Of a DNA stretch of 64,000 nucleotides, positions 1-64,000 are shown one piece after another. The stretch covers positions 22,754,001-22,818,000 of the forward strand of contig OX597818.1 of NCBI GenBank assembly GCA_951406725.2, read 5' to 3'. The stretch's first letter is position 1, and each line of letters opens with the position of its first letter. The position numbers were made by a program, and so were the translations under genes. Source of the stretch: Octopus vulgaris. Its lineage: Eukaryota. The notes under the pieces were generated by a model, which saw nothing but the letters and a program-made list of their open reading frames with translations, was not told where the DNA came from and searched no databases.

Positions 1-324
1 AAAATTACAAAAAAAAATATGGCAGCCAGGCATGAAATTGAACCGTCTTCCACTCTGATTAAAATCTCTACCAGACTGATGCCCTGTCAAAAATGTTATT
101 TCGAAATTTCCGGGGGATTTCGGTAGATCTAACAATTTACTTTTGTCTGTAATTTTTCCTATTTTACTTCTTTTTTTTTCTTCTTTTTGGTGGGGTTTCT
201 TCTTTTTTTCTTTCTTTCCCTTCCAGACTACAGACATACCTCAACTCTTGTTTCCAAGACATACTATTTAACTCGAAAAACAACGTAACACGATAAAACG
301 TATTTTAAAATTTATTAGCTTATA

Positions 325-544
325 CGAAGGGTGCTGAAAACTTGCTGGCTTCAAGGTTATCGCGAGAGGCCTGGTTGGTGGCCCAACCGTTCTTCCGAAT
401 TCTTTTACAGTGCTTAGAAACACTAAAGGACCGCTACAGTATATGTGTGGATCTGAGAGGGGAATATGTTGAATACAATCATAACTAACTAATCCTCCTG
501 TGTTTTCTTTTATCCAAATCCCGGAACTTTTCATCACACCTTCG
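325..544 (+). mobile_element. Mariner-derived MITE (internally deleted), TA target duplication
   Basis: Imperfect TIRs cgaagggtgctgaaaacttgctgg / ccggaacttttcatcacaccttcg flanked by TA. The interior encodes a mariner C-terminus-like CVDLRGEYVE. Related copies at ~860-1025, 9011-9224 and 27522-27714. Confidence 0.8.
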
Positions 545-574
545 TATCTGTTTCAATAAATGATTTGTACCTTA

Positions 575-810
575 GGCGGCAAGCTGGCAGAAACGTAAGC
601 ACGCCGGGCGAAATGCGTAGCCGTATTTCGTCTGCCGTTACGTTCTGAGTTCAAATTCCGCCGAGGTCGACTTTGCCTTTCATCCCTTCGGGGTCGATAA
701 ATTAAGTACCAGTTGCGCAATGGGGTCGATATAATCGACGTAATCTGTTTGTCTGTCCTTGTTTGTCCTCTCTGTGTTTATTTAGCCCCTTGTAGGTAGT
801 ATAGAAACAG
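575..810 (+). mobile_element. tRNA-derived SINE family A (GGCGGCGAGCTGGCAGAA head)
   Basis: A-box-like head, B-box GAGTTCAAATTCC and central GTCGACTTTGCCTTTCATCCYTTCGGGGTCGATAA domain (Meta/MESC-like, from memory). Many copies in the window. Confidence 0.85.
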
Positions 811-857
811 ATATTTTGTCTGTCTTTACGTTCAGAGTTCAAATCCCTGAAAGGTCA

Positions 858-1025
858 GGCTGGAGGCCCAACCTTCTGAGTTCTTTAACAGGGTTTAGAA
901 AAACTGAAGGACCGCTGCCGTATGTGTGTGAATCTGAAAAAGGAATATGTTGAATAAAATTATACTTAACTGACTCTTCTGTATTTTCTTTTACCCAAAA
1001 CCAGGAACTTTACTGTACCCCTCGT
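858..1025 (+). mobile_element. Mariner MITE, 5'-truncated copy
   Basis: Aligns by eye to 375-544, including the right TIR-like end. Confidence 0.7.
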
Positions 1026-1178
1026 GTGTGTGTGTGTGTGTGTGTGTTTTTTTTTTTGTTTTATGTATGTATTCTCATGCACATAGTTGCATATCTAGAC
1101 ATGCTCATTATACTCCAGAAACAGTTGTGAGAATTTCCTCTTTACAAATGTCCTGAAATTTGTCGTCACGTTTTATTT

Positions 1179-1223
<45 letters not shown>

Positions 1224-1257
1224 ACACACACTCACACACACATACATTTATATATAT

Positions 1258-2015
1258 TGGGTCATCCCAATTTAATAATGGGACTCTAATCTAGCAAAAA
1301 CATATGTATTTTAATAAAAAATAATTGTGCACCTGTCATCCATAGGCTTACTATTAAAATTGTTCTATGAATCCACCTTCATTTCAATGCATAGCTGCTT
1401 CTATGCATGACCGGAATCGGTAACATGCCTCCAGTAAATGGTCCGTAATTATTTCGGACATCACCTGGACAATGGCGGCATCCAGTAAAGTTATGATATT
1501 ATGAGGATGTCGATTAATCTCCCTCTGAACATTGTTACAAAAGTAATATTCCATGGGGTTTAAATCAAGATGAATTCTGAGCCCATAAGTTTGGTATTAC
1601 ATGGACGAGTCTTGTTGAAAATACGTATCACCTTCTACTGAGTACTTCACCCACTCACAGTTTAACTACAGTTTCCAGCACCTTAACGTATCCAACAACA
1701 TTAATTCTAAAATTCTGTGGAAAAATGTGAGTTGACCTTCATTACTCACCCCTCCGGAAACCATCACAGTTACTGGAAACTTAATGTGCATCACTTCAGA
1801 GACATCAGAAGGCTCTGCACATAATCACCTGCAATTTCACATGTAAAACTATTGGTCTTTGTTGAAGATTTTTTTCGTCAAAGAACCATAATATTCTCGT
1901 GAGGATTTTAAGTGTGTTAAATAACCGCACGACAAGGATCAAATAGTTCTGCCGTGACTTTACAGACACGAATAATCCTCTCCTCTGTACAAACAAACGT
2001 GTATCGAATGTACTC
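1258..2015 (-). mobile_element. Degenerate Tc1/mariner (DD37D/maT-like) transposase remnant
   Basis: Minus-strand fragments WFFDEKN, YFQQDS, DLNPMEYYF..N.HPHN and ACYRFRSCIEA..EGGFIE, with stops and frameshifts. Confidence 0.75.
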
Positions 2016-2139
2016 AGGCGTCACAGTGCTTCAGGCTCTCTTTGTGTTCTCAGTTCAAATTCTGCCGGGGTCAACTTTACTTTTAATCCTTCCGTAATCC
2101 ATAAAATAAAATACCAGTCAAGAAAGAGTAAAAAAGCAA

Positions 2140-2462
2140 AAGACCCTCTTCGGTCATGAATGACAATAGGATTGCATTTAGAAAGTTCCCCTTCGAGGCA
2201 CAAGTCCGGGCAAGGTGGTTTATAGAATACCAATAGGTACCCATGTATACCAGTCTCCCCTCTCCACGCCACTGATGCCATCCAAGGGAAGAGCAAACGC
2301 TAATACAGCTTGGCACCAGTAACAGTGCAACTCATTTCTACAACTGAGTGAACTAGAGCAACGTGAAATAAAGAACACAACACACAGCCCAGCCCAGCCC
2401 GGGAATCAAACTCACTACCTCAAGATTAACCCGACGCTCTAACCACTAAGCTATGTGCCTTC
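2140..2462 (-). mobile_element. tRNA-derived SINE (family C-related)
   Basis: Minus-strand head GAAGGCACATAGCTTAGTGGTTAGAGCG..GAGTTTGATTCCC. Shares the TTTCACGTTGCTC..CACTCAGTTG core with 2945-3158. Confidence 0.7.
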
Positions 2463-2852
2463 ACTGGAGCCGATTATATGTAAGTAATTCCGCCTTCCAG
2501 CATCAAATTTATGGCTTTGTGCTAATGCTGAAAAGAATTATTTTCTTGTTTACCTCTAATTGCATTTCGTGTTATATGAGAACACAAATACGCCTTCGAT
2601 GTTGCTTATCTCCCTTTTCTCTTGTCTCTCAATATACTCAGCATATTTATTCGTCAACATACTCTGAGATTTTATCTCCCTCTGACGAAAGGTTCTGTCT
2701 CAAACGTTAGACTTCGTTTCTTCCACACAGCACAAAATATATTCCATAGTTTGAATATTTAAAAAATTCTATTTGTCGACATAAAACATTAGTACTTTCA
2801 TCGGGTTCTACCGTTTTACTACTTAGGCAAACATGTGTGAACGTGTGAATGC

Positions 2853-2944
<92 letters not shown>

Positions 2945-2947
<3 letters not shown>

Positions 2948-3158
2948 GCGCGTGGCCTAGTGGTTAGGGTGTCAGCATCATGATCGTAAGACTGGTTTCG
3001 ATTCCTGGACCGGGCGACGCGTTGTGTTCTTGAGCAAAACACTTCATTTCACGTTGCTCCAGTCCACTCAGTTGGCAAAAGTGAGTAACGCTGCGATGGT
3101 CTGGCGTCCCGTCCAGCTGGGGAACACATACGCCATAGAAACCAGGAAACCGGGCCCA
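2945..3158 (+). mobile_element. tRNA-derived SINE family C
   Basis: A box TGGCCTAGTGG, B box GTTTCGATTCC, CORE-like TTGAGCAAAACACTT, then GCGATGGTCTGGCGTCCCGTCCAG. Confidence 0.8.
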
Positions 3159-3285
3159 CTCACAAGGCGTTGGTCGGCCCGAGGCTACAGTAGAAGCCAC
3201 TTGTCCAAGATGCCACGCAGTGGGACTAAAGCCGGAACAATGTGGCTGGTAAACAAGCTACTTAACACATCCCCATTCCTGCGCC
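3156..3285 (-). mobile_element. SINE family B, 5' fragment
   Basis: Reverse complement of the family B head seen at 13746. Confidence 0.75.
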
Positions 3286-3379
3286 TATATATACACACAT
3301 ACACATACATGTACACACACGCATACACACACACACGCACACACACACACACGCACGCACACACACACACTTAAATATA

Positions 3380-3690
3380 GGCGGAGGCATGTCTTTGTGC
3401 TTAATAAGCTCACTCTGCAACCTCGTAGTTTCGGTTTCAGTCCTTTTTGCCTGGCACCTTGGGCTAGTGTCTTCTAGGATGGTGTCAGACAGTGAGTGAA
3501 TTTGGCAAGCGGAAACTGTGCGGGAGCCTGTCGTATACATGTGTGTGTGCGTGTGTGTGTGGGGTCTGTAAGTGTGTCTTTGTAACTCTGTTCCTCCCAC
3601 TCTACTACCGTTTGACAACTGTTGTTGGTTTATTTACCTCCTCATAATGTAGCAGCTTGGCAAAATTCTGTGACTGAAACAAAGATAAAA
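3380..3690 (+). mobile_element. SINE family B, diverged copy
   Basis: GGCACCTTGGGC core, GGAAACTG, internal (TG)n and TGACTGAAAC tail. Confidence 0.65.
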
Positions 3691-3696
3691 GATATA

Positions 3697-3961
3697 CAAT
3701 AATCCTTCGCTATATCGCGGTTCACCTATCGTGGTTCACCTATCGCGGTTTACCTATCGCGGTTCACCTATCGCGGTTTATTATTCAAGCTTACGTCGAT
3801 TCCTCCGTGGGATTGTTTTGCATTTATAATAAAATAAATATATACAAATTATAAAAACAACAGCAAAAAAAAACATACACAGTACAGTTTCTACTTCGCG
3901 GATTTTCACCTATCGCGGGTGTTTTTTTAACGTGACACCCGCGATAGTCGAGGGATTCCTG
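3697..3961. mobile_element. Pogo/Tigger-type MITE with TA TSD and internal 14-mer tandem repeat
   Basis: TIRs caataatccttcgctatatcgcgg / ccgcgatagtcgagggattcctg flanked by TA. TTCACCTATCGCGG is repeated about 4 times at 3721-3778. Confidence 0.75.
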
Positions 3962-4001
3962 TACATATATACACTCACAGATACATATTGTTACTACTGT
4001 C

Positions 4002-4078
<77 letters not shown>

Positions 4079-4822
4079 ATCTATCTGTCTGTCTGTCTGT
4101 CTTTCCATTTATCTGTCTATCTATGTCTGTCTGTCGGTACGCCCCTCTATCTAAGCACATACATTTTCCACTCTCTTTCACAAAGTTCCCCGACTTTCTG
4201 TGTCTCTGGCTTCCTCTCAGTCGCTCCCCTGCATTCTTTTGCTCCACATTCCTACATCTCAACCTTCTCGACTTTTCAAATATTCCCTTCAATAATGAAC
4301 TCTCGCTCAGCCCCTACCCAACTCAACTCAACTCAACATAACACCAACCTCCACCGAACCTACCACCTCTCTTTACTCCGCTATCCAATTCCATCTAAAC
4401 TCTATAGAAAATTCTTACTTATATTTATTCCTATACATATTTCTATCCTGTTGAATGTAAAATGTCTCTCTCTTCACATTTTGATGTCCAATGGGAGATA
4501 TTTATGGCTGAGTTGTATGGCTATGAGCTAATTCGCATACATATGCGCATGCGCATTCACACTCACGCGTAAACATAAACCTGCGCGCATCCACACACAC
4601 ACACACACACATATATCATATTTATATATATAATGTATGTATATACATATTATATACACGTGTGTATGTATGGTTTAATTATGTCTGTGGAAAATTGTAT
4701 ACACATAATTTTCAAGATTCACCTCGGTATGCGTTCACTGCCTGTCTATGTGTATATAAGTGTTTGTGTGTTAATATTTGTGAATAATATATCATCTTAT
4801 TTTACGACCATCTTTATTTTCT

Positions 4823-5479
4823 TTATATATTGGCGAGTTTCAGGAAAGGCATCCAGTATCTGCATGCATTCATCGTCCCCTTCTCTCCTTTCTTTTTTCT
4901 CCTCCCTTTTCTTCTTCTTCTTCTTCTTCTTCTTCTTCTTCTTCTTCTTCTTCTTCTTCTTCTTCTTCTTCTTCTTCTTCTTCTTCTTCTTCTTCTTCTT
5001 CTTCTTCTTCTTCTCAAAGTCGTTGTCGTCATTACTGTCATCATGGTCGTCATCATCATCATAGTCATCATCATCATCATCATCACCACCACCACCACCA
5101 CCACCACCGCTACTGCCACTACCACTATCATCATCGTCGTCGACATCCTCTGCCCCTCCTCCTCTGCCACCTCCTCTACATCCTTCTCCTCCTGCTCCTC
5201 ATTCTTTTCCTGCTGCTGATCTTCCACCGTCTCCTCCACCTCCTCCTCCTCCTCCTCCTCCTCATCATCATCATCATCGTCATCACTTTTCAACATGTTT
5301 CCCTTGGTTGCTTTGGGTTGCTCTGACATGCCTTCCACGAAGTATATTCTTCCACCACCGCCCAAGCCACTACCGCTGTCACCGTCATCAGAACTCATGT
5401 GTAAATTGTTTTTATCCATGAGGCCCAATATCTCGAGCTCTGATCGTCACAAATTCTTTTCAAAAACTTTCTCTCTCCT
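4823..5479 (-). other. Candidate exon with acidic, low-complexity ORF (ATG at 5419)
   Basis: Good acceptor CTAAC..CCTTTTCACCTTTAG ending at 5480. ORF MDKNNLHMSSDDGDSGSGLGGGGRIYF... runs into trinucleotide repeats. No recognisable domain. Confidence 0.3.
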
Positions 5480-6150
5480 CTAAAGGTGAAAAGGTGTAGG
5501 TTAGTTGGATTCACAATGTTTGTCCCTCACACAGACACATGCATACAAATGCACACACATGCACACATACATATTTTTGCACACGCATACGCGCACTCAC
5601 ATCACTGGATGTAAATGGTTCCTCACGATATTCTCACAACTTATATATATATATCGTTTTTGGATTTGGTTTGCAAGATTCTTTATATGAGTTCGTGTGT
5701 TGAAGCATATTCTGTTGTGTCTGTTCTTTTGGTGCCTTATAATGGAGACACGGGTCCACACATATAGAGATGCACATCCATACATAAAAACATGGCACAT
5801 AGTTGCAAAACACACACACACACACACATGCACATACAAGGAGACAGAGGTGCATACATAAAACACACGCTCACACACACATACATAGAAAATACACAAA
5901 CACAGACATGAAAGCACATGAATATGCAAAATACATACATACAGATGCACACACATACATACATACATATATACATATGCATACATGCACATATATACAT
6001 ACACACATATGCATACATAGATACACACACACACACACACACACACATATACGTACATGCATGCATAGGCATACACACAGACACTAACCCACACACATGT
6101 GCACAAACAAACAAAAAGGAACGCAATGTGAAAAACGGACAGAGTCAAGA

Positions 6151-6187
6151 CTATTGAAAAGGTTGCAAGACGCAACGAAAATTTTAG
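6151..6187 (+). ncRNA. Possible minimal type I hammerhead, U3-A8 core variant
   Basis: cta-TTGAAAA-g-gttgc/gcaac-GAAA-attt-tag. Stem I is only 3 bp. Confidence 0.35.
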
Positions 6188-6289
6188 GAAAATAAAAATA
6201 AGAAATAAGTGGAAATTTTACCGGTGAGTGTGTTAAGTTATAAGACACAAAAAGAAAATGATTCTCCCCAGACACAACAGTGTATATTT

Positions 6290-6545
6290 TAGCCGAAGTC
6301 GCGTCTCGCCTTCACCTTCGAAACGCGGAGTAGATGAAGCCATGGCGACTGAAGAAGGGGAATTATCCTTGTGTTATTTGTCCTGTACTCTATTTTTTCG
6401 TTGTTTAAGAAAAATGTCCAGTTCCTTGGTTTTGTGTTTATGTTTTCGTTTCTCATTGTGTTCGACGTTTTTTTGGTGTCCTGTATCCATATATGCATGT
6501 AGATGTAGGTACGTACATATATGTATGTATCTATGCATATGTTTT
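6290..6545 (+). mobile_element. PLE pseudo-LTR-like repeat, family 1
   Basis: Near-collinear with 9745-10005 and, inverted, with 55975-56156. Carries the HHR motif and sits among microsatellites. Confidence 0.6.
6300..6360 (+). ncRNA. Non-circularly permuted hammerhead ribozyme motif (family 1)
   Basis: cgcgT-C-tcgcc..ccttc-GAAA-cgcg..ggcga-CTGAAGA-agggg. Stems III and I are Watson-Crick; stem II pairs with G-U wobbles. Confidence 0.7.
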
Positions 6546-6605
6546 ATTTATTAATTTGTTATTACACGACAGAACGCACGCATCCATTTCTAAGTAAGTT
6601 TGTTC

Positions 6606-6636
<31 letters not shown>

Positions 6637-6639
6637 ATA

Positions 6640-7022
6640 TAGGGAGAGAATTCACACAAAAAAAGCACAAAAGACAAAGACAGGTGGTGTAGACAACAAA
6701 CAGATGTATTAGTCTTTAACGAAGCAACCCATACCAACCAAGGGAAACATGTTGAAACATCTATGATGACAATGATGATGATGAGGAGGAGGAGGAGGAG
6801 GAGGAGGAGAAGGAGGAGTAAGAGAAGGAGGAGGTAGTGGAGGAGGAGTAGCAGCAGCACGAAGAGGAAAAGGTCTTTAACGAAGTGAAAAAGTCTTTAA
6901 CTTTTCGAGCCTACGCTCTTCCACAGAAAGGAACACAGACAGAAACAAGGAGAGAAGATAAAGAATGTTTAGTGGCTAGCGATCTATCATGGCGAATGAT
7001 ATATATATATATATCATGGCGA
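6640..7022 (-). mobile_element. PLE pseudo-LTR-like repeat, family 3
   Basis: Shares GACAGGTGG..AAACAG..TATTAGT and TTTCGAGC..CTCTTC..CAGAAAG with 22240-22450 and 9340-9505 (inverted). Its first part also recurs at 44235-44310. Confidence 0.55.
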
Positions 7023-7029
7023 AGGTCTA

Positions 7030-8241
7030 ATGAAGGTGAAAATTGGACTAAGAATGATACTAATAGTAATAAAAATAAAAATATACCTATTACTAATAGA
7101 TACAGGAATGGCCTTGCATTTAGTACATCAAGTCAAGCAACAAATTGTAATCCCATTATTAATACTAAGTCTAGGATTCGTCAAGTTACCTGGTTTGCCC
7201 CTCCTTTTTCATTAAGGGTGAAAGGTTTACCAAAGCTATTTTTTAAGTAATTGAAGGAAAATTTCCCAAAACACCACAAATACTATTCAATATGTAACAA
7301 GTCAACAATCAAGTTGGCCTACTCAGTCACTCCCAATGTCGGATCTATTATTGCTTCGTTGAACAGAAGTAAAATAAGGCGCTATAATGATAGAAATGAT
7401 AACAGAGGCTTTAATGGAAAATTCATTAATGACATAGAAGATAGTAGTAATATTAATAGTACGTCTTCTGAAATCGATTATGAAGGGCATCTTGGAATGA
7501 CAAATAATGCAAATAGTAGAAATAATCATAATAATGATGTTGGTGATGATATTAGTGATTATAATGATAATCAGGGTGGTAATAATAGTGTTAATTGTAG
7601 TGATAATCGTAATAAAAATATTAGTAAAAATAAAAATAAAAATAAGAATGATGGTAATAGTAAGAATAACAATAGAATAAATATACCGGAAAATAGTACG
7701 AACGATGGTGTAAATGATATGGTGGATCGTAGTACTGGGAGGGGGCATGGTTTCGGAGTGATCAGTAATGTGAGACCCCGTAGCAGGTTGAAGAAATGTA
7801 ATTGTAGGGACCCATCAGTATGTCCGATTAACGGAAATTGTCGTCAGGAAAATGTAGTTTATAAATGTAGTGTTGAGGTACAAGGAGGCCAGAGAAAAAT
7901 GTATATTGGAAGCACAGTAGACTTTAAGCAGAGGTACCGATCCCACCTGAGCCCTTTCAACAATCCTAAATATAGGACCTCTACAACTTTGGCATTACAT
8001 GTTAATGACCTTAAGGAGAGGAATGTTGAATTTAAAAATATCATGGGATATCCTTGCGCATGCCTCTTATAGAATTGGGTCCACTAGATGCGGTTTATGC
8101 ATAAGGGAAGCATATACTATATTGAAAAATTACAACGACGCAGTGTTAAATAAGTTTACTGATGCAATACCAGCGTGTACGCATAGGATCCGCTCGACGT
8201 TCCATAAGAAATTTAGAAATAGAAATAGCAATAAAAGTTAG
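7030..8241 (+). pseudogene. 5'-truncated Penelope-like element ORF (Naiad-like) with C-terminal GIY-YIG endonuclease
   Basis: TWFAPPFS linker, CNCRDPSVCPINGNC Zn knuckle, VVYKC..MYIGST..FKQRY.SH, CGLC..E, LN and CTH motifs. In-frame TAA at 7248 and a frameshift near 8035-8040. RT core absent. Confidence 0.88.
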
Positions 8242-8650
8242 AGCTAAGCAATAATAATTGAATTAAATTTAGTAAGCATTGTAAGTAGTAAATGAAATAA
8301 AACTAAAGTAATTTAATTATTAAAAGAAAAATTATTAAAAGAAAAAATAGCTATTAGTATAAAATGTGTCAAGGACTTGAACCCGAATATGTGGATTTGC
8401 ATGTATGTGAGAATTTAAAAGATTGAAATAAAATAAAATAAAATAAAATAAAATAAGTGCAGAAGTGGAATGGTCTAGATGGCGCTTCGTGCATACCATT
8501 TACAATGGCTGCTGGGTCGAATTATATGCGTTATAAGTAGCATTCAGAATCGGAGAAAATTTTCTGGGAGCACCTAATGTCTCGGTTCTGAATATGGCCG
8601 GTATGTGATTGTGTATTTGTTAACGTTTACTATGTGTTGTATGTATAGGA

Positions 8651-8735
8651 CATCCTGATGAGGCGAGTGCCAATTTTAAGTATATGATATGTCTAATAAT
8701 ATTAATTGGCGCGTCTCCGAAACGGCCCGTAGATG
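8651..8735 (+). ncRNA. Type I hammerhead ribozyme in the PLE 3' region
   Basis: catc-CTGATGA-long stem II (gtgccaatt/aattggcgc)-GAAA-cggcccg-TA-gatg. Core intact, cleavage triplet GUA at 8729-8731. Confidence 0.85.
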
Positions 8736-8779
8736 GGCTTCTGTGTATCTTTGTAAACTTGTATAATTATTATCTTCTA

Positions 8780-8934
8780 TGTACTCGTTCGCCAAAACTT
8801 TCTCTCACTCTTTCTTCTGTTGGCCTGCTCCCTTAGCCAGCGGGGTGGCGTCATTTGAAGGCTGAAACAATGCGAAGCGCATTGTGACCAGCGATGTGTA
8901 GCAACATCTGATAGCCTGGTTGGTCGCGGTGATA
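8780..8934 (+). mobile_element. SINE family D, 3' half
   Basis: Matches the reverse complement of 17104-17262. Confidence 0.8.
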
Positions 8935-8938
8935 TATA

Positions 8939-9010
<72 letters not shown>

Positions 9011-9012
<2 letters not shown>

Positions 9013-9224
9013 AGGGGTGCTGAAATGTACTTGGCTTTGCGTTAAAGAAAATACAAGAGGATCAGTTACTTATGATTTTATTCAACATATTCCTCTCTCA
9101 GATTCACACTTATTGCATCGACCCTTCAGTTTTTCTAATCCCTGTTGAAGAACTCGGAATAGCGGTCCTCCAAATAAGTCTTTCGCGTTACTCTTAAAGC
9201 CAGGAACTTTTCAGCATCCCCTCG
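9011..9224 (-). mobile_element. Mariner MITE copy
   Basis: TIRs gaggggtgctgaaa / tttcagcatcccctc. Inverted homolog of 325-544. Confidence 0.8.
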
Positions 9225-9253
9225 TGTGTATGTGTGTGTGTGTGAGAGTGTGT

Positions 9254-9324
<71 letters not shown>

Positions 9325-9750
9325 CGAGCGCATTGATTGTGTTGAACCGTTAATCTCTACACATTGTTTTCTTTCCGTTTTTCTTTTCCTCTGAAGAGCG
9401 TATGTTCGGTCGTAAGACTTTTCCATTCTCCCCAACGTTAAACTAATACACGTGCTTGTTGTTCCTACACCTGTCTTCATCTTTTGTTTTCTGTAAATTT
9501 GAACTATATGTATATATATATATATAAAATCTGTTTCTCAAAAAATAGCGTTCGTAAAATTTTTTTATCTCGTTTGGCTTAACAGCCCTCCTTGTTTGTG
9601 CTACTGTTATTCTCCGTTGTCCTGTCCTTTACTGTTTATATTTTGTACTGTCGTTACTGTCCTGTTTTTGTTACCATTTTTACCCCTCCGCAAAAAAATC
9701 TCAAATTTTATTTAATTTGATTTCCGCGTGAAGGAAAATTTCATTGAAGT

Positions 9751-9811
9751 CATGTATCGCCTTGACCTTCGAAACGTGGAGTAGATGAAATTAAGGCGAC
9801 TGAAGAAGGGG
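9751..9811 (+). ncRNA. Non-circularly permuted hammerhead motif (family 1, second copy)
   Basis: catgT-A-tcgccttga-ccttc-GAAA-cgtg..ttaaggcga-CTGAAGA-agggg. Stem I extends to 9 bp. Confidence 0.72.
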
Positions 9812-10681
9812 AATTTTCCTTGTTTTGTATGTCCTGTACTCTATTTTTTCGCTGTTTAAAAAAATGTCCATTTCCTTGGTTTTGTGTTTATGTTTTCGTT
9901 TCTCATTGTGTTCGACGTTTTTTTGGTGTCCTGTACCCATATATGCATGTATATATACATGTAGAGGTAGGTACGTACATATATGTATGTATATATGCAT
10001 ATGTTTTAGTTATTTATTTATATATATATATGTATATGTATATGTGTGTGTGTGTGTGTGTGTGCATACACATATGTATGCATATATAGATGCTGTGTGC
10101 GTGTTTGTGTGTCGTATGATTTTCAACAAGTAGTGTAGCACTCGATCAGTTAAATGAGTGAAAATATTAATATAATAAAAGAACACAAAAAGCCTAAAAA
10201 GCCTTGTGAGAAAGTCAATTGCTAAACCGTCTTGTTGTTTTTAACAGCTTGATAAATGGCGAAATGAATTAATATCTCGGCTAGGAAGCCTTGTATAGCC
10301 GTATTTCACAATACTTTTTTGTGGATTATATAACAAGAACAACAACAGCAGCAACAACAACAATAACAACAACAACAACAACAGTAGTAGTAGTAGTAGT
10401 TATATATAAACGCAGGCGTGGATGTGCGGTAAGAAGCTAGCTTTCCAACTACGTAGTTCCGGGTTCAGTCCCACTGCTTGGCACCTTGGGCAAGTGCCTT
10501 CTACTAAAGCCTTGGGACGACCAAAGCCTTGTGAGTGGATTTAATTGACGGAAACTGAAAGAAGCTCGCCGTATACATACATACATATATCTATACACAC
10601 ATACACACATACATACACACATACATACATACATACATACATACATACATACATACATACATACATACATACATGCATGCA

Positions 10682-10751
<70 letters not shown>

Positions 10752-10784
10752 TGAGAAAGTTGGTGTGTGAAAGCAAGTGGTTGA

Positions 10785-11243
10785 ATATATAGAAAATAGT
10801 AAAAAGTGAAAAAACTACAGAAGGCTTGTTTTAAAAGGTTAAAAAATATATATTTGAGTCATTATGTCAGAAGAATGTTATAAATTTTTTTCATACAATG
10901 ACATAGTTTTTGAAGAAATGACCGGTTTCGCGTTCAGCTTTTCAAATTTCTTACATCGTTTTGTTTTCGTTGAGAAGTGTAAAGAAATATTAAGCGATTA
11001 TCTCCCTTACACCAGAAGAAATCACTTATTACATCCCCTTATCTGGAACTCTTCTTTACACTTCTCAACGAAAACATAACGATGTAAGAAATTTGAAAAG
11101 CTGAACGCGAAACCGGTCATTTCTTCAAAAACTATGTCATTGTATGAAAAAAATTTATAACATTCTTCTGACATAATGACTCAAATATATATTTTTTAAA
11201 CTTTTAAAACAAGCCTTCTGTAGTTTTTTCACTTTTTACTATT

Positions 11244-11253
<10 letters not shown>
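10785..11253. repeat. ~200-bp near-perfect inverted repeat (foldback), probably PLE-derived
   Basis: Arms 10785-10986 and 11052-11253 differ at about 2 positions; spacer ~65 nt. Confidence 0.92.
11086..11125 (+). ncRNA. Minimal type I hammerhead, U3-A8 core variant (mirror copy at 10913-10952, minus strand)
   Basis: aagaaat-TTGAAAA-gctgaacgc-GAAA-ccgg-TC-atttctt. 7-bp stem I, GUC site, palindromic stem III. Confidence 0.75.
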
Positions 11254-11279
<26 letters not shown>

Positions 11280-11390
11280 GGAACAAAAACGCACTAGAGG
11301 ACATTAAACATTCGGATAGATAGACGATACAAAGGCGGACAAGAGAAACAACAATTAGAAGTATAGTAAAAAATTGACGGGTCATTCGGG

Positions 11391-11454
11391 GCTTTTTTTC
11401 CTCAGTCAAGTCCCAGAAGTCACGACCATTTCGGGCAGTTACACTTGAGATGGT
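11391..11454 (-). ncRNA. Non-circularly permuted hammerhead motif (family 2)
   Basis: Minus strand accaT-C-tcaagt..gccc-GAAA-tggt..acttga-CTGAGGA-aaaaaagc. Stems III (5 bp) and I (6 bp) are perfect; stem II is eroded. Confidence 0.68.
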
Positions 11455-12048
11455 TCGATCTGGTTGCCCCCCCCCTCTGCCCCCCCCCCCCCAAGGCTAA
11501 GCTAAGAGCATTAGACACCTTTGTAAGAAAACTAGCGAACGTTTACGGCAACAAAGACGAAAAAACAAAAACAAAAAACAGAACATGGTACACAATTATA
11601 AATACAAGCAACAAGAAAGTAACAACAGGTGTCTTTCGACTGAGAACGAATCAAATTTAGCTGGACTGTATGAAATGAAAGCCTAAAGGCAGGAACATAT
11701 GTGTTTGTGTGTGTGTGTGTTTGTCCCCTCGCCATCGCTTGACAACCGATGTTGGTATGTTTTCGTCCCTGAATCTTAGCAGTTCGGCCAAATAGACCGA
11801 TACAATAAGTACTAGGCAATCCTGTGGTTGATTTATTCGACTAAAGGCGATGCTCTAGCATGGCCGTAATCAAATGACTGAATCAAGTAAAAGAATAAAA
11901 GGATTATATATATATATATATATAATTTATAAGGATAAAGGACACAGACTTCATGTAGAATATGTTCCATACATTAATAGGACTCTACTGTTTGAAAACA
12001 TAAGAACTTAAACATATACCAATCTCTCACTCTCTCTCTCTCTCTGCG

Positions 12049-12106
<58 letters not shown>

Positions 12107-12499
12107 GGTAAATGTTTTGAAGAATATGCTTTAAATTCTTATGTTTTAAATATATTTATATTAGTGAATGTGTGTCTATTTGTAATTCTTTCAGAGTGGA
12201 TTTTGCGAGAAATAATCCTAATGATATGAATAATTTACAACCTTAATAGTTAATATTTTCATAGAAATTAAAAGCAGCAATTTACGTAGAAAAAGAACAC
12301 GCCCATACACTAGAGAGATTCGAATCGTATATTTAGTGCTTGCTAGGTGAACGCTTGAACGATAAATCTACAGCGCAAATTTCGCACCCAAACATTTGGT
12401 AAGTTTGGAGGTAATTCCTGCTGTATAACGTGTGATATTTTAGTCATCTACGGTATTCAAATATGATTTCAAGGCGAATATCATAATAATGAATATAAT

Positions 12500-13400
12500 A
12501 GCAAATGACATTCGCCTTGAAATTATATTTAAATTATGTAGATGTCATTATGATAGCCCATCAAAGATGATGAGAGCATCGACCCAAGGCATTCATCCTC
12601 CTCTAGTCTCTATCATTACTACCACTGGTTTCAAAATGTCTTCTAGTATAGAGAGTAATTTATGCAGAGGCCTAAAAACATATATTTCTGCAACAAGACT
12701 CTTTTGTTGACAGATTTAACCAGTTTTATAGATAATTGTTCGTATTTTGGCACATTATCCAACCATTTCAGTGTTAACTAATAATATAGGATCAAAAGCA
12801 GATCTTTCTCCGAAATAAATATTATGTAAAAAGAAAAAAAAAAAAAATCGGTGACGTGCACTTTTGAAATCATAACGACGAAAACATTGGCAGAAATCGA
12901 AAGCGTATCAAACTTCGTACTGATGGGATACAAATTTTTCACCAACATTTTCTTATACAAAGTAGAAATTCATTGAGCTTAATTTCACTGCTAGACTAAA
13001 TTGATGCAAATATGACTACATGTATCTATTCATAACTAACACTGTATTACTGTATTGGTACTCGAGTAAGTTTACAAAGGTTTGCTATTGCAGAGTGAAA
13101 CGCCATCTGTCTTACGATAGCGACTCTCTTACAATAGCCGCCATGTTTGGTTATTAGTCTTTTGGATAACTGAAGTGAATGTGGCAAATATAAAAAATCA
13201 ATATTTTGGAACGTGTTAAGTATTTTACTATTACACATTCTTATAAATTATTCAAGGAAAGAGAGGCATTGCCCAACATCTCTGCTGAACATCTCAGACA
13301 GGTAAAAATCGATGTATAGGACGCTCTCTGATTCATCATTGATTAAAACACGTGGATTATCATCATGTGATGGTAAAGACTCACAACAAGTCAGTAGAAT
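12500..13400 (-). mobile_element. Highly decayed DNA transposase remnant, possibly hAT
   Basis: Scattered minus-strand fragments LINDES, DFLYL and TCSHICINL in hAT-like order. Weak. Confidence 0.3.
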
Positions 13401-13469
13401 ATATCTTGCTTGGTCAAGGTAAAGCGTAACCCACTGAAAGTGTACAATGAATAATTATAATTCTTTTTA

Positions 13470-13665
13470 GTTATAGGCACAAGGCCTGACATTTTGAGAA
13501 AGGAGACTAGTCGATTACATCAATCCAAGCAATTGATTGGTACTTGTTATTTTTCTCGATCTGAAAGGATGAAAAGCAAAGTCAAATTCAGCAGAATTTG
13601 AACTCAGGAGGTAGAACCGGAAGAAATAGGCGTTAAACCCTTTGTCCGATGTGCTCGCCGCAATA
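13470..13665 (-). mobile_element. SINE family A, diverged
   Basis: GAAAGGATGAAAAGCAAAGTC..GAATTTGAACTCAG. Confidence 0.7.
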
Positions 13666-13745
13666 AATCATTACTAATAGAAATTGAATGCTTGAGATAA
13701 CGACATGACCCGGTAGGAATAATATATAAAAGAAAAAACAAATCT

Positions 13746-13921
13746 AGGAGTGGCTGTGTGGTAAGTAGCTTGCTAACCAGCCACATGGTTCCGGGTTCAG
13801 TCCCACTGCGTGGCATCTTGGGCAAGTGTCTTCTGCTATAGCCCCGGGCCGACCAATGCCTTGTGAGTGGATTTGGTAGACGGAAACTGAAAGAAGCCTG
13901 TCGTATATATGTATATATATA

Positions 13922-13987
<66 letters not shown>

Positions 13988-14200
13988 TGTGTCTGTGTTT
14001 GTCCCCCTAGCATTGCTTGACAACTGATGCTGGTGTGTTTACGTCCCCGTCACTTAGCGGTTCGGCAAAAAGAGACTAATAGAATAAGTACTGGGCTTAC
14101 AAAAAATAAGTCCCGGGGTCGAGTTGCTCGACTAAAGGCGGTGCTCCAGCATGGCCGCAGTCAACTGACTGAAACGAGTAAAAGAGTAAAAGAGTAAAGA
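13746..14200 (+). mobile_element. CORE-like tRNA-derived SINE family B, near full length
   Basis: Head AGGAGTGGCTGTGTGGTAAG, B-box-like GGGTTCAGTCCC, CORE-like CTTGGGCAAGTGTCTT, internal (TA)/(TG)n and (GTAAAAGA)n tail. Confidence 0.88.
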
Positions 14201-14759
14201 GTATAGTACTCCATACATACATGAGCGGATAGATTGATAGATAGATACATACATACATACATGCATACATAAATGCATACATACATACATACATACATAC
14301 ATACATACATACATACATACCTAGATTGATTAATAGATAGATCCATCCATACATACATAGATACATACATACATGCATAGATACATACGTACATACATAC
14401 ATACATACATGCATGCATAAATACAAGCATACTCACGGACGGACGGACGGACACACGTACGCACACACATTACGGCATTTAAAAGACACCTTTAATCCTC
14501 GTCGTATAACACATCAGTCCATCTGTGCTAATCCAAATCTAGGAGGGAAGGGGTGCGAATTTTGTCTCATGCCAGATAAGAACTGACGGTCTAAATAGAC
14601 ACTCTGGGCGGTCATTCACGATCTTGTCACTGCTTGCTGGACTCGAATGAATAGCTGGCAAAATTTGACCTCGGAAGAACTTAAACTCAGAATTAAAGTG
14701 CCGGACCAATTATAAAGTATTTGCCCAATGATCTAACGAATTTGCCAATCAACCGCTTC

Positions 14760-14888
<129 letters not shown>

Positions 14889-15022
14889 CCTGCCTGCCTG
14901 CGTGCCTGCCTGTCTGTACATATGTATGTCAGTCCGTCCGTCTGTCTGTCTATCTTTCTCTTTATCTATCTCTCTATCCCCTCACACATACACACACACA
15001 CATTTATATATCTTTATATATA

Positions 15023-15060
<38 letters not shown>

Positions 15061-15129
15061 GTGCATATACGAATATGCATACAAACATATAATATATGCA
15101 TGCATGTATTTATATATGTCTGAATGTAC

Positions 15130-15176
<47 letters not shown>

Positions 15177-15632
15177 TGGATGTACGTATGTATATATCAT
15201 ACAGTCTCATATAGATACAAGAATAAGGGAATGAATTACCTCAAATCATTTTATTGACGTTCAAACGGTTTTGCCAATCCATAACCCTTAATGAAACCTT
15301 TAGATAAATAATTATAAATAATTGTAAATTCTTATTTAGAGATATGACGCAGAACTGAAATAAAGAAAAACAAATATAAATAAAAAGAAATGGAAAAACA
15401 AAGCTATGATAGATCGTGTAATGAAAATATGCGTTTTATTAATTTTCCGTTCACTTTCACGACAAACATTTGTTTCTGAGAAATGCAATTAAGCGAAGGA
15501 ATGTGGTTAAAACTGTTAGGTATAGAGGGATAACGTTCGAAACTTTCTCTGAGTGCGAGTGAATTGTTAATCAAAATTTTCCGACTTGATCGTCAGGAGA
15601 CTGATCACAACTAAGTAAAACACACACACGCA

Positions 15633-15691
<59 letters not shown>

Positions 15692-15830
15692 TCATATATG
15701 TGTGTGTGTATGTATATATGCGTGTACACATATACATTATATATATATGTGTGTGTGTGTGTATATATACTTATATATACTATATTACATTATATTATAT
15801 TATATCATATTACATTATATTATATATATA

Positions 15831-16258
15831 GGCGTAAGTGTGGCTATGTGGTAAGTAGCTAGCTTCCCATCCACATGGTTCCGGCTTCAGTCCCACTGCG
15901 TGGCACCTTGGGCAAGTGTCTTCTACTATAGCCTCGGGCCGACCAAAGCCTTGTGAGTGAATTTGGTAGACGGAAACTGAAAAACGCCTGTCGTATATAT
16001 GTATATATATATATATATACATATGTATGTGAGTGTGTATGTTTATGTGTCTGTGTTTGTCCCCCACCCCCGCCTACATCGCTTGACAACCGATGCTGGT
16101 GTGTTTACGTCCCCGTAACTTAGCGGTTCGGCAAAAGAGACCGATTGTATAAGTGCTAGGCTTACAAAGAATAAGGCCTGAGGTCGATTTGCTCGACTAA
16201 AAGGTGGTACTCCAGCATGGCTACAGTCAAATGACTGAAACAAGTAAAAGCGTAAAAG
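15831..16258 (+). mobile_element. SINE family B, full length
   Basis: Collinear with 13746-14200. Confidence 0.88.
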
Positions 16259-16394
16259 CGTATATGTATTTGTGTGACTCAGCTCTGAATATATATATAT
16301 TAGCATAAATTATTCAACTTTATCAAAGAGTATTGATTGCATTCGCTGCATAATTGCATTTTACAGCTTGGTAGCACTACCAAGTATGTCTTTT

Positions 16395-16604
16395 ATATTT
16401 TACTTGTTTCTGTCATTTGACGTCGGCCATGCTGGGGCACTGTCAGGAATAGTTCTTTGACGACTGAATCGACCCTCATACTTTTTTTTTTGTAAGTCTG
16501 GTACTCATTCTATAGCTCTCCTTTACCGTACCGCGAAATTACAGGGACATAAACATACCAACACCGGCTGTCAAGCGGTTGTTGGGTACAAACATAGGCA
16601 AAAA

Positions 16605-16640
<36 letters not shown>

Positions 16641-16780
16641 CATTTATATATGATGAGCTTCTTTCAGATTCCGTTTATCAAATGCCTCACAAGGCTTTGG
16701 TCGGCCCGAGGCTATAGTAGAGGATATTGAAGCCTGTACCAAGCTAATGGGAGACAAAATTCTTAGCACACAACCACGCC
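16395..16780 (-). mobile_element. SINE family B, inverted and internally deleted
   Basis: Reverse complement of family B tail and head segments. Confidence 0.75.
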
Positions 16781-16843
16781 AATGTATGTATGTATGTATG
16801 TATGTATGTATGTATGTATGTATGTATGTATGTATGTATTATA

Positions 16844-17059
16844 GGCGCGGGAGTCGCTGTATGGTAAGTAACTTGCTTACCAGCCACATGGTTCCGGGTT
16901 CAGTCCCACTGTGTGGCACCTTGGGCGAGTGTCTTCTACTATAGCCTCGGGCCAACCAAACACTTGTGAGTGGATTTGGTAGACGGAAACTGAAAATATG
17001 CCCGTCGTATGTATGTATGTATGTATGTATGTATGTATGTATGTATGTATGTATGTATG

Positions 17060-17112
<53 letters not shown>

Positions 17113-17620
17113 ATCACGTGACCGACCAGGCTATCAGATGTTGCTATACATCGCTGGTCACAATGCGCTTCGCATTGTTTTAGCCTTCAATGACGCCACC
17201 CCGCTGGCTAAGCGAGCAGGCCAACAGAAGAAAGAGTGAGAGAAAGTTGTGGCGAAAGAGTACAGCAGGGATCGCCACCACCACCCCCTGCCGGAGCCTC
17301 GTGGAGCTTTAGGTGTTTTCGCTCAATAAACACTCACAACGCCCGGTCTGAGAATCGAAACCGCGATCCTACAACCGCGAGTCCGCTGCCCTAAACACTG
17401 GACCATTGCGCCTCATATCTGTATGTGTGTTTGTGTGTCTGTGTTTGTCCCCCAACATCGCTTGACAACCGATGCTTGACAACCTAGCGGTTCGGCAAAA
17501 GAGACTGATGGAATAAGTACTAGGCTTACAAATACAAAGAATAAGTCCTGGGGTCGATTTGCTCGACTGAAGGCGGTGCTCCAGCATGACCGCAGTCAAA
17601 TGACTGAAACAAGCAAAAGA
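16844..17620 (+). mobile_element. SINE family B interrupted by a family D SINE
   Basis: 5' half 16844-17008 and 3' half ~17420-17620. Confidence 0.8.
17104..17414 (-). mobile_element. tRNA-derived SINE family D, full length (tRNA-Arg-like head)
   Basis: Minus-strand head GAGGCGCAATGGTCCAGTGTTTAGGGCAGCGGACTCGCGG..GGTTTCGATTCTC and tail GGTCACGTGATCACGTGATA. Confidence 0.82.
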
Positions 17621-17829
17621 ATATATGTATGTGTGTGTATCTATACATCGAACTATATTTATATACATACAAACATATGTATGCATGCATGTATATATGT
17701 ATTATGTACGTATATACTCACTCGCGCACACACATATATGATGAAAAATGACCAATTACGGAAAGCACAGAATATAGAGATGGTTAAACCCATTTTATCA
17801 GTCAACTTTCGTCCGAGAATAATTTCTGC

Positions 17830-17883
<54 letters not shown>

Positions 17884-18022
17884 GAGAGAGAGACAGACAG
17901 AGTTATATATGCATTTATGTATGTATATGCATGTACATGATTGAGTGTCTTTGTATGTATGTTTAAATATGTAAGTATTTGTGTGATTGTGCATATGCAG
18001 CTATCTATATATTTATGTATGT

Positions 18023-18072
<50 letters not shown>

Positions 18073-18633
18073 TATATCAAGAATTTAAAACATTCATTAT
18101 TAAAATCATCTCTACGCTCCTCGTGTTTTAACATATATATATATTTCAGCAATCTTTTATGTTTTGTTTGGAGCAATAAATCCCTGCGATGTATCGACGT
18201 TTCAAAACCTTCCCAATCTTTTCTTACCGAAAGTATTTTAATGGCAGTCTTTATTGCTGTTTTTCATTGTAGGCAATAGATGAGAGTCATGTGAATGCTC
18301 CTGTGTCCATTTTTCATTGGTTATGTCCGTACTTTCTCATCTTTAATGCCAGATTTCTTTAGAAAACACACAACAGAAACAACAAAAATCATAAAGAACT
18401 ACACATGATTACTAACATACAGATTAGACCACAAATTTTGAAGGAGAAGGCTTCTATGAATTAAATATACTTCAGTATTATACTTCAATTTATTTTTATC
18501 GAACTCGACTAGGATTGAACACAGAACACAGAGACCTAAGAATATACCACAAAGACTAGTTTTACTATTTACTTACTCCTTTCCAATGTGCCCGTGTTAT
18601 ACAACTTACTTAAGCCTTACGCTCCCTGCAGAA

Positions 18634-18767
18634 CAGTCATGGGCAAACTGCGGCACGAGGAACATTCTGAATGGCACGCTTAACTTTGAAATTATTTAGT
18701 AGTGCAGCCTCCTGATGAACTATGTCTTATGCAGCCCTCTTTACGTGAAAAAGGTTGCCTATGCCAA
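18634..18767. mobile_element. Short hAT-like MITE
   Basis: Imperfect TIRs cagtcatgggcaaact / aggttgcctatgcc. Confidence 0.5.
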
Positions 18768-18779
18768 CCATAGAGCAGG

Positions 18780-19110
18780 GGTCATCACGATGTTGTTCCT
18801 CTGTTCTTGCTTCTAAGTTGCCCTTTTTGCTTCTTCCCAGTCGAATCCCAGCTTTTCTACTCGCACTGTCCTTTCCGTTTCCCCGAGGAAGGCCTTCCTC
18901 TCTTAGGTTTTGTTAATTACGAATTGTCATCAATGCTTCGAATGGACCCTACGCTAACCAATTCTTACCTCTGGGAAAAAATGGTCCAAATTATCCTGAC
19001 TTCTCATATACTTTGACTTTTCCAAGTATGGGAAACCCTACAAGGAGCATACTCTCTGCTGCCATAGCTCTGGGGGTTATTGAGACTCCCGAGGCCCCAT
19101 ACTGCAACAA
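18780..19110 (-). mobile_element. Decayed RTE-like LINE 3' fragment
   Basis: Minus-strand KRGRP..RTVRVEKLGFDWEEAKR resembles an RTE ORF C-terminus. Confidence 0.45.
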
Positions 19111-19404
19111 TGACAGGATCTTGTGGTGGTCTTTGTATTACGCCAGACGTGACTTGTGGCTAAATTTGGCCACTGTCTTTCTTACATGTAGAGCACCTTC
19201 ATAGAACAGTGTATTCCCAATCTTCTCAACTTTGTAATGCACTGGAAATTTAATTAAATAAATATTTACTGACAAACAAGAGATAAAAATAATTTGTTGC
19301 CGTACTTTGCTGCCGCATGAAAAGTTTTTGGAAACCTTGTTCTCTAGTTAAAAATTTCGTAAAAATTATAGAAAATCATTTCTTATCTTTTTTTTATCAA
19401 TATC

Positions 19405-19476
19405 ATAAATATGGTCTAGTGATTAGGATTCCTGATTTTCACCCCGGCGGACCGGGTTCGAGTTTCGGCATGAGAA
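19405..19476 (+). pseudogene. tRNA-Glu(TTC) pseudogene
   Basis: ATGGTCTAGTGATTAGGATTCCTGATTTTCACCCCGGCGGACCGGGTTCGAG closely follows eukaryotic tRNA-Glu. Acceptor and anticodon stems are broken. Confidence 0.8.
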
Positions 19477-20078
19477 CACTATATATATTTTGTAGATACA
19501 GGCATAACTGTGTGTTAATAAACTCGCATTGCAAGCATACGATTTCAGGTACATCCCGACCTACGGTAGGTCATTGTATAGGATGCAATGTGGAAGTTTG
19601 GAGATGCTGTGTTTATTAATGACACTAGTACTGTGTGGTTGTTGCTGTTGTTGTTATTTAGGTCCTAGATCGGCTCTGACAGAGGAGCATTATGTAAACT
19701 GCCTGACTAAATGACTGCCATCCAACTAGTTAAGGCTCCACTACTCTCTTTGATAGACAGCGATTTATGGTATCCTACACGCACTCGCGCTGTCGCGCAC
19801 GCACACAATCACACACAAAAACATACATGCATGCATAGACAGATCCCCTTCTTCTTCTTCTTCTTCTTCTTCTTCTTCTTCTTCTTCTTCTTCTTCTTCT
19901 TCTTCTTCTTCTTCTTCTTCTTCTTCTTCTTCTTCCCTACCAAGAATTCACGACGACCTCGAACCCACAAGAGTAAACAAGGGAGGCAGGAACAAGGAAA
20001 ATGTATTTGAACACTATGCAAATATTCTTCAAAAAAAACTTTTCTTTGAATTTTTCAAAATTTAATTGTTTTCCATAC

Positions 20079-20120
20079 TTACAGTTGAAAAAGTCTCAAT
20101 GATTGAAACCGGTACAGCAA
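20079..20120 (+). ncRNA. Decayed minimal hammerhead, U3-A8 variant
   Basis: ttacag-TTGAAAA-agtc/gatt-GAAA-ccgg-TA-cagcaa. Two mismatches in stem I. Confidence 0.5.
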
Positions 20121-20191
20121 TGTTTTTTTATAAATTATGCCTATAATATGAAAGATTATTATAATTACATTAGAAATCATCATCGTCATCA

Positions 20192-20249
<58 letters not shown>

Positions 20250-20354
20250 ATAATAATTATTATTATATAATATAATTATTATTATTATATAATATTATTT
20301 TAGCATTTTCTACCTTAACTTTTTTCCATATATATATATATATACATATATATA

Positions 20355-20396
<42 letters not shown>

Positions 20397-20549
20397 ATGC
20401 ATGTATACATGCATGCATGTATGTATGTATATAATCTTACAGATATATACAACAGATACGAATGTAACAGATATAAGAGCAAAGAGCGATGCTAGATTAG
20501 TAGAATTTAATTTAGCACGGAAATCAGCAATGAGTTTACGCTGACTTAT

Positions 20550-21330
20550 AACTGGAGATTACTTCACATGTTAAATGCATAACACATTCATCAAGTTTAC
20601 TGAGAAACTCATAATGTTTCCGTCCTTCTATACGAAACAAGATGAAAAAATATCCATGCAAAAGTAAAGCGGCATTTTGAGCTTCCCAGCGAGCATGAGG
20701 AATATGGAAATTAGGCTGTATGTAATTAAGATAGCCATTTATGTAGCATACTTAATGTATACACACTACAGAAACTGACAGGCTAATTACTGCAGTATTT
20801 GTCCTGAGATAGCATGCTATGGATGTACTGTGTTAACAACGCAGTAAATATCGGAGACACCGGATCTTTAATCAGCCGGGCTGCTATTCACAACATCAGT
20901 GATTGCTTTAATAATTTCCCTTCCTGTATCAGAGACGATGAATTCTCGTTCGAGCATATGGCTTGGAAAAGCTCCAAAGAGCCAAAATGCATCTGGTGTT
21001 CTCACTGGCCGCGCTGGGATGAATTTTCGCCTCTCTCTGAGATAAATTTTCATTCGGCAATACTTTTCCTCCATGCAACACTTCACTATATAATTTACTG
21101 TTTGATAAAAACTATAGAAAACATGGTTTCTTTCTCATTTGGACTTGCCACATTGATACCAGTCGATGACGTCTGTAAAGCCATTCTTCGATATAAATTT
21201 TTCTTTAATGGTTTTTTTCGTTGCTGTTTTATTAAGGTGATACAAAAACAGAATTATATTCAGTTGTGTTTCCGTGAAATAGAGAAACTATATCTGATTG
21301 AAAACGAAAGGTCGAAAAAAATCATGCGCA
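20550..21330 (-). mobile_element. Possible decayed MULE-like transposase remnant
   Basis: Minus-strand FIVSDTGREIIKAITDV followed by LRC*H resembles the MULE D..CxxH region. Weak. Confidence 0.3.
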
Positions 21331-21731
21331 TGTGTCTAATCTAAATTTCTATTTTGAAAATTATTAATTTACTCACACTACATTGCCAACCCTTCCTCAC
21401 AACCCATGTCTCACTTTCTACACCGTCTGTTCATACGATCACTTCTTCATCTACTTCCTACCTTCACCTTATAACCTATTCACACATTTTCCACTTCTAC
21501 AGGTCATTATATTACTTTACTGCAATGTCAAAGTATCTGTGCTCAAAACTTCAGACTATATTCACACTTTTCCATCACCAAACTTATCAATTAACATGTT
21601 TAACGGCACCTAATGACTTCGTCTATATCTCTATTGTCTGTAATACGATTACTAACTCTTGTCTCATATTCATAAAATATGAATATATATATATCAAATA
21701 CAGTGTACATTTAAACACATAAGGAATCCAC

Positions 21732-21786
<55 letters not shown>

Positions 21787-22160
21787 CAGCTAGAAAGAGG
21801 CACATAGTTGATTGCCTCATGCTTTATATATTTAATCTAAGGTATACCTGTTGACGAAAATTTCACCAAGCGAATATTATTTATTTGCTAAACTAAAATC
21901 AGAAACCAATTGGTCCAAGAAACTAGATGGTAAAAGTTTTTATTTTTTCATTTCGTTCATGTCGGGATTTTATCCCTAATTTTGTGGTTATAGAACCTAG
22001 CTGTTCTTTCTAGCGTGTTGAATCCCACGAGTGGATTCCTTATGTGTTTAAATGTACACTGTATTTTATGACTAATACATAATCTTTGGACTAAATTTTT
22101 ACACGCTAGGCCACTGGAAATGAAAATTTCTATTAACTTCCATTTCCCTTCGATATGATG

Positions 22161-22239
<79 letters not shown>

Positions 22240-22240
<1 letters not shown>

Positions 22241-22450
22241 CGGGAAGCTTTATGAAAATAAACAAAAGACGAAGGCAGGTGGAATACAAACAAACAGTGG
22301 TATTAGTATGGTGCTCAGGAATATAAATAAAACAAGTCTCTTACGTTTCGAGCTCTTCAACAGAAAGATACACAGAAAAGAAACACGGAGAGAAACAAGA
22401 AAAGAAAAAAAATGCGTGCAGAAGCTAGCGAATCAACATGGCGATCTGAT
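22240..22450 (-). mobile_element. PLE pseudo-LTR-like repeat, family 3
   Basis: Homologous to 6640-7022 and flanked by (TA)n. Confidence 0.6.
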
Positions 22451-22508
22451 ATATATATAATAATTATTATTACTATATGATTGAACGCCATGCATCCATT
22501 TCCAAGTA

Positions 22509-22554
<46 letters not shown>

Positions 22555-22834
22555 TACATATGTAGGTGCATGCATACGCCTATTTGTTAATATCCTGTCT
22601 CAACATAGGCCCAAGTGTTTCTAAATACCATGCAGCAACAGAGCTATACAGGCTTGAAAGTAACACCAAAGACAAGTTGAGTTTAGATAGTCGTAAAGAA
22701 ACTAACTTCTCAAATATCGCTCGGCAGAAATCTCTAAATGACTTCACCCTGTAGATAATTCCACAATTTAGCTACTAAGGCTTAAAATGACTATAAAAAA
22801 ATAATAGAAATGATCACCATAGTATCAATTCTTT

Positions 22835-23043
22835 CCCAGGCCTGCGATTCTGGGGGGAGGAGGCAAGTAGATTGCTTCCACTCCAGTATTTGACATATTC
22901 TTTATTTTATCGACCCGAGAAGGGGGAAAGACAAAGCTGACCTCGGCGGAGTTTGAACACTGTAAAGAGTCGGAAATACCGTTAAGTATTTTGCCCGGCG
23001 CGATAACGGTCCTGCGGATTCACCACCTTACTACTACTACTAC

Positions 23044-23074
<31 letters not shown>

Positions 23075-23286
23075 CTTTTCTACTGGAAGCACAAAGTCTC
23101 AAATTTGTGGTGAGGGAACTAGTCGATTACATTGACCCCAGTATTTCACTGATACTTAATTTATCGACCCCAAAAGGACGAAAAGCGAAGTCGACCTCGG
23201 CGGAATTTGAACTCAGAACATAAAGATAGACGAAATGCCTTTAAGCATTTCGCCCGGCGGGCTAACGATTCTGCCAGCTCGCCACC

Positions 23287-23371
<85 letters not shown>

Positions 23372-23550
23372 CAACAACAACAGCCCTTTCTCCCACAGGT
23401 ACTAGGGCTGCAATTTGGGCGTGAGAGGGGGTAAGTCGATTAAATCGATCCACAGTAGTCAACTGGTACTTATTTCATCGACCCCGAAAGGATGAAAGCT
23501 AGAGTCAACCTCAGCGACATTTGAACTCAGAACATGAAAGATGGAAGAAA
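22835..23550 (-). mobile_element. Three head-to-tail SINE family A copies separated by (TAA)n
   Basis: Units at ~22835-23030, 23075-23289 and 23385-23550, each with TATCGACCC..AAAG..GACCTCGGCG..TTTGAAC-like sequence. Confidence 0.82.
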
Positions 23551-24268
23551 AGCCAGGAGAAAAGTCAGTTCACCCCAGTTGTTAGTTGAGTGGTACTTTT
23601 ACTTAATCTGTCTCGAAATAACGACTCTTAAATATAACAAAAAAATTATTTAGTGTTATCGGGAAAGAATTAGAAGATTATGGAAAAATATTCCTATTTA
23701 CAATAATAATAATAATAATATATAATTACATATAATGAACTAAAAATGAATGAACACTCGAAAATAGCTTGATGGATGCACATTACATATGCACAGAAAC
23801 ACACGCGCACAATAACTACATATTTATATGTAACCTACTTAATACGTCTGTTGTATATACATATATAAATATTCATATGAATTGCAAACTGAGTATTTGA
23901 GTGCATGGCTGTGTGTGTGTGTGAGTGTGTGTGTGCGTGCGTGAATGGCTGACTGTTTGTCTTTAGAACTATCGCCGATCGAGTCAAACGTCCATAACGG
24001 ATAATAGATAATTAAATTTTCACTAGAATTGTCCTCATTCAACCGTTCCACTAGCTTTCCCCATTCACATACACACATACAAACACTCACAGACAAGTAA
24101 TTACACATATGCACATGTATGTATCTAAAGACACACACACAAAAACACACACCCAAACACAGGCACGATTTAATCCCAAAATATATAGACATATCACAAA
24201 CACATATTTGGATAAAATTAAATCCTAATACATATATACATGTAAAGTAAATACACATGCATTATTTG

Positions 24269-24326
<58 letters not shown>

Positions 24327-24656
24327 GTTTGTACAAATATACATAAAACTTTATATATATGCATGTGACGCGTGTGTGTGTCTTAGTGTAATAATGTGTA
24401 TTGCTAATATATTAATATATAAAGACAATATATGCATACAGCCTCAAACACAAGCACACACACAGACACATGCACACACACACATACTTACTAGGTAGGA
24501 GAGGGTGGGAGGGAGCCGCACAAAAACAAAATATATCCGCTTCTTTCTTCTTTGTCTCACATCTCATACCGCCAGCTTTACTTATACATACATATACCAC
24601 TCTTTATATATATATACACTATATACACACACACACAATGATACACATACATACCC

Positions 24657-24746
<90 letters not shown>

Positions 24747-24750
24747 GTCA

Positions 24751-24782
<32 letters not shown>

Positions 24783-24789
24783 TATATAT

Positions 24790-24888
<99 letters not shown>

Positions 24889-25139
24889 CATATACTATTC
24901 ATTGTACTTAAGCTCCAGCTTCGTTCTTCCTCTTTGATAAGTTGCTCATCTGATTTTATTGATGCATCTACACACATGCACTGACACAGATATACAACCT
25001 TCTTGCATATTTATACAATCATACCCGTGCACACACGCTCACACAGATATTCAGTAACATATAACGTTAAGCACTAACAAAACACCATACGTCTAGACAC
25101 AAACGTACATACAAGAACGCATAGACACTGACAGATACG

Positions 25140-25339
25140 CACACTCTCACATACACACACACAGTTACTTTTTCTCTCATTTTTTCTCATCGTTCCCCTC
25201 AATAAACATCTCTCATTTTACACACATACACACGCAAACACACATACACACGCAAACACACACTCATACACATACACACACAGTTACTTTTTCTCTCATT
25301 TCTTTCTCATCGTCGTTTCTCAATAAACGTCTCTCATTT

Positions 25340-25345
<6 letters not shown>
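25140..25345. repeat. Local tandem duplication, ~120-bp unit
   Basis: CAGTTACTTTTTCTCTCATT..CAATAAAC.TCTCTCATTTTA occurs twice. Confidence 0.8.
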
Positions 25346-25376
<31 letters not shown>

Positions 25377-25901
25377 AACGCTTTTCTTTTCCTTCTCTGT
25401 CCCCATTCCTACATACACATGTTAGTCTTTCTTTCCTTCTCTTTTTACACCCTTCCTTCTATTACACTCTTCTCTTTATCTTTCTTTTATACACACTCCG
25501 CCACCCCCTCCTCATTTCAGTTCTCCCCGCCATCACCATCTCTTTCTATTTGTCTTATTTTCCTTTCGTTTTCCTCTTTTATCCTCTCCCTCACTCTTCC
25601 TTCTCTCCTCTTTTCTCTCCTCTCATTCTTTCCTTCTCTATTTAGCGATCTCTTGCTTCCTCTTCACTGTCTGCTTGTCTCTCTTTCATTTTCCACCTCA
25701 CCCATCTCTCGTCACTTTTCTTCCTCTTAGAATTACTTTGTCTCCCCCTTTTCCCCCTCTTTTTCTTTTTCTCTTTCTCTCCTCACTCTTCTCTCTTATC
25801 TGCATATCTCATTTTCCAGCCTCCCGGTTTCAAATCGCGCTATCTCCCTGATTGTCTATCTAGCATTCTCTTTAATTATCTGTTCAGATGATTTCAATGT
25901 G

Positions 25902-25947
<46 letters not shown>

Positions 25948-26093
25948 CAGCATTTGATGTAAACATATATATACACTGCATAATTTCGCATGAACCAACG
26001 ATGGAGCGGTTATTCAACATGTAAAAATAGCAACTTATTCTCTTTCAAATAACATCCTATAAAGGACAATTTATATATTGTAGTAGTACAGAC

Positions 26094-26164
<71 letters not shown>

Positions 26165-26410
26165 TACGGGATGGTCACAGCTGGAACACCTTTGATCATA
26201 AGACGACTTAAATTCAAAATCCCACCGAGGCACCTCATGCTTTTAGAATCAATAAAAGAAAGCAGTAGTCCCGGACTGGCGTTAATTTAATATTCCTTTA
26301 ATGAATCCTTGATGTGAATAAAATTATTATAACACTCGTTCAGGGTTGGTATAACGGAGAAACAATTTACACTTTTTCACTCCTTGAAATTAATTTTTTT
26401 GTTTTACACA

Positions 26411-26462
<52 letters not shown>

Positions 26463-26474
26463 CACACACACCCT

Positions 26475-26891
26475 GGATCTTTTCGGTTTGACCGGCAGTT
26501 TTTAACATAATTTCTAGGTAACTAAACAATTTTAAACTTCGTATACTGGTAGAATGTGTTTATAAAACATCTTTTTCTCTTGGCTTTATTGAGAAAATTC
26601 TACAGTTTGTAAGATATTTGTTGTTGTTTTTTCTTCAATTTCTGTAATTTCAACCAATCAATGAAGTCTATTGAAGTGAAAACATTCTGTGCCGTATGAA
26701 TATGTCCCTCGTTTAAGAAACAGATTGGGTTTATTTACATTTGTGAAGAAAAAAAGATACCCTTCCCCCCACCCCTAACCCTAACCCTAAAACAGATTGA
26801 AATGCAATAGATCGATACTAGGGTCATAATTATGGGTGACAATTTCATATGACACCGCTAGAAAAAACTGCCGTTCAAACCGAAAAGATCT
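26475..26891 (-). mobile_element. MITE with GG termini and 8-bp TSD (Merlin-like), carries CCCTAA repeats
   Basis: TIR GGATCTTTTCGGTTTGA.CGGCAGTTTT; TSD cacaccct at 26467-26474 and 26892-26899. Confidence 0.9.
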
Positions 26892-27077
26892 CACACCCTC
26901 TCTCTCTCTCTTTTCTTGCACTTTCTCTCGAGCCAATACTCTTATCATCACCCTCTCACCTATCTTCTCTCTCCCTCTTTCATTATATCTATTTTCTCTC
27001 TGTCGAAATGCCAATCAATCAATCAATCAATCTATCTATATTTTTACATATACATGCACACATACGTTACATTATAA

Positions 27078-27228
27078 GCCCAAGCGTGGCTGTGTGGTAA
27101 GAAGTTTGCTTCCCAACCACATGGTTCCGGGTTCAGTCCCATTGCGCAGCATCTTGGGCAATTGTCTTCTACTATAACCTCGGGCCTTGCAAGTGGAGTT
27201 GGTAGACGGAAACTGACAGAAGCTTGTC

Positions 27229-27265
<37 letters not shown>

Positions 27266-27519
27266 ATATATATATATATGTAATATATATGTATGTGTGT
27301 TGTGTGTGTCTTTGTGCCTGTGTTTGTCCTACCGATCCCACAATCGGTTGACAACCGATGTTGGTGTGTTTACGTCCCTGTAACTTTGCGGTTCGGCAAC
27401 ATAGACCGATAGAAGTACTAGGCTTACAAAGAATAAGTCCTGTGCTCGATTTCTTCCACTAAATGGCGGTGCTCCAGCATGGCCGCAGTCAAATGACTGA
27501 AACAAGTAAAAGAATAAAA
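27078..27519 (+). mobile_element. SINE family B, full length
   Basis: Collinear with 13746-14200. Confidence 0.85.
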
Positions 27520-27521
27520 TA

Positions 27522-27714
27522 CAAGGGGTGGTTACTGAGAAGTTCCTGGATCAGTTAATTATGATTTTTTTCAACATATTCCCCTCTCAAATTCACACAC
27601 TTATTGCAACGGCCCTGTAAAAAAAGCCCTGTAAAAAAACACTCGGAAGATTGGAGCTTCCGGGCAGGCCTTTCTCGAGAGCCTTAAAGCCAGGAACTTT
27701 TCAGCACCCCTTCA
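27522..27714 (-). mobile_element. Mariner MITE copy, diverged
   Basis: TTCAACATATTCCCCTCTC and AAAGCCAGGAACTTTTCAGCACCCC match 9011-9224. Confidence 0.7.
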
Positions 27715-28211
27715 CATCCTCTCTCTATTTCTATCAAAATTTTCTATCTGCTGTTCCTTACCAGTTTTTATCTTGCTACCGCTATCTCACACCACTGCCT
27801 CTCTCCCTCAAGTTCGCTATATTGTTTTTCACAATACTCTTTTTATCCATGTCTCTTAATTTAGCTCTAAAACTCTTTCCGAATTCGTTCTCAATATATT
27901 ACTGCATCCAATTGATGACTTGTATCATTCACTTTCCTTCTATCAAATATTAAACTTTCCCGCTTTCTCTTTCAACGCGTTTTATGAAATGATCTCCCAC
28001 TCAGTCTCTCTTTCTCTCTCTGTGCCTTTCTCTCTCCTGCCTTTCTCTCTTCCTATGCTCTTCTGTTTCTCTTGATCACACACACGTGTGTGTGTGTGTG
28101 TGTGTGTGTATACATATAGATGAGTGTGTGTGTGTATAAATATGTATAATATATATCATTTGTTCTGCTTGTCTGTCTTTAATTCGTTCTCGTGTAAATT
28201 TCAACATGTCC

Positions 28212-28366
<155 letters not shown>

Positions 28367-28712
28367 TGTCTGCACTCACGTCTGTTTTATCTCTTTATTA
28401 CTCTCTATCAAATACTTTGCTTTTTCCATCTCTGACTCTCCCTCTAAACATTTTTCTCCGTCAATCTCTATTTATTTGCCTGTCTGCCCGATGACACTCT
28501 GTCTTTCTCTTCCCTTGTAACTGCACCCGCTACTCTCTCAGTCGTTCTGTACTTTCTCTGCTTAGCTATTTCATGTCTTTAATCTTTTCCAACCATCGAT
28601 TGCTTTCATCTTGTAAGCAGCACCCACCCAGACACAACCTCCTCTCTACCTCTCCCTTGCTCTCCACTTTTATCCTCCTCTTGTATTTTATTTACTTCTT
28701 TTTCTCTCCCTC

Positions 28713-28752
<40 letters not shown>

Positions 28753-28754
28753 CT

Positions 28755-28788
<34 letters not shown>

Positions 28789-29528
28789 GAATATCTGGAT
28801 GTAGATATGGACTTATATGTATATATCATATATATTATATATATAACATAATATATATAATATATACATATAAGTCCATATCTATATCCAGACATTCATT
28901 ATATATATATAATATATACATATATATATATATAATACATATATGTTATATGCACACAATCTGTGTAGATACAGTCACACCTATAAAAACATGTACACAC
29001 ACACACAAACATACATGCATACATATACAATATGTAAACTGAAAACATTTTTTAGCTATACACATACGCACACATGAATACAATGCATTTAAAACAAATA
29101 TATTCATATTTATTCCTGCATCATTACATATGTATACATACATATGTATGTATGTATGTATGAATGTATGTATGTATGTATGTATGTATGTATGTATGTA
29201 TGTATGTATGTATGTATGTATGTACGTATATATATATACACGTATATACATATATACACACATTTATATGTTCAATATTTATATAAATGTATATCTGGGT
29301 ATACATATACGTGTGTGTGTGTGTGTGTATATATATATACACACACTCATATACAACTATGTCTAGGCGTGTGTGTACATATGTATATGCATGTACAAAT
29401 GTGTGAATATATGTATGTGTGTGTGTGTGTGTGTGTAGTTATGTTCTATCTTGGTTTATTCCCGTTGTTCCGTTGTTTCCTATTCACAAACTCGTTACTC
29501 ATGTCTGTCAATCAGCTTCCATAGGTGC

Positions 29529-29965
<437 letters not shown>

Positions 29966-30089
29966 TTTTTTACCGTCTCTTTCTCTCTCTATCTTCCTCA
30001 GTATCTTTCTCTGATAAGTCTTTAGTCCTTCAACTTGATGTTCCATTTATTTACGTCTGTCAATTCAATGTTTCAACATTACCCCGATA

Positions 30090-30427
30090 TCATCAATATC
30101 ACCATCAGCATCACCATCATTAGCGACACCATCATAATGTCATTACCTTCATCACCGCCTTTACCATCGTGACTATGAGCGCCATCACTGCCACCACCTC
30201 TATCATTTTACTATCATGGACATCACCATCATCACCACCAGCACTACCACTATCATAAACATTATAGGCTTCACCACTACCACCATCTATGACCATCGTA
30301 ACTATTACCATCATCATCATCACCACTTTCATAACCGCCCTCATCATCATCGACATCGTCACAAAACACAAATCACCACCACAAACACCATCACCACCAC
30401 CGCCGCGACCGCCGCGACCGCCACCCT

Positions 30428-30474
<47 letters not shown>

Positions 30475-30556
30475 TATCATCATCTTCATCATCATCGTTA
30501 TCATCATCGTCATCGTCATCGTCATCATCATCATCATCATCATCATTGTCATCATC

Positions 30557-30604
<48 letters not shown>

Positions 30605-30775
30605 GTCTTCATCATCATCATCGTCTTCATCATCATCATCATCATCTTCATCATCATCATCGTCTTCATCGTCATCATCATCGTCATCGTCATCGTCATC
30701 ATCATCATCACCGTCTTCATCATCATCATCGTCTTCATCATCATCATCATCATCATCGTCGTCTTCGTCGTCATT
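30090..30775. repeat. (CAT)n-derived trinucleotide region with (CAC)n-like decayed flank
   Basis: Directly visible; accounts for the poly-His/Ser/Met ORFs. Confidence 0.9.
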
Positions 30776-31101
30776 TTGTTGTTTTCTTTGTTGTCGCGCC
30801 TCTTTCCACTCCTTCCTCCCGTTTCTTCCTCTTACACTTTACTTTTAGTCTTGTTGTTATAGCTGTTATAAGTTTCCATATTTCTTTTCATATTTAATAC
30901 GTTGGAGGCGCACGCGCACTCCACCGTTTCTTCCTTTCATCTTTGTTCTTTGCCGACATTTTACTGTTTGTTGTAGTGTTGCTTATTATAATTTCGTATT
31001 CTCCATAATCCTCTTGTTTCCTATGTTTTTCTAAACTAAAACATCACATTACTACTACTGCTACAGCTGCTACTACCACCACCACCACCACCACCACCAC
31101 A

Positions 31102-31187
<86 letters not shown>

Positions 31188-31289
31188 CACCACCACCACC
31201 ACAACACTCCTCCTCCTCCTCCTCCTCCTCCTCCTACTACTACTACTACCACCACCACCACCACCACCACCACTACCACCGCCACCTCA

Positions 31290-31787
31290 ATAGGGAGGAG
31301 ACGTTCGAGGAAAAACCCCATAACCACCCCACCCTGGATAACCTGTCTTTTGAGGCAGGTGCCTTTTTTCCTTTCCTTGTTTTCCAACTCTGGGCAGCCC
31401 ATTCACTTGCACCATTATCGCAACTTTCATCCACCTTTCAGTAAACTGGCTAGAAGACAACACTTCCTCCCTCTCTACTCTTATTTTCCTTTACAAGCGA
31501 AACTTGAAAAAGTTCACCAGAGATTGGTCAAAGAGAAAAGTATTTGTCTTCAACCCCTTCAATCTCGTCCACAATACAATCTGTTTCGCCAAGGCCGCCA
31601 GGCATATAAAAACAGCCTTTCCATCCCGATTAAAGGAAGGCGGCGGGGCGATCTTCACGATGGATTCAGTTGACAGCCAGATCCGTTCCACACACGACAG
31701 CAATGCTCGGGCACTGGACGAGTGTATAGAAAACCGTCTCGTCGTCCTGCACACATCTTGGACATGCTCGGCAAGAATCAATTCCAT
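31290..31787 (-). mobile_element. Tx1/L1-clade LINE ORF2 3' remnant
   Basis: Minus-strand CPRCVQDDETVFYTLVQCP Zn-knuckle relic, then LAKQIVLWTR and KIRVER..F.ERW. Confidence 0.7.
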
Positions 31788-31944
31788 GTAGTCACAATAG
31801 AAGTTGCTGGAAAAAGTAGGTGGGATTGGCTGATGAAAGGAAGCTTAAAAAAAGAAACCGAGGTGTAAATATTATGTGTTTTTTTTCCTTATAAAATCCA
31901 CGGATCGAGGTTAAGCGAGACTTTCCAGGCTGGCGGCCATAATA

Positions 31945-32159
31945 ATGATTTCAAATGTTTCCACAAGGGCAGCTTAGGGGGGAGGAGATTAAGTCGATTA
32001 CATCGACCTCAGTGCGTAACTGGTACTTATTTAATAGATTCCGAAGGGATAAAAAGCAAAGTCGACCTCGGCGAAATTTGAACTCAGAACGTAGTGACGG
32101 GTGAAATACAGCTAAGCATTTTTTCCAGCGTGCTAACGATTCTACTAGCTTGCCGCCTT
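31945..32159 (-). mobile_element. SINE family A
   Basis: Reverse complement of 575-745. Confidence 0.82.
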
Positions 32160-32183
32160 AATAATAATAATAATAATAATAAT

Positions 32184-32219
<36 letters not shown>

Positions 32220-32243
32220 AATAATAATAATAATAATAATAAT

Positions 32244-33110
32244 GTACAAAAAGGACATGAAAAAGAATTACGCAAGAAGGGACTACACAATCAATTCCAT
32301 GTAGCAACAATAGAAGTTGCTGGAAAAAGTAGGTGGGATTGGCTGGTGATAGGAAGCTTAAAAAAAAGAAACCGAAAGCACTGTACTGGCAGCACAAGAC
32401 CAAGCTTTGACCACGAACTGGAGGGTCAACCTTAGGAATGAGAAAGTGTATCCGTTGTACCGCATCTGCAATAGAGTGACGAAACCATTGCCCATATGAC
32501 GAATGAATGCCTTAGTCTTTCCCAAAACCACTACAAGTTGTGGCGACACGATAAGGTAGCGAAAGTGCTACATTGGAAACTGTGCGAAAAGTGGGGGCTA
32601 GAGAGAGGCAAGACGTAGTATGAGCACAAACCGCAGAGAGTGGTTGACTAGCAAAATCCTCTGGGATTTCCCAATCCAAACGGATCAGATTCTAGAGCAT
32701 AACAGACCGGACATAGTGGTGGTGGACAAGGTGCACCAAATATACTATATAGTTGACGTTGCATGCCCCTTTGACCCACGAAGAGTCAAAAAGGAAGACA
32801 AAAGAATAGATAGATACAAACCTCTTAAGTACGAAATAGCCCGGCTATGGAATATGAAAGGGAAGATAGTGCCAATCAGTGTTGGGTCCTTGGAGACAGT
32901 ATCAGAAGGCATCAAAAGGAATATAAAGAAAATTGGAATAGAGTGCCCAGCAGAACTATGAAAAAGGGTTTGCATCAAGGGCACGGCCAGAATAATCAGG
33001 AAAATATTACATAATTGAAAAGAACAGGTAGTATGGTACCGAAGGCTGCGGGCAGCAAACCTGCTACGCATGCAAGACTCCAGGAGCTTCAACAAAACCT
33101 GTGATAAAAA
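32244..33110 (+). pseudogene. 5'-truncated R4/Dong-like non-LTR retrotransposon with RLE endonuclease
   Basis: GLHNQF, WL..GSLKK, AQDQAL, RHDKVAKVLHWKLC, KILWDFPIQTD..HNRPDIVVVD..IVDVACP..K..RY; frameshifts and stops. Confidence 0.88.
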
Positions 33111-33124
33111 AAAAAAATAATAAT

Positions 33125-33320
33125 TGTTTCACATTTTGGCACAAGGCCAGCAATTTCCGGGATAAGTCGATTGCATCGACCCCCAGCGTTCAGTTGGTTT
33201 TTATCGACCCTGAAAGGACGAAAGGCAAAGTCGCATTCGGCGAAATTTGAATTCAGGACGTAAAGACGGATCGCTGAATATATTGTCCGCCGTGCTTACG
33301 ATTCTACCAGCTCGCCATGG
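33125..33320 (-). mobile_element. SINE family A
   Basis: Family A core and head, inverted. Confidence 0.75.
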
Positions 33321-34368
33321 CTGACAACAAGTGCATCTCTGATTACGAGAAAAAGTAGTAGGGGAGCACCATAGCCATTTGTTGAGAGGAATTCTTTGGG
33401 ATTTAAATATTTTACCTCTGGAAACATGGGTGTTTCGTTCATCATCCTTAAAAAAAAAACTTAGAGACCTTTTGAGCGGGATGGGCTACTTGACCTGAAG
33501 AAATTTCTAACTGGGCTGTTTATCTTGAGATGAGATGACCATGTCACGCACATATGGTTATGATTCATGTGCCTCGTGTTCACTTATGTGACGGGTAGTC
33601 ATGATGGGTATATTGGCCATCGCATATTTGTACCCCAGCGTCACTTTGATGGCATGTGCTGCTTTGTCACTCAATAATAATAATAAATGCCTCCTATTAT
33701 TACTTGTTCCGATCCATAGCTCCTTTCCTACGCTCGCAAAGCTTCATCATCCAAATAGAAGTGGAAGTTTCAGAGAAGGAGTTCTTCGCTTTGAAAGACA
33801 AGAACTGGTATATGGATGGGATCAAAGAACAGATAGAAAGGTTGGCTTCAGATGTTACCTCTTCCTCGAATACTAGGCTGTGTTCGTTGTATCATGGCCA
33901 ATAAAGCAAAAAAGTTGCCAAAATATTGCAAAAACTTTGACTCGACACGATATATTTAATAAAATTTAAAGCTGATAATTTAATCCGTCCCTACTCTGAG
34001 TTTCCCACATTTATGCGAGCGTTCGGCGACAGAAGAAATCATCTGCTTCAAACGTACTATTTCCTTCCTTTGTACACACGCGGGGATAGAAAAAACATAA
34101 AAACACATAGTATAGACTGGCGAAAACATCTCTAAATATAATGAAGGTTGTTATAAGGAATCACTTCGGTCATAGGATTAACACCTCTCACTTGCTATCC
34201 CTTCATATTCTGGAAATCCAGTTGTAAACATCATACAATTATATCCGTGTAAATGTGAAGTTATTTATGCGTTGAAAATTTTTATATGCGTATGTGTACA
34301 TGAATGTGTATGTCAATGTTTAGCCAAGTATGTGTATGCATATTACATATTCGTAGGTATTTTAATAC

Positions 34369-34508
<140 letters not shown>

Positions 34509-34763
34509 GCCTGCCTGTCTATATAAGTGTACGCGTTGTGTGTGTGTATGTCCAAGCATGTGTATACGACTACGTGTATGTAAATGTATGTGTGAACCAT
34601 TTCTCGATGTCTTTGTGTGGGTCTTCATTAGAGGAACTACAAATAACTTTGAAGTTGTTGTGTAAATATTTAGATACGTTCAGATGTTCACTTACACACA
34701 TGCACAAACGCATGCGCATAAATATACACAGACACTCAGATACACACTAACATACTTCCTTAC

Positions 34764-34869
<106 letters not shown>

Positions 34870-36185
34870 ATAGAAGGCTAGTTATGAGCTAATAAGTCAC
34901 TCACAATTAAATGAATGAGAAGGGGGAAGACATGGAGAATAATATTATATATTGCATTAATGTAGAATAAAAATTTATTCGTTACAGATGGCTATGTGCT
35001 TTGCTTTGTAAGAGCTTTGAAATATCATCTCGCAAAAATAATGAAAATATCTATATTCATAAACATTCATAGCAGCAAATGCAATAAGTATGAATAGAAA
35101 TTCATATTCGGAGTAATAATACGTTTGTATATAATGAACCAAAAGGAACTGGTATTGGAAAATAAGGATATTAACTTCGTCTTCTCATTCCCTTCCACAC
35201 ACCACCACATTTTCATAACGGATGTATAACACAAATTGTTGAATATTTTATGAAAGTGAAGCTGATTTTTAAAAATAATGATTTTCTTTTTGCAGTTTCG
35301 TGAATTAATCTGACTGCAATTTGTTTTCAACTATAATAATACAGATTATGATAATACACAAGATTAATTCAGGTCAAAGTAGCACAAAGTTTATTTACTT
35401 TTAGTAATGCTAATGCCGAATTAGTAGGTTCAGTATAGTAGCATGCTGCACTGGGATAATAATAACCATATGCAACACAACGAACTTGCACTGAGCTGCA
35501 ATTTTTGCTGATGTTTCAATGATATGTGATCTTGGGATTTGGTGGTGACATTTCGTGATGTTAAAACAAACACTTTTGGACATTCACAAGGCTAAAGACA
35601 AACTCACTGCATTTTCTTTGAGACATAATTTTGATGTAAATTCTAAATCATCTGCCGGTGCAAAGAAAGCGTGTGAGAACTGCAAAAGATATCGTCGAGG
35701 TAGAAATGCAAGAGTTTATCCATCAACGATCGTGTAGTAACAACGTCCGTCCGTCCGTAACGTAAGTAAAGAAACAGTGCTGTGACCAAGCTTGCAAGGC
35801 ATGTGGAAATCAAGAATTTCGAAGCTAACGACGGGTGGTTATGACGATTTAGAAATCGTCGTGGGGTGAGTAATAAGACTTTCAATAAAAAAGCAAACAG
35901 TATATCAACTAAAGAAATAGAACCATCCAGGAAGAAGTTATATGACTTGATTAAGTGCAAAAATAAAACCCTCCTTATTTCTCAACAGTTGGATGAAACT
36001 GGATTATAATGGTGCTAACTAACTAGTCCGGAATGCACAAGATTCTAAGAATGAATCCTCCACACTGTCATAGATATAGAAAGATTTTCAATCTTGTGAT
36101 TGCAGACTGAAGTTAGTGGTGGGGATATCAGCATGTCCGCACGAATTTAAAAAGCCATAATGCACCAGCTACTAGTACATTATTG

Positions 36186-36601
36186 GGATTTTTTCGGTTT
36201 GAACGGCAGTTTTTTCTAGCGGTGTCATATGAAATTGTCACCTATAATTATGACCCAAGAATTGATCTATTGCATTTCAACCTGGGTTAGGGTTAGGGGT
36301 GGGGGGAAGGGTATCTTTTTTTCTTCAGAAATGTAAATAAACCCAATCTGTTTCTTAAACGAGGGACATATTCATACGGCACAGAATGTTTTTTTTACCT
36401 CAATAGACGTCAGTGATTGGTTGAAATTGCAGAAATTGAAGAAAAAAAAAACAACAAATATCTTACAAACCATAAAATTTTCTCAATAAAGCCAAGAGAA
36501 AAAGATGTTTTATAAACACATTCTACCAGTATACGAAGTTAAAAATTTTTTTAGTTACCTAGAAATTATGTTAGAAACTGCCGTTCAAACCGAAAAGATT
36601 C
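36186..36601 (+). mobile_element. Merlin-like MITE, copy 2
   Basis: Same TIRs; TSD cattattg at 36178-36185 and 36602-36609. Confidence 0.9.
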
Positions 36602-37134
36602 CATTATTGCTATTCCAAGAAATTATAGTTCATCACGCAAATCTTTAAGGACTGGCTTCTCTTGTATTTTATTCCTACAGAGTATAAAATATCAGGAAGG
36701 TTTTTAACTAATGAGGAGAAAGCGCTACAACTTTGGACAATGTACATGTTTACTCAGGTGGCCGTCTGCTTGTCAGTAACGATGGTAACATGAGGTTATG
36801 TTCTTGACATGAGTACGGGGATGAAATTTGCTTAGGGGGTGCAAACCCAGTTTTTCAGGAGGATATTCAAAGTGTTTTCACTGCTCCACCCCAAGTTTAG
36901 GAGGTGCGCTTGCACTCCCTGCAACCCCTGTTCCGAGCCTATGGTTCTTGACACTCAGTGTTACCTCCACGACCTGGCAGATAGATTAAAATATAATGGT
37001 AGACGGCAAAATAGAATATCTAATATATGAATGCTGTTAGCGTGGAGATAGAAATGGAAAGTATTAGGGAAGACACATAAACACATTGAACTCTCAGTAG
37101 CACCAAGAACTATTTACCCCAAGTCTGTAATATT

Positions 37135-37495
37135 GCTTTCAAATTTTGGCATAAAGCCATCAGTTTCGAGGGAAGGATAAATCGATTACATCTATGCCAG
37201 TATCCAACTGATACTTATTTTATCGACCCCGAACTTTCTGCCAGCTCGCCGCTAGGAGAAATACCTATTTCTTTACTACCCACAAGGGGCTAAACACAGA
37301 GGGAACAAACAAGGACAGACAAACGGATTAAGTCGATTACATCGACCCCAGTGCGTAACTGGTACTTAATTTATCGACCCCGAAAGGATGAAAGGCAAAG
37401 TCGATCTCGGCGGAATTTGAACTCAGAACGTAGCGGCAGACGAAATACCGCTAAGCGTTTTCTCGGTGTACTAACGATTTTGCCAGCTTACTGTC
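37135..37495 (-). mobile_element. Two adjacent SINE family A copies (one deleted, one full length ~37260-37495)
   Basis: Reverse complement of 575-810. Confidence 0.82.
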
Positions 37496-37839
37496 TTCCG
37501 AGTCTGTAATATTGAAATTTAAATTTACAGTCTTGTGGAAGGCACTGAAGACTACAACTTTAGCAAATAAATGAAAAAGAAATTCTCTACGGTGTAGAGA
37601 TAGAATAGGGCTGGTGTTATAGAAAAGGACATCAGGCGCTAGTTAGAAGATAGAGAGGCGGACACTGGTTACCAAGTGCTAGTAGAAGAAATACAAGATG
37701 ATGTTCTCTTCACTGATAGAAGATTTTGAGAAGCTGATGAAATCGGACAAACCATTACTTGAGAAAGCCAAACTCACGATTATAAGAGAATTTCTTGATA
37801 ATGTCATATCGTACAATAACTTGGCACACCCCCACACAA

Positions 37840-37911
37840 CTGATGCTGTAGACTCTACAGCATCAGATACTATATTATTACTCTACAGTGTAGAGTAATA
37901 ATATAGTATCT
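37840..37911. repeat. Two abutting perfect palindromes (13-bp and 23-bp arms, 1-nt spacers)
   Basis: ctgatgctgtaga-c-tctacagcatcag and agatactatattattactctaca-g-tgtagagtaataatatagtatct. Confidence 0.95.
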
Positions 37912-38355
37912 CTCCGACTTTCAATGGAACTTTTTAATCCGGAATCAATAGCAACAATGTACTGTATTATACTATACACTGTTCAGCATATAGTGTACTT
38001 ATGTTTAATATTGTTATATGTAAACAGCATTAAGTCCTATCGTCAGTAAGTTGGCTGAAACGGGCACCCTGCTCCTAATTAGTATGCTTCAATAACGGTT
38101 GTCTGAATATATGTATATATGTAAACACGTGCGCACGCGCGCACACACATGTCAGTGGAAATTGATCCGTTCAGTGCGCAATATATTGTTTAGAATGCAG
38201 CTCTTAGTAATCACTTTAAACTCCCTCCGTCGCGTGATCCCATAGGGTCGTATGCGGTCTGTGAAAGGCTATAACGTAATATAAAGGGGCACATCAATGA
38301 TGAAAATGCAGTGAACGACCGTACGTAAAGGAGTTGGTGACAGAAATGTCTCCTT

Positions 38356-38800
38356 GGATCTTTTCGGTTTGACCGGCAGTTTTTTCTAGCGGTGTCATAT
38401 GAAATTGTCACCCATAATTATGACCCTAGTATCGATCTACTGCATTTCAATCTGTTTTAGGGTTAGGGTTAGTTAGGATTAGTTAGGGTTAGGGTTAGGG
38501 GTGGGGGGAAGGGTATCTTTTTTTCTTCAGAAATGTAAATAAACCCAATCTATTTCTTAAACGAGAGACATATTCATACGGCACAGAATGTTTTCGCCTC
38601 AATAGACGTCATTGATTGGCTGAAATTGCAGGAATTGAAAGAAAAAACAACAACAAATATCTTACAAACTATAGAATTTTCTCAATAATGCTAAGAGAAA
38701 AAGATGTTTTATAAACACATTCTACCAGTATACGAAGTTTAAAAGTGTTTAGTTACGTGGAAATTATTTTAAAAAACTGCCTTTCAAACCGAAAAGATCC
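38356..38800 (+). mobile_element. Merlin-like MITE, copy 3, with expanded TTAGGG tract
   Basis: Same TIRs; TSD gtctcctt at 38348-38355 and 38801-38808. Confidence 0.92.
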
Positions 38801-38809
38801 GTCTCCTTT

Positions 38810-39842
38810 TAGACGCCGCACGGTCGCGTCGCCCTACAAAAGAATATTGCCAATACATGGTATAAAAGAATAAGAGTGCCAGTAAAAGAATAAGGAAGAC
38901 AACAACCGTTCTACTGTCTGAGAGAGAATGACTTTATTTACAGATGTGTACAATAAGAGCGTGTATGGGTGCTAGCAGAGTGTAGTGTCTGAGTGCGTGC
39001 GACAAGTGTGTCTGTGTGTCTGTTGTAAGTACAACAACGGTGCGTGCAACAAGTGTTTGTGTCTGTGTGTTCGTGTGTGTGTGTGTACATAATAAGACAG
39101 GCCGTCAAACATACAATGTGTGTGCACATGATAATGTGTATGTATGTGAGATAATAACACAGAACGTAGAGAGTGTCCAGACACAAGAATGGAAATAAAT
39201 TCGAGTTTGTTCTGCGTCAATGAAGTTGGGGCAAAGAGGAGCGCAGTTACTACGCGTGTAGAAGTTGGGCTTCAATCCATTGCCAGGTTACATTGGTACA
39301 GATCTCGCAGGTAGCGCTGGACTGTTAACCTTGATGAATATACACGAACAGCGTGTAAGCTAACTGGAGCGAGTTGCTGTGTACGTATCGGCATTGCTGG
39401 AGACGACGTGAAGTTGAAGAGCGACGATAAGCTAAGGCGTCGGTTGTGATGACGGCGTAAAAGTGAAGTCGACGATGGTGATGGCGACGGCAGAGAAAGG
39501 CGACGGTAGAGAAAAGTCCTGAGTTGCTGTATGTTGGTGTCGTCGTTGACTGTAGCAGGAACATGGCTGGGTCGCGGGAACTGGCTGGTCTGGCGTGGTC
39601 AATGGTCGGAGACCAAAAACCCCGATTCACTGGACCGCTGGGTTTTTATAACATTCTAGAGGCTCCAGAAGAAAATCCAAAAGACTGTGTCACATGATCT
39701 TATTGGAAGGTTCTGATTGGTTGGTTCACACATTGACGCGAAATAAGTCAAGAGACAAACTGTGCCAATGCCAACCAATCAGAGCAGTGGACACAACAGG
39801 GTCCAAATAGCGGCCAAAAGTTAACTGTTATCTGCTACGACA
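38810..39842 (-). mobile_element. Probable solo LTR
   Basis: CpG-rich island. On the minus strand it starts TGTCGTAG, then CCAAT boxes (39715, 39775), TATAAAA (39644-39650) and AATAAA (38933-38938). Left boundary and TSD not resolved. Confidence 0.45.
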
Positions 39843-40563
39843 TCATTTCTATGATCTCTCTCAAACAGTGAAGATATCACCGAGCTACGCCACAAAAGTA
39901 AAAACACAGACATAAATTTGGTATTCTTTTATTGCATCTGTTACATGTTTTTGTATTCAGTAATTAATTGATGATATCACAGAGGCGGAATATGTATTAT
40001 GTGCCTGCTCCCGTAAGTTGCACCAGTGGATTGCATTTATTGTGTGACATCATTAATTAATTGCCTGTTACAGAAACATTTGTAACAGATATAATAAAGG
40101 AATGCCAACAGAATGTTCATGTTGTTCTCTTTGATTACACACACACACACACAAACACATTTGAAGCTTGAAACTTATACCAGAGTAACTCATTGTAAAC
40201 ATTATGATTAGAATAAAAATTATCCCCCAAAAATACTCATTTTTTCAAATATATAATACTGTACCAAGGACTTTTTATCATTCTACTATGTATGTATGTA
40301 TATATACATACAAACACACACACACAAATACATACATACATACATACAAACGTACATACATACAAACGTACATACATATATGCATACACACATATATATA
40401 CATGTACACACACACGCGCGCACACACAAACACACGCACACATACATGTATATGTGTGTAAATATACAAATATATACACATAGTTATACGTATACATATG
40501 CATATTTATATATACATATATCTACATGTACATACATATTTATATACATATGTATACATACAA

Positions 40564-40611
<48 letters not shown>

Positions 40612-40613
<2 letters not shown>

Positions 40614-40950
40614 GTAAATGTAAAAAAATACAAACTGGGGCAAGAACGTGAAGCATTTAGAAGACGATACAAAAAACACGGACGGGACATTCGAAGCCTT
40701 CAATCTTCAGTCTAGAACCGGATCATCTTCGCAATTTCGGCTGATTAATCTTGAGATTGCTCCGATCTGGCCAGCCCCAAAGGAAGATCTAAGCCAAGCG
40801 CATTAGATTCCTTGGAAGAAAGCCTCGAATGTATACAAAACAACGACGGAAAAACGGACGATGTTACACGAGTAAAAATACAAAAATACGTAAAAACAAT
40901 AATGATAGCACGAATAAGAATTCAAAAATACGTAAAAACAATAATGATAA
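40612..40950 (-). mobile_element. PLE pseudo-LTR-like repeat, family 2 (homolog ~11277-11690)
   Basis: Shares AGACGATACAAA, GACGGG.CATTCG, CGATCTGG and GCATTAGA landmarks with 11320-11545; begins at a (TA)n tract. Confidence 0.55.
40695..40760 (-). ncRNA. Non-circularly permuted hammerhead motif (family 2, second member)
   Basis: Minus strand gcaaT-C-tcaaga..agcc-GAAA-ttgc..tctaga-CTGAAGA-ttgaa-ggct. Stems III and II are perfect; stem I has one mismatch. Confidence 0.72.
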
Positions 40951-41385
40951 TAATAATAATATATACACAAGCACACATATCTATATGTGTGTGTAAATAT
41001 GTATGCAGATGTACAAATATATGCACATATAGTTATACATATACTTACACATATACATATACCTATATGTACATACATATTTATACACACACACACACAC
41101 ATACATACGCACTTATACGAAGTTGATTTTTGTGCATCTAAAGAAATTATTTGAAATATCGCAATCTTATGTTCCCGGAACATTCACTATTTTCTTCATC
41201 TCAATTCTTGTATTTACAATCTTACGTTTTTTTTTTTTTTCTTTCTTTTCTAAAGTCTTTTTTGGCGATAGGAAGTCTGACCTTTTCCGACCTTTGCGTT
41301 TTTCTTTAAATTTTTCTGTCTGATTTTCGTTCTGTCTACCTATCTTTTTCTTTCTTTCTTTCTTTCCTTCTTTCTTTCCTTCTTC

Positions 41386-41451
<66 letters not shown>

Positions 41452-41829
41452 CCTCTTCTTACTCCCGCTCATCCTCGTCCTCGTTGTCGAAGTCTTTCTC
41501 ATTCGTCTCATCATATTTCCCTTTCCTTTCCATCTCGGATTCTTCTTCTTGTTCTTCTTCTTGTTCTTGTTCTTGTTCTTCTTCTTCTTCTTCTTCTTCT
41601 TCTTCTTCTTCTTCTTCTTCTTCTTCTTCTTCTTCTTTTTCTTCTTCTTTTTCTTCTCCCTTTCTCCTCCCCATCCTCCATCTCCTCCCTCCTCCCTCTT
41701 CCTATTATTGTTACCATCCTCATTCCTACCATCCCCATGCTCCTCCTCTCCCCTCCCATCCCTTTCAAAAATTACCTTTCATTACTATATAACCCCCATT
41801 TATTATTATCATCATCATTATTATTATCA

Positions 41830-41893
<64 letters not shown>

Positions 41894-42798
41894 CTTACAA
41901 AGAAAATAAAGGAACAATTAGCCATTATCACTATTTCACTTATAGTAACGGGTACTTTTTGCCTTTGATGCGTCAGACTTATTCGGGACTTTGTATTGGG
42001 TTCTCCCCGCCACATCCTAACTGCTCCCCGCCTTTATTGCGCTACAAGCTTTTCCACCGCGACTGGAGACCTTTACTTGTTGGCATTTGTTGTTATTTAT
42101 GATTTTGCGTGGATTCCGCCATCTTGCAATGTATTTCAAAAAAAAAAAAAAATTCTGTATTTCGTCCTCGTATTGTTCCAAGAGTTTTATTAACCTTGTG
42201 GCCAAATAAAAAGTTCATCGTCATCATCATCGACATCATCATCATCACAATCATCGTCGTCATCATCGTCATCATCATCGTCATCATCATCGTCGTCATC
42301 ATCATCATCGTCGTCATCATCATCATCATCGTCACCACCACCAACCACCATCATCATCATCATCATCATCATCACCATCATCACCACCAGCACCACCACC
42401 ACCACCACCACCATCACCACCACCATCATCCCTGTCATTGTCGTCGTTGTTGTGGTTCTGGTCTTTTTTTTTGTTTGAGTTGAGGAAGTTCCTTGTCTGT
42501 TCTTTTCCCTCTCTTTTGCGTCTTCATAAAAAATTTTGTTTCATATTCCTTTTTGCATTGTGCGTGCGTGTGTGTGTGCGTGTGTGTGTGTGTGTGTGAG
42601 AGAGTATGTATGTGTGTGTCTGTTTGTGTGCGTGTGTGTGTGCGTGTATGTGTGTATATTCATTTATATATGTATATATATATATGTATATTCATATATG
42701 TATATATATATATATGTGTATTCACGTATATTCATATATATATATATATATATATATATGAATATACATACATGCACGCACACACACGCACACAAACA

Positions 42799-42907
<109 letters not shown>

Positions 42908-43396
42908 CTGAGTGTCTATGTGTCTGTGTCTGTATTTATTTTCTTTTCATCTTCCCACATAATGAGATTAGTCTATTTACTTTTGATTATAGAGGTGTGT
43001 GTGTGTGTGTATGTTTATGCGTGTGCATGTATGTATATGCGTGCACGTGTGAATGTGTGTGCAGCTTGAAGTCTCTGAGTACGTTTGTTAATGTCTATGA
43101 TGTTTGTAAGTCTCTCTATATATATGTGCGTTTGTATATGTGGGCGTACTTATGTGTGTATATAAATGTGTGCGTATGGGTGTATATGTCTATATATGTG
43201 TGAATGTGTGTATTAACAGGAGTGTATATGCGTGTGTATGTCAACGTCTCTATACAAGAGTTTGTGCTCGTGTGTATTTGCGTGTTTACGCTTCCTTAAG
43301 TGTGTTTTTATTAATCGTGTATGAGTTGTGTGTGAGGAGTGGTATTTCTATGTGTGTATATATGGGTCTGTGAATGGGTCGGTCTCTCTTTTTTTT

Positions 43397-43429
<33 letters not shown>

Positions 43430-43432
43430 TTT

Positions 43433-43551
<119 letters not shown>

Positions 43552-43856
43552 CATATATATATACATACATATAAATTAGTGTACATTTAAGTACAAAGAG
43601 ATATATATGTATTTATGCGTGCAAGCATGTATTATGTATGTGTATGTATGTATGTATGTATGTATGTACGTGTGTATATGTATGCTTGTGTGTTTGTGTG
43701 TATGTTTGTATATGTATGTTAGTATGTATGTTAGTATGTATGTATATATGTATGTATGTAAGTATGTGTAACAGTCGTTGGAAAATATATATTTATAAGA
43801 AGTCATACCTATACAAATCAATCCATTCATACATACCTACAAACACGTGCAGATAC

Positions 43857-43929
<73 letters not shown>

Positions 43930-44004
43930 TATAGTTTGTAAACATCATGATCATACTCCATACCTAGTTTGGAGTTTTATATGTGTATATGTGTGTGTAT
44001 ACAT

Positions 44005-44199
44005 ATAAAAGGCCCCGAAATTTTTGAGGAAGGTCGATTAAATTGACCCCAGTACGCAACTGATACTTAATTTATCGACTCCGAAAGGATGAAAGGCAAG
44101 TCGACCTCGGTGGAATTTGAACTCAGAACGTAAAGACAGACGAAACATCGCTAAGCATTTTGCCCGGCGTGCTAACGTTTCTGCCAGCTCGCCGCCTTA
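44005..44199 (-). mobile_element. SINE family A
   Basis: Family A head and core, inverted. Confidence 0.82.
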
Positions 44200-44519
44200 A
44201 TATGTATGTATATATAGGTAGATAGATACAGATATAGGGGGAGAATTCACACACAAAAAAAAAACAAGCAAACAAAAAAAAGACGAAGACAGGTGGCGTA
44301 GACAACAAAATTCCGTGTTGCACGGAATTTTGTCAATGAACAGATCGCGGTCTCAAAGCGACGAAAATATTTTGGCAAATTAAATTTAAATGTTGAAGTG
44401 AATCTAGTGGATTTTGTGTGTTTCTTAAATGGCTTATAAACACCTTCCACGCTGCAATTGTTTTCGTTCCGGCACACGATCTCAGATCAATTCACTTGCT
44501 ATGCAAGTACATCTCCGTA

Positions 44520-45310
44520 ACATCGTATATTGATTTTCCGATATCGTCTTGTCGCACAGGGGAAGTAGTACCTTGATGACATTTTTGAGCAGCTGCTAAT
44601 AACATGTATGATGTCTTCCTCAGAAATATGACAATCTAAATTTTCGGTTGCATCTTGGAGCTCCAAGGGAATCAATGTCCCTTTTGTTAATTAGGTATTT
44701 CGTAGCGATCTCCTGTTCTCGTATTGTAAATGCATAGCCTTCGAAGTATGATATAGTGATATAGCGGTCACGAGATCAAGAACGGTGAGCTACTCGTAGT
44801 AGAATCGTTAGCACGCCGGGCAAAATACTTAGTGGCTCTTCGTCCGTCTTTACGTTCTGAGTTCAAATTCCGCCGAGATCCATGCTTTCATGATTTCAGG
44901 GTCGATAAAATAAGTACCAGTTGAACACTGAGGTCGATTACATCAACTTAGACCCTCCACCGAAATTGCTAGTCTTGTACTAAAATTTGAAACCAATATT
45001 ACTGTCTTCTTCAAGTCTTTGGGAAACATATACTGAGCATATGTCCAGGTCTTCTTTGAGATATGTTTTAAGGTTTTATGAGAGATTATCAGGAAGATGA
45101 TGCTTTCTGAAGAGCTCGCTGCCTAGGATATTGTTCTCGCAACTTTCCAGCACTAAGTTATTGTGTATATTTTTGCTGTTGTTGTTTAGCAAGTGCTGTC
45201 ATAGAGAGATTGTACCACATTCGAAGGTTGTCTGCACTGATCCCAAGCTTCTATCTCCTTCATCTTATTCTTAGGGAGGGCCTGTCAGTATCATATCACT
45301 CTTTCTGTGG
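44520..45310 (-). mobile_element. Older RLE-type LINE remnant interrupted by SINE A (44782-44996, plus strand)
   Basis: FEGYAFTIREQEIATKYL, EDIIHVISSCSKMSSRYY and SVQTTFEC..ISL fragments. Confidence 0.7.
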
Positions 45311-45330
45311 AAGTTTGTATGTATGTATGT

Positions 45331-46408
45331 CATTATTCAGTTTATTTCAAGATTTCTTGCCAATAGAGAAAGAACTGATTTCTAACCTAGATCCAAGGTC
45401 CCTTCATCGGAATTTCAACATCAACAACACGGTATTTTGTATGTATGTATGTATGTATGTATGTATGTATGTATGTATGTATGTATGTATGTATGTATGT
45501 ATGTGCAGATTTGTATGTTTTATGTATGTATGTACTTATCTAGACATGCTCATATATATTTAAATGATAAACTTCTGCAAAGTTTTACAGATTTTTACAG
45601 TTCCAGTGATGGATTGGATCTGTAGCCCTCGAATTAGCTTTCTCCTTCCTGGTCTTGAGAAGCTTAATTTCTCAACATTGGTATTTAAGTGGTGTATTAC
45701 ATGTCCCAGGGCCCCAATAATTACAAGTATAAACTTAAACTTGTAATCTGGATAGAGTAACTGTAGATTTCTCAATAATTCAGCATAGGTGTTCTCTTTT
45801 CACTGATCTTCAGCTCTATGTTAACAGCCGTTGCGCAGTTAATTTCTTCAACTGTACACAGTTTCTCTTCTCTATCCCAAATCATTATATTAGATCTGTT
45901 GTGTTTACATCTTATTGAGGTCTTCACTGGGACATTCCACCAGTATTCCTTTTTATGTTGAGTGGCTATGACTTCTACCATATTGTGGGTTCTTATTTCT
46001 TTGTCCTCAGGATTATCCTTTCAGCAGATTTCATTATACCGTGATGACATTTTCGGACAACTTCTTATGATGTGGGTGATATCTTCAGTGTGAACTCCAC
46101 AAAGTCTGCATCAGTTGTCACATTTTACTGCTTTTTCTGCATATCTATCCCTTTTGTGCATCAGGCACTTGGTTGAAATTTCCTGTTCTTGGATTGCAAA
46201 CGCATATCCTTCAAAGTGGGAGGTAATAATTCGGCTATTGGTCCATGATAAACTGCTTTGATGATCGATGTTACTATCATCAAGGAGCTTTCTACTAGCA
46301 TTCATGCGTAGTCTTCTGCTTGTATAGGCTCATCCTTTCATCTGATGATACATTGCGGTAGAGTCGTACGACTTCTTTGGGCATGTATTCTAGGTTATCA
46401 GACAAAGT
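45331..46408 (-). pseudogene. 5'-truncated RLE-type (R4/Dong-like) LINE with 3' UTR
   Basis: EGYAFAIQEQEI, CRLC..EDITHIIRSC, EYWWN..HNRSNIMIWD..VEEINC and VIIGALG. Flanked by (TGTA)n. 3' UTR recurs at ~49860-49975. Confidence 0.85.
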
Positions 46409-47053
46409 GTTATGTATGTATGTATGTATGTATGTATGTATGTATGTATGTATGTATGTATGTATGTATGTATGTATGTGTTTCTTGTGTGCGCTCATAT
46501 CGTATTTTTCTCAGTGCTTGTTTGTGTGCGTATGTGTATGCATATTAGTGTGTGTGTTTGTGTGTTTGTGTGTCTGTGATTGTGTGTGTGTGCACGGGCG
46601 CGCACGCGCTTGAGTGTGTATGAACAATATGTCTGTTTAGTTAGTGAACTGTACATTTAAAAAACCATTAGAGGTGCGGCTGCTTCGGCAGAATAGTGTA
46701 AAACTGATATAGTGGGGAGGTATAGAAATGTTTCTTGATGGAGGGAAATATTAGGCTTAGAATAAGATATAGAATTAGACGCAGGGATGTAGTGTAAAGT
46801 ATTTGTATCCTTCTTATGATAATAATACTTTATATGCATGCACTTTTGGGGGTGACACTTCGCATTATTAGCACTATATTCCGACGTCATTCTTTAATTA
46901 TATTTGACTTTTTCATCACGAAAGATTTATGTTTTTAAATATGTTCACTGAGATCGACGTAAAGTTTGATAAATGGACTGAAGTTGAGGTTTCTTTTTTC
47001 CATTAATTTCCTTTAAAAAATGGTCGTAAAGTTCAAAAAGAAGTATGCCTGCG

Positions 47054-47084
<31 letters not shown>

Positions 47085-47087
<3 letters not shown>

Positions 47088-47231
47088 AGAATTTTTTGCG
47101 TAATGAGATAAAAAAAACCAAGGATGTGTAGATATTAGAACATTTATATATAAAAAATATTCTATCTATAAATGTTCTAATATCTACACAGCCTTGTTTT
47201 TATTTTATCTCATTACGCAAAAAATTCTTAT
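47085..47231. repeat. ~65-bp-arm inverted repeat
   Basis: ataagaattttttgcgtaatgagataaaa..gatattagaacatttata is mirrored at 47168-47230. Confidence 0.9.
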
Positions 47232-47372
47232 ATACACACTCTGACATATGACCAACGTTGAATCCCTTATTCGCAAAATCACCAAACCTGGAATTTTACT
47301 ATGGACTGTCTATAACACTTATTCAGCATTACCTGACACCTTTGGGTCTCAATGACACCATTATCTCTTATA

Positions 47373-47433
<61 letters not shown>

Positions 47434-47976
47434 GGTGCCCCAGCATGGTCGCAGCCTTCGGGTTGAAACATTTTAAAGGATTTTAAGGATTTATATATGA
47501 ATAAATCTAAGGGTAGCAAAAAAATTTTTGAAAAATTCTCGACCACCAGTGGTCTAGCGAGAAGGAAAAAAATAGTCAATAGACTATATAATATACATTT
47601 AAACACATAAGAGATGACCATAATAGGACATCTGACTCACTAGAAAGAGCAGTTAAACTCCAAAGCACTAATAGTTGTAATTCTGAAAGGGAAAGAGAAA
47701 TAATAATGTTTACCCTAACTTTCCTGGACTATGCATAGTTTCGGCAAGCTTTTGTAAATAAAATAAAATTATTTTACTTTACAATTGGCGTTGCCATCTT
47801 CAGCAGAAAGCCAAGGCTAACATGTAGGTACGAGACGATATATATATATATGAAAGTATTTATATGTATGTCTGATAGTTTATTTATGCATATTAATAAT
47901 AAGTATGCACGCATGGACATTCTACGAGTTCTTTGTTGTTTAGAGTAAACGAAGGCTTTCTTAATGGTAGTTAATG

Positions 47977-48389
47977 TAGTCGTGTCAAACACGCGGCCTG
48001 CGGGTTGCATGTGGCCCGCGTGTGGCGTAGCTTGAGGTTTTAAATGGGAAACAGAAAAAGCATTTAATAATGATAATTTGATTAATAAAAGTAGGATGTC
48101 TGGTTCAACCTATGCGCGTGGACAGTTGTCTTCCTTCGTGAAAACAACAAAGACTTCTGAAAGGGAGCAGGCTGACTGACAAACGTTTGTCATTATTGGT
48201 GAAAGTCGGAACTGTACGGACATTTGAAGCAGATATACGAAAATTAGTTACCAAAATTATTCTGACATCAGCTTTCAAGAAATGACTGTAATCTTTGTTG
48301 TAAATGTGTGTTTAAAAATATGCGCCCCACCTGGTAACTTGTATATGAGTAATGCGACCCATAGAGAATCTGCAGTTTGATATGCCTTA
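47977..48389 (+). mobile_element. hAT (Charlie-like) deletion derivative
   Basis: Ends gtgtcaaac..gcggcc..gtggcccgcg / gtttgatatgcc. Internal RSRLTDKRLS dimerisation-domain relic. Confidence 0.7.
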
Positions 48390-48436
48390 GGTAATGCATT
48401 ATGAAGACATCACCTTAATAATATTTGCCCAGAATA

Positions 48437-48666
48437 AGGCGGCGAGCTGGCAGAACCGTTAGCACGCCGGGAGAAGTGCGTAGCCGTATTTCGTCTGCCG
48501 TTACGTTCTGAGTTCAAATTCCGCCGATGTCAACTTTGCCTTTCAATCTTTCGGGGTCGATTAAATAAGTACCAGTTGCGCAGTGGGATCGATATAATCG
48601 ACTTAATCCCTTTGTCTGTCCTTGTTTGTCCCATCTGTGTTTAGCCCCTTGTGGGTAATAAAGAAA
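48437..48666 (+). mobile_element. SINE family A, full length
   Basis: Highly similar to 575-810. Confidence 0.88.
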
Positions 48667-48741
48667 CAACTATTTGCCCAGGATTGATTTTACACCGAGA
48701 TAGGACTGTTGTATTAAGTATTATGTCCCGCCACTTAATTT

Positions 48742-49134
48742 TACTCTTTATTTGTTGCAGTCATTTGACTGCGGCCATGCTAGAGCACCGCCTTTAGTCG
48801 AGCAAATCGACCCTGGGACTTAGTCTTTGTAAGCCTAGTACTTATTCTATCGGTCTTTTTTGCCGAACCGCTAAGTTACGGGGACATAAACACACCAGCA
48901 TCGGTTGTCAAGCAATGGGACAAACACAGACACACAAACATGCACACACACATACACATATATATATACATATATACGGTGGGCTTCTTTCAGTTTCCGT
49001 CTACCAAATCCACTCACAAGGCTTTGGTCGGCCCGAGGCTATAGTAGAAGACACTTGGCCAAGATGCCACGCAGTGGGACTGAATCCGGAACCATATGGT
49101 TGGTAAGCAAGCTACTTACCACACAGCCACTCCT
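48742..49134 (-). mobile_element. SINE family B, full length
   Basis: Reverse complement of 13746-14200. Confidence 0.88.
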
Positions 49135-49479
49135 ATTTTGCTGATTTTTTAAAAAAGACAACGACGATGAAAATTGCCTAATAATTTAAATACAGGGCCC
49201 ACAATTCTGCATCACTGTATTTAGTACCACTGTTTCATAAATTTAAATTTCCGTAAACAGTGAAATGACTCAATCAGTCCAAAGCCGGTTTGTCAGCCTG
49301 CCAAAATCACGTTTTGGTACATTGAGCTGGGGTCTTGGGTTCATCTTCTTAATTGAATGTTGCTTTTGTTGCATTTAAAATTAAACACTTAGCCAAAAGC
49401 AATTTACAATCAGACTAAAGGAGTGAAGTCCTAAACGCACGAGTCAGTTTGATTAATTTCCTATCACGTTGTCGAACAA

Positions 49480-49700
49480 TTATATAATCCAAGTTGCTAA
49501 CAGTGTTTCTTGCATGAATTTTTCTGGGTTGTTATGTATGTTTTTTTTCTTCTGCTGAAACAGTGTGTTGTTAATGATTAGGTGATGTGAAGCATATGAG
49601 GAAAGAAGTGTACCATTTCCATTTTCATTGCCAACAACTTGACTGCTTGGAATTTTATTCCATGTTATACAATTTGACCTAACTCTTGTACAGAAATTAC
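49480..49700 (-). mobile_element. RTE LINE AP-endonuclease remnant
   Basis: NFCTRV..W..VGNENGNGTLL..HHLIINNTLFQQK. Confidence 0.7.
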
Positions 49701-50167
49701 ACACAGACACACGCACATATTCACACATATTGTGTGTATGTGTGTGTAACAAAAAATTCAACAACAACACATCTCAAGCCAAAAACAAAGTTGGTTACAG
49801 CTCCCCTCTCAAATAATACGCTTGTCATGTTTGTATGCATGCATTATGTATGTCTGTATTTCATTATTCAGTTTCATTTCAAGACCTCATGCTATTAGAG
49901 AAAGAGCCGGTTTCTAACCTAGATCCAAGGCTCTTTCATTGGAATTTCAACATCAACAACAGGGTATTTTTGTATGCATGTATGTATGCATGTATGTATG
50001 TATGTATGTATGTATGTATGTATGTATGTATGTATGCATGCATGCATGCATGCATGTATGTATATGTGTCTATCTGTCTGTCTGTTTATCTCCTCTTCTT
50101 TCTCCCCTTTTCTCTCTCTCACTCTCTCTCTCTCTCTATGTACATATTCCTGTATGTATGTGTATGC

Positions 50168-50233
<66 letters not shown>

Positions 50234-50917
50234 CTGTCTGTCTGTCTGTATGCATGTATGAATAAAACAACAAGAACAAGAATGGAGAATATCAAATCTT
50301 TATTCGATGATTACATCACACGAAGCCGACGGTCGTTTCTGTTGTGTCAGCACTTGTTTACTTGCTTAAACACAACGCATAACATCTATACTGTAAGGAG
50401 TTATGACCAATCCGCATGCAACTTAAACATCTGTATATTCTGTAATCTGTTATTCTTATGTTAGAGATATTTTTTAATCCATATCATAACTGGTTGTTAT
50501 ATTATTGTTGTTATTTCCGTTCAGAACAGGCTTGAGTATTTTAATAAACTCTTTCTTCCAACCTCGCTGGCGAACCGTGATATTTGAGTTGCATGCAGAT
50601 TGGTCAACATCGTATTCTAAACCTTCAGCTTGCTGGAGCGTTCTAAGAGGTACTACAGTTGCAAGAACTCAACAGTCAGTTAAACACATTTAAAATCTGA
50701 TGATTACTCTATGTATGAAAGCGTTAAATTAACTTTATAAGCATTACAAAATATTCTTTAATGTTAAAATACCATAATAAAAAACGTGAAAACCAGACCA
50801 TATTTTAACTTTATTCAGCTGATAAATCATTCTATATACATTCACACAACTTCGAAGCTATATATATATATATATATATATATGAATGTCAAGAAGACAG
50901 GAGTAATCATCTGTATT

Positions 50918-50998
50918 AGCTTACCGCTGTTTCTACTATAAGAAGCAGTGAACTCAGAGTATAACACTTGTAACACAACCTATAGCATCCTCGGAGCC
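50918..50998 (-). ncRNA. Decayed type I hammerhead
   Basis: ggct-CCGAGGA-tgctatag/ttatagta-GAAA-cagcgg-TA-agct. U4>C lesion in the core. Confidence 0.5.
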
Positions 50999-51254
50999 AT
51001 TTTAGCGAAGTGTATGTTCATTTCGGAAAGCATTTAAATATATGGAGTTGGTTACATGTATGCATGTATGAATGTATGTATGTATAAGGTGTGTGTGTGT
51101 GTGTGTGTGTGTATGTTTGCGTGTATATATATATATAATTATACACACACACACGCACACACACATATGTATGCATATTTACATTTATATACACACACAG
51201 GTATGCATACATATATAGATACATACACACTCACACGCATACACATACGCACAG

Positions 51255-51315
<61 letters not shown>

Positions 51316-51859
51316 TACTGTAAAAAGTAAAAAGCAACATTGACGAAAAAGCAACTCACAACACTATGAGTAAGGCTCTTGACTTACAAGAAATGGCAGT
51401 CTAATTTTTTGCAAATAACATCCTTCTATCCCGAGAAGAAAGTGTATGGGGATTTGGAAGAGGTGGCATTGGATAATGTTGTTCCTGGATATCCTTAAAA
51501 TGATGAGATAGTCACTTAGCTGGAATAAAAGGCCTGGTCGATCAGAGTTGGACAGTTGCTGAAAATACGAGAATTACATCAACAAGCAGCCGTACAAGCA
51601 ACAAAAACAAGAACAAGAACAACAACAACAACAACAACAACTAATCATTGAAAAAACAGCAAAAACTGTCATCACCACCAACGCAAACTGCCAACACAAC
51701 CAATGCCACCACCAGGGTACCTTTATGTGGAGGATCAAACTGCTAGAAATATTAGTCAAATTAGCTGGTAAAGTAGTCCTAGATATGTCACGACTGGAAC
51801 TGCTTTGATTTGCGTGATCTGTACTGATACGTTAGTTGAACATCACCATTAATACTGAT

Positions 51860-53575
51860 TTCTAGCATCGGTACAAGGCCTGAAATTTTAGAGAGATGAG
51901 ATTAGTCGATTAAATCCAACTCAGTGCTTGCCTGGTTCTCTATTTTATAGACCATAAAACAGGAAAGTGCAAAGGTGACTTCAGTGTGATTTGAAACAAG
52001 AAACTAATATACACAATGTATTTTTTCACCGCCTTAACGAATCGATTATTCCACCGTTTTAACAACACTAATATTATTTCTAGAAAACGTATAGGACCCG
52101 AAGTCTGGTGGAGGGGAAGAGTGGATTACATCGACTCCAGTACTTGACTGGCACTTTATTCTCTCAACCCCGAAGCATGAAAGCCAAAGTTTAACTTCAG
52201 CGTAATTTGAACTTAGTACGTAAAGAAATCAGAAGAAATATCGCGAGGTGTTTTGCCCGGCGCTCTAATGATTCTGCAAAGTCACTGCCTTAACCCTTTT
52301 ACTCCAGAAATCAGATATAACCACTCAAAATATATTTTCCCTTAACTTCCGAAAGCAGTTTTATATACCAATTTTGTTGAAGAATCTCATGTTTTTGTTG
52401 AGACATGTCAAGTTTATTGAGACACCATGACTTGCAGAAAATACTGATTGTAATTTTTCGTAGATATTTAATATGAGCAAAACGCTGAGTTGTCAAGCTT
52501 TTAACCAAATTTTCTCAAAACAACTTGTCCGACCGTTCCATAGGCCTCGCCTTTGAGAAACACTGATTTAACCTAAATTTGAGACACCAGCAAAGGAAGA
52601 AATAAGGATAGACTTTTTTCTATTCCAAAGAAAAACGATTTTATTCACACAAATATGCAACAAAAGAGTTTAAAGTACTAGTTATGATAAGGCTATTGAC
52701 TGGGAGAACACAAACATGGTTTAAACAGTAAGCTTAGCAGGAAAGAAAACGTGCCTTGAAGCAGTACAAAAACAGCAAAAAATGGAAGGTGCAGTTATGT
52801 TGACGGAAGAAAAGCAGGACTAAAACAACTTTATCGATCGCATTCTCACCTGGAATCGATTTTTGTAATTTTTTCAAAACTTATACACGCCTTGATACCG
52901 TCAGTATCTACATATCAAATTTGAGCGCAATCGGATGGAGGATGCCCGAGATCCGAGAAGACACACACAGACAGACAGAACGGATTTTATATAAGAGATA
53001 ATTATTGGAATAACTATGAAACTTAAATTTCATAGTTAAAGGGTTAGATAGTTACTAGCATAGCACAAGACCGGAAATTTTCGAGGAGAGAGTTAGTCAA
53101 TTAAATCGATTCCACTAGATTCCAGTACTTTGTTCTGTTGACACTGAAAAGCTGATAGGCAAAACTGACTTCTGCGGCTTCGTGATCTTAAAGGTTTAAG
53201 GCTGGAGATTTGAGGTTAGAGTTAGTCGAGTAAGACCGGTGAAGTCTCCATGTGATTTGAAACTAGAACTTACCGAGTCGGAAGAAATAGCACAAGACAG
53301 TTTTTCCGACGCTCCAACGGTTTTTCCAAGTCACAACCCTAACAAAATAGTTTTACGATTGCATCTAACAAAGGTATAGCGTCTTATATTTGGGAGAGGG
53401 GGCAGTCGATCAAATTGACCTTAATACTAAACTGGAACTCTATTTTACCTGCCTCGAAAGGAGAAAAATAGGAATTAACCTTGGCAGGATTTGAACCCTG
53501 AACACAAAAAAAAAAAACCCCTAGAACAAATGTCGTGCAAGATATTTTCACCAACATTCTACTGATTCCACCAAT
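51860..53575 (-). mobile_element. Cluster of about four old, diverged SINE family A copies
   Basis: Recurrent AGTCGATT..TTTGAA remnants at ~51860, 52085, 53060 and 53390. Confidence 0.6.
52850..53000 (+). mobile_element. Possible Helentron/HINE-like non-autonomous element 3' end
   Basis: CAAATTTGAGCGCAATCGGATG..ACAGACAGACAG..TTTTATATA resembles Lep1/DINE-type ends. Confidence 0.35.
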
Positions 53576-54207
53576 CCTCCCGATTGGTAACCCCACCACT
53601 AATAATGGTTTCATTTATTTTCCACAGGAGTGGCAGATGAGGCCGAAGGACAATAAGAACCAACAACAGCAACAGGAACGTAAATAAATACCTAAATAAA
53701 TAACATGAAATCACCAGCCAGCCTGCCAGGCTCCTCTTGGCTAGTATATCCTTCATACATTCCTGCTAGTATCGTTACCCCACCACCGCCGCCGCCGCCG
53801 CCACCGTCACCACCACCACTACCACCACCATAACTTCCACCAACATCACCAAGTTAGCCTTCCTTACAACAATATAATTGCAATATATATCACGTGATTA
53901 TAACATTTTGAGGCGGCAAATTTACGGTTATGTTCATCCATGATAGTTTTATAACTATTTGTTACTCTGCATCTGGTAGACGGCAGTTTGATTGTAGTTA
54001 ACTCAACATTAGTTTATATTTTCTTATTGCATTATGTAGGCTGCCTATGTAATGTAATGACCTTACATCCACATGTGTAATTGATGTGTGCTTCTATGAT
54101 GCGGATGTGGCATAATACATATTCTTCTTCATACATAAATACAAGCGTATATCTTTGTATGTGTGTGTGTGTGTGTGAGTGTATGTGTGTGCGGTGCTCG
54201 TTTATAC

Positions 54208-54242
<35 letters not shown>

Positions 54243-54329
54243 CAGACAGATAGATAGATAGATATATAGATATATAGATATGTATACATGTGTGTGTGTA
54301 TATGTGAATAAAAATGTGTATACACGTTA

Positions 54330-54394
<65 letters not shown>

Positions 54395-55163
54395 GAGAGA
54401 AAGAGGGAGAGAGAGAGTGGGAGGAAGGGAGAGTAAAGAGTGGCTATGAGAGGAATTCCAGATGAGCAGATGTGAAGCTGATAATGCAAATAAGCAAATA
54501 CAACCGCTTGGGCTAGATATACAGAATATACATGTAAATAAAGAGAAAACGAAAACTGAAATATTCAGACGATGAATATTCATATATAGATATATAAACA
54601 TTTATATATTAACAGAACGAGCTTACACAGAGTACATAGACACGAGAAATTAAACGGAGAAGGCATGATGTTACAGGTCCGACAACTGTTTCTGGGGGCT
54701 CGGAATTAGTTCATAACGCTGGCAGATGTAGTTCGCATAAAGTTAAGGATATGCATACAGCAGTGGAAGCATATAAACCACATGTTTATCTGTCACCTCC
54801 AGCACCGAGACCACTTTTCTTAATACGTTCCAAGTAATATGATCAGTTTAATATTTGTAAAGGATGAAAATCTGCCAAATACATTTATTTCCTGCTACTA
54901 TATGATCAGAAAACTGGTTAATTCTCGCAGAGCTTTGAAGTTTTACTTGCCAAACATAATTTATTCTGATGTCTAGTCTGTTCATAATGTCACTGCGCAA
55001 GTACTTTTATACTTTTATATGCATCTGCATGTATCCATATGTATACTTTTATATGTGCGCTGGACAATGTAGTGTCGCTGATATAACCAACAATAAATTA
55101 CAAAACAGCTGTCAATAAATGTAATAAACATCTATTCTCTCACTTCACTTATCTGGTTAATTA

Positions 55164-55194
<31 letters not shown>

Positions 55195-55419
55195 TGTATG
55201 TATGTATGTATGTATGTATGTATGTATGTATGTATATGTATTTATGTATATGTATGTATATGTATGTATATGTATGTATATATATATAAATATATGTATA
55301 TATATATATATACATATATATATATGTATGTGTATATATATATGTATATATATATACATGTATATATATATACATATCTATATATCTATACATATATATG
55401 TATATGTATATATGTATAT

Positions 55420-55498
<79 letters not shown>

Positions 55499-56289
55499 CA
55501 GCAGAAATATTGGGTAAATTGCCCTTACAAAGCGGAAAAATTTATCAACCAAAAGCCATGGGTCTCGAACCCATGTCTTTTAAAAACTCCGGCCAAGTGC
55601 TTTATCATTAAGCTAAACTGCCCGCTGACATATCAATCTGTTTTTTAGACGCTTTTTTAAAAGCTAAATGTGCAACCACGTGCATATAAATATAAACAAG
55701 CTAACGTTTTTCATTTATATATAGGCGCCGAAATGTGTATAGAGATACAATAATTTGTCAACAAACAGCCATGGGACTCGAGCCTATATCTCTTAAGACT
55801 CTGGCTGTTTGACATATTTTTTCGCTTTGTAAGGGTAATTCACCTAATGTGTCAGCTGTTTTAACGGCATCTCGGTATTCGAAAATAAATCATCTTATTT
55901 GTATCTCTATACACATTTCGGCGCTTATAAAAAAAAACAGAAGAAAAACAGTTGTAAATAAAATAAAACATATGCATATATATAAACATATATGTACTAC
56001 CTACCTCTACATGTACATATACACGCATATATGAGTACAGGACACCAAAAGGACGTCGAACACAAAGAGAAACGAAAACATAGACACAAACCAAAGGAAC
56101 TGGACATTTATTTAAAAACAGCAAAAAAAAAAAAAAAAAAATAGAGTACAGGACAATTCTTGTCCTGTTTTCCATTTCTTTCTCTCATTGTTTGCGTATT
56201 GAACACATTTGCTTTCGTAATACATGTTGTATACAGATGGTGACGTCCTGTACCCATATATGCATCTGTGTGTGTATGTATTATATATA

Positions 56290-56325
<36 letters not shown>

Positions 56326-56350
56326 TGTATGTATGTATGTATAAGTATAA

Positions 56351-56650
56351 AAGCATTATCGATCGCACATACACAGTGTATACATTTTTGTTTATACGTC
56401 GAATTCGCCGTGGGAAAGCGTCTGGGGAAGCTCCCTATACACCACTGAATGCTAAAGAACACTTGAATATAACAGACCAGGCGAGACAACTACCCTTGGA
56501 ATGAATGCGAGAATTGTATATGCCAATATTTCGTCATTATTGTGGCTTATCAATACCAGGCAGTCGACAGAGTAGAGAGTTTTCCCAGACGCAGCAAATT
56601 CGGTGTATAAACAAAACATATATTTTATGTACGTGCGATCGATATTGTTT
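56351..56650. repeat. Imperfect long inverted repeat (foldback or MITE)
   Basis: tatcgatcgcac..ttttgtttatac..gaatt..gcgtctggg is mirrored at 56570-56650. Confidence 0.75.
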
Positions 56651-57094
56651 ACATTACAAGAGCTGCTTTAAATACTAATTTAATACGTATATATATTAAG
56701 TAAGACGAAACTAGAGACTTCTTAGGATGATCCTCATTCCAAGTTCTCAACACTCTTGTGGTTTAACGGTGGGATTTAATTTTACAATGAGACTAAATAT
56801 ACGTTTATTAAACATTCATATTCCAGCAGACACATTTAGTCATAACCCACGCTATATTAATAAAGTATGCGTATGTATGTATGTATGTATGTATGTATGT
56901 ATGTATGTATGTATGTATGTATGTATGTATGTATGTATGTATGTATGTATGTATGTATGTATGTGTGTATGTGTGTGTCTATGTGTGTATGTATGTATGT
57001 ATGTATGTATGTATGTATGTATGTATGTATGTATGTATGTAGGGATAAACTTCCTTGGAAATGGATGCGTGGCGTTCAATCAAATAATAATATA

Positions 57095-57140
<46 letters not shown>

Positions 57141-57145
<5 letters not shown>

Positions 57146-57330
57146 TATATGGGTACAAAGCTCGAAATGGGGAGTAGATAGACAGTCGACAACTGATGAA
57201 GGGTCGTTCTTTATGTTTCTTGTCCTGTTTTCCATTTCTTTCTCTCATTGTTTGAGTATTGAACACATTTGTTTTCGTAATACATGTTGTATACTGATGG
57301 TGAAGCCCTGTACCCATATATGCATCTGTG
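57141..57330 (+). mobile_element. PLE pseudo-LTR-like repeat with inverted 17-bp end and partial permuted HHR
   Basis: atgcatatatgggtaca (57141) is inverted at 57309-57325. GAAA at 57164 precedes CTGATGA at 57193. Body matches 56157-56270. Confidence 0.6.
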
Positions 57331-58613
57331 TGTGTGTGTGTGTATTATTTATATTATGTATGTATGCATGTGTATATGTATGCTCTTATAAAGACAAGTG
57401 CATGTACACGTACGTACGCACAATAAATAATTCTTTATCTCTCCTTCGAAAACACACACGCAATAATTGATACAGACACTACCACATACACACAAACACT
57501 ACCACATACACATACTACTAAGCACACATTGGAAGATATACCACAACGCAAGGGCGCATATCACAACATATGCATCGCCATCACAACATATGAAACAATA
57601 CATGCATACACGACACACTACACACCACCCCCGACCACGACCACCGCCACGATCACCATCGTCCCCACCACTACAAGAATATACAAAGTAACATACTTAC
57701 ACACACACGCACACATACGATTGCAACACACACATACACACACTCACACACACACACACACACACCACCACCACCACCACCACCACAACAACAACAACAA
57801 CAACAACAACAATAATTTTCACCACGTCAACACCGTTTTAATATTATCTGCTTTTCGCCAGTATTTTCCATCCTCTCCCTTTCTCTCTGTCATTCTCTTT
57901 CTCTCTTCATCTCCTCTCTATTACCCACCGCTATCCTCAGCCATCAAACTCCTCCCTAATCAAATAGCCCAACCCTACCGAAATTTTCGACTAGGTTCAA
58001 TTATGTGTGACCCTAACAAGGCGTTTCGGACAGAGATATTTGGTATTTATTACTCCCCTGAGTCATAGGCTATAAACCATAGCTTCTTTAAGTTTTCCCG
58101 CCATTGCAGAAGACATTTTATTATTAACGGCAGCCATGTTTGATATATTTTCATCGCATTTGTGTTTAGATACAGCGGCTTTGGCTTTGTATGCATGTAT
58201 TATGTATATATTTATGTGTAATTATGCGTCTATGTGCGTTTGTGTGTAACTATTTGTTGCTATATTTGTGGCTTTAGGTTTGTAAGTATACTGTACGTAC
58301 GTTTGTATGTAAATCTTTACATATGTGGCTTCGGCTTTGTATGCACGTTTCTATGTATATATATATACATGAGTATATATCTCTAGCTGTCAATTAAAGT
58401 CTCTCTTGCACCATCATTCTCTCCTCCCTTCTTTCTCTCTCCCTCTTCCCTCCCTCACTAGCTTTCTTTTCACTTCTCTTTTAACTGACTCAGTTTATAT
58501 GAATGTGCTTGTGTGACTGTGAATGAATGCATATGTGCATTGGAGTTTGTGTGAGTTGAAATTCTTTCTATGTATGCATGCATGTATCGAGACACACACA
58601 TCTAGGCGCACAC

Positions 58614-58675
<62 letters not shown>

Positions 58676-58842
58676 ACACAGAGACAAGGGACAAAGGAGG
58701 TCATGCGTGGAGTTTACATAAATATTGTTTCGTTCTTATGGATAAATATTCTTCAGATACACTAGTGTACATATGTGTTATGTGTGCGCGCGTGGGTATA
58801 CACACACACATATATGTATATATATATGTGTGTGTGTATGTA

Positions 58843-58915
<73 letters not shown>

Positions 58916-59039
58916 ATGTATATATATATATATATTGTATAGCGAGAAATATAGCAGTTCCGTGGATGGCGCTACTTAAACAGTAACTTAGAAAAGAAGC
59001 GCTCATCATATTTGTTGAAAGTTACGCTTGGATACACAT

Positions 59040-59440
59040 CGGGCAAACTATAAAATACCAACATTGACAAGTACAGTATCCTTCCCTGACGTATGACAGA
59101 TACATTACATCATATCTGACAAATAAAGGACCTGCCTTCACTCGTCGGGAACAGGAGTTGATAGCGAAAATATTCGTTAAATAAAAGAAACCCCCTGGTT
59201 GTGTTACAAAATGCTGTGTCATATCGGTATGGAAGATATTCCTCTCATCATCATCATCATCAACTGTCCGAGATAATGTTCACATGGTATTACTTCCTTT
59301 GCATGAACGATGATGTTATTGCCGAATATGTTTACAATGCTGTTCGTAAGAAGGATCGTACTGATAATTCTGAATGATCGTACCAACGAAACACCAGAAG
59401 CAATAATGTATCCTTACTTCTCAGAATAAGGAATAGTCTT
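59040..59440 (+). mobile_element. Very decayed RLE-type LINE fragment
   Basis: DRYITS..AF..REQEL, EDI..II..CP and DVIAEYVYNA resemble the element at 45331-46408. Confidence 0.5.
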
Positions 59441-59850
59441 TTAATCTCTTATATTTTAATTATTTTTCAGTCTTTGACTGTAGCCATGCCGGAGCATTGC
59501 CTTGAATTGTTAGTCGAAAGAATCAACTCCAGTGCATTTTTTTTTTCAAAGCCTGGTACTTATTCTATCAGTCTCTTGCCGAACCGCTAGATTACAGGGG
59601 ACGTAAACAAACCAACACCAGTTGTGAAGCAGTGGTGGAGACACACGCACATATGTAAAAGGAACAGGTTTCAAAGAAAAAAGACTGTACGTTGTATAAA
59701 TGGGGGAAAGGTAAAAAAAAACAAAGAAAATGCACACAAGGTATGAAATAATGACCTTTTTTAAAAATAAAAACAAAGATATATACAGACAAATAAATGA
59801 TTTGAGGTGGAATTGAGAAATATAAAAATCATTATCATGAGTCAATCTAG

Positions 59851-59889
59851 AAAGTCACACCGGTTTCGTCATCGCTGTTCACTGACGTT
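59851..59889 (-). ncRNA. Minimal type I hammerhead, G3-C8 / G17 core variant
   Basis: Minus strand aacgtca-GTGAACA-gcgatgac-GAAA-ccgg-TG-tgacttt, about 170 nt downstream of the PLE stop codon. Confidence 0.6.
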
Positions 59890-60055
59890 GAATCAACACC
59901 GATTTCCAAACGGTGTTGGATCTAATAGTACCTGAGTGAAAAGATTGTATACAAGGGAGGTAAGCAGTTCTGAAAATGATACAACTAGGTTAATATGATT
60001 AATAGAATATGATTGATATATATGAGGATTAGTGGGATTATTGGTATTAGTAAGG

Positions 60056-60545
60056 TTAGTAGTGTCCTGTATTAAGTTGTGGTTGATATTTATTAATAAA
60101 AGTTGCAGCTTTATTTAGTCCTTGCTGCACTGAGGTGTTCTGGGAACATTGATAAAAAGGGAAAATTAGAAAGTTTGGTTTAAGCTTCCTAGCACATCTA
60201 CGTGCTCACTGACCTGTATCTGTCTATATTGTGGGAAGCGGATTTGTTCTTTGTGAAGCGTTGTTCGTCTGAGGGACATTCGTGTTTCTTCGATATAGTG
60301 GTTTTCGCAACCTAAGCAGGTAATAACATAGATTAGGTTTTCAGAGGCACAAGTGAAATTTACTTTGTCTTAGATATTTCACCTTGTTTGAAGTAGAATT
60401 CTTACCTTCCAAAAGGTGGGGGCATGTGCCACAGTTAGGCCGCCCGCATTTTCCAGTTTTGTTTCTGTTATTAAGAGATAGTTTTGATATTGACGAATAC
60501 CTTTTGACAATCCAAATTCTTAAAACTAATTTGTCTTTCTGTATG
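60056..60545 (-). pseudogene. Neptune-like PLE GIY-YIG endonuclease remnant (absent from the ORF track)
   Basis: KCGRPNCGTCPH, FTCASENLIYVITCLGCENHYIEET..LRR..LH, VSEH and FINKYQPQLN; frameshifted. Confidence 0.82.
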
Positions 60546-61083
60546 AAATGATTGTATGGCTACATGAATAAAAATAATTTCAATCCTTATTAACATCTAA
60601 TCTCTTCCATTTATGAAAAATATGATTGAATTTATTGAATTTTGTTATATATATATATATATATATATATAGGATGGGCTTCTTTAAGTTTCCGTCTACC
60701 ATATGTGCCATGCAGTAGGACTGAACCTGGAACCATGTGATTTGAAAGCAAGCTTCTTACCATACAACCACACCTGCGCTTAACGGTGAAACATGGAACA
60801 TTGCGATAAAAACAATAATGTAGTGTAAATATATTTGGTGTGATAATGTTTCCAGAACGGAGAATAAATAAAATTCACTGCTGTAGAAATCAGTTGTTCA
60901 GCAGTTGGGAATATCTCGTCTAAATTTGCGGCAAAAGAGAACACCCATTGTGAATTCATGCGGTCCTTATAGTTCTTGTATCTTCGTTATAGATTCCTAC
61001 ATGCGCAGTCATAGGTGCACTTGTCTGTGTGCCACTAGATTTGCATAAGGGCCAGTAAATTTGGGTGGAGGAAGTAAACTGAT

Positions 61084-61240
61084 ACGTCCTCCGTAACTTA
61101 GCGGTTCGGCAAAAGAGACCGATAGAATAAGTACTAGGATTCCAAAGAATAAGCCCTGGGGTCGATTTGCTCGACTAAAGGCGGTGCTCCAGCATGGCCG
61201 CAGTCAAATGACTGAAACAAGTAAAAGAGGAATAAAAGAG
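61084..61240 (+). mobile_element. SINE family B, 3' part
   Basis: Matches 16106-16258. Confidence 0.85.
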
Positions 61241-61459
61241 AAAAATATGTGTGTTTGACTGCCTGTGTGTGTATGTACGCGTGTGCATGACTATGCAAAC
61301 AAAGGTGTGTATATGTGTGCGCATTATATGCAAGTTGTAATGTATGTGTATGCAAGTGTGTGAGTCTCTGTGTGTAAACGAATTCTCGGTCACATATTTT
61401 AGTCTTTTGTTTTAGTGTCTTAAACTTTTTCAGTTCCACACATGCAACCTCACCTTACC

Positions 61460-61491
<32 letters not shown>

Positions 61492-62421
61492 CAGCAATAA
61501 CAACCGCAGCAGCAGCAATGAAAAACATACAAAAGGGCAAATTAGAATATAAAATGGAAAACGAAAGCAACAACAATGTCAGGCAAAACCACAAACAACA
61601 ACAACGACCACGTCAAGAAATCAAATGAGAAAATAACAAAAACAACAACAACAGCGAAAATCAAACCGTTTTATGGGACGGTAGGTAGCGTGCTTTAACA
61701 AAATCAACATTTCTGGGTACATCCTACCCATCCTGCTTGAACTATTAAACCTTGCCTGCAATCATAACCTACAGACTAAACATTTCATTTAACATTATCA
61801 GAACTGGGGAGACTGAAAAAGAGGAAAGAGAATTAGAAGGTAGAGGGGAGGGTAGGAGGAGGAGGAGGAAGAAGAAAATAGACGAGAAAGAAAAGAGGGG
61901 ACGAGGAAGAAGAAAAGAGGGGGAGAAGGCAAAGAACAAGAAAAAAGGAGGGGAAGAACAAGAAGAAGAGGAAGGAGGGGAAGGAGGAGGAGAAGAGAAA
62001 GCGTAAGAAGAAGGAGAATGGGAGAAGGAGGAGAAGAAGGAAGAAGAACCAGAAGAAGAAGCAGAAGAAGAAGAAGAAAAGAGGGGACGAGGAAGAAGAA
62101 GAAGAAAAGAAGAGACGAGGAAGAAGAAAAAGAAGAAGAAGAAAGGAAAGGAAGATGACGAAGAAGAGGAAAAAGAATAACAGAAGTGATAACGATAATG
62201 ACATCGGGCAATAACAAAAACAGCAACAATAACAGTAGAAAAAAAACCCCCAATAAAAACATCGTATAGGAATAATTATTTGAAAAACAAAGAAACAAAA
62301 CAAAAATGTGTACCTCCATCCACTTCCTATTGCCTTTATACACGTTTTAACCCTCGAGTCCTAAAATTTTTAAAATGTGTTAAATTCAGTGAAGTTTTAA
62401 ATAATGGTGATGATGATAATG

Positions 62422-62477
<56 letters not shown>

Positions 62478-62605
62478 CAAAACAACGAAGAATTCTCCTC
62501 TGCGTCTCAGAAAAGTAAAAGGGAAAGAAATACGAATTAAAGTGTTCCCACTTCACATATATACAACCCCAAACTGAACGCCATATCCAAACTAAGCCAA
62601 CTTAC

Positions 62606-63027
62606 AACCTTATATCATTTAGGGGGGAAAAAAACCAGCAACAAAATAACTCAAGAACTAAATACCTAAACATGAATAAAGAAATGAATAAATTTGTCTT
62701 ATTTTTTTTCTTCTTTAAAATCAAAACGAAACAAAAAAAAAACAATTCACCTCGCAGCATTTTCAAACAATAAATAAGTAAATAAATGAATAAAAGAAAT
62801 GTGAAGAGAAGCGAGAAATTGAGAATAGCTTCCGATTGAAAGCGGGAACAGAGCATGAGCGTGAGGTATGTTGAGAATAGGACAGCGTTTGGGAGTCTCA
62901 ACCAGATCTGTTATTAGGAGGAGCACGGTGGTTAGCGGTGTTGCTGGATCTTGTCGATTGTGGTGGCTATGGTGATGGCGGTTAAAGGTCTAGTTTGTTG
63001 TGGGGTCTAACTCTATCGTCCCATAGC
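62606..63027 (-). other. Candidate non-coding (UTR or lncRNA) exon
   Basis: Strong acceptor T-tract-CTCTTTTAAG ending at 63028 and GTAAGT donor at 62605-62600. Unique sequence; all frames close early. Confidence 0.35.
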
Positions 63028-63365
63028 CTTAAAAGAGAAAAAAAAATCGGGTTATTTGTTTGCTTGTTTGTTGATATTAGCTTGTGTGTTGTTAGTTGTT
63101 GCTTTTTGTTCTAGATTTCATTTCTGATTTGTTGATTTTTGGAATTTTTAAAATTTATTTATTTGTTTATTGTAAGATAACGTGATGGGTGATGGGTGAT
63201 GGGGGTAGGAAACATACAGGAATGGAAGGATGGAATGTTGGCCACAGACAAGAAAATCAAGCACAAATAGAGACAGACAGATAGCTATACACGAACAAAA
63301 AGGTGGAGATTTAGTTAGATAAATAGCAAAATAAGATGACTGATGGATACGCAGTCGGATATATA

Positions 63366-63407
<42 letters not shown>

Positions 63408-63481
63408 TCTTTTATGATTATACTTGTTTCAGTCATTTGACTGCTGCCATGCTGGAACACCGCCTTTTAGTGTGTGCGTGC

Positions 63482-63614
63482 AGATCAAAACAGTTTGATT
63501 CAAATTCCGTGGTACTTAAATTTTCAAAACGTGACGCTTATCCAACAGATGAGGATAAGCATCACGCTTTGAAACTTATAGTACCACGGAACTTGAATCA
63601 AAACTCTTTTGATC
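63482..63614. repeat. Imperfect ~60-bp-arm inverted repeat
   Basis: tgattcaaattccgtggtact..gcttatcc is mirrored by ggataagc..agtaccacggaacttgaatca. Confidence 0.8.
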
Positions 63615-63659
63615 CATATAAATTTGTTGAGTGCCTTTCTTTCGTTTGTCCATTCACTC

Positions 63660-63753
<94 letters not shown>

Positions 63754-63804
63754 AGAAAAGAAAAAAGAGGCACCCTGACGAAAATTCCTCGTATCTTTTA
63801 TGTG

Positions 63805-64000
63805 TGTGTGTGTGTGTGCCTGTGTGTATTTACGTCCCTGTAACCTAGCGATTTGGCAAAGAGTGACCAATAGAATAAGTACCCGGCTTTAAAAAAGAAA
63901 TAAGTCCTGGGATCAATTTGTTTGACTAAAACCCATCAAAGCAGTGCCCCAGCATGGACAAAGTCAAATGACTGAAATAAGCAAAAGAATTAAAGAATGT
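63805..64000 (+). mobile_element. SINE family B, 3' half
   Basis: TTTACGTCCCTGTAAC..AGAATAAGTAC..CCAGCATGG..GTCAAATGACTGAAA. Confidence 0.8.

Follow-up and report, generated by a model that had tools for sequence, protein, structure and literature searches.

The 64,000-nt stretch of the Octopus vulgaris genome analysed here (positions 22,754,001 to 22,818,000 of contig OX597818.1, assembly GCA_951406725.2; hereafter the window) carries at 9751-9811 a segment that a sequence-only reading took for the second copy of a hammerhead-like repeat, family 1, which keeps its pairing through substitutions. The question raised by this locus is whether the altered copy is an inherited, structure-keeping variant or the decay of a single insertion, and in which fold such an RNA would work. 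Part of that description is read directly in the letters: stem III is catgt/acgtg (9751-9755/9774-9778) here and cgcgt/acgcg in the copy at 6300, a G-C pair being replaced by A-U and a C-G pair by U-G; the site is GUA (9754-9756) instead of GUC; and the stem I strand 9757-9765 runs directly into CCUUC-GAAA (9766-9774). GUA is a cleavage site of natural hammerheads and is active in a viroid ribozyme, according to the available portion of PMC1636495. The 6300 copy, which had served as the reference for these changes, is not the ancestor of the 9751 copy, because it is 5′-truncated, is without the upstream stem II strand described below and belongs to a different subfamily.

The exact 29-nt stretch 9751-9779 occurs 228 times genome-wide and its control 0 times, and a 106-nt query gave 1725 candidates, of which 40 were scored, 8 of them identical and 32 near-identical. 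When 103 copies were placed on a tree from their flanks only, the 40 catgt/acgtg copies needed a single change (shuffled mean 27.4; 0 of 500 shuffles as low); the branch support for the group is weak (57/0), and the cgcgt/acgcg and tgcgt/acgca labels are unseparated on this tree. These results rule out private CpG decay and answer the question, left by the earlier reading, of whether catgt/acgtg is fixed or decayed: the variant is fixed in a subfamily. When stem III was left unconstrained, the pattern matched 743 places in the genome. By hand count in the 100 copies listed of these 743, all three free stem III pairs were kept in 96, A at 16.4 was accompanied by U at 15.4 in 57 of 58 cases and A at 15.5 by U at 16.5 in 47 of 48, with G-U intermediates occurring among the variants. 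The caveat that the stem III changes also fit CpG decay is correct in that all three are CpG-type transitions, but the first of these pairs co-varies in all but one case and the other helices show double changes that are not of the CpG type. To judge from the compensated stem III pairs in the listed copies, CpG transitions furnished the changes, but the source elements that spread preserved the pairs. Judged by these sequence comparisons, the 9751 variant is real, inherited and structure-keeping.

The motif pattern has 2 matches in the window and 0 in 100 shuffles, and the hammerhead core is present in the 9751 copy as CUGAAGA (9800-9806), GAAA (9771-9774) and U-H (9755-9756) with A15.1-U16.1. 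Core nucleotides are intact in 101 of 108 distinct copies, a proportion partly forced by the search pattern, which fixes the core; variation at N7 and H17 stays within the range permitted to hammerheads, H17 being G in 1 of the 108. Along the strand the blocks follow one another as site (S), GAAA (G) and CUGANGA (C), which is the non-circular order of type SGC and differs from the circularly permuted, pseudoknot-free order of hammerhead types I-III modelled in Rfam. The Rfam scan of the 64-kb window returned no hammerhead match at the gathering score and only a tRNA-like match. This weak match, at 55550-55622 (-) and of 29.8 bits, is possibly the head of a tRNA-derived repeat. Inspection of the parts in Table 1 suggests that the boundaries first given to the motif, 9751-9811, are too narrow, since they omit the upstream strands within 9730-9744 that most likely complete stem II and a further helix, P4.

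Table 1. Features of the family 1 motif and related copies in the window; stem and helix assignments are those of the predicted fold
Feature	Position	Strand	Remark
Family 1 copy, 5′-truncated non-coding retroelement	9536..10029	+	94% identity to natural copy L003
Stem II 5′ strand GAAGG (predicted), G10.1 = 9730	9730..9734	+	5 Watson-Crick pairs with 9766-9770
Helix P4 5′ strand	9737..9744	+	8 bp with 9785-9792; links stem I to stem II
Block S: stem III strand 9750-9755 (U16.1 = 9755), unpaired A17 9756	9750..9765	+	
Block S, remainder: stem I strand 9757-9763, then 2-nt linker; predicted cut 9756/9757		+	
Block G: CCUUC 9766-9770 (stem II 3′ strand), GAAA 9771-9774, stem III strand 9775-9779	9766..9779	+	
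Helix P4 3′ strand	9785..9792	+	Pairing and covariation in aligned copies
Block C: stem I strand 9793-9799, CUGAAGA (C3 = 9800, A9 = 9806)	9793..9806	+	
Post-A9 stretch, source of rival pairings	9807..9821	+	Helix energies, pair counts
6300 copy, another subfamily	6295..6612	+	Homology starts near 6295, just upstream of block S
Family 2b copy, split layout	11469-11399	-	GGGCA upstream pairs with UGCCC; nothing after A9 can
Family 2 copy, split layout	40776-40704	-	Private change breaks stem I

The larger fold was examined in an alignment of 33 rows, chosen from 51 by omitting two mis-cut rows, rows with upstream indels and three 6300-type rows. When stem II was formed with the upstream strand, 93.4% of cells were paired, against 39-47% in slid controls. 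Double changes are found in 10 of 23 pairs (stem III 3/5, stem I 4/7 and P4 3/6 scored pairs), counts that are inflated by the relatedness of the copies, and the paired cells amount to 98.2% in stem III and 90.4% in stem I. The double changes of stem I and P4 include transversions, and in older subfamilies the sequences of stem I and P4 differ greatly yet remain complementary. The claim that pairing was kept through substitutions is borne out across subfamilies by stems I, III and P4, and the two stems flanking the site, I and III, show the covariation of a hammerhead, with the same inflation by relatedness. As for the length of stem I, which had been given as 9 bp, tcgccttga (9757-9765) and ttaaggcga (9791-9799) can indeed form 9 bp, one of them G-U, but the last two pairs need 9791-9792, which also close P4, and pairs 8 and 9 are impossible in a sister subfamily; a stem I of 7 bp plus a 2-nt linker is therefore more likely. 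Folding with a pseudoknot-free model gave no unusual energy (z -1.5, 0.7, -0.7), and such a model cannot represent the proposed fold.

Our preferred reading, to which we give a probability of roughly 0.68, is that 9730-9806 is a hammerhead core, likely folding co-transcriptionally into a pseudoknotted ribozyme, with a predicted cut after A9756 and the chain open between A9 and G10.1. The strands follow in the order stem II, P4, site, GAAA, P4, CUGAAGA, so that the stem II strand 9730-9734 lies upstream of all other parts and is detached from CUGAAGA. P4 and the 2-nt linker may stand in for the usual loop-loop contact.

The main alternative, which we regard as quite unlikely, is that family 1 is a plain type SGC ribozyme, in which stem II forms with GGGG after CUGAAGA and the upstream strand closes an outer helix with 9812-9821. 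Family 1 does have the S, G, C order, the short linker between stems I and II and the extra helix joining them that characterize this type, in agreement with the available text on published type SGC ribozymes (PMC10085705). Three pairings are open to the stretch after A9: a weak rival stem II at 9808-9811, with an extra A and two G-U pairs; a competing enclosing helix formed with 9731-9740; and a G-U-rich stem IV with 9719-9725. A viroid precedent is described for an extra core nucleotide, which is said to be positioned after A9. Both stem II options persist in family 1 and neither covaries: with the upstream strand, 97.6% of stem II cells are paired in the 33 copies without covariation, and the SGC option, which combines the outer helix with a GGGG that follows an extra A, has 93.7% of cells paired, its outer helix 95.8%, with one-sided G-C to G-U changes. 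No double change was found in the downstream stem II or in the outer helix, which speaks against the SGC option. The isolated stem II energies are -8.7 (upstream) and -4.1 (downstream) kcal/mol; summed over compatible helices, with loops ignored, the split fold reaches -17.6, the SGC fold -12.7 and a non-catalytic fold, which hides G8 and A9 and is about equal to the split fold, -17.3.

The two options were also compared across families. Families 2/2b and N share the split layout of family 1 with unrelated stem sequences, the upstream stem II pairs being GAAGG/CCUUC, GGCUG/CAGCC, GGGCA/UGCCC and GACAC/GUGUC. A strong upstream strand at fixed spacing is found in 96/120 copies of family 1, 32/50 of family 2/2b and 56/70 of family N, some of the misses being truncated or decayed. 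A partner of at least 3 bp immediately downstream is present in 118/120 copies of family 1, which favors the SGC option there, but the partner is of 3-4 bp in these and strong in only 2/120, has two G-U among its four pairs, shrinks to 3 bp in an older subfamily, and is found in 0/50 copies of family 2/2b and 6/70 of family N. CUGANGA followed within 1-2 nt by a stem II strand is possible but weak in family 1, absent from families 2/2b and nearly so from family N. If up to 7 inserted bases are allowed, a 4-bp downstream partner appears in 15/50 family 2/2b copies and a G-U-rich one in about half of the family N copies; a further stem after A9 has 7 bp in 12/50 family 2/2b copies and is weak in families 1 and N. 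Because across families only the upstream partner is kept at fixed spacing, the upstream strand is preferred, and we infer the same for family 1; there 9730-9734 would be the better partner for stem II than the stretch after CUGAAGA. The simplest common reading across the families is a chain opened between A9 and G10.1. Regions 9730-9741 (around the upstream stem II strand) and 9805-9816 (starting at G8) nearly repeat each other in direct orientation. This hints at an origin of the split form by duplication in an SGC ancestor, or else at a switch in which the two strands compete.

Genome-wide there are 1745 candidates for family 2b and 228 exact matches for family N, and the change that breaks stem I in the family 2 copy of the window is absent from the 24 closest other loci. 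A descriptor scan covering 464 kb, made up of the window, which was not randomly chosen, and 40 stretches of 10 kb at even spacing, gave 9 canonical type I and 4 split-type motifs, the shuffled mean being 0.1 in all. The canonical type I motifs of this genome are separate families; candidates in the window are 47807-47723 (-), with an extra U after A9, and 8651-8735 (+), both missed by Rfam at the gathering score. The window also contains an inverted repeat with 202-nt arms (10785-10986 and 11052-11253), 99% complementary and 65 nt apart.

Family N is the 3′ end of a Naiad Penelope-like element. Its motif lies in the sense orientation downstream of a Naiad reverse transcriptase remnant in 24/40 loci and in the antisense orientation in 0/40, two of the 40 having been chosen with the knowledge that the motif was there, and window sequence matches the 3′ end of a published octopus element. 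At one locus (L301) an endonuclease, CxC, DKA and YIDD precede the family N motif in the Naiad order, labelled after PMC8557442, and the domain order was also read at a second (L296). The RVT_1 match at a family N locus is weak (E 2e-4, below the cut-off), and among 40 family N copies with 4.2 kb upstream, clear Naiad coding remnants were found in 1.

We also inspected the published Naiad 3′ ends, using the last 480-600 letters before 24 headers of the consensus file of PMC8557442, parsed by eye without a control, with species names inferred from the order of the metadata sheet. By this inspection 12/24 ends have non-circular hammerheads. Seven show the split form (two Octopus, Euprymna with a decayed stem II, Acropora, Morbakka, Clytia and Pomphorhynchus), 3 are CSG (Stegodyphus, Nippostrongylus, Heligmosomoides) and 2 are SGC (Limulus with an insertion after A9, and a second Stegodyphus with a variant core); the others comprise 1 probable case, 3 partial ones and 8 with nothing in the stretch viewed. 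In the available text of that paper, Naiads target (TA)n and are without canonical hammerheads, some having a core or half core that fits no descriptor; its HHR_core and HHR_half_core flags mark several of the records read here as permuted ribozymes. Short family 1 motifs were absent from the Naiad supplement, a weak test since its lines break every 70 letters.

Family 1 itself is abundant in this microsatellite-rich genome of 2.8 Gb, the spaced pattern giving 766 exact matches and the reversed control 0. Its unit is about 805 nt long, non-coding, and found in partial tandem and inverted arrangements, with tandem spacings of 803 (L011), 804 (L015/L016) and 807 nt (L014). (TA)n borders the copy at 9536-10029 at either end. 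Among 30 copies chosen by their order in the genome, the 3′ ends cluster some 237 or 289 nt beyond where block C begins, and 24/30 adjoin a microsatellite at fixed 3′ offsets, the 5′ starts being scattered. Tandem and inverted units, a fixed 3′ end, 5′ truncation and microsatellite targets are the features of a non-autonomous Penelope-like element, the same anatomy as that given for Penelope-like elements in the accessible part of PMC8557442. Elsewhere in the window, 57145-57230 (+) is a decayed family 1 relative and 56155-55955 (-) a family 1 fragment without ribozyme. A 213-aa open frame at about 7250-7890 (+) (L031:2467), 0.6 kb after the 6300 copy, resembles the end of a Penelope-like reverse transcriptase.

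The carrier of family 1 was sought among neighboring frames. Within 1.5 kb flanks of family 1 loci we found no frame combining an N-terminal GIY-YIG, CxC, DKA and reverse transcriptase upstream of the motif, and family 1 and 2 motifs occur in 0/40 Naiad loci; a Naiad partner acting in trans is possible. Flanks were inspected at about 90 of the 766 family 1 places. A Penelope-like frame upstream of family 1 at one locus (L115) was rejected as the partner, as it is part of another active family, whose own motif is type I-like and is present in 16/18 loci examined. A motif of the family 1 type lies near these active frames in 2/30 loci, namely L193, which is the same place as L115, and an unrelated insertion. 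This Penelope-like family (L193-L222; L115:2-526) is very young, with a C-terminal endonuclease and many identical 791-aa frames, and its type I-like motif has UUGAAAA instead of CUGANGA, a core variant also present in a published spider Naiad end. Four contig runs over a tandem copy have no common start or end, and contigs cannot show RNA ends or circles.

The occurrence of copies in tandem and inverted pairs is compatible with a hammerhead that assembles only between molecules or tandem units, or with the protein of the element, so that the single-strand topology would not be the working one. Penelope-like hammerheads working as dimers are known from the available literature, and one needed its protein to cleave (PMC11167929, accessible part). 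Nevertheless, this reading is improbable: stem III has its full 5-6 bp here, as opposed to the short stem III of dimer-dependent forms, the inter-strand spacings are tightly fixed within one unit, and the published SGC and CSG ribozymes cleave in cis, as far as PMC10085705 was available. The least probable reading, a non-cleaving relic or protein-binding structure whose pairing survives through CpG-biased mutation in near-palindromic stems, accommodates the CpG-type nature of all the younger stem III changes, the unremarkable folding energy, a terminal stem III pair that reads C-A without compensation in 4/103 copies and the description of cephalopod Naiads as long inactive remnants in the available text of PMC8557442, but those four copies are scattered on the tree like private changes, transversions occur among the double changes of stem I and P4, N7 and H17 vary only as hammerheads permit, and the layout recurs with unrelated stems in other families and phyla. 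Taken jointly, all readings other than the split fold and the plain SGC fold are unlikely.

If the split fold is correct, stem II, stem III, P4 and stem I would already be in place when transcription reaches the 3′ sequence that competes with them, and G12 would act as the base and G8 as the acid, as in other hammerheads (PMC11300833, available part). The cut after A9756 would trim tandem transcripts of the 805-nt unit to monomers, perhaps circles, as proposed for retrozymes. A Penelope-like reverse transcriptase may then act in trans on the non-autonomous element, starting about 280 nt past the site, with insertion at (TA)n. Copies spanning two sites (L011, L014, L015/L016) agree with a template that is circular or was left uncut. 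What the cut does is the least secure part of this mechanism, since in one Penelope-like element cleavage needed the protein and was dispensable for insertion in vitro, as described in the accessible part of PMC11167929.

The closest published systems, compared here on the available portions of the papers, are the ribozymes of the SGC and CSG types in PMC10085705 (Eckert et al. 2023, HRIMA-1), whose cleavage was validated and in which an extra helix joins stems I and II. They share with family 1 the cyclic block order, a stem I-II linker of 2-3 nt and the extra helix, but they came from metatranscriptomes or metagenomes, with none in genomes of known organisms other than one bacterial GCS candidate in the text available, whereas family 1 is in an animal genome. 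In addition, their CUGANGA runs into stem II, and CUGANGA with its neighboring stem strands was assumed to be uninterruptible, which would be contradicted by a break between A9 and G10.1; in family 1 the stem II strand is most likely at the 5′ end. Naiads (Craig et al. 2021, PMC8557442) resemble family 1 in having copies that are 5′-truncated and form partial tandem and inverted arrangements, in targeting (TA)n and in the want of a canonical hammerhead, and differ in that family 1 is an 805-nt non-coding unit, for which no link to a Naiad frame was found, with young identical copies, unlike the cephalopod remnants described there. The non-LTR retrozymes (10.64898/2026.07.22.740005; PMC11167929) are likewise non-coding tandem units with one hammerhead each and depend on a Penelope-like enzyme, as is proposed for family 1, but theirs is of type I (CGS) and was found with type I descriptors, which are unable to match the family 1 order. 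The pistol-like pseudoknot hammerhead (PMC11300833) also has a pseudoknot and an added helix in place of the loop-loop contact; it keeps A9 joined to G10.1 and its pseudoknot replaces most of helix II, whereas the predicted fold of family 1 has a full helix II of 5-6 bp and the break at A9/G10.1. On the basis of this modelled fold, family 1 is likely a new variant within the hammerhead class.

A literature search that included few subscription papers turned up neither non-circular hammerheads in animal genomes or in Naiads nor a break at A9/G10.1, and the available text of PMC13725137, PMC3088659, PMC10162972 and PMC2632901 mentions none. We think it probable that non-circular hammerheads of the CSG, SGC and A9/G10.1-split forms are carried by Naiads and their non-coding passengers, in hosts ranging from corals and jellyfish through nematodes and arthropods to cephalopods. 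If so, animal genomes would commonly contain non-circular RNA permutations, numbering thousands of copies, and a connection between the CUGANGA strand and stem II would be dispensable. With the split layout, the view that the CUGANGA block is uninterruptible would have to be given up, and the most widely used ribozyme would gain a new place at which helices can be opened or grafted. The layout would also explain why Naiads seemed to be without hammerheads, and it bears on whether they truly lost the ribozyme kept by other Penelope-like elements or escaped descriptors that assume the canonical order. Non-circular hammerheads would then sit in an animal chromosome, with hundreds of exact copies per family and compensatory changes that can be traced.

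Follow-up and report, generated by a model that had tools for sequence, protein, structure and literature searches.

Which bases pair to form stem II of a hammerhead whose blocks stand in a scrambled order, and is such an RNA cut in the animal? Both questions are raised by a minus-strand motif at 40695..40760 of the window, the 64,000-nt stretch of Octopus vulgaris DNA analyzed here. The initial annotation described it as a permuted hammerhead with an AUC site and a 5-nt insert between A9 and stem II. The motif letters that it quoted were confirmed at their positions by a sequence check (Table 1). The hammerhead core is present (C3-U4-G5-A6-N7-G8-A9, G12-A13-A14, A15.1-U16.1, H17), and the blocks follow one another as cleavage-site block, GAAA block, and CUGANGA block (S, G, C). 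This order is none of those of the nested three-stem junctions (CGS, GSC, and SCG; types I, II, and III). The permutation claimed in the annotation is upheld, and it is a non-circular one. We propose, at a probability of about 0.7, that the motif represents an active, non-circularly permuted hammerhead of Penelope-like elements (PLEs), opened between A9 and G10.1, and that the window copy is a damaged relic of it.

The motif, its copies, and the element that carries it

Table 1. Positions in the window of the hammerhead motif, its predicted helices, the carrier element, and related copies
Feature	Position	Strand	Remarks
GCAAU	40760-40756	-	Stem III strand
C17	40755	-	AUC triplet
UCAAGA	40754-40749	-	Stem I strand
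AGCC	40742-40739	-	Within block G
GAA	40738-40736	-	G12-A13-A14
AUUGC	40735-40731	-	Stem III strand
UCUAGA	40716-40711	-	Stem I strand
CUGAAGA	40710-40704	-	Core
UUGAA	40703-40699	-	"5-nt insert" of the initial annotation
GGCU	40698-40695	-	Downstream stem II strand of the initial annotation
Block S (GCAAU, C17/AUC, UCAAGA)	40749..40760	-	Predicted cut between 40755 and 40754
Block G (stem II 3' strand UCAGCC, G12-A13-A14, stem III strand AUUGC)	40731..40744	-	Sequence and pairing tests
Stem I strand UCUAGA and CUGAAGA core	40704..40716	-	Private A at 40713 gives an A.A mismatch
Putative stem II 5' strand GGCUGG (G10.1 = 40776)	40771..40776	-	38 nt upstream of G12
P4 5' strand (stem I-stem II interaction helix)	40764..40770	-	Directly after the stem II 5' strand
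P4 3' strand	40718..40724	-	Just before the 3' stem I strand; pairing tests
P0 5' strand (predicted closing or exit helix)	40818..40832	-	15-bp duplex with 40687-40701, -21.0 kcal/mol
P0 3' strand	40687..40701	-	Holds the last 3 nt of the "insert" and the GGCU
Hairpin H	40777..40815	-	Ends directly before G10.1; private T-to-C change at 40786
Carrier: 5'-truncated copy (positions 430-781) of a ~780-nt non-autonomous Penelope-like element	40608..40959	-	97.2% identity to the unit from L023
Homologous ribozyme, older sister family F2b	11383..11471	-	Upstream GGGCA/UGCCC stem II, CCAGA/UCUGG P4
F1 copy, 5'-truncated, upstream strand missing	6295-6360	+	Layout as in the window motif
F1 copy	9728-9822	+	Layout as in the window motif; GAAGG/CCUUC upstream stem II
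F3 copy starting 8 nt before G12	57156-57199	+	Starts just 3' of the predicted cut

Compared with its homolog at 11391-11454, the motif was annotated as having two compensatory changes in stem III and one in stem I, none of them of the CpG kind. The changes are two-sided as claimed (G-C to A-U and A-U to C-G in stem III; A-U to U-A in stem I), but the exclusion of CpG needs qualification because the C of the first changed stem III pair precedes a G, so that one side possibly arose by CpG decay. Selection on stems I and III in the parent elements, which the same note had postulated, is borne out when pairing within a family is compared with pairing between families (p = 6/40320 and 4/40320). 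The prediction that the family reads TCTTGA was also correct: 28 of the 29 other copies do, and one reads CCTTGA. The A of TCTAGA is private to the window copy (0/29), in which the stem I duplex has an energy of -0.6 kcal/mol versus -4.8 in the family. With this weakened stem I, the window copy is probably a truncated relic with little or no activity.

The AUC site is unusual among natural hammerheads, yet active: it has been called "essentially absent in natural hammerheads", yet is fast when purified (PMC1636495). The triplets of 103 distinct motifs were AUC in 51, GUU in 27, AUA in 11, GUC in 7, GUA in 5, and AUU in 2. These motifs come from 134 matches to a descriptor of the core plus stems I and III, stem II not being used in the choice; the matches were found in 814 kb of loci, versus 0 in reversed sequences. 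The loci had been enriched by similarity searches, and motif counts are not genome shares. The S-G-C descriptor has four matches in the 64-kb window. Beside the 11.4-kb copy lies an inverted repeat of 202 nt (10785-11253), with arms 99% complementary and 65 nt apart.

Genome-wide (2.8 Gb, 227 contigs), a 57-nt core had 132 exact copies versus 0 for its control. A loose pattern gave 133,182 matches versus 40,225 for the control, a figure that includes overlapping and unrelated matches and is not a copy number. An Rfam scan returned no hammerhead family among the 150 listed of 362 matches (212 weaker ones besides); those listed were only microsatellite-driven miRNA matches, rejected as an identity for the motif.

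The window copy consists of the last 352 nt of the carrier unit, inserted in a (TA)n/(TG)n microsatellite. A genome similarity search gave 2874 first-look candidates, of which 40 were scored (97-100%). Of 30 loci chosen on the unit's 5' end, 24 have an incomplete 3' copy in front of the full unit, and L009 has an inverted 5' piece. The element has the traits of a non-autonomous PLE: partial-tandem pseudo-LTR structure, inverted 5' pieces, fixed 3' ends, 5' truncation, and microsatellite, here (TA)n, targets. These match PLE hallmarks described by Craig et al. (PMC8557442).

The autonomous parent of the family was not found; no ORF lies upstream of the unit in the 30 loci. A reverse transcriptase (RT) fragment 590 nt upstream in L009 was considered as parent and rejected as a separate insertion of a young PLE family, two examined copies of which end in a different, canonical-order minimal motif; the fragment had no match in Pfam. 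L202-L206, loci taken up in this connection, served only as additional sequence for scans. In the young PLE family, which is autonomous (L182, L188; 150 matches), open frames reach ~1200 aa, with RT followed by a GIY-YIG-like end; the minimal hammerhead that terminates L182 has the canonical order and UCGAAGA as its first core box.

Stem II and the helices around the core

Across families, the strand before GAAA has a co-varying partner 35-45 nt upstream. The pairs are GGCUGG/UCAGCC, GGGCA/UGCCC, GAAGG/CCUUC, GAGCA/UGCUC, GCACUC/GAGUGC, GGACA/UGUCC, and GACACC/GGUGUC. When 14 offsets were tried on each side, a partner of at least 5 bp was present upstream in 80 of the 103 distinct motifs and downstream in 4; at least four Watson-Crick pairs were available upstream in 72 and downstream in 31.

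For a cross-family test, eight representatives with differing stem II 3' strands were picked after the data had been seen; three of these represent one copy each, and degenerate single-copy motifs (L053, L063, and L005, for example) were excluded. The strands formed 5.50 Watson-Crick bp with their own upstream window versus 2.09 with those of others (p = 1/40320). For the downstream side the values were 2.12 versus 2.30 (p = 0.78), so that the annotated GGCU/AGCC helix has no family-specific Watson-Crick signal. With Watson-Crick and GU pairs counted the downstream value was p = 0.052, a trace of signal that speaks against the upstream model.

A MAFFT alignment of 17 rows (A3), trimmed to 2 nt before the proposed G10.1 and therefore favoring the upstream model, had 90.1% of the cells of that model paired, with a covariation of 0.707 versus 0.267 in shuffled alignments (0/500); slid controls reached at most 0.189. 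The downstream helix of the initial annotation had 59.4% of cells paired, with its closing pair in 8 of 17 rows and some covariation (5/500 shuffles). A stem II with a 1-nt insert was 59% paired, no better than shuffles, and was rejected. In 12 folds, computed with software that cannot represent pseudoknots, the upstream stem II had probabilities of 0.55-0.83 in four, 0.34 in one, and at most 0.07 in seven; the nested pair probability of the downstream stem II was at most 0.001 in all 12.

Stem II of the window motif most likely pairs upstream, as GGCUGG/UCAGCC. With this strand, stems I, II, and III all have covariation, as in a hammerhead. The putative helix begins in the G10.1-C11.1 register and runs on into P4, which links the end of the stem II 5' strand to the start of the 5' stem I strand. 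P4 had 83% of its cells paired, two-sided change at 5 of 6 pairs, and a cross-family p of 150/40320. Taken together, sequence and covariation establish stems I and III, the upstream stem II, and P4 as predicted pairings.

The bases after A9 are paired, in P0, with a strand ~90 nt upstream. This helix has a mean pair probability of 0.86 and is in the minimum free energy (MFE) fold of a family copy, which also forms H and the upstream stem II. In most families, no more than 2 nt separate G10.1 from the end of hairpin H, which lies between P0 and G10.1. The support for P0 differs among families: its probability was 0.62-0.92 in the F2 clade and at most 0.01 in five of six others, and it was not favored in nested folds of F1, two F3 variants, and the Naiad-like form. 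In F3 it is a 7-bp helix directly after A9, and the cross-family test with the eight representatives gave p = 1327/40320. The predicted four-way junction is weakly supported beyond F2 and F3. The "5-nt insert" after A9 is probably a misreading, and deleting it would shorten P0 and leave the core no tidier.

Ends of genomic copies and competing explanations

A template RNA cut by the hammerhead would be expected to yield inserts that start at or just past the site, 16 nt before G12. The 5' ends were examined in 40 copies chosen on the last 64 nt only, the sole sample behind the statistic, another one that overlapped with it being set aside. Sixteen of the 40 have their start in the 16 nt that follow the predicted cut in block S, 4-14 nt before G12. 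Among the ends between -59 and +150, 16 of 27 lie in the 16 nt between site and G12, whereas 2 and 1 fall in the neighboring windows of 16 nt (p = 1.4e-9 after multiplication by the number of windows). One further copy (L287) starts at the predicted site after removal of (AT)n microhomology; most ends lie not on the site, and fall 2-12 nt past it at AU steps matching the (TA)n target. The same starts were found on two different 3'-end variants, which argues against a single short master copy. Of 23 unselected copies from other families, 7 have their start in the stretch from the site to G12 (L172, which is the same place as L009 and not truly incidental, is outside this count). Two results count against cutting: just 1 Naiad-like copy out of 11 ends in that stretch, and the partial copies that lie upstream in tandem inserts have no such peak (2/24). 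The copy ends suggest that the hammerhead cuts in living cells. In another PLE, insertion in vitro proceeded without need for cleavage, and no reads ended at the site (PMC11167929).

Could the peak arise without cutting? A hammerhead-derived fold might be kept as an RT binding or packaging signal, with the ends set by AU microhomology to (TA)n or by RT stalling. The gathering of 5' ends at AU steps 7, 9, and 11 nt before G12 fits this idea, as do the flat distribution in tandem partial copies and the in vitro dispensability of cleavage just mentioned. However, a TA-like stretch 94-99 nt upstream received none of the 40 ends, the peak stops at the predicted site, and in F1, where the linker has no AU run, ends lie at 2, 6, 6, and 13 with the site at 14. 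The NUH triplet in all 103 distinct motifs also speaks for cutting, although the descriptor demanded it. We regard a non-cutting signal as improbable, if still the strongest of the competing explanations. A dimer, in which blocks pair between tandem copies and no pseudoknotted monomer forms, is the least credible of them. Tandem and partial-tandem copies are common, and dimers have been proposed for minimal hammerheads (PMC4209133); but stem III has its full 5 bp, the units are ~700 nt apart, the linkers of 1-6 nt resemble the 3-nt linker of tested monomeric SGC ribozymes (PMC10085705), and even in a dimer the A9-G10.1 link would have to be open.

Two further explanations give the downstream strand a part in stem II. 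A G-rich downstream stretch can form a 4-5-bp, partly wobble partner in several families, and in the window-copy family GGCU/AGCC has four Watson-Crick pairs. The motif could be a type-SGC hammerhead with block C whole save for the 5-nt insert, as first annotated. The covariation of that register in A3 counts in its favor, as do the 31 motifs with at least 4 bp downstream, all of them in F2a-containing clusters and F2d. In the close relatives F2b, F2c, and F2e, however, only runs of 1-2 bp are found, and in the sister motif at 11391-11454 UGCCC finds a 1-bp run after the core. The downstream duplex has -4.2 kcal/mol versus -8.3 upstream, its GGCU strand is buried in the P0 helix, and the cross-family signal is absent, which makes this reading very unlikely. 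Scarcely better placed is a switch in which the upstream strand is an anti-stem II that holds the ribozyme off until P0 opens and the downstream strand can pair, followed by cutting. Long and short inserts side by side would fit it, and the weak downstream partner recurs in F1, F3, the Naiad-like form, and F2a. Yet families with no downstream partner at all retain the core together with stems I and III, 5' ends just past the site also occur in two F2c copies, and the register of the upstream helix and its continuation into P4 count against an anti-stem II.

The proposed opened hammerhead and its relatives

In the opened hammerhead that we favor, the ring would be that of the non-circular SGC, CSG, and GCS permutations, with its opening at a fourth position, between A9 and G10.1. 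From 5' to 3' the order would be P0, hairpin H, stem II 5' strand, P4, S block, G block, P4', stem I strand, CUGANGA, and P0'. P0 and H may keep both ends of the severed block C in contact through a four-way junction, with the core stacked on stem II and P0 on H, and this junction would stand in for the A9-G10.1 backbone link. To judge from the copy ends, the RNA would be cut in the germ line, after the triplet; the 3' product, once reverse-transcribed, would then give the ~140-nt inserts that start just past the site, and uncut templates would give the long ones. Its role may be to free the element RNA from read-through or tandem transcripts, the usual hypothesis for PLE hammerheads. The A9-G10.1 link is not rigid, because one extra base is conserved there in metazoan PLE minimal hammerheads (Cervera & De la Pena, 2014; PMC4209133). 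These are of type I order, with a stem III that is minimal or absent, and have been proposed to act as dimers, in contrast to the full stem III, scrambled order, and predicted two-helix arm of the window motif.

Eckert et al. (2023; PMC10085705) describe six permutations, assuming that block C cannot be interrupted and admitting inserts of at most 1-2 nt; the opened layout falls outside the six. With their type-SGC (HRIMA-1) and type-CSG ribozymes the window motif shares the non-circular ring order of S, G, and C, the intact core, a short stem I-stem II linker, and an additional helix that bridges stems I and II at their far sides. P4 sits where tested SGC ribozymes have their required interaction helix. 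In type SGC, however, the stem II 5' strand lies 0-2 nt from CUGANGA, whereas in the window motif block C is split, the downstream partner is absent or weak, and the specific stem II strand and the interaction strand lie 5' of block S. Although SGC/CSG-like in its working, the motif is not filed as type SGC because it failed the test of an intact block C. The SGC examples in the available text of Eckert et al. are metatranscriptomic and the two CSG examples, the only ones in print, metagenomic, none being from the genome of a known organism (PMC10085705); the window motif belongs to animal retroelements at high copy number.

No description of a hammerhead opened between A9 and G10.1 was found in the literature, a search that covered the available text of Eckert et al., and a helix at that place may have been described earlier. 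Hammerhead variants with "additional helices" exist (PMC13725137, citing Weinberg 2015), and the available text of PMC3088659, PMC6155905, and PMC10162972 has no extra helix between A9 and G10.1.

Non-LTR retrozymes (bioRxiv 10.64898/2026.07.22.740005) resemble the carrier in being non-autonomous, hammerhead-bearing, PLE-related repeats. Their tandem arrays have a type I hammerhead in every unit, whereas the carrier unit is mostly solitary or partial-tandem and its motif is not type I. An unrelated, near-identical 534-bp tandem repeat in L166-L171, in arrays of 2-5 and inverted copies, carries a type I hammerhead of canonical order, the stem II of which has an AU-rich extension of ~40 nt; this repeat is likely a young non-LTR retrozyme.

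Related families have the opened layout, as does the 3' end of the octopus Naiad. Naiads are reported to be devoid of canonical hammerheads by Craig et al. (2021; PMC8557442), where eight "half cores", Naiad_Ovul among them as HHR_half_core, are listed and left unexplained. Read by eye, the consensus 3' ends of Naiad_Ovul and Naiad_Obim have the layout of the window motif (PMC8557442 supplement). Naiads and the carrier element are also alike in their (TA)n targets, partial tandems, and inverted 5' pieces (PMC8557442), while the link between the two rests on layout only. Seven of eight Naiad 3' ends inspected by eye, all from nematodes, read as type CSG with a long interaction helix of roughly 9-17 bp (Naiad_Parc, 1_Nbra, 2_Nbra, 3_Nbra, Hcon, Hpol, and Asuum; PMC8557442 supplement File S5); the consensus of 2_Nbra and 3_Nbra ends just after the G block. 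In the 3' end of Naiad_Esco, also read by eye, the opened layout is represented by P0, P4, stem I, and stem III, but stem II is imperfect (PMC8557442 supplement). The octopus Naiad motif has 399 matches in the Octopus vulgaris genome. A 3' motif of bivalve and hemichordate Naiads presumably recalls HDV-like ribozymes. This structured motif is shared by the two groups near the 3' end (PMC8557442 supplement).

A wider reading, which we hold to be slightly better than an even bet, is that the active hammerhead has a seventh connectivity, with a four-way junction in place of the A9-G10.1 link as entry and exit of the RNA, and that it arose from the nematode-Naiad CSG type by tandem duplication and trimming. 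Non-circular permutations would then be normal in several PLE lineages and would number in the thousands in each animal genome, with no descriptor having picked them up. If the part with which CSG begins (P4 strand, stem I strand, and CUGANGA) were transferred to the 3' end, the order of the window motif would result; a tandem duplication followed by trimming could produce it and leave the weak downstream G-rich stretch as a relic.

The list of six orders rests on an indivisible block C, and a natural high-copy family that splits this block would extend it. Non-circular permutations, so far confined to rare environmental RNAs, would then have a place in animal genomes. The clustering of insert ends at the predicted cut would be rare genomic evidence that a PLE hammerhead cleaves in vivo, and the opened layout offers a possible answer to why Naiad retroelements seemed to be without hammerheads.
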